11,843 bases of DNA, from the IMG/VR virus record IMGVR_UViG_3300045988_062539, positions 1 to 11,843 of that record. One strand, written 5' to 3'. This stretch comes from a virus. How positions within the stretch are numbered: position 1 is the stretch's first letter; every line of letters starts with the position of its first letter. This document shows positions 1-11,843 of the stretch, one piece after another. The position numbers and the translations under genes are program-made. The notes under the pieces are model-generated. The model had not been told where the DNA came from and made no database searches. It saw nothing but the letters and a program-made list of their open reading frames with translations.

Positions 1-201
1 AAAAGGTACACAAAGCACGCATATTTAACATTTTCCAACTATGTTTTAACATTTGCTAACACACTTTGGCACGGTTTTTGTTGTGCCACATTTACCGTCA
101 TTGTTAACACACTTTAACACATTTAACACACCGTTAACACAGTTAATTTTTTCATAAAAGAAATGTTTCACGTGGAACAGTAAGAGAAGATGTTTCATGT
201 G
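1..201. repeat. Left inverted terminal repeat (perfect part)
   Basis: Positions 1-201 are the exact reverse complement of 11643-11843, checked base by base. The first mismatch is at 202 (g versus a), then imperfect homology with a 1-nt indel runs to about 212. The terminus reads 5'-AAAAGG. Confidence 0.97.
104..140. repeat. Phased TTAACAC direct-repeat array inside the left ITR
   Basis: TTAACAC starts at 104, 114, 123 and 134 (spacing 10, 9, 11 bp). Related TTAACAT at 25 and 46 and CTAACAC at 56. Confidence 0.8.
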
Positions 202-206
202 GAACA
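164..206. promoter_or_regulatory. Two operator-like 16-bp imperfect palindromes (TGTTTCACGTGGAACA and TGTTTCATGTGGAACA)
   Basis: Sites at 164-179 and 191-206, 27 bp apart start to start. Seven of 8 and 6 of 8 positions are self-complementary. The implied consensus is TGTTTCAcgTGAAACA. Confidence 0.6.
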
Positions 207-267
207 AAAGTGAATAATATGTTAAAATAATTTAAATTTAAAATTTTACATTATTTAACAAAAATAA

Positions 268-299
268 TTTGGTGATTTCGTGAAAAAGTCGTATCTTTG
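268..299 (+). promoter_or_regulatory. Bacteroidota-type promoter (-33 TTTG, -7 TATCTTTG) for the left arm
   Basis: TTTG at 268-271, a 20-nt spacer, then TAtcTTTG at 292-299, about 45 nt upstream of the ATG at 344. Matches the TTTG / TAnnTTTG consensus of the Bacteroides primary sigma factor. Confidence 0.65.
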
Positions 300-343
300 C
301 AACGTGATTAAGAAACAAAGTTGAACAATTAAAAATAAAAATT

Positions 344-634
344 ATGGCAAAGTATAAATTTATAGTTAGTGTAGATATAACTAGTTTCAAAGGTAGTAAC
401 GTTGCGACAACCGAAACAGTTACATTATCAAATTATGGTAACAACAACAAAGGTTTTAAAACCTTACAGGTTGCAAAAAATTTCTTTAAAGAAATTGTTG
501 AATCTTTATCAACTAGCGACAATAAAGAAAACGTTTTATATAATATCAAAGATAATAAAAATTTTTCTTTGGGTTATTATGATAAAGTGAATAGAGAATT
601 TATAAATAGAGAATATAAAGTTGTACGAATTTAA
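344..634 (+). CDS. Hypothetical protein (96 aa)
   Basis: ATG-to-TAA ORF, first gene after the left promoter. The composition looks protein-like, but I recognise no motif. Confidence 0.6.
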   Translation: MAKYKFIVSVDITSFKGSNVATTETVTLSNYGNNNKGFKTLQVAKNFFKEIVESLSTSDNKENVLYNIKDNKNFSLGYYDKVNREFINREYKVVRI

Positions 635-643
635 TGTTTAACC

Positions 644-669
644 GCCTGTAGGGGTAACACCTTACAGGC
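644..669 (+). other. GC-rich stem-loop after the first left-arm ORF
   Basis: gcctgtaggg (644-653) pairs with cccttacaggc-type arm 660-669: 10 bp including one G-U, with a 6-nt loop. It is followed by ATAAAAATAA, so there is no U-tract and this is not a classic terminator. Confidence 0.4.
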
Positions 670-686
670 ATAAAAATAATTGATAT

Positions 687-881
687 ATGGAACATAGTTA
701 TTTTAAAATCACTCTTAAACAGGCTACTACAGAAACGGTTTTTATGGTACGTTCTGACAAAGTAAGTGAATTCTTTAACAACAAAATCGACTACCTACAG
801 GGGGACTGTTCAATAACTGTAAAGGGTCGTTTTCCTACACACAAAGACAGTAGAAAATGGTTTGTAATTTCAACTAAATAA
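687..881 (+). CDS. Hypothetical protein (64 aa)
   Basis: ATG-to-TAA ORF that fills the gap between the neighbouring left-arm genes. No recognisable motif. Confidence 0.5.
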   Translation: MEHSYFKITLKQATTETVFMVRSDKVSEFFNNKIDYLQGDCSITVKGRFPTHKDSRKWFVISTK

Positions 882-888
882 TAATGAT

Positions 889-1311
889 ATGAAAAGAATT
901 AAGTATTTTAGTTTGTCTGAGTTCATCAACTCGGCAACTGCAAAACGTTTGGGCATTGATAATACCCCTACGTTTGAGGTAGTCGACAACTTAAACCGTT
1001 TAGCCGATTATTTGGATAAAATTCGTGAAAAGTTGGGTAAACCTATCTTAATTAATAGCGGTTTTCGTTGCCCGATGTTAAATAAAGCCGTTGGGGGTGT
1101 GGCTAATAGCCAACACTTAAAAGGTTTAGCCGCCGATGTTGTTTGTAGTGATATGAATACATTAGAAAAGGTTATAAGAGAAACAGGCGGTTTTGACCAA
1201 TTTATTAAAGAACACCGCAAAGGTTCTACTTCTTTTTGGTTTCATGTTTCAGTTTGTAACCGTAACGGTAAACCAAGACAACAAGTTATAATGAATCTAG
1301 AAAAGAAATAA
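889..1311 (+). CDS. Endolysin, zinc peptidase of the M15 (VanY / D-Ala-D-Ala carboxypeptidase-like, Peptidase_M15_3-type) family
   Basis: N-terminal YFSLSEF motif, then SGFRCPMLNKAVGGVANSQHLKGLAADV. This gives the H-x6-D zinc ligands (H76, D83) with a distal FWFHVSV histidine (H119), the characteristic signature of this small phage peptidase family. Confidence 0.85.
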   Translation: MKRIKYFSLSEFINSATAKRLGIDNTPTFEVVDNLNRLADYLDKIREKLGKPILINSGFRCPMLNKAVGGVANSQHLKGLAADVVCSDMNTLEKVIRETGGFDQFIKEHRKGSTSFWFHVSVCNRNGKPRQQVIMNLEKK

Positions 1312-1346
1312 AAAAACAGGCGGTAACATATTTACCGCCTGTTTTA
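1312..1346. terminator. Bidirectional intrinsic terminator between the convergent arms
   Basis: An 11-bp perfect stem, acaggcggtaa (1316-1326) with ttaccgcctgt (1332-1342), and a 5-nt loop. It has an A-run on the left and a T-run on the right, and sits between stop codons at 1309-1311 (+) and 1348-1350 (-). Confidence 0.85.
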
Positions 1347-1347
1347 T

Positions 1348-3198
1348 TTATAGATAAACACCGTTTGAAAGTTGTGAAACAATTTCATTAAATTCGTCAA
1401 CTAGCATACTATTAGTTGTTGTTAAGTTAACGTTTTCAAACTGTGCAAACCCTGTAACGTCCCCAATACGTTTTTGCTCTGTTGTGTTATTTACAGGAAC
1501 ATTTAACGGGTCAAAGTACTTAACAGTAACATAAGGTTCTAAACCCATTAAAACCGTATTTAAATCGCTTAAATCCCCGATAGTACTTATCTCATCATTC
1601 GCCAACGTTTTATAAATAATTTCGCTGCTACAATTTGCCGTACCGTTATTAATAGTAATACTGTCACATGATAAATTATAGGCACAATAACCTGTAATTA
1701 AATCTATATCGTAACTTAAATTTAATTCTTTTCCGATAAAATCACTATCTACAGGCACAAAACCCACAAACGGTATGAAACATTGTATAGTAGCGTTAAA
1801 ATCGTTTCCACTATCAGAGTTAACAGGTAATAGCACGTTTCCGAAATCTACGGGCACCTTAGAATTGTCAACACTATTTGTATTAATACTTGTATCAAAG
1901 TTAGCCAACTTTAAAGACGTTGGTGAAACATTCGGTACGTCCACGTAAACTTTGTGTAACCTGTTCACATATTCCCCAATATCATAATATTCATATTCAT
2001 AATTTTCATTTAACTTTTTAGTGAAACGAATTTTTGAAAAATCATCTAAAGTCTTTGTGTTGACTAGATACACGTTAATACTACCATAACCTGTTATTTC
2101 TGTGTCGGGGGCTGTTCCACCTAACAGAGTAAAAGTTGAATCACTTACTTTTTCTTTGTCGTTTGGGAACGTAAAAGTTAACGTTGCAGTTTTACCGTTG
2201 TTACTCAGAACAAAAGTGTGTTCTTCTGCTCCACCTGTTAACGGTTCCCAATTAGCAACAGGCAAATTTTTCGCATCGAAATGAGTTTTACTATTTGCCG
2301 TTGCAATAACGTTAATAGTTTCGTTTTCGATGTAATAAGGTTTTAACCCTGTTACGTTGCACCCTGTCATATTATTAACAGTTGTGCAAACAAGACGGTA
2401 AGCACCCGACAAAGTAACCGTTGTGCCCTGTTTTACATCAGTTAATGATATATTTATAACGTTTCCCGAAAAATCGGGTACAACTGTTTTCGTTTCCCCG
2501 TTAACGTCCGTATACTCTACAGAAACACCCACAAACTTTGCAGAATCACTATTACCTGTAACAGTTATAGAAACGTTTGTACCGTCTATAGTGTGCGTTT
2601 CATCACAATTACCTGTAATATTATTTATTATCTCAGTTTCCTTTGCTACTGTTTCACCTGTGAAAATCCACCCTACATTTAAGTTATTTAAAGGTGTTGA
2701 AACATATTGTTGTGCTACTGTATTATTATGTGAATAATCGAAACCTCCATCTAAATCATTTTTTAATGTTCCCTCAACAAATTTAAAACCGTTATCGGCT
2801 TTTAATGTTATTCTAGTTATAGCGTTGTTTCTGTCATCACTATTTACACCTGTATACATCTGCTCCAACGTACTGTGTGGAACGTTATTGACCAAATTAC
2901 CTAAAGTAAGTTGTTCCCCGTTGTAAGTTGTAGAATAACCGATAACAGAAACACTCATGCTTGCATAATTGTAATTTTTTACCGTTTTTATTATTGTTTC
3001 CGTGCTATCTTTTACAGTTTCAACAGTTACGGTTTTATTGTGGAAGTTACTGTCATTATCCACAAATTCAAGTGTAAACGGTTCACCGTTCCAAACGGTA
3101 TTTGCATTTAGCGTAAAAGTACAAATAACGTCCCAACCCTTTGTTTTAAAATTAGCCGTTGCACCGTACAGGTTAAATTTTTTTATTGCTATACTCAT
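1348..3198 (-). CDS. Tail protein: N-terminal beta-rich (putative receptor-binding) modules fused to a phi29 gp9-like tail-knob C-terminal region
   Basis: 616 aa. About aa 370-616 recall gp9: IPFVGFVPVDSDFIGKELNLSYDI versus phi29 [23 protein letters not shown]. The C-terminus FAQFENVNL..DEFNEIVSQLSNGVYL matches FNYVQTKD..DLQEIRTIFDNGITLW. About aa 1-370 are T/N/V-rich, with two similar modules starting NNITGNC (about aa 191) and NNMTGC (about aa 275). Confidence 0.65.
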   Translation of the reverse strand: MSIAIKKFNLYGATANFKTKGWDVICTFTLNANTVWNGEPFTLEFVDNDSNFHNKTVTVETVKDSTETIIKTVKNYNYASMSVSVIGYSTTYNGEQLTLGNLVNNVPHSTLEQMYTGVNSDDRNNAITRITLKADNGFKFVEGTLKNDLDGGFDYSHNNTVAQQYVSTPLNNLNVGWIFTGETVAKETEIINNITGNCDETHTIDGTNVSITVTGNSDSAKFVGVSVEYTDVNGETKTVVPDFSGNVINISLTDVKQGTTVTLSGAYRLVCTTVNNMTGCNVTGLKPYYIENETINVIATANSKTHFDAKNLPVANWEPLTGGAEEHTFVLSNNGKTATLTFTFPNDKEKVSDSTFTLLGGTAPDTEITGYGSINVYLVNTKTLDDFSKIRFTKKLNENYEYEYYDIGEYVNRLHKVYVDVPNVSPTSLKLANFDTSINTNSVDNSKVPVDFGNVLLPVNSDSGNDFNATIQCFIPFVGFVPVDSDFIGKELNLSYDIDLITGYCAYNLSCDSITINNGTANCSSEIIYKTLANDEISTIGDLSDLNTVLMGLEPYVTVKYFDPLNVPVNNTTEQKRIGDVTGFAQFENVNLTTTNSMLVDEFNEIVSQLSNGVYL

Positions 3199-3200
3199 AA

Positions 3201-3638
3201 CTAATTACCTTTAATAGTTACCATTATAATGTTATCATTATCACTAAATAACCCTTTATTAGGAAAATCTAGCTTTTTGAGTTTAGGGCGCAAATCGTAA
3301 GCATTTGTACGGTTTGATGCATACCCGTTTACGGTTTCACCTTTTGTTAACGTTCCTGTAGAATCCAAGATTTTATCTTTGTAAGTCATTAAAACGTCTG
3401 TACGCAAATAAACCGTACATATATCACCGTCTTGTCGTATTTCAGAAACGAAATAGTAACGGTGTAAACTTTCGATATAAACGTAATTAAACGTTACTAC
3501 GTTACGTGTACGGAAACGGATAACAGGTTCTAATATGTTTACAGTTGAATTTAATACACCTGTGTATTCTTCGTTTTCCTGTAGTGTCTTATTAACTCTG
3601 TTAGGTTCACCGTTATAATTATAAGTTTTTATCAGCAT
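3201..3638 (-). CDS. phi29 gp9-like tail-knob N-terminal domain protein (145 aa from the ATG at 3638)
   Basis: NYVYIESLHRYYFVSEIRQDGDICTVYLRTDVLMTY resembles the phi29 gp9 N-terminus (SYIMFQNADYGNKWFYAFVTELEF..VHFEIDVLQTWMF). The track start at 3677 is a TTG lying inside the hairpin at 3656-3695, so the ATG at 3638 is preferred. The ORF ends in TAG, 2 nt before the next ATG. Confidence 0.6.
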   Translation of the reverse strand: MLIKTYNYNGEPNRVNKTLQENEEYTGVLNSTVNILEPVIRFRTRNVVTFNYVYIESLHRYYFVSEIRQDGDICTVYLRTDVLMTYKDKILDSTGTLTKGETVNGYASNRTNAYDLRPKLKKLDFPNKGLFSDNDNIIMVTIKGN

Positions 3639-3655
3639 ACCACAAAAATTTAAAA

Positions 3656-3695
3656 AGGGTGTGCCCCGTGCTATCAACTACAGGAAACACACCCT
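3656..3695 (-). terminator. Hairpin with T-tract just after the capsid gene (possible leaky terminator)
   Basis: An 8-bp stem, agggtgtg (3656-3663) with cacaccct (3688-3695), and a 24-nt loop. On the minus strand it is followed by TTTTTAAATTTTT. The large loop makes it weak. Confidence 0.4.
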
Positions 3696-3716
3696 CAACA
3701 GTTAAACAACTAAAAA

Positions 3717-4901
3717 TTAGGCAACAAAGAACACAACAAAGTTTTCGTTTGTGTCATTGAAATAGCCAGCGTCAAACTTGTAATAGTTGTTAAAGAATTC
3801 CGCTTTTGCGTTGTAGTTGGTTGTTACTCGCTTATCAAGGTTTGTTACGCCTAAAGCGTCACGGTCGAACATAACACCCAACACACCGCTTATAGAAACA
3901 GACGCTCCGCTTGCACTCTTTACGTCAATTTTTGACGTGTGCTCAAATGAATAGTCTTTACCTGTTGCTTGCCAACTTGCAACAGTCTCAGCCGTTGGCA
4001 ACAATACGTTGTCGTTATGGTAAGTATCAGCATACAAATAGGTTTTGGCTGCTGCTGCGAAATCAGACAACAAAACGGTGTGCAAAATATCTTTTGGTGT
4101 AAAACGTTCTTTACCGCCAACGTTGAACAGGGTTGAAATTGTCTGCAAACGGTCTGAGTACAGTCCCATAATATAAGCAGCGAAACGGATAAAATCCGGG
4201 GTTGTTATCGCTGCTTTTGCAGTCAATTTTGCCCCTGTCTTATCGTTGTAAAGTTTCAACAGGTTAACGCACCGAACAGTACTTGCACTTGAATAGTCAA
4301 CAGTTTCGTGTGTTGACTCTACGAAACCAAAAGCCTTCTTGTCTGCGTCCAACGTCTCAGCTATCATGTTGTTAATTGTGCGCATAATAAGAGCGTCCAT
4401 TTTGATAGTCATTGATTTGTCAACGGCTGAGTAAATCATTGACAAGAAACCGTTCATTTGTTCCGCACTACTGAAACTTTCTTTTACCTGTCTTTCTGTG
4501 ATAGATACAGGAACCTCAAAAGTTACCTTTGAGTTAAAGAATTTTGCGGTAACGGTCGGTTTGTGGAAAACGTCCTGTTTGTACTCTTTACCGTCCTGTA
4601 AGTTCCAGGTATCGTTTTCTTCTGCATCGGGCACATCAGCCGAAATCTTTTCCAATATAGAACCGAATTCCCATGCGTCCATAAGCACACTTGGAACTTT
4701 ACCCGAATAAGGGCGGTTTACGAAAACCACTTTGCCGATATGGTTTACAAGTGATTTAACATAATTGTCAACTGCGTTTTGGTTGAACACTTCGTTACCC
4801 AAATCGACTAAACCTGTAAGGTCTTCGTTAACAAGTTCTGTATTACCCAAAACCTCACCCGATACGGTGTTAACTAAACTATAAATCTGTTTTACGTTCA
4901 T
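3717..4901 (-). CDS. Major capsid protein (phi29 gp8-like, HK97 fold expected)
   Basis: 394 aa. [22 protein letters not shown] parallels phi29 gp8 [42 protein letters not shown] parallels [22 protein letters not shown]. The position after the portal and a small protein is typical for a capsid gene. Confidence 0.75.
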   Translation of the reverse strand: [394 protein letters not shown]

Positions 4902-4920
4902 TTTTATAAAAATTAAGTAA

Positions 4921-5490
4921 TTAATAAATATCTACTGTTAACTCTTTTGCAAGTTCTGTGATTACTTGCGTTTTGAAATTAGTTTTGCGCAAACTCATTT
5001 CTTTTTGAATAATTTCACTAACAGGAACACCGCCCGACAAACTGTTCTTAACAACTGTTTTCGTAGCTGTTTCTTGTCGGTTCCCTGTAGAGTTTCTTTG
5101 TTGCTTTGTGTCATTTCCGAAATCTCCATTATTAAATGCTACACTTGAATTGACTGAGTTGTTATTCCCTGTTTCGTCCACGGTGTTATTTACCGTTTCA
5201 CTTGTCTTTTCTGTTACAGGGCTTAACACTTCGTATTGTTTATTAAACACTTGAATCTGTTTTTGCCACTCATCAAATTTAACCGTAATAATACCTTTTA
5301 CAATATCGTTTGCAGTTTCATTTGTGATAGCGTTAACTAGAGTTCGTTCCCCGTATTTGAAACGTAAATCAATATCAATTAGTTTCGGGTCGTCTTCCCC
5401 GAATATTGAATCGTACAAAACAGGAAACAGGGGTTTAAAGATTTTTTCAAATAACCCGTTTTCAGTTGTGAAAAGTTCATTAATTTTCAT
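4921..5490 (-). CDS. Virion morphogenesis protein of unclear role (scaffold or lower-collar/adaptor candidate)
   Basis: 189 aa. The ATG overlaps the portal stop by 11 nt. The central region is low-complexity N/S/T-rich. The assignment rests on position only. Confidence 0.35.
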   Translation of the reverse strand: MKINELFTTENGLFEKIFKPLFPVLYDSIFGEDDPKLIDIDLRFKYGERTLVNAITNETANDIVKGIITVKFDEWQKQIQVFNKQYEVLSPVTEKTSETVNNTVDETGNNNSVNSSVAFNNGDFGNDTKQQRNSTGNRQETATKTVVKNSLSGGVPVSEIIQKEMSLRKTNFKTQVITELAKELTVDIY

Positions 5491-6544
5491 CTTTGTTTTC
5501 TTTTTCTTCTGTTTCTTCTGTTTCTTGCGTTTCTTCTGTTTCCGTTTCTGTTTCTTCTGTTTCTTGCGTTTCTTCTGTTTCTGTTTCTGTTTCTTCTGTT
5601 TCTTGCGTTTCTTCTGTTTCGTTTTCCGTTACAGGGTCAACGTCTTCTGTATCGGTGTGGTAGTGTCCGTCTTCTGTTGCTTGGAGCAACGACAAATAAT
5701 TTTCGTGCTCGATTTTCCAACTTGACCCCAAAGTTACGGTTATTTCCGTACCGAACATTTCGTTAACACGTTTCACACCCTCAACACGTTCTGTTAACAT
5801 CGAATCTACAAAAGGTAATAAAGCGTCTATATTCATTGAAACTTCTTGCGTGTTCAACCGTTCACGTTTCATGTTATAGTTAGCATTCAAACCCAAATCG
5901 TTAAACATGCTAGCTTTGTAGTACTGTAACAGTTCAATTAATTGCCCGATTTGTTGGTTTCCCTGTGTTGGCGGTGTTTGCAAGTTTACACCTTTGAAAA
6001 AGGCATTTTCACCTATTACTGAGAAATCACCGCTCAAAATCTTTTGCAAAAACAATTCTGCACTTTGTTTTGTCTTATCATCGCTAGCAGAAATTAACAT
6101 CGTGATACGTGTTAAAATACTTGCCAAATTAAGCGTTATTGTTGCGTCTGTGTAAAGAACACCATATTTACCGATAATAGGCAAAAGTGAATCTGCAAAC
6201 GGTGTATTGTTGATAACGACAATATCTGAATCAATTTTAAACGTTTTGTTCAAATTTAACCATGGGTTTGTAACCACGTAATCTTTGCCGTGATAATACG
6301 CATCACATTCACCTCCACGTGTACCCTGTAAAGCATACAGTTCCCCGTTAACTTTTGCAATTCCAACGTTACCCGATGTTTGTAGAATCTTTTCAAGTTC
6401 TACAGGGGGCATTGTTTCGGGTGTACCCGTGTACTCAAACATCTTCGAAGTCATACAAAGAACACGTTGCATAAATGTGAATAATGCAGAATCTTTGTCT
6501 TTTACTTCTGTTTGATACCTGTTATATAAGTTTTCTTTTTTCAT
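5480..6544 (-). CDS. Portal / head-tail connector (phi29 gp10-like) with an acidic repeat C-terminus
   Basis: 354 aa. [27 protein letters not shown] parallels phi29 gp10 [52 protein letters not shown] parallels [23 protein letters not shown]. Confidence 0.8.
   Translation of the reverse strand: [354 protein letters not shown]
5505..5622. repeat. 39-bp tandem repeat (about 3 copies) encoding the acidic [13 protein letters not shown] units of the portal tail
   Basis: cttgcgtttcttctgttt recurs at 5524, 5563 and 5602, exactly 39 bp apart. The two full units differ at one base. Confidence 0.9.
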
Positions 6545-6739
6545 TTACTTAATTAGAGTTTTAATTAAGGTACAAAGTTCTGTCAACACTTTTGTGTTAC
6601 TTTGCACTGTTTCGTTTAACTTGTCGGTTTCGTTTTGATGTCTTTCGTTCTGTTTCTCCATGTAGAAGAAAAGTGCGACACACACCGCAACAGGAAAACC
6701 AACGTTACTTATTAATGATACTATTCCGTTTACGTCCAT
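6545..6739 (-). CDS. Small single-pass membrane protein, YvrJ-like; holin candidate (64 aa from the ATG at 6739)
   Basis: The ISNVGFPVAVCVALFFYMEK hydrophobic segment resembles the YvrJ-family core (..GNVGFPI..), followed by a charged helical tail. The track start at 6799 is a GTG that overlaps the predicted promoter, so the ATG at 6739 is preferred. The TAA abuts the portal ATG. Confidence 0.55.
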   Translation of the reverse strand: MDVNGIVSLISNVGFPVAVCVALFFYMEKQNERHQNETDKLNETVQSNTKVLTELCTLIKTLIK

Positions 6740-6771
6740 ATAGCAAATTTTATCTTTGTTATTTAATGGTG

Positions 6772-6802
6772 CAAATATAGCACTTTTATTTGGTATCACA
6801 AA
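6772..6802 (-). promoter_or_regulatory. Internal Bacteroidota-type promoter for the morphogenesis genes
   Basis: The minus strand reads TTTG (6802-6799), a 19-nt spacer, then TAtaTTTG (6779-6772), about 33 nt upstream of the ATG at 6739. Confidence 0.5.
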
Positions 6803-6819
6803 ATAAAACGGGGGGAAAG

Positions 6820-6835
6820 TGTTTCACGTTAAACA
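6820..6835. promoter_or_regulatory. Fifth copy of the ITR palindrome (TGTTTCACGTTAAACA) just upstream of the internal promoter
   Basis: 14 of 16 identical to the ITR site at 164-179, with 7 of 8 positions self-complementary. It lies 18 bp upstream of the -33 box. Confidence 0.55.
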
Positions 6836-6858
6836 TTTTTTAACCCAGTTAACAGATA

Positions 6859-7998
6859 TTAAGCAATAATGTTACTTCTTGCACTTGCCATTAAGTAATT
6901 TCGCACAATTTCACCAATTTCGTTATTCTGATAAAATACCTTATCGGTTGCGAAATATCTAGTAATCTGTGACTCTAGATAAGTCGCAGTACTCAATAAC
7001 TTTCGTTTGTAGTTTGGTTTGCCGTTCATTTGCAAAGAATATATCAAACTTTTGTCTGTGTCCTTTATCGGGGTTGTCTTGTTGTGGATATAAATAAAGT
7101 TATTCACCCCGTTTTCTTTGTCCTCAATCTGTATCACGTTGCCCTGTAATGTCATTTCGTTAAACTGAATATAGAAGACAAACAACACATCGTTCGGTTT
7201 GTACTTTACAGGTAGGTGTGGATATACAGCGAGTTCCCATTTACCGCCCGTAATCATTTGCAAATTTTCATTGTCAAAACAGAAGTATTTGTTACTAGCT
7301 TTCTGTTTAACAATCGTGCTACAGTATTCTACTGCAACCGTTGCACCGTGTTCGCCGAATCTATAAATATCAATTGTTCCCTGTTCCATAACTCGCACCT
7401 GTTTTAAACCCATTTCTGTAAAGTACGGGCAAAACTGATTAACGGTGTTACCTAACATAAATACTTTAACATCGTTTCTCTGTCTGATAATTGTACTCAA
7501 CAGGTTCATATATAACATAAACTCATCGGGTAAATAATAGCGTCTAGTCAAAAATTCATCGAATACAACTGTGGTTATATTCGGGTAACTGCTTGACTTT
7601 TCGTGTTCCTGTTCTGATAAACAGAAACCGAAACAGAACGGTGTGTTATCGGGTACACGTTTTTTGGTTTCAGGGTCATAAGACGAAAGAAACCATTTAC
7701 CCGAAATGTAAAACACTTCGTTAAACTTACCGTCTGTAAGTTCCTGTATCACACCGTTTGCCACATGATTTGCAAATAAACTTTCGGCACGTTTTCCCCT
7801 TAAATCTTCTCGCCAACGTCTAATATATGCCATTTGTTTTCCTGTCTTAAGATATTCTTTGATACCGTACAACAGGGTGGCATAAGTTTTACCGTTTGAA
7901 CGTTCACCAAATATAACGTTATAATCGGCATTCTTTGCCAAAATTCGTGAAAGACTGTAAAACTTTGGCGTTTCTACTTTTTCTTTTTTCTGTTTCAT
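6859..7998 (-). CDS. DNA packaging (encapsidation) ATPase, phi29 gp16-like
   Basis: 379 aa. Walker A is FGERSNGKT (G31-T38; compare phi29 gp16 GARGIGKS). Walker B is TTVVFDEF (D147, E148). The ATG lies 1 nt after the polymerase stop. Confidence 0.8.
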   Translation of the reverse strand: MKQKKEKVETPKFYSLSRILAKNADYNVIFGERSNGKTYATLLYGIKEYLKTGKQMAYIRRWREDLRGKRAESLFANHVANGVIQELTDGKFNEVFYISGKWFLSSYDPETKKRVPDNTPFCFGFCLSEQEHEKSSSYPNITTVVFDEFLTRRYYLPDEFMLYMNLLSTIIRQRNDVKVFMLGNTVNQFCPYFTEMGLKQVRVMEQGTIDIYRFGEHGATVAVEYCSTIVKQKASNKYFCFDNENLQMITGGKWELAVYPHLPVKYKPNDVLFVFYIQFNEMTLQGNVIQIEDKENGVNNFIYIHNKTTPIKDTDKSLIYSLQMNGKPNYKRKLLSTATYLESQITRYFATDKVFYQNNEIGEIVRNYLMASARSNIIA

Positions 7999-7999
7999 A

Positions 8000-10210
8000 T
8001 TATTCTTTTTTTAATCTGATACCAATTAAATAATTTATATAAAGTACTGAAAGACTTAAAGTGTACCCCGTTGGTTCTAAGTGCACCCCTGTTACTGTGT
8101 CGTAACTTGAAATAACGCCTTTATAGTCTTTTATCGTACCTGTCTGTTCATAATCTATATATGTATGAATATTTTTACATGTTGCCGTTGGAGGTATGTC
8201 TAAGTAATTGGTAAAAGCGTCAAAGATACCTTTTTCCCCAAACGTTTCTAACATGTAGGGAATAGCAGTTTTTTTGTTAACACCCGAAACTGTCATACTG
8301 TAATTGTAATTTTTACCGTTAACAGTAAGGGCGTTTTCTTCTTCGACCAGGTACCTTTTAGCACCTAAAGTCTTAAAACGTCTGTATCGTCCTTCGTAAT
8401 CCCAAACGCCAAGCGGTTTAGCTATTCCTTTTATTGTTACGGGTTCAACCTTTTCAAAGGGTATTTTATGAAACTTACAGGCTGCACGTAATTTCTGTTG
8501 CGCTAAATCATTATATAGCTTAAAATATTCTTTGTGTGCATCGCCGTTCATTATCTTAACGCTATCTGTATCACTATATATGTAATCGTCTCCACATTCT
8601 GAAATACCTGTAAACAGGTTTCTTCTTGCATAAGCGGTTACATAAATACCCCAAGGGTAAAAAAGAAATCTGTTTCTGCTTTCGTTGTATTTGCTTAACA
8701 TTTCTAACTGTTTTTCGCCTGTTAGGTGTTCAACGTCCCAATTTTCACCGTTGCACAAAATTTCATCACGTAACGGGTTTGTAACGCACATACCGTAACA
8801 ACTGTTTAGCATTTCTTTGCTATTCAAATACTCAACTTCTTTTCCCTTTACGCCCTTTAGTTTGGTTTTCATTTCATACAGGTGTAAAATTGATAACACA
8901 AACTCAGTCGGTAAATATTCTTTTCTGTAACAAATCATTTTGCCTATTCGTATTTGTTCCCAAGAATAAAACTGTGAAAAAACTTTAAAGTCTATTTCTG
9001 TTATAGTCATACAGATTTTACTAGCACAAACTAAACGCCCGTTATTCTCGGAAACATTTTCTTTAACGAAACACTTACTTACCGATATAGGGGTTTCGTT
9101 TTCTGATTTTGCGAAAATGTTTGTTATCTCAATATCAAATACGCAACAAAATTTACTAGTCATAAAATTAAACTGTTTCATAGATTTAACAGGAACGACA
9201 ACACCCGTACTCATAGGAAATTTCTCCGATACCATAACGTACGGGTAACTACTTGTAAAATCGTAACTGTCTACGTTTTCCATTATTAAATCTGTATACT
9301 TTGCGTTTGCATGAGTAAAACCACCCGAGAAAGCACGTTGCAGCATTTCAAACTCTTCGATACCTGTTATATTTAAATCGTGTATTTTGTCGAAATACTT
9401 AAAGTTTGGTGTTGTCTTGCCTGTTTCTTCGTCTGTTTTCTTGAAACATACAGAACGGCAATATTTACGTACAAAACCTGTTTTTGTCAAAGGTAATTTT
9501 GTTATTCCCTTGTAACGTTCTATTAATTCCTGTACGTAACACATAACCACTTTTATATCGTTCAAACAATAACCAATTTCTTTTTGCGTCAACGGTGTTT
9601 TACTGTGTCGCAATAGACTATAGTCTAAATCCCCGACTAACTTTTCACACTTGTAAGTGTGTAACTGTTCGCCCAACTTTGCCAACGAATAACCCGAAAG
9701 TAAGTAACTGCATCGAAACTCTAAACCTGTTTTAGTTATTCCGTAAATCGGTTTGCGCAAATCTATAGAGAAAACTTTTTCCCAATCTAACAATTCACGG
9801 AAAAACTGAAATTCGTATGCTAAATTGTGAACGTATATAATAATACGTCTTTTTTGGTTTAAGTTTAACAAAATTACTATCTCAGATAACATTTGCAAAA
9901 ACTCTTTCCAGGTTCGACCCATTATGCAATATCCGTTAATTCCAAATTGCCAAACATACATTAAAGAACACTTTTCCATTTTGGTTTCTTTACCGCCTAA
10001 TTTTATATAGCGTTCATAACTGTAAGTTTCCCCGTACTCGTCCCTGTAAAAAGACGTTGTTTCAATATCGAAAGATACAGGAACGTTTAAGAACTTTTCG
10101 CCCTTATTGTTTCCTGTAAAATTTTTTTCGTTCACAGCCAAAGATAAAACCTTTGCAATTTCTTTTGGGGTGTAAACTTCTGCATGTAGTTCAAAGGGTA
10201 TCTTTTTCAT
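8000..10210 (-). CDS. Protein-primed family-B DNA polymerase
   Basis: 736 aa. Exo I FDIETT (D48, E50). Exo II HNLAYEFQF. SLAKL motif. Exo III YCLNDIKV (Y214, D218). Motif A DFTSSYP (D317). Motif B KEMLNSCYG (K465). Motif C YSDTDS (D547, D549). KxY as GAKRY (K618). Confidence 0.95.
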   Translation of the reverse strand: MKKIPFELHAEVYTPKEIAKVLSLAVNEKNFTGNNKGEKFLNVPVSFDIETTSFYRDEYGETYSYERYIKLGGKETKMEKCSLMYVWQFGINGYCIMGRTWKEFLQMLSEIVILLNLNQKRRIIIYVHNLAYEFQFFRELLDWEKVFSIDLRKPIYGITKTGLEFRCSYLLSGYSLAKLGEQLHTYKCEKLVGDLDYSLLRHSKTPLTQKEIGYCLNDIKVVMCYVQELIERYKGITKLPLTKTGFVRKYCRSVCFKKTDEETGKTTPNFKYFDKIHDLNITGIEEFEMLQRAFSGGFTHANAKYTDLIMENVDSYDFTSSYPYVMVSEKFPMSTGVVVPVKSMKQFNFMTSKFCCVFDIEITNIFAKSENETPISVSKCFVKENVSENNGRLVCASKICMTITEIDFKVFSQFYSWEQIRIGKMICYRKEYLPTEFVLSILHLYEMKTKLKGVKGKEVEYLNSKEMLNSCYGMCVTNPLRDEILCNGENWDVEHLTGEKQLEMLSKYNESRNRFLFYPWGIYVTAYARRNLFTGISECGDDYIYSDTDSVKIMNGDAHKEYFKLYNDLAQQKLRAACKFHKIPFEKVEPVTIKGIAKPLGVWDYEGRYRRFKTLGAKRYLVEEENALTVNGKNYNYSMTVSGVNKKTAIPYMLETFGEKGIFDAFTNYLDIPPTATCKNIHTYIDYEQTGTIKDYKGVISSYDTVTGVHLEPTGYTLSLSVLYINYLIGIRLKKE

Positions 10211-10839
10211 TATAAACCGAAATCTTTAAAAGAATCTAATATCTTTTGTACTGTTTCTTCGACTTTTTCGCCAACGTTATCAATACTATTTTGTAAGTTA
10301 TCGGCTATTTTTACCGCATCACTTTCAATTTGGTCTGATACGTCCCGTGCGTCCTGTTCAAGTTCGCCTGTAAAGTCTTTATATTGCATAAGGTATTTTT
10401 CCAAAAATTTTTGGTCTGATACACTGGCAATCTTACCAATCAATTTTTCTTGCATCAAAGAAAACTCATCGTCTGAAAGTTTATAAGTTTTCTTTAAATG
10501 TTTTGCGTATTCATTCGTACCTGTAGCTGTTGATGTTGGTTGCTGCAAAAATGCAATAGCCTTTGAATATTCAATTTTTAAATTGTTCCATTCGTGTTTC
10601 ATCGAAAATTTTGTATACCCTTTTACATCACCTTTATTTAAGGCAACTACAGCGGGTGAAACAACACCGTTTTTTTCTATATTCTGTATACGTCTGTTTG
10701 CCTGTTGAAACACTCTTGCAATTTCTTTTCGTAAACTGCTACTACTTTCAACTGCATTTATTATTTCTTTTTTGACGTGCGCTTTTTTCGTTGCCCTAAA
10801 GGTACGACCGCTAAAGCCTATTGGGTTTTTATTTGCCAT
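10210..10839 (-). CDS. Terminal protein candidate
   Basis: 209 aa, immediately upstream of the polymerase and coupled to it by a TAATG overlap, as for phi29 gene 3 and gene 2. It has a basic N-terminus, a helical acidic C-terminal half, and a C-terminal KILDSFKDFGL reminiscent of phi29 TP KILSYLEQYRRGDFDLSLKGF. I cannot assign the priming residue. Confidence 0.55.
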   Translation of the reverse strand: MANKNPIGFSGRTFRATKKAHVKKEIINAVESSSSLRKEIARVFQQANRRIQNIEKNGVVSPAVVALNKGDVKGYTKFSMKHEWNNLKIEYSKAIAFLQQPTSTATGTNEYAKHLKKTYKLSDDEFSLMQEKLIGKIASVSDQKFLEKYLMQYKDFTGELEQDARDVSDQIESDAVKIADNLQNSIDNVGEKVEETVQKILDSFKDFGL

Positions 10840-10854
10840 AACTTTTTAGTTTAA

Positions 10855-10899
10855 ATGAAACAAAAACAGGGATAACAATAAAACTACTGTTACCCCTGT
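10855..10899 (-). terminator. Strong intrinsic terminator/attenuator between the early small genes and the TP-polymerase genes
   Basis: The minus-strand RNA forms a 12-bp stem (acaggggtaaca with tgttatccctgt, one G-U) and a 10-nt loop, followed by TTTTTGTTTCATTT. It ends about 16 nt before the TP ATG. Confidence 0.7.
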
Positions 10900-10926
10900 A
10901 AAATTATCACCCTTTACCTACATTCG

Positions 10927-11292
10927 CTACTTGTCTACAAAGGTAATACCATAACACTTCTTTGCATGTGAATCGTATTCATAAATTGTGTAACCTACCT
11001 TGTTTTCCTTGATAGCCTCAACCGCATCACTATCTGCGAGAATATCTCGTATCGTGTCAGCTGTGAATTGTGGCAAGTTCACCAAACGTTTATTTTCTGC
11101 GTCAATTATTACAGGTGAATCACCCAACTGCGATTTGTGGACGTACAAACCATTGATAGGATGTACCACATCTGCGCCACCGTCATTTTTACTGTTGTAG
11201 ATGTCTATCAACTTTACAAACGGAAAATCGGTTGTATCAATACCGAAACTTGTTTTGTTGAACTTACTTGCAAAACTAAAACCTTTAACCAT
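10927..11292 (-). CDS. Hypothetical protein, candidate phi29 p5-like single-stranded DNA-binding protein
   Basis: 121 aa (phi29 p5 is 124 aa), in the syntenic position upstream of the TP. The C-terminal half LVNLPQFTADTIRDILADSDAVEAIKENKVGYTIYEYDSHAKKCYGITF loosely parallels p5 [48 protein letters not shown]. Weak, from memory. Confidence 0.35.
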   Translation of the reverse strand: MVKGFSFASKFNKTSFGIDTTDFPFVKLIDIYNSKNDGGADVVHPINGLYVHKSQLGDSPVIIDAENKRLVNLPQFTADTIRDILADSDAVEAIKENKVGYTIYEYDSHAKKCYGITFVDK

Positions 11293-11337
11293 AACTTAAA
11301 TATTTAACGTTAAACTTGTTGTACCTGTGCACAGGTG

Positions 11338-11505
11338 TTACTTTACTTCTGTTACACCGTTGGCGGCTGCAAATTCGTTAAGCCACTTCTTAAAGCGGTT
11401 CAACTTAATAACCGCCTTATCATCTTTAGCTACTTCGTTGCTTGTCATAAGTGCGTTAACACTTGTAATACAGTTGAAAACTGTTTCATTAAAATTTTCG
11501 TTCAT
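11338..11505 (-). CDS. Small hypothetical protein (55 aa), first gene of the right-end operon; below the ORF-track length cutoff
   Basis: Hand translation gives ATG at 11505 to TAA at 11338-11340: MNENFNETVFNCITSVNALMTSNEVAKDDKAVIKLNRFKKWLNEFAAANGVTEVK. It lies about 45 nt downstream of the right promoter, is co-oriented with all other right-arm genes, and has an in-frame stop upstream of the ATG. Confidence 0.55.
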   Translation of the reverse strand: MNENFNETVFNCITSVNALMTSNEVAKDDKAVIKLNRFKKWLNEFAAANGVTEVK

Positions 11506-11554
11506 AATTACCTTAATTTTAAATTGTTAAACTTATTGTTTCTAAAACACGGTG

Positions 11555-11585
11555 CAAAGATACGTCAAATTTATGAATCCACAAA
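11555..11585 (-). promoter_or_regulatory. Bacteroidota-type promoter (-33 TTTG, -7 TATCTTTG) for the right arm
   Basis: The minus strand reads TTTG (11585-11582), a 19-nt spacer, then TAtcTTTG (11562-11555). This is the same -7 octamer as the left promoter. Confidence 0.65.
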
Positions 11586-11637
11586 ATTATTTTTGTTAAA
11601 TAGTGTTAAAGAATTAATTTAATAGTTGTTAACACTT

Positions 11638-11680
11638 TGTTTCACATGAAACATCTTCTCTTACTGTTCCACGTGAAACA
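11638..11680. promoter_or_regulatory. Two operator-like palindromes at the right end (TGTTTCAcaTGAAACA and the mirror of 164-179)
   Basis: 11638-11653 is a perfect 7+7 inverted repeat around a 2-nt centre. 11665-11680 is the ITR mirror of 164-179. Confidence 0.6.
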
Positions 11681-11843
11681 TTTCTTTTATGAAAAAATTA
11701 ACTGTGTTAACGGTGTGTTAAATGTGTTAAAGTGTGTTAACAATGACGGTAAATGTGGCACAACAAAAACCGTGCCAAAGTGTGTTAGCAAATGTTAAAA
11801 CATAGTTGGAAAATGTTAAATATGCGTGCTTTGTGTACCTTTT
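11643..11843. repeat. Right inverted terminal repeat (perfect part)
   Basis: Exact reverse complement of 1-201. Confidence 0.97.
11704..11740. repeat. Phased GTGTTAA array inside the right ITR (mirror of 104-140)
   Basis: Mirror image of the left array by ITR symmetry. Confidence 0.8.

Follow-up and report, generated by a model that had tools for sequence, protein, structure and literature searches.

The window, meaning the whole 11,843-nt stretch of DNA analyzed here, is an 11.8-kb genome of 14 closely packed genes bounded by inverted terminal repeats (ITRs). The preliminary description had counted about 14 genes, a number that was confirmed, although g55, the 14th conserved gene (11338-11505, minus strand), had been overlooked; its division of the genes into three read from the left end and a remainder read from the right was accurate. 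The repeats and their internal motifs are as follows.

1-208, no strand: left ITR, perfect over 201 nt, 208 matched with one mismatch
11636-11843, no strand: right ITR, mirroring 1-208
104-140, plus strand: four TTAACAC repeats at ~10-nt spacing inside the ITR, mirrored at 11704-11740
164-206, no strand: two copies (164-179 and 191-206) of the 16-nt palindrome TGTTTCACGTGGAACA, mirrored at 11638-11680
6820-6835, no strand: a further (fifth) copy of the same palindrome, 17 nt before the internal promoter's -33 element, on its upstream side

The perfect 201-bp ITRs reported previously were recovered by counting from the extreme ends; a repeat search gave arms 1-208 and 11636-11843 as 100% complementary, but because the perfect run from the very ends is 201 bases, position 202 must be a mismatch. 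The repeats continue in degenerate form (213-318 against 11536-11641, 75%). The left ITR opens with the physical terminus AAA(A)GGTACACAAAGCAC, which is conserved across the clade. Among the relatives fetched, the shared terminus AAAGGTACAC lay at or near the contig end in 34 loci, in 9 of which an Illumina adapter was joined straight onto it, and at least 20 contigs ended exactly there. The genome ends, 5'-AAAGGTACAC, are real physical ends, as shown by the many independent contigs that break off at this terminus, several of them with the adapter attached directly. It is very improbable that the ITRs and apparent completeness are assembly artefacts, with the true molecule being circular or a piece of an element that is integrated or plasmid-like. 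Assemblers can duplicate contig ends in inverted orientation, the ITR lengths of several relatives equal typical k-mer sizes (55, 99, 119, 141), and one ENA contig (L100) has bacterial-like DNA and genes adjoining the terminus; however, that flank, read as a chimera, is one-sided and begins 8 nt inside the terminus, ITR length ranges from 85 to 419 nt between genomes, with sequence divergence, and dozens of independent assemblies end at one same nucleotide with adapter or unrelated DNA joined exactly there. Functional-looking inward promoters at both ends, and a window without an integrase, partition, or plasmid replication gene, also argue against an artefact.

The window has 16 copies of TTAACAC where 6.0 would be expected (none of 200 shuffles had as many), and 8 of the 16 sit in the two ITR arrays, which may be a series of binding sites for an origin-organizing or other DNA-binding protein. 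The palindrome TGTTTCACGTGGAACA occupies five sites (10 matches counting both strands) where 0.27 would be expected, and it precedes the internal promoter in 79 of 82 relatives at a gap of 14-17 nt, making it a candidate operator.

Inward from the right end, the replication and packaging genes are arranged as follows.

11555-11585, minus strand: right-end inward promoter of Bacteroidota type, TTTG-N19-TATCTTTG
11338-11505, minus strand: g55, small early gene, conserved in 85 of 87 loci
10927-11292, minus strand: g121, early protein of unassigned function, in 85 of 87 loci
10866-10899, minus strand: terminator-like hairpin between g121 and the next gene, a possible attenuator
10210-10839, minus strand: terminal-protein (TP) candidate, 209 aa, directly upstream of the polymerase gene
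8000-10210, minus strand: family-B DNA polymerase of protein-primed type (PolB type 2; PF03175, 3e-15; PHROG, 1e-68)
6859-7998, minus strand: gp16-type DNA-packaging ATPase (4.6e-23; Walker A GERSNGKT, Walker B TVVFDE)

The tight coupling described for these genes holds, as the TP stop and PolB start share base 10210 and a 1-nt spacer separates PolB from the ATPase gene (8000 versus 7998). PolB contains the ExoI, YxGG, Dx2SLYP, Kx3NSxYG, YxDTDS, and KxY motifs, and its sole PDB match was the phi29 polymerase (1XHX). The TP candidate is predicted to be all-helical (low-confidence structure model, pLDDT 39) and is homologous to the protein encoded upstream of PolB in Salmonella phage astrithr, Acinetobacter phage Aci01-2-Phanie (Phanie), and Vibrio K58 g2 (K58); comparison with the TPs of phi29, GA-1, and B103 gave no detectable similarity (hhalign probability 0.2%), nor was there a PDB match or detected homology to phi29 p3. 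Given this lack of detectable similarity, the case for protein priming is made by the polymerase family, the ITRs, and where the candidate gene lies. A pRNA was searched for in the window and not found.

The same strand continues with lysis, portal, capsid, and tail genes.

6772-6802, minus strand: internal promoter of Bacteroidota type in the gap between the ATPase and holin-like genes, probably a late promoter
6545-6739, minus strand: holin-like single-pass membrane protein, 64 aa (phrog_4898 holin, 4e-8)
5480-6544, minus strand: portal or upper collar connector, gp10 type (connector gp10, 9e-14; PHROG upper collar connector, 4e-36)
4921-5490, minus strand: g189, conserved morphogenesis protein, 189 aa, 21-26% identical to astrithr gp07 and Phanie gp7
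3717-4901, minus strand: major capsid protein (MCP), phi29 type (Phi29_MCP, 5.9e-54)
3201-3638, minus strand: small tail-knob subunit, 145 aa, matching the N-terminal part of phi29 gp9 and phage C1 gp12
1348-3198, minus strand: distal tail protein, 616 aa, its conserved C-terminal part equivalent to the Astrithr group's large tail-knob subunit

Two of these genes most likely start at internal ATGs, at 6739 within an 84-aa open reading frame, favored because of the conserved promoter position, and at 3638 within a 158-aa one. The portal ends in an acidic TEETQE tandem repeat. Candidate roles for g189 are a scaffold or a short lower collar; it matched neither gp11 nor gp7. The preliminary assignments of PolB and the gp16-type ATPase were supported by profile matches, as were those of the gp10-type portal, phi29-type capsid, and endolysin (Pfam and PHROG), whereas that of a gp9-like tail knob was correct in part, since the knob is split over two genes. 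The small subunit matched PDB 4EO2_A residues 21-152 (E = 4.3e-5) and gp9 residues 91-130 (E = 4e-4), but comparison of the 616-aa protein with gp9 gave no demonstrated homology; its residues 322-616 are 25% identical to assan gp10. The N-terminal part of this distal protein is hypervariable (17 types; residues 1-360 predicted to be beta-rich) and is probably an adhesion or recognition module; nt 1601-3200 were alignable in only 12-14% of relatives.

The left-end operon reads toward this chain and meets it at a hairpin.

268-299, plus strand: left-end inward promoter of Bacteroidota type, -33 TTTG, 20-nt spacer, -7 TATCTTTG
344-634, plus strand: g96, 96 aa, function unassigned
687-881, plus strand: g64, 64 aa, function unassigned, in 79 of 87 loci
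889-1311, plus strand: endolysin, zinc peptidase M15_3 (Pfam PF08291, 2.6e-22)
1308-1351, no strand: bidirectional intrinsic terminator, 14-bp stem with a T run and, on the other side, an A run serving the opposite strand in the same way

The terminator (-22.2 kcal/mol, z = -8.6) separates the two convergent transcription units. Homologs of g96 were found in only 4 of 87 loci, the window included. The endolysin carries HLKGLAAD at residue 76 and WFH at 117; its identity to lysins of Bacteroides fragilis siphophages is 44-50%, but those of Achromobacter and Burkholderia phages are equally similar, so it does not discriminate between hosts.

The promoters share a clade consensus, TTTG-N20-TAyCTTTG, at three fixed positions with a variable spacer between the boxes: at all 32 lysin-side ends in relatives (the window's copy lies 45 nt before the first ATG), at 28 of 29 replication-side ends (median 49 nt upstream of g55), and before the holin-like gene in 83 of 86 (median 33 nt). 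Six TTTG-N17-23-TAnnTTTG matches occur in the window against 1.5 expected, and 1 of 200 shuffles reached six. An alternative reading of the promoter is a weak sigma-70 site (TTGGTG, 17 nt, TATCTT). Searches of astrithr, Phanie, and K58 found no Bacteroidota-type promoter. These three phages, like all the proteobacterial relatives, have strong Shine-Dalgarno (SD) sites, whereas the window has none: its anti-SD duplex energy averaged -0.85 kcal/mol (background, -1.08), and none of 13 genes reached -4.5, in agreement with the earlier statement that such sites are lacking. All relatives at ≥75% MCP identity lacked SD sites and all those at ≤64% had them, and the SD-less genomes were monophyletic in both trees. 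Adenine is instead enriched upstream of starts (0.70-0.73 at -13/-12, 0.48 at -6, 0.52 at -3, and raised at -11 to -14), which is the Bacteroidetes pattern summarized in PMC7366714. The Bacteroidota-like signals noticed previously were thus kept across the clade and missing in the proteobacterial relatives, and the combination of SD-less, adenine-rich leaders with conserved -33 TTTG / -7 TAnnTTTG promoters gives good support to Bacteroidota as the most likely source of the host.

Another SD-poor, low-GC gut host, above all Melainabacteria (Gastranaerophilales), is an unlikely alternative, raised by the two closest GTDB contigs (MCP 91% and 90%), which were binned as Candidatus Melainabacteria js4906-20-3_S2_33_49 and Candidatus Gastranaerophilales HGM07946. 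The name of the first suggests ~33% GC, near the 35-37% of the phage, the lysin is compatible with more than one host, and cyanobacteria-related lineages likewise use few SD sites. However, the bins of relatives at 52-78% MCP identity are scattered over Prevotella, Scatosoma, Staphylococcaceae, Tissierella, and Clostridia, and some are even Methanobrevibacter in the table of a review (PMC11476376); because of this spread, binning of 11-kb contigs is unreliable. The invariant -33 TTTG / -7 TAyCTTTG at three positions and the adenines at -11 to -14, -6, and -3 match the published Bacteroidetes signature, and clade members with 44% GC (L088, L089) suit Bacteroidales better.

The relationship to known phages bears on novelty. 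The preliminary description had proposed a distinct, highly reduced new lineage; miniature phi29-like phages of Gram-negative hosts are, however, already known, specifically Astrithrvirus (Salmonella astrithr, assan, and Astrid), Phanie, Pectobacterium DU_PP_III, Enterobacter Entb_47, Shigella vB_SHGBLB0004, and Vibrio K58 g2. The Astrithrvirus-group phages infect Gram-negative bacteria with genomes of ~11.5 kb (10.4-11.9 kb for those compared, like the window), and a 2024 review placed them with >200 fecal genomes of 11-14 kb in the same MCP cluster (PMC11476376). Nor is the single co-directional chain new, since the group shares the order early small genes, TP candidate, PolB, gp16-type ATPase, membrane protein, portal, ~185-aa protein, MCP, small knob, and large distal tail; the sole difference in layout is the lysin, an M15 peptidase read from the opposite end in the window, whereas the lysin of astrithr-type phages comes after the tail gene and shares its strand. 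Nine to ten of the 14 proteins are common to the group, in identical gene order, with identities of 56-58% for MCP, 51-53% for ATPase, 41-47% for PolB (MCP and PolB by tBLASTn against Astrithrvirus, Phanie, DU_PP_III, Entb_47, and K58), and 37-39% for portal. The small genes of the early region and of the left end are not related to those of the group, astrithr has a different terminus (GGCTAGGG rather than AAAGGTACAC), and the group lysins are reported to resemble CHAP-domain lysins (PMC11476376). Megablast against Astrithrvirus and its allies returned no nucleotide-level match, and nucleotide similarity (coverage × identity) was 0.06-0.09 across the group; at only 0.09 to astrithr, the window represents a separate genus. 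Its clade comprises 303 IMG/VR relatives of 11.4-12.7 kb, and 3,567 TP clusters were found in metagenome proteins.

Compared with phi29 and Salasmaviridae, the window shares a protein-primed family-B polymerase with the same catalytic motifs and, with phi29, the MCP, gp10 connector, gp16 ATPase, tail-knob N-terminal region, terminal A run (AAAGTA in phi29, AAAGGT here), inward-facing early promoters at the ends, and convergent units separated by a bidirectional terminator. Phi29 differs in size (19.3 versus 11.8 kb), ITR length (6 versus 201 nt), and gene order, and p3 (by sequence), p4, p5, p6, gp7, gp8.5, gp11, gp12, gp13, and pRNA were not detectable in the window, which has Gram-negative-type lysis genes and a non-Firmicutes host. 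A precedent for the host idea is Bacteriophage sp. isolate 2692_55609 (MCP cluster 30; Evseev et al., 2024), a fecal phi29-like phage of ~12 kb with a proposed Bacteroidales host; by its description it is set apart from the window as a relative of Amedibacillus phage AD70P2 and not of the Astrithr group, and Amedibacillus-type genomes share only ~30-35% MCP and PolB identity with the window.

Phanie is the best-studied relative and, as far as the account in PMC11476376 goes, the only one with reported infection biology; according to that account it is a satellite requiring the tail of a helper myophage (Pourcel, 2024), and helper dependence may be general for its group (PMC11476376). It resembles the window in protein identity (MCP 57.6%, ATPase 53%, PolB 44%), gene order, long ITRs (171 nt), and tail make-up (a knob divided between two genes, with a large distal protein of several domains), but that distal protein is 855 aa and annotated as alginate lyase-like (616 aa in the window), its lysin is annotated as an amidase rather than an M15 peptidase, and it uses SD sites in a gammaproteobacterial host. 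It is accordingly possible, though on balance doubtful, that the phage in the window, whose gene set the preliminary description took to be self-sufficient, is a non-autonomous satellite with its own DNA replication, packaging, capsid, and stub tail, infectious only on the tail of an unrelated helper in the same host. Profile and homology searches of the window recognized no tail fiber, spike, or appendage gene, the names Aci01-2-Phanie and Vibrio K58 g2 suggest second genomes in phage lysates, and other relatives derive from preparations containing several phages (the multi-record S.Ent 1-35-3, and an Astrithrvirus present in a cocktail of nine phages). The target of the hypervariable part of the 616-aa protein may be a cell or the tail of a helper; against helper dependence, this large variable protein might itself act as a receptor-binding protein, the genome has its own lysis genes, a helper is not identifiable from sequence, and Astrid was called a non-satellite in one preprint.

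In the proposed mechanism, the 209-aa protein encoded upstream of the polymerase would prime DNA synthesis at both ends, with the terminal A run permitting a sliding-back step as in phi29. The right-end promoter would drive g55, g121, TP, polymerase, and ATPase, the internal promoter the holin-like protein, portal, g189, capsid, and two tail proteins, and the left-end promoter g96, g64, and the endolysin, both converging units ending at the hairpin 1308-1351; the genome would thereby use promoters of sigma-ABfr type together with SD-less, adenine-rich leaders.

A miniature podophage of the phi29 type, virulent and uncultivated, is the likely source of the window, which would be its complete genome, a linear dsDNA molecule. 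The phage is related to Astrithrvirus at the genus level, falls in a large, mostly gut-derived clade, and most likely has a host among Bacteroidota. Because a Bacteroidales-infecting phi29-like phage had been proposed earlier (PMC11476376), the host idea lacks priority; the genome is a useful added member of the already known Astrithrvirus-like group and not a new kind of virus.

The window represents a mini-podophage of the protein-primed type, and its genome is both genuine and complete. Its 14 genes cover 90.6% of the sequence, all start with ATG and are free of internal stops under code 11, and their stop codons comprise 12 TAA, two TAG and no TGA. Family assignment is firm for six genes, and a phi29-type HK97-fold major capsid protein (MCP), a gp10 connector and a gp16 packaging ATPase were all found with Pfam and PHROGs. 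The polymerase, whose sole match in the PDB was phi29 DNA polymerase (1XHX, 5e-8), has the motifs of the protein-primed-type family-B enzymes in place, specifically ExoI FDIET, YxGG as FSGG, Dx2SLYP as DFTSSYP, Kx3NSxYG as KEMLNSCYG, YxDTDS as YSDTDS, and KxY as KRY.

Annotated genes of the window, with strand and profile matches
889-1311, + strand: M15_3 endolysin (2.6e-22)
3717-4901, - strand: phi29-type MCP (PF25622, 5.9e-54; matching PHROG)
5480-6544, - strand: gp10-type connector, the portal (PF05352, 9e-14; PHROG, 4e-36)
6545-6739, - strand: holin-like single-pass membrane protein
6859-7998, - strand: gp16-type packaging ATPase (PF05894, 4.6e-23; matching PHROG)
8000-10210, - strand: "organellar and viral" family-B polymerase, PolB (PF03175, 3e-15; phrog_1907, 1e-68)
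11338-11505, - strand: g55, a conserved 55-aa gene found in 85 of 87 relatives

The main families in the gene list of the preliminary description were recovered; that list had missed g55, two of its open reading frames probably start at internal ATG codons (3638 and 6739), and its single "tail knob" corresponds to two genes. The small window proteins without an assigned function had no match in NCBIfam or PHROGs, a search of the window for tRNA genes found none, and no packaging RNA (pRNA) was matched in it by Rfam at E ≤ 1, terminator-hairpin noise aside; pRNAs show strong sequence divergence. The C-terminus of the portal (5480-5640, - strand) is an acidic tandem repeat, TEETQETEETETE..., with a 39-nt period and a length of about 50 residues, which might serve in DNA mimicry or in contact with the scaffold.

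Coordinates bear out the tight coupling described earlier for the replication genes, with a 1-nt overlap between the terminal-protein (TP) candidate and the polymerase, where the stop codon of the former overlaps the start of the latter, and a 1-nt spacer between polymerase and ATPase. The TP candidate, a 209-aa protein encoded at 10210-10839 on the - strand, has homologs in Salmonella phage astrithr, Acinetobacter phage Aci01-2-Phanie (Phanie) and Vibrio phage K58 g2 (K58), each encoded upstream of PolB as in the window, and shares with them the motifs ANKRI..LE, SPAY, KFS and TST..G; the candidate shows homology only to this protein of the Astrithr group (Astrithrvirus and its relatives among phages of Gram-negative bacteria). 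Its conserved residues S61, S103, T104 and Y149 are candidates for the linkage to DNA. Terminal proteins diverge past recognition, and a profile of the candidate aligned to p3 of phi29, GA-1 and B103 with hhalign at a probability of 0.2%, giving no indication of homology to phi29 p3, and had no match in the PDB. The AlphaFold2 (AF2) model, built from a 22-sequence alignment, was unusable (pLDDT 39), and the protein is predicted, from this low-confidence model, to be all-helical. With the polymerase family, the inverted terminal repeats (ITRs) and the fixed ends all in place, the 209-aa protein would act as the primer of DNA synthesis, the terminal A run would make sliding-back possible during protein-primed initiation, and the gp16-type ATPase would package the DNA through the portal.

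The genome is linear, with ITRs and fixed ends that bear a short terminal base reiteration. The repeat finder gave arms at 1-208 and 11636-11843 as 100% complementary; counting base by base from the ends yielded 201 perfect matches, the length originally reported, which implies a mismatch at position 202, and a degenerate continuation follows (213-318 vs. 11536-11641, 75%). The window itself starts with AAAAGGTACAC, and the terminus AAAGGTACAC is common to 34 relatives, nine of which have adapter joined directly to it. The form AAAGGTACACAA(A/G)GCAC lies at or near the contig end in 34 fetched loci, and at least 20 contigs terminate exactly on it; an Illumina adapter (...GCTCTTCCGATCT) abuts the first A of the terminus in nine contigs, and two further contigs have unrelated DNA joined at exactly that terminal base. 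Fusion of adapter or foreign DNA at a single base is the expected product of ligation to a free duplex end. The reality of the ends was the chief check by which the preliminary description could have been refuted, and public assemblies that stop at a conserved terminus and are fused there to adapter support it on this point, if indirectly. The terminal run of three or four As resembles the end of phi29, AAAGTA, and the 6-nt ITR of phi29 is annotated as a repeat_region in NC_011048.

Adapter remnants (...GTGACTGGAGTTCAGACGTGTGCTCTTCCGATCT) joined to AAAGGTACAC were seen at both ends of L014, L018, L021, L022, L047, L069 and L085 and at one end of L024 and L087; these contigs are public IMG/VR entries plus one contig of a GTDB metagenome-assembled genome (MAG), and the adapter, although database contamination, marks the true DNA end. 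Over-long contigs were also encountered. In L100 (ENA k141_124282, 16.8 kb), positions 1-1340 consist of bacterial-like genes (acetyltransferases, ATC_hydrolase, DUF6440) at 33% GC, joined 8 nt inside the terminus and on one side only, which we read as a chimera rather than an integration. In L038 and L075 the unrelated DNA amounts to 85 and 52 nt and is joined exactly at the terminus; all three contigs probably arose as chimeras at a free end of the DNA. A separate contig, L097 (ENA k141_31118), has 20,354 bp, 8.7 kb beyond one genome.

A megablast search of the window against 50,697 deposited phage genomes returned no nucleotide-level match. Protein searches led to known very small phages of Gram-negative bacteria, including Astrithrvirus (Salmonella phages astrithr, assan, and Astrid, 11.6-11.7 kb), Enterobacter phage Entb_47, Shigella phage vB_SHGBLB0004, and K58. 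Homologs of nine to ten of the 14 window proteins occur in the Astrithr group, with identities of 56-58% for MCP, 41-47% for PolB, 51-53% for the ATPase, and 37-39% for the portal. The maps of astrithr, Phanie and K58 follow the same order as the window, namely small early genes, a ∼200-aa protein, PolB, the ATPase, a small membrane protein, the portal, a ∼185-aa protein, MCP, a ∼145-aa protein, and a large distal tail protein. The layout regarded as unusual in the preliminary description is therefore the normal one for this group, and the sole difference is the lysin, which in the window lies in a short left-end operon on the opposite strand. The lysin type also differs, being an M15 peptidase in the window and an annotated amidase in Phanie; lysins of the Astrithr group resemble CHAP-domain lysins (PMC11476376).

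Phi29-like phages of Gram-negative hosts have been described, with genomes of 11-14 kb, a shortened lower collar, and a split tail knob; over 200 genomes from faeces or human metagenomes are listed in the same MCP cluster (23) in Table S1 of that 2024 review, and a faecal phi29-like isolate of cluster 30, 2692_55609, was proposed to be a Bacteroidales phage (PMC11476376). Astrid is listed among the smallest tailed-phage genomes in a preprint. The window has the gene order, the 11-14 kb genome, the split tail knob and the MCP relatedness of the Astrithr-like group, the clustering into cluster 23 itself being that of Evseev et al. (2024). The proposal of a new, reduced lineage accordingly does not hold in that form, since the kind of phage and its size class were known and the broader cluster, with many faecal genomes, had been catalogued. 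What is new is the evidence for a whole, very abundant monophyletic branch adjoining Astrithrvirus with a switch to expression of the sigma-ABfr type without Shine-Dalgarno (SD) sequences, together with a defined physical terminus for this branch and a transcription map with three promoters and one terminator.

Scanning IMG/VR with the MCP yielded 303 relatives, and the 80 that were fetched have MCP identities of 83-96% and are nearly all 11.4-12.7 kb long. Homologs of the TP candidate among metagenome proteins formed 3,567 clusters at 90% identity, one of them with 431 members, and at least one member of the clade is in GenBank as "Bacteriophage sp." Exact-protein look-ups for the origin of the sample gave run accessions alone. 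Nearly all of the genome aligns within the clade except two regions, the left-end small genes at 401-800, aligned in only 40% of relatives, and 1601-3200 in the large tail gene. An ICTV genus usually requires ∼70% or more nucleotide intergenomic similarity to the type species. Similarities by blastn place the window outside Astrithrvirus, in an unnamed group of genus level or higher that adjoins it.

Nucleotide similarity to the window (coverage × identity)
Closest fetched genomes: 0.80-0.90
Sub-branch with 44% GC (L088, L089): 0.32
astrithr: 0.09

The signals for gene expression separate the branch from its neighbors. The duplex energy of the 20 nt upstream of starts with the anti-SD sequence was at background in the window and strong in its SD-using relatives.

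Mean SD duplex energy
Window: -0.85 kcal/mol (background -1.08; -4.5 reached by none of 13 genes)
astrithr: -6.3 kcal/mol
Phanie: -7.1 kcal/mol
Vibrio phage K58: -4.5 kcal/mol

With a uniform ORF caller the split was clean, SD sequences being absent at MCP identities of ≥75%, members with 44% GC included, and present at ≤64%, and neighbor-joining trees of MCP and of PolB both placed the SD-less genomes in one clade beside the SD-using ones. Five genomes from MAGs of rabbit and other metagenomes (L092-L096), with 30-32% GC and 52-64% MCP identity to the window, form a separate, SD-using branch that groups with the Astrithr-like genomes outside the SD-less clade and is apparently unclassified. 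Leaders of the SD-less clade have adenine frequencies of 0.56, 0.73, and 0.70 at -14, -13, and -12, 0.48 at -6, and 0.52 at -3, against ∼0.33 overall (0.86 at both -13 and -12 in the window), whereas SD-using relatives have guanine at -13 to -9 instead. Bacteroidetes mRNA leaders lack SD sequences and are enriched in adenine at -3, -6, and -11 to -15, and the sigma-ABfr consensus of Bacteroides consists of TTTG at -33 and TAnnTTTG at -7 (PMC7366714). The window and the SD-less clade show this leader pattern, and the window also carries the promoter motif: TTTG-N17-23-TAnnTTTG occurs six times in it vs. 1.5 expected, and not at all in astrithr, Phanie, or K58. Three of the promoter-like sites are well placed: the first gene at the left end has one 45 nt ahead of it, the right end has one at the mirror position, and the third lies between the ATPase gene and that of the holin-like protein. 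Among the relatives, all 32 lysin-side ends and 28 of the 29 replication-side ends carry exactly one TTTG-N20-TA(T/C)CTTTG, and 83 of 86 loci have one ahead of the holin-like gene; the flanks of the motif are conserved (A before and G after the -33 TTTG, GCA after the -7 element) and its spacer is variable.

The host is thus, with good probability, a member of the Bacteroidota, and these signals are the part of the earlier interpretation that stands best. A host among the Melainabacteria is nevertheless a live alternative. The two contigs closest to the window in a GTDB scan (91% and 90% MCP identity) fell into one MAG named for Melainabacteria and one for Gastranaerophilales, and the promoter motif also admits a reading as a weak sigma-70 site (TTGGTG, 17 nt, TATCTT). 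The GTDB bins of L086-L096 are scattered and contradictory: those of more distant relatives bear such names as Prevotella, Scatosoma, Staphylococcaceae, and Tissierella, Clostridia and Anaeromicropila occur as well, and Methanobrevibacter is also among the bins tabulated for such genomes (PMC11476376). Such scatter means that binning of these short, high-copy contigs is unreliable, and they apparently turn up in MAG bins as contaminants again and again. The endolysin shares 44-50% identity with its counterparts in Bacteroides fragilis siphophages and is equally similar to those of Achromobacter and Burkholderia phages, and so marks only a Gram-negative-type lysin.

Judged from the motifs, the right-end promoter would drive g55, g121 (a 121-aa protein), the TP candidate, the polymerase, and the ATPase; the internal promoter the holin-like protein, the portal, g189 (189 aa), MCP, and both tail proteins; and the left-end promoter g96 and g64 (96 and 64 aa) and the endolysin. 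The convergent transcription units would stop at a strong bidirectional terminator, and a second hairpin lies within the presumed early operon.

Predicted RNA hairpins
1308-1351, both strands: strong bidirectional terminator (-22.2 kcal/mol, z = -8.6)
10866-10899, - strand: hairpin with a 15-bp stem and a trailing T run, in the interval from g121 to the TP gene

The second hairpin may be an attenuator that parts very early from replication genes. Six relatives have a promoter-like site ahead of the TP gene instead of the hairpin.

Each ITR arm contains four TTAACAC repeats and two copies of a 16-nt palindrome, TGTTTCACGTGGAACA, which occurs at five sites vs. 0.27 expected.

Copies of the palindrome TGTTTCACGTGGAACA
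164-179
191-206
6820-6835
11638-11653
11665-11680

Repeats and palindromes are plausible candidate sites for origin-organizing or regulatory proteins. The internal copy lies 17 nt upstream of the -33 element of the internal promoter, a position (14-17 nt) kept in 79 of 82 relatives, which suggests, by analogy with phi29 p4 and p6, a regulator that ties the ends to the early-late switch. The palindrome may be the operator of such a regulator or a piece of a terminator hairpin; as an RNA terminator the internal copy folds weakly in the window (-7 kcal/mol, z = 0.3) and looks better in relatives. An outward-facing promoter or a pRNA gene in the ITR was also considered: a conserved TATTTTTG, noted by eye, stands back-to-back with the inward -33 element, but it has no correctly spaced -33 TTTG, and the candidate was dropped.

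The tail knob is split between a small and a large subunit. The profile of the 145-aa protein matched PDB 4EO2_A ("Major tail protein", E = 4.3e-5), which we take to be gp12 of phage C1, and residues 91-130 of phi29 gp9 (E = 4e-4), the only significant comparison among those with the p3, gp11, gp7, and gp9 profiles of phi29, GA-1, and B103; the protein corresponds to the N-terminal region of the tail-knob proteins of picoviruses. In its C-terminal half, the 616-aa protein (1348-3198, - strand) has 25% identity to the large subunit of assan; its comparison with the gp9 profile was not significant, nor were those of g189 with gp11 and gp7, and profiles of neither protein matched the PDB. The putative role of g189 is either scaffold or short lower collar. 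AF2 rendered the N-terminal part of the 616-aa protein as beta-rich at moderate confidence and failed on the conserved C-terminal part (pLDDT about 25). Nucleotides 1601-3200 (- strand), which encode the N-terminal three quarters of this protein, align in just 12-14% of otherwise collinear relatives, and at least 17 tail-protein types of 443-894 aa occur among 85 relatives, making the variable part the obvious specificity determinant. Host-marker domains such as BACON were sought in 16 tail-protein variants, and only generic beta-sandwich matches (PKD, InlB-repeat, Sushi) were obtained. Residues 122-232 of the window's own protein matched DUF6705 below threshold (E = 1.3e-4, 22.3 bits vs. a cut-off of 24.4). 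DUF6705 is mostly from Bacteroidota.

In the preliminary description the gene set was taken to be self-sufficient. Phanie is reported to be a satellite that uses the tail of a helper phage, and the authors of the 2024 review suggest that all of the Gram-negative group may share this trait (PMC11476376). Dependence of the window phage on a helper is conceivable but rather doubtful: the split knob is common to the window and the group of Phanie, the window has no recognizable fiber or appendage gene, and several relatives either have names that suggest a second genome in a lysate or stem from preparations of multiple phages, whereas Astrid was termed non-satellite in one preprint. Less likely still is the wider proposal that the SD-less clade consists of widespread Bacteroidota-infecting satellite podophages of the Phanie type, which would build their own capsids, replicate by protein priming and borrow their tails from other phages of the gut, with the hypervariable N-terminal part of the 616-aa protein acting as an adaptor that chooses the helper tail or the host.

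Contamination of MAGs from many unrelated taxa by contigs of this clade bears on data quality, as does the adapter retained in several public copies. The window provides a complete, end-defined reference for an abundant gut branch, as yet uncultivated, among the smallest tailed phages known, and offers candidate compact parts for Bacteroidota genetics in its three short promoters, bidirectional terminator, and self-priming replicon. If the helper dependence of Phanie holds for the clade, satellite-helper interactions in the gut would be commoner than thought, and were the satellite proposal true, hitch-hiking of virions would count among the common strategies of human gut viruses. The phi29-type replication and packaging core has probably moved to hosts with another sigma factor and SD-independent translation, and this host jump, with all promoters and leaders rewired and the gene order fixed, would be a clean natural example of the adaptation of a minimal virus at the level of the host phylum.

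Follow-up and report, generated by a model that had tools for sequence, protein, structure and literature searches.

Genome organisation

The stretch of DNA analysed here (11,843 bp in full, hereafter the window) is the complete linear genome of a minimal phi29-like podovirus. In addition to the DNA polymerase, packaging ATPase, connector and capsid protein genes listed in Table 1, it encodes a holin-like protein and an M15 endolysin. Both ends carry inverted terminal repeats (ITRs) of 208 nt, which differ from each other at a single position. In several of the relatives described below, an Illumina adapter is joined directly onto AAAGGTACAC, which indicates that the start of the window is a real physical DNA end. 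Three promoters of Bacteroidota type (TTTG-N19/20-TAnnTTTG) were located exactly at the starts of the three operons, and the three intergenic regions that contain them make up essentially all of the non-coding DNA of the genome.

The nearest cultured relatives are the 11–12-kb Astrithrvirus phages of Gammaproteobacteria, with ∼57% identity in the capsid protein and 41–47% in the polymerase; a megablast search of the window against GenBank phages gave no match. Identical proteins were found in assemblies from the human gut and the pig gut, and Shine-Dalgarno sequences are present at none of the 14 genes of the window. From the promoter type, the missing Shine-Dalgarno sequences and the gut origin, we infer a host of Bacteroidota type. 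The phage element was absent from contigs of >20 kb in 184 blocks of the sequence collection and is therefore not integrated.

Table 1. Features of the window, including the five 16-bp sites assigned to parS
Feature	Position	Strand	Remarks
Left ITR	1–208	+	Starts at the physical end, 5'-AAAAGGTACAC
parS, outer left	164–179		TGTTTCACGTGGAACA; 1 mismatch to the perfect palindrome TGTTTCACGTGAAACA
parS, inner left	191–206		TGTTTCATGTGGAACA; 2 mismatches; holds the sole ITR mismatch (202)
Bacteroidota-type promoter, left operon	268–299	+	TTTG-N20-TAtcTTTG; 96-aa and 64-aa proteins, M15 endolysin
Phi29_MCP capsid protein	3717–4901	minus	
Connector	5480–6544	minus	
Bacteroidota-type promoter, structural/late operon	6772–6802	minus	TTTG-N19-TAtaTTTG; holin-like protein, connector, capsid protein, tail
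Extended imperfect palindrome around internal parS	6810–6847	minus	
parS, internal	6820–6835		TGTTTCACGTTAAACA; ≤2 mismatches to TGTTTCACGTGAAACA
gp16-type packaging ATPase	6859–7998	minus	
Protein-primed family-B DNA polymerase (PolB)	8000–10210	minus	
Bacteroidota-type promoter, early/replication operon	11555–11585	minus	TTTG-N19-TAtcTTTG; 55-aa and 121-aa proteins, putative terminal protein, PolB, gp16
Right ITR	11636–11843	minus	Mirror of 1–208
parS, inner right	11638–11653		TGTTTCACATGAAACA; 1 mismatch; 7+7 inverted repeat around CA
parS, outer right	11665–11680		TGTTCCACGTGAAACA; mirror of 164–179

Five copies of a 16-bp palindrome

The first-pass annotation had reported a palindromic 16-bp site at five places, twice in each ITR and once at the internal promoter. 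A mismatch scan of both strands with the perfect palindrome TGTTTCACGTGAAACA returned these same five copies, identical in coordinates and sequence, and no more, whether up to two or up to three mismatches were allowed. The number expected by chance is 0.02 at two or fewer mismatches and 0.21 at three or fewer, and none of 200 shuffled sequences contained five sites. The distribution of mismatches is bimodal: no site has three, and just three weak sites have four. Because the ITR copies are not independent of each other, the five copies represent three independent sites, a count that is still far above chance. The first-pass annotation had not noticed any other CACGTG-centred copy; one further CACGTG occurs at 6316, outside any motif copy.

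In the left ITR, a sigma54-like sequence, TGGCACGGTTTTTGT, at 67–81 is followed by TTAACAC repeats (∼100–141) and then by the two palindromes. The description of the inner right copy as a 7+7 inverted repeat was correct, as was the placing of the break in ITR identity inside the inner site, where the base is G at the left end and A at the right. The internal copy lies 24 nt past the stop codon of the gp16 ATPase gene, and the −33 element of the late promoter follows 17 nt downstream of it; from the centre of this copy to the inferred transcription start there are ∼62 bp. At the left promoter, both sites are again upstream, with centre-to-start distances of ∼107 and ∼134 bp. Thus, the earlier observation that the sites precede three promoters was borne out in that all three promoter-bearing regions contain them. 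However, since the genome has hardly any other non-coding DNA, this placement is weak evidence for a regulatory function.

Identity of the palindrome as chromosomal-type parS

Published chromosomal parS sequences, the binding sites of ParB/Spo0J, read TGTTNCACGTGAAACA (in Bacillus, Corynebacterium and Burkholderia chromosome I) or TGTTTCACGTGAAACA, and published variants include TGTTCCACGTGGAACG and t/cGTTt/cCACGTGAAAca. The consensus of the window sites is TGTTTCACGTGAAACA, and each of the five copies lies within two mismatches of TGTTNCACGTGAAACA or TGTTTCACGTGAAACA. By sequence, the five palindromes are therefore parS sites of the chromosomal type. The agreement extends to TGTTCCACGTGAAACA, which is the parS oligonucleotide used in ParB studies and of which the outer left ITR copy, TGTTTCACGTGGAACA, is the reverse complement.

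A scan for exact matches in one genome per bacterial species yielded at least 120 loci. Two or more sites within 8 kb were present at 70 of the 120 loci listed, which come from Actinomycetota, Alpha- and Betaproteobacteria, Bacillota, Bacteroidota, Spirochaetota and other groups. This spread over many phyla, together with the clustering of copies, is characteristic of parS, the centromere of bacterial chromosomes. In Prevotella and Chryseobacterium loci, the exact sequence adjoins gidA/mnmG, an origin-proximal gene, and in Bacteroides caecimuris a ParABS system has been reported, with parS sites found using the same consensus and two mismatches allowed. The window phage itself was not found in any of the 120 listed bacterial loci with an exact parS.

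Other classes of binding site were considered as well. The 16-mer fits the NifA-type pattern TGT-N10-ACA, and a sigma54 enhancer was dropped as a candidate once the sequence had been recognised as parS. Operators of the CRP/FNR, LacI and LexA types are unlike the palindrome in sequence and in the orientation of the half-sites.

Conservation of the sites in related phages

Conservation of the site in relatives, which the first-pass annotation had proposed as a check, was evident in 80 relatives from IMG/VR with polymerases 87–96% identical to that of the window: all 80 carry parS wherever the contig covers the relevant regions. Each end has two to five copies, throughout in one inward orientation and spaced 26–31 or 35–39 bp apart, and one further internal copy follows the packaging-ATPase gene. 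A conserved sigma54-like motif, TGGCACG-N4-TTG[CT], was also observed in the ITRs, 66–118 bp outward of the terminal parS.

Terminal sites (n = 313, taken from 162 distinct ends) fall into only 14 sequences, compared with 84 sequences among 170 spacers, and vary at positions 8, 12 and 16 only. Internal sites (n = 73), 48 of which are the perfect TGTTTCACGTGAAACA, also vary at positions 5 and 11 (∼11%), with rarer changes elsewhere. The CACGTG core is disrupted by C to T at position 8 in 4% of the terminal sites and 11% of the internal ones; at position 11, also in the core, G is replaced by T or A in ∼11% of internal sites, the internal copy of the window being one of those with T. The core is thus largely but not strictly conserved. 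The variable positions 12 and 16 match those of bona fide parS; chromosomal sites vary at these two positions and at their symmetry partners, 5 and 1. At the level of sequence, this pattern shows that the sites are under strong purifying selection.

Selection of this kind might act on a nucleic acid structure, namely a terminator hairpin, a cruciform or a structured transcript, with no protein partner involved. At the internal site, the consensus sequence of the relatives reads GGGGGTTAAAAA-parS-ATTTTCCCCC followed by GTTTTATTT, so that parS forms the tip of a G5...C5 hairpin. This hairpin is terminator-like (dG −21 kcal/mol, z −2.7) and, together with GTTTTATTT, resembles a terminator at the end of the early operon, although the consensus scan did not list it. 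In the window itself the hairpin is degenerate (dG −7, z +0.65). The two neighbouring ITR sites would be able to pair as a 16-bp stem if transcribed (z −3.15), but they are not followed by a U-tract, and the strong fold of region 90–270 is explained by the two palindromes pairing with each other, a trivial consequence of palindromy. For the same reason, and because no Rfam family matched the ITR at E values up to 1, the idea that this repeat encodes the packaging RNA (pRNA) or some other known RNA was discarded. Moreover, no change in a site is compensated on the opposite arm, which indicates that the sequence is conserved rather than the pairing, and structure by itself leaves the exact identity to parS unaccounted for. 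Among the explanations that we weighed, a purely structural role is the least probable.

The sites extend beyond these close relatives. In a sister clade with 67% polymerase identity (L267), the end contains two parS, and in a distant clade with 44% identity (L318), one perfect parS is located at position 132 of each ITR.

Distribution of parS among phages

The exact parS sequence was found on at least 120 IMG/VR contigs, compared with 12 and 3 for two control palindromes of matched composition and central CG. Phi29-type hallmark proteins are encoded on 27 of the 120 listed parS contigs, often with two to six sites, and on none of the 15 control contigs. On the phi29-like contigs, 33 of the 58 sites are inside long open reading frames (ORFs), though long ORFs cover 89% of the bases; parS therefore favours non-coding DNA but is not confined to it. 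One Firmicute-style relative (MT836125) carries parS, candidate 0A boxes and a Spo0A_C gene.

The trait would thus be frequent but not universal. In the Astrithrvirus phages of Acinetobacter and Vibrio (the Vibrio record being incomplete), no site was found within three mismatches. Acinetobacter and Vibrio have ParABS, and the sites are thus not obligatory for this phage type. Astrithrvirus phages infecting Salmonella and Pectobacterium lack any site within four mismatches; the Enterobacteriaceae, which include the Salmonella host, are reported to have no chromosomal par genes.

Use of host parS by a phage is already known from phi29. Its genome has five parS sites and is brought into the spore by host Spo0J and Spo0A boxes, and the use of parS together with Spo0J of the host is described for the Bacillus phages phi29 and Nf (Meijer et al. 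2005, cited in PMC2731898 and PMC9437464).

Candidate binding proteins

The earlier proposal was that the sites are bound by a dimeric phage regulator, analogous in role to p4 of phi29, which coordinates the early/late switch. The notion of conserved sites for a dimeric DNA-binding protein was upheld, whereas a phage-encoded, p4-like protein found no support: the 16-mer is parS, and no ORF of the window matched the ParB, helix-turn-helix or phi29 p4 families, or any other DNA-binding family, in Pfam or PHROGs. Searches of the small ORFs against Pfam (up to E = 10), PHROGs and PDB sequences likewise yielded nothing.

Three small proteins, of 55, 64 and 121 aa, are candidates for such a regulator in that they are conserved in the window clade, co-occur with parS and lack homologues in those Astrithrvirus relatives that are free of parS; the presence of sites upstream of all three promoters would also suit an operator function. 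Among the small proteins, that of 55 aa is the best conserved (median identity of 96% in the relatives), and its model is a confident two-helix hairpin, without a significant Foldseek match; it appears to be a bare helical hairpin. For the 121-aa protein, single-sequence AlphaFold prediction gave no usable model (pLDDT 37). The remaining phi29-like phages with parS, L318 among them, carry the same site but have none of the small proteins of the clade; host ParB is therefore the sole factor common to all. In addition, the site is identical to a host-type centromere sequence. The p4 box, CTTTTT-N15-AAAATG, is unrelated to it. Operators for a phage-encoded regulator are thus quite unlikely, although a phage protein that also recognises parS is formally conceivable.

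Host ParB as the probable binding factor

The identity with parS, the selection on the sites, the expansion of their copy number, their recurrence in phi29-like lineages and the lack of a recognisable phage ParB together lead to the interpretation that the palindromes are probably parS sites bound by host ParB (the Spo0J homologue) and serve partition or positioning of the phage genome, rather than being targets of a phage regulator. We infer the binding of ParB, its retention by the terminal proteins and the resulting partition or persistence as follows. ParB dimers would nucleate at the two parS of each ITR and at the internal parS, close into CTP-bound clamps and slide outward, so as to coat the whole 11.8-kb genome. 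ParB-CTP builds up only on DNA with blocked ends; the terminal proteins covalently bound at both 5' ends would be those blocks, acting as roadblocks by which a linear DNA behaves as if closed and keeps its clamps. The host ParA/ParB machinery, possibly with SMC, might then treat the complex of ParB and phage DNA as a small origin region, and the unintegrated genome would be partitioned or positioned in growing cells and kept through a delayed or carrier-state infection. The partition and carrier-state outcome is extrapolated from phi29 and plasmid biology, and further hallmarks of persistence are absent from the genome, which counts against it.

Because a Bacteroidota host would not sporulate, spore entrapment, the known purpose of the sites in phi29, cannot apply here, and retention in dividing cells may be the counterpart of entrapment in a non-sporulating host. 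Spore entrapment can thus not be the whole rationale for phage parS; partition, positioning or ParB silencing may be the general strategy of these minimal phages.

Silencing is the theme of another explanation, according to which host ParB spreads from parS and silences or delays the phage promoters, forming a 'lytic deferment' switch that reads the cell-cycle or ParB state of the host. Each promoter-bearing non-coding region has its parS, and the distance from the internal site to the −7 box is constant (47–49 bp in 73 relatives), but the innermost terminal site lies 82–110 bp from the −7 box among relatives, without a fixed phase. That more than half of the phi29-like sites are in long ORFs, and those of phi29 are mostly intragenic, fits loading sites better than operators. 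Precedents come from the literature on other phages, which co-opt host Spo0A, CtrA or LexA to defer lysis, and from Pseudomonas aeruginosa, in which raised ParB is described to strengthen the repression of promoters next to parS3 and parS4 (PMC5521831). We consider silencing rather unlikely as the primary function. It is not exclusive of partition by host ParB, however, and damping of the three adjacent promoters may be a side effect or an alternative role of the same protein.

The terminal sites could also be auxiliary elements of the replication origins, with ParB, at ∼130–200 bp from the ends, opening or organising the end or recruiting the terminal protein–polymerase complex. L267, L318 and the window clade all have parS at a similar distance from the end, and the sites are located amid the conserved ITR repeats TTAACAC and TGGCACG-N4-TTG. 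An origin function leaves the internal parS unaccounted for, phi29 has no site in its terminal few hundred bp, and the ITRs are nearly the sole non-coding room of the genome, within which copy number and spacing vary freely; such a function is therefore very unlikely. It is highly improbable that the sites constitute a ParB sponge, by which hundreds of phage copies with five sites each would titrate ParB off the host origin and disturb segregation, SMC loading or division. Several sites of predicted high affinity per genome, expanded in number in relatives, would suit titration, but titration does not account for the dispersed single sites of other phi29-like phages, and in the phi29 precedent the phage genome itself is segregated.

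Implications

If host ParB acts on these sites, what appeared to be a phage operator becomes a specific host–phage interface, that is, host ParB on phage DNA, and the phi29/Spo0J paradigm is extended to uncultured gut phages of non-sporulating hosts. This may be part of the reason why such phages, which have no lysogeny genes, are able to coexist with their gut hosts. A more far-reaching proposal is that, in non-sporulating gut Bacteroidota, very small, virulent-looking phages of the phi29 type are maintained as capped linear mini-replicons by means of host ParABS and ITR parS arrays, in a carrier lifestyle free of integrase and repressor, and that the hijacking of ParB is lineage-wide and crosses phyla instead of being peculiar to phi29 and sporulation; we put this forward tentatively, as it is possible but on balance doubtful. 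The phage may also offer a natural system for studying the behaviour of ParB-CTP clamps on protein-capped linear DNA, and its ITR parS array a possible plasmid-stabilising cassette for use in Bacteroidales.

Comparison with known systems

Sites for host proteins within the ITRs of a protein-primed linear genome are known from adenovirus, where NFI and Oct-1 sites have a demonstrated stimulatory effect on replication. The two systems share host-protein sites in the ITR (predicted in the present case), but the proteins are unrelated, and a replication role is a minor hypothesis here. Centromere sites on extrachromosomal phage genomes are represented by P1 parS/ParB and N15 sopC, the latter phage having several dispersed sites in promoter regions of a linear genome. 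P1 and N15 are truly temperate, encode their own ParA/ParB (SopA/SopB) and have site sequences private to them, whereas the window phage encodes no recognisable ParA or ParB and borrows a site sequence of host type.

The p4 system of phi29 resembles the window in that a phi29-like phage carries palindromes close to its early and late promoters. It differs in that the window has no p4 homologue, that the p4 site is unrelated in sequence and geometry, and that the site of the window is common to many bacterial phyla. With the chromosomal ParABS centromere, the window shares the 16-bp sequence itself, the variant positions (5/12 and 1/16) and the clustering of copies. The chromosomal centromere is situated near the origin, whereas the five sites described here are on an 11.8-kb protein-capped linear virus without linked parAB.

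The closest parallel is the parS system of phi29. Both phages have a protein-primed linear genome with about five host-type parS and no ParB of their own, and they share the 16-mer TGTTTCACGTGGAACA, to which four of the five matches in phi29 correspond exactly. Even the position after the packaging ATPase gene is common to both: a phi29 site at 17243 directly follows the stop of gene 16 (17242), as the internal site of the window likewise follows gp16. The phi29 sites are dispersed and mostly intragenic, with none in its six-bp ITR; those of the window are all non-coding, with four of five in the 208-bp ITRs and tandem arrays in relatives. Furthermore, phi29 pairs parS with Spo0A boxes and spore entrapment, whereas the window has Bacteroidota-type promoters and no enrichment of 0A boxes (TGTCGAA), the only one being inside the polymerase gene against 1.7 expected. 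Relative to phi29, the new elements are therefore the parS arrays within long ITRs, their presence in a Bacteroidota-type gut phage without a link to sporulation, and the apparent breadth of parS in uncultured phi29-like phages.

Genome ends and terminal repeat elements

In the contigs of several relatives (ends of L008, L066 and L072), an Illumina adapter (…GTGACTGGAGTTCAGACGTGTGCTCTTCCGATCT) is joined without a gap to AAAGGTACAC. Because the adapter is fused at the terminus in these relatives, 5'-A(3-6)GGTACAC represents the physical end, and the window is therefore a full-length genome. The number of terminal A residues ranges between 3 and 6, a variation that sliding-back protein-primed initiation would be expected to produce.

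Features of the window and of phage MT836125
Feature	Position (strand)	Remarks
Window
Genome ends	1-12 and 11832-11843	5'-A(3-6)GGTACAC; adapter junctions in relatives
TTAACAC units	about 24-141, densest 100-141	~10-bp repeats between sigma54-like element and first parS
Sigma54-like element, TGGCACG-N4-TTG[C/T]	67-81 (+), 11763-11777 (-)	one per ITR, inward-pointing; match to sigma54 -24/-12 consensus
Bacteroidota-type operon promoters	268-299 (+), 6772-6802 (-), 11555-11585 (-)	TTTG -33, TAnnTTTG -7
First left-end gene	344-634 (+)	96 aa
Strong terminator hairpin	1313-1345	between convergent endolysin and tail genes
Tail/receptor-binding candidate	1348-3198 (-)	616 aa
Acidic tandem repeat (ETEETQETEET)n	5480-5630 (-)	C-terminal tail of connector
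Strong terminator hairpin	10866-10899	early operon, between 121-aa gene and putative terminal-protein gene
MT836125
Two parS sites	10978-10993, 12024-12039	each within a repeated ~70-bp unit, upstream of early genes
Stand-alone Spo0A C-terminal DNA-binding domain	11017-11319 (-)	100 aa; Pfam E 1.3e-13

The sigma54-like element fits the consensus TGGCAC-N5-TTGC, against 0.02 occurrences predicted by chance. Of the 162 distinct ends of the relatives, 98 carry this conserved element, and the sister clade L267 has it in three copies; it may serve as a promoter, as a repeat bound by protein or as an origin component. Among the relatives, the spacing between this element and the first parS (the 16-bp centromere palindrome) is 66, 76, 86, 96, 106 or 116 bp, and these steps of ~10 bp arise because the copy number of the TTAACAC unit differs between relatives. 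This suggests that the tract is phased, bent or protein-coated DNA, whose role may be comparable to that of the p6 binding region of phi29.

Expression signals and variable genes

All three operon promoters in the window are of the Bacteroidota type, and a Shine-Dalgarno sequence was found at none of the 14 window genes. These two sequence features indicate a probable Bacteroidota host, unlike the Gammaproteobacteria infected by the nearest cultured relatives. The hairpin within the early operon could act as an attenuator. No Rfam match to a packaging RNA (pRNA) was detected in the whole window, despite the presence of a gp16-type packaging ATPase; the only Rfam matches are weak ones overlapping the terminator at 1307-1426.

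The tail/receptor-binding candidate is only ~35% identical in relatives whose polymerase is ~91% identical, and the 96-aa left-end gene has a counterpart in just one of the 80 relatives. Both loci are replacement hot spots, with host range and host takeover as the presumed reasons. The acidic tail of the connector is encoded by DNA repeats of 39 bp and 9 bp.

parS half-sites and comparison with other phages

The parS half-site GTT[T/C]CAC occurs 17 times in the window, with about 10 copies isolated outside full sites; this is a modest enrichment over the total of about 4 expected under a first-order Markov model, which does not include codon bias. ParB of P. aeruginosa binds such heptamers.

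MT836125, a human faecal phi29-like phage of the Firmicute style, contains TGTCGAA motifs resembling Spo0A boxes near its parS sites, together with a stand-alone Spo0A domain. Truncated spo0A genes of phages have already been described (PMC10294663). In phi29 itself, one parS (17243-17258) lies directly 3' of the packaging-ATPase gene, as does the internal parS of the window (6820-6835), and in both genomes the site adjoins a terminator or terminator-like hairpin. The shared position may be inherited from a common ancestor or have arisen by convergence.

Follow-up and report, generated by a model that had tools for sequence, protein, structure and literature searches.

A probable two-gene tail knob with tandem Ig-like modules in an uncultured human-gut podophage related to Astrithrvirus

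Phages with genomes of about 11.8 kb are among the smallest tailed phages known, and must manage both recognition and penetration of the cell with very few tail proteins. Tandem Ig-like domains on phage structural proteins are thought to mediate weak adhesion to carbohydrates. A tail knob split between two proteins, with Ig-like domains placed laterally, has been described for phages of the Astrithrvirus group (Evseev et al. 2024, PMC11476376), taken here to comprise Acinetobacter phage Phanie, the Salmonella phages Astrid, assan and astrithr, Pectobacterium phage DU_PP_III and MAG 2692_55609. Pourcel et al. 2024 (J Virol), as cited in PMC11476376, likewise describe a split, Ig-decorated knob, and on the account of that work given in Evseev et al. 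2024 (PMC11476376), Phanie is non-infectious unless bound to the tail of a helper myophage.

Two other systems bear comparison. The distal tail tube of phi29 is encoded, as at the locus described here, by the gene after the MCP, but its gp9 (5FB4/5FB5; PF16838 + PF20934) is a single 599-aa chain without Ig modules; gp9 carries a long G/A/S/M-rich membrane-insertion loop, and phi29 has separate appendages (gp12) and a separate tail lysin (gp13). In Clostridium perfringens phage CPS2 (Guelinviridae) the knob does lie in two adjacent genes (gp8 and gp9), 2 nt apart after the MCP, with the break at about the same place as here (after gp9 residue ~166) and extra domains at the junction. The CPS2 extra domains, however, are enzymes (Phage_lysozyme + Peptidase_M23) on the C-terminus of the N-part gene, its C-part is a clear member of phi29_gp9_C, and its host is Gram-positive.

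The window (the whole 11,843-nt stretch, IMG/VR record IMGVR_UViG_3300045988_062539) comes from an uncultured human-gut lineage of 34.9% GC, evidently widespread in the human gut, and its nucleotide sequence has no match in the phage collection. Gene content marks the genome as phi29-like: it encodes Phi29_MCP, a protein-primed PolB, the gp16 ATPase and the gp10 connector. The MCP has 57-58% identity with those of Astrid, assan, Phanie (57.6%) and DU_PP_III, and the phage shares with the Astrithrvirus group a genome of ~11.6-11.9 kb and a gene order in which the connector is followed by a ~189-aa protein, the MCP, the ~145-aa N-part and the long C-part; further common traits are a homologous N-part, a C-domain homologous to that of assan_10, Ig-like modules between the two and the lack of a fibre gene. 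Vibrio phage Peru-2 is T7-like and irrelevant here. An intrinsic terminator closes the late operon of the window, with a convergent M15 endolysin gene opposite, whereas Phanie encodes an amidase on the same strand. Our reading, to which we assign a probability of about 0.75, is that two genes between them specify the tail knob, or distal tail tube, of a minimal, Astrithrvirus-related phi29-like podophage, with the modules serving as its adhesin. The features concerned are these:

1313..1345, minus strand: intrinsic terminator, a 14-bp stem plus T-run, directly after the C-part stop codon
1348..3198, minus strand: putative tail-knob C-part gene, 616 aa plus stop; four Ig-like modules, then a conserved C-domain
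1351..2115, minus strand: conserved C-domain, aa 362-616 (255 aa), ending in the motif E..EI...L.NGVYL
2116..2391, minus strand: module D, aa ~270-361, starting NNMTGC (aa 275-280); pLDDT ~90
2392..2640, minus strand: module C, aa ~187-269, starting NNITGNC (aa 192-198); pLDDT ~90
2641..2904, minus strand: module B, aa ~99-186, where close relatives differ most from one another
2905..3198, minus strand: module A, aa ~1-98, DSSP strands within 3-91, pLDDT 58-81
3196..3203, minus strand: gene junction, with TAG at 3201-3203, the spacer TT at 3199-3200 and ATG at 3196-3198
3201..3638, minus strand: putative tail-knob N-part gene, 145 aa plus TAG stop
3204..3353, minus strand: N-part residues 96-145, an extended arm (pLDDT 45-69) ending in the strand motif IIMVTIKG
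3354..3638, minus strand: N-part residues 1-95, a beta-sandwich plus short helix, AF2 pLDDT >90
3717-4901: MCP gene, directly upstream of the 145-aa ORF

The original prediction, made from the letters of the window, placed a TAG stop, 2 nt and an ATG in another frame between the two ORFs, and the coordinates agree; the frames differ because the two start codons are 440 nt apart. (Relatives of the N-part use the ATG at 3638, the TTG at 3677 being a mechanical ORF start only.) Losing 2 nt or gaining 1 nt right at the TAG would put both ORFs in one frame, so that an assembly or sequencing indel at 3195-3205 might have broken one conventional gp9-like gene, as the prediction itself had allowed. 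The chance of such an artefact is negligible. Hundreds of independent ENA, Logan and JGI assemblies have the 145-aa and ~615-aa proteins as separate gene calls; the split pair is present in 78 of 80 IMG/VR loci of another clade, in L002-L005 and in L087 and L091-L095 (seven further clades count against the indel), as well as in assan and Phanie, both of them cultured. The junction itself differs among lineages, being a TAATG overlap in assan, L092 and L093 and elsewhere a spacer of 2, 4, ~6 or 15 nt, and in the window TAA stops occupy the downstream frame just 5' of the C-part ATG, within 15 nt. The same facts bear on programmed frameshifting or stop-codon bypass, by which the ribosome would make one gp9-sized fusion with the modules as an internal insertion. 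The very close spacing of the genes would suit such recoding, as would phi29 gp9, which has both parts in one chain. It is nevertheless very improbable: there is no conserved slippery sequence, the junction is wholly different between clades (in L091 an AT-rich spacer of 15 nt adds another stop codon), the upstream stops lie in the very frame that would have to be entered, and the C-part relatives always start with their own ATG and a conserved Met-Ala/Ser beginning. Both genes are real, co-transcribed and tightly coupled, and the splitting of the tail knob is not special to the small genome of the window, since CPS2 presents a parallel.

The N-part has 797 homologues, nearly all of 145-146 aa. 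By BLASTP it is 30% identical to assan_9 over its full length (E 1e-10) and 27% identical (E 3e-10) to Phanie gp9, whose annotation is "putative tail knob protein." Direct Pfam, PHROGs and PDB phmmer searches with either window protein found nothing, and neither protein reaches either of the two gp9 Pfam models; for the N-part there is no match to PF16838 Caud_tail_N at E<=0.1 (gathering score 27 bits; phi29 gp9 itself scores 202 bits). Four of the 42 N-part family members touch Caud_tail_N below threshold (best E 0.0055) and five touch PHROG 2248, "tail protein," while a search from assan_9 returns near-identical Astrithrvirus proteins only. The family profile built from the 42 sequences, run against 177,635 PDB sequences, gives just three matches, all of them tail knobs (C1, 4eo2_A, E 1.9e-4; Andhra, 8egs_Y, E 0.12; phi29, 5fb4_A, E 0.2) and all within the N-terminal regions of those knobs, at residues ~50-150 (49-149 in C1). 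A Foldseek search of the PDB with the AF2 model ranks the SaPI1 neck protein 9mu3_C (E 1.6e-3) and the NF5 neck (E 1.5e-2) ahead of phi29 gp9, whose chain 5fb5_B stands third beside these siphophage neck proteins at a modest E of 4e-2 (prob 0.96, 115 columns). Profile and fold thus both match the N-part to the N-terminal tube-like domain of gp9, as had been claimed, and residues 1-95 appear on this evidence to be the equivalent of that domain. The arm formed by residues 96-145 carries IIMVTIKG in all loci, with I138 and M139 invariant and T141 nearly so across 10 clades; this arm probably docks onto the partner protein. Inter-subunit beta-sheets are a feature of AF3 models of relatives (Evseev et al. 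2024, PMC11476376).

The C-domain is the constant part of its family, all 148 full-length representatives listed matching through their own C-terminus. It aligns to the C-terminus of assan_10 at 25% identity over 311 columns (E 2e-15), and the window C-part has a marginal match to Phanie gp10 (E 0.047) that is colinear to the C-terminus. A further claim, that the last ~250 aa resemble the C-terminal part of phi29 gp9, found no such backing in sequence comparison. Neither the 616-aa protein nor any of 35 diverse C-domains matches Pfam PF20934 phi29_gp9_C (E<=1), a model for which CPS2_9 served as control (E 2e-26), and profiles of the C-domain (35 sequences) and of the full-length protein (150) match no knob in the PDB, giving weak Ig matches only. 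Comparison by hhalign of a 148-sequence C-domain alignment with phi29 gp9, an 8-member gp9 family, CPS2_9 and a C-terminal-only gp9 alignment yields a non-significant E of 0.04-0.1 that covers only the last 25-45 aa and owes most to the last ~25, where the extreme C-terminal motif (D/E)..EI...(L/F)..NG(V/I).L is common to the window protein and gp9. An HMM of gp9 C-terminal regions, run against all family representatives, finds the terminal motif in P0373 only. A greedy hhalign (low -mact), which extends the C-terminal seed and so is neither independent nor significant, sets the C-domain on gp9 330-583 and CPS2_9 97-378, the region of each that matches phi29_gp9_C. The hydrophobic G/A/S/M-rich loop of the gp9 429-490 type is absent, in keeping with the original prediction (maximum GASM fraction per 60 aa 0.27, vs 0.62 in gp9, at residue 429). 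For the link between C-domain and gp9 C-part we rely on HHpred and AlphaFold results published for homologues, and from this literature and the gene context we infer that the two are equivalent; the C-domain would then presumably be the distal knob body. The core proposal of a phi29-type knob built from two genes, with beta-sandwiches at their junction, is upheld by the profile and fold of the N-part, by homology to assan_9 and assan_10 and by the published relatives.

Ahead of the C-domain, where ~370 aa of beta-rich insert had been expected, the AF2 model of the C-part (pLDDT 83.4) folds ~361 aa into four beta-sandwich modules. Its best Foldseek matches in the PDB are the tandem Ig/FN3/MG proteins PirB, fibronectin, alpha-2-macroglobulin and pilin PitB, and those in BFVD include the 568-aa protein of Astrid (E 3e-24), a match that also counts towards the homology of the C-domain. 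The modules are structural repeats, not sequence repeats: neither hhalign nor shuffled Smith-Waterman finds similarity above chance among modules A-D, the pair C and D reaching z=2.8 (8 of 300 shuffles) out of register and without significance in hhalign. The motifs NNITGNC and NNMTGC, which had suggested similar modules, do each fall on the first strand of their own module; it is the accompanying sequence similarity that did not stand. The modules have no sequence match to Pfam Ig, Big or FN3 families, and module C gives a weak profile match to the scIg12 Ig domain. Known tandem Ig-like/FN3/Big systems (Hoc-like decoration, tail-fibre Ig) are similar in consisting of ~85-90-aa beta-sandwiches in variable copy number, and different in that the window modules belong to the tail-tube-forming protein itself.

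Homologues of the C-part number 719 (the 120 listed are all 613-617 aa), and the family comprises 632 representative clusters at 50% identity. Across these representatives the number of modules runs from ~1 to 8 in steps of ~88 aa, with lengths quantised at roughly 345/435/520/615/705/790/880/984 aa. One-module relatives (~345 aa) align from aa ~273-277, and in many distant relatives the alignment sets in at aa ~180-190, near the start of module C. Module D, adjoining the C-domain, is the most widely conserved, while module A, the most distal, is lineage-specific and modelled with lower confidence, and few distant relatives align to it. Within one IMG/VR clade, C-domains with near-identical starts are carried by proteins of 442-725 aa that differ N-terminally. 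Module sequences are unrelated between the window and the Astrithrvirus-group phages, and their number, four in the window vs six in Phanie, varies among the others (Evseev et al. 2024, PMC11476376). This number is the main variable: even close relatives differ in it, and the changes fall at the distal end. Hypervariability of the N-terminal modules, raised as a possibility in the original prediction, was not borne out: among close relatives the module region (0.33 bits) exceeds the C-domain (0.22 bits) only slightly in variability, with entropy peaks of 0.46-0.60 bits over aa 101-175 in module B, and unlike many receptor-binding tips it is not hypervariable.

In the assembly that we propose, the 145-aa product would give a gp9-type knob its tail-tube-like N-terminal domain (residues 1-95), and the IIMVTIKG strand of its arm would probably zip onto the C-part protein. 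The 616-aa product would contribute the 255-aa C-domain as presumed distal knob body, with the four Ig-like modules taking the place of the gp9 middle region. The knob would be a hexamer, from which these modules, 24 per virion, should point sideways. They are most likely the adhesin of the phage, binding cell-surface carbohydrate, because there is no other fibre or spike gene, module number changes fast and the outermost modules vary most. The lack of a separate fibre or appendage gene had been predicted, and indeed the 11.8-kb genome holds no further large structural gene of unknown function; its largest ORFs without assignment are of 209 and 189 aa. A 9-sequence profile of the 189-aa protein (4921-5490), considered as a lower collar, has no relevant match in the PDB. 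Receptor binding by the modules is plausible, and they could serve another docking function instead, because Phanie, the only experimentally studied relative, is reported in PMC11476376 to need a helper myophage tail.

Two alternatives to a knob with its own adhesin deserve weighing. The 616-aa protein could be an unrelated tail fibre, spike or adhesin whose C-domain merely anchors it to a tube of the 145-aa protein, possibly together with the 189-aa protein. The sequence tests for homology to the gp9 C-part, all negative or non-significant, speak for this, as does a modular, length-variable architecture typical of adhesins. We consider it unlikely, since the protein occupies the position expected of a gp9 C-part, right after the N-part, where CPS2 has a bona fide phi29_gp9_C protein after its own split; the greedy alignment, though not independent, places the C-domain on the corresponding region, and the genome is otherwise without a candidate for the knob body. 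The other alternative keeps the knob and changes the target of the modules: they would dock the particle to a helper phage tail and not to a bacterium, in a satellite lifestyle of the Phanie type. [quoted passage not shown] Against this, the records of astrithr and assan give plating on Salmonella as the means of isolation, no helper is mentioned in the sources covered, and the C-part of the window is only marginally similar to Phanie gp10. Docking to a helper is, in our estimate, a decidedly unlikely role for the modules, and equally long odds attach to its strongest form, in which this abundant gut lineage would, like Phanie, lack an entry apparatus of its own and its 24 modules would attach it to the tail of a helper phage unrelated to it. 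Were that so, tail-hijacking satellite podophages would be common in the gut virome, and helper tails, not bacterial receptors, would set the course of the rapid gain and loss of modules.

A two-gene, Ig-decorated knob was already published in 2024 for cultured relatives, and the value of the present analysis is incremental. On the preferred reading, of a two-gene knob whose modules would act as adhesin, the window adds an uncultured human-gut lineage to the group with this architecture. The family survey adds that module number, at ~1-8, is the main variable, and that phages of Gram-positive Clostridium likewise have gp9 split between N-domain and C-part, there with enzymes in the gap. Taken together, these results suggest that the middle region of gp9 serves generally as a place where modules for host interaction are inserted.

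The window holds a real two-gene tail knob decorated with Ig-like modules. A split, Ig-decorated knob is an already published feature, and what is new here is another lineage carrying it. In phi29-like phages that infect Gram-negative hosts the knob is made of two proteins, one corresponding to the N-terminal part of phi29 gp9 (N-part) and the other combining Ig-like domains with the gp9 C-terminal part (C-part); the number of Ig-like domains varies among phages, and a fibre gene was not found (Evseev et al. 2024, PMC11476376). Its first description, in Acinetobacter phage Phanie, is credited in PMC11476376 to Pourcel et al. 2024. In the public Phanie record (OX458330.1, 7796-10360) the large-knob homologue is labelled "poly(beta-D-mannuronate) lyase," apparently an automatic annotation error caused by the Ig-module region.

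At 11,843 bp and 34.9% GC, the window is a compact phi29-like genome, with these genes around the knob pair:

8000-10210, minus strand, protein-primed family-B DNA polymerase
6859-7998, minus strand, gp16-type packaging ATPase
5480-6544, minus strand, gp10-type connector
4921-5490, minus strand, 189-aa protein, between the connector and MCP genes
3717-4901, minus strand, Phi29_MCP capsid protein, with the knob ORF pair coming next
889-1311, plus strand, M15 endolysin, convergent with the knob ORF pair

No nucleotide match was found among 50,697 phage records. Salmonella phages Astrid, assan and astrithr, Phanie, Pectobacterium phage DU_PP_III and a few more phages of ~11 kb with Gram-negative hosts have capsid proteins that share 57-58% identity with the one encoded here. 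Human gut metagenomes are the source of the contigs encoding P0110, an 86% identical homologue of the 616-aa knob protein. At 103-206 and 11638-11741, about 100 nt from either end, short tandem repeats (a 9-10-nt unit, GTTAACACAC, plus a 27-nt unit) form mirror-image arrays; these resemble structured inverted repeats at the termini of a linear genome with protein-primed replication, which suggests that the window is probably a complete genome. The 189-aa protein, a shortened lower collar according to the literature, is kept in all relatives (184-190 aa) and has no match in Pfam, PHROG or PDB sequences, even with a 9-sequence profile. No scaffolding gene is recognizable in the window. The connector, 330-354 aa among relatives, ends in an acidic Glu/Thr-rich tail (ETEETQETEETETET...) encoded by 3.1 copies of a 39-nt unit (5498-5624, minus strand), a repeat that also gives rise, on the other strand, to a spurious ORF of 133 aa (5324-5725).

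The junction is as the original prediction described it. The 145-aa ORF (3201-3638, minus strand) stops at TAG, and two bases later comes the ATG of the 616-aa ORF (1348-3198, minus strand). The start codons are 440 nt apart, hence in different frames, and upstream of the second ATG its frame holds two TAA codons within 15 nt. Directly 3' of the 616-aa gene, where the knob and endolysin genes converge, a strong hairpin (1313-1345; 14-bp stem, T-runs on either side) forms a terminator that probably acts bidirectionally.

A sequencing indel breaking a single gp9-like gene, the alternative raised with the original prediction, is excluded because the pair is conserved on independent contigs and across clades whose junctions differ. 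Protein database searches gave 797 clusters for the small protein and 719 for the large; the best 120 of each measure 145-147 aa and 613-617 aa, and the listed matches of both are spread over many independent contigs of ~11-12 kb. Four gut-metagenome contigs carry this gene pair as well, again with a 2-nt gap. In a second clade, from IMG/VR, a ~150-aa gene is present in 78 of 80 loci, usually ~6 nt ahead of the gene for the large protein, and further clades pair an N-part with a C-part of 146+880, 154+984, 143+738, 145+344, 152+660 and 143+627 aa. Cultured phages have an equivalent layout (assan, 146+568 aa; Phanie, 147+854 aa). Across lineages the junction is a TAATG overlap or a spacer of 2, 4, ~6 or 15 nt, and since it differs in this way a conserved recoding signal joining both ORFs is very unlikely. 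The knob is split into two genes. One relative (L092) has an additional 139-aa gene (Pfam DUF5675, 1811-2230) between the MCP and N-part genes.

The small protein alone has no match in Pfam, PHROGs or PDB, and aligns to assan_9 over its full length (30% identity, E 1e-10) and to Phanie gp9 (27%, E 3e-10). A profile built from 42 N-part sequences of ten clades retrieved only three sequences from the whole PDB at E<=10, all tail knob proteins (phage C1 4eo2, E 1.9e-4; Andhra 8egs, E 0.12; phi29 5fb4, E 0.2) and all matched within N-terminal residues 50-150. Pfam Caud_tail_N, the gp9 N-terminus model, is touched by four family members, PHROG "tail protein" by five and PHROG "peptidase" by five. 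AlphaFold2 folds residues 1-95 (pLDDT >90) and leaves 96-145 extended; the final strand, IIMVTIKG, is near-invariant between clades. Foldseek against PDB places two siphophage neck proteins on top and phi29 gp9 third (5fb5_B, probability 0.96, E 0.04), with flavin reductases and chymotrypsin-like (3CL) protease barrels lower down; broadly similar neighbours (neck and tail-tube folds, trypsin, flavoredoxin) are reported for the gp9 N-domain (Evseev et al., PMC11476376). These results bear out the predicted likeness to the gp9 N-terminal part.

The AlphaFold2 model of the large protein, made with 150 family sequences (pLDDT 83.4), has four all-beta modules, listed below with approximate limits, followed by a mixed C-domain (362-616):

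aa about 1-98, module A, all-beta
aa 99-186, module B, all-beta
aa 187-269, module C, all-beta
aa 270-361, module D, all-beta

Foldseek matches in PDB are chains of Ig, FN3 and macroglobulin domains (PirB, fibronectin, A2M, pilin PitB), and among predicted viral structures the Astrid 568-aa protein (E 3e-24) and uncharacterized podovirus proteins. The tandem beta-sandwich modules had been predicted to be similar to one another: the beta fold holds, with NNITGNC forming the opening strand of module C and NNMTGC that of module D, but no sequence similarity among A-D is detectable.

Among 1.84 billion representative proteins searched, 632 are relatives of the large protein, and all 148 full-length relatives among the matches listed align through to their own C-terminus. 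Lengths in the family P0241-P0390 (~345-1030 aa) cluster near 345, 435, 520, 615, 705, 790, 880 and 984 aa. Each class corresponds to the constant C-domain of ~255 aa preceded by one to about eight ~88-aa units, so the number of Ig-like modules in relatives ranges from about 1 to 8. The shortest class may be an artefact, since the relative L089 has ~900 nt without a called gene (2098-3000) between its N-part gene and a 291-aa C-part, probably a module region that has been broken or frameshifted. Alignments with distant relatives most commonly begin at module D or C, which makes the N-terminal modules lineage-specific. In the IMG/VR clade (large proteins of 442-725 aa, N-parts 84-100% identical, first ~25 residues of the C-domains near-identical) shorter proteins match the C-terminal portion of the longest one, placing the difference at the N-terminal end. 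Among the 120 closest relatives, variability peaks in module B; the hypervariability looked for in the modules amounts to a modest excess over the C-domain (0.33 vs 0.22 bits).

The proposed likeness of the last ~250 aa to the gp9 C-terminal part did not emerge from sequence comparison. Pfam phi29_gp9_C, which gives E 7e-206 with phi29 gp9 and E 2e-26 with Clostridium phage CPS2_9, has no match in the 616-aa protein or in a set of 35 diverse C-domains, and three profiles found no tail knob among PDB sequences. With hhalign the C-domain reaches E 0.04-0.1 against several gp9 alignments, confidence being confined to the last 25-45 residues (terminal aligned stretch TTTNSMLVDEFNEIVSQLSNGVYL in the window vs FISGDINNNDLQEIRTIFDNGITL in gp9). 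Greedy alignments, which are non-independent evidence, are colinear with gp9 330-583 and CPS2_9 97-378, the region under phi29_gp9_C. As these tests are negative or weak, the putative correspondence of the C-domain to the gp9 C-part rests on gene position, on the CPS2 parallel and on Evseev et al. (PMC11476376), who found an HHpred match and similar structure predictions for the homologous proteins from Phanie, Astrid, DU_PP_III and a faecal MAG. As predicted, nothing in the window protein corresponds to the membrane-insertion loop of gp9.

The Ig-like modules are most likely an adhesin, because there is no other candidate gene, and the fast change in module number fits this reading. The adhesin role, and with it the proposed grafting of receptor binding onto the knob, is an inference. 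Alternatively, the modules might dock the particle to a helper phage, by analogy with Phanie, whose particles cannot infect unless they are bound to a helper myophage's tail (Pourcel et al. 2024, as cited in PMC11476376).

A parallel split occurs in Clostridium perfringens phage CPS2 (Guelinviridae, MH248069.1, 1486-4271). The gene after MCP encodes 527 aa, matching gp9 residues 13-166 (BLASTP E 7e-17) and then carrying Phage_lysozyme and Peptidase_M23 domains; after a 2-nt gap, a 399-aa gene supplies the gp9 C-part (E 1e-21; Pfam phi29_gp9_C E 2e-26). As in the window, the knob is broken at about the equal point with a 2-nt gap between the genes; unlike the window, the lineage has Gram-positive hosts, and enzymes stand where the window has Ig modules. 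Results from tblastn suggest a comparable two-gene pattern in CPD2, phiCPV4 and CPQ8. Evseev et al. (PMC11476376), describing the Gram-negative split, make no mention of the CPS2 split and suggest a single origin in an ancestor of the Gram-negative group; its occurrence in a Gram-positive lineage argues against that single origin.
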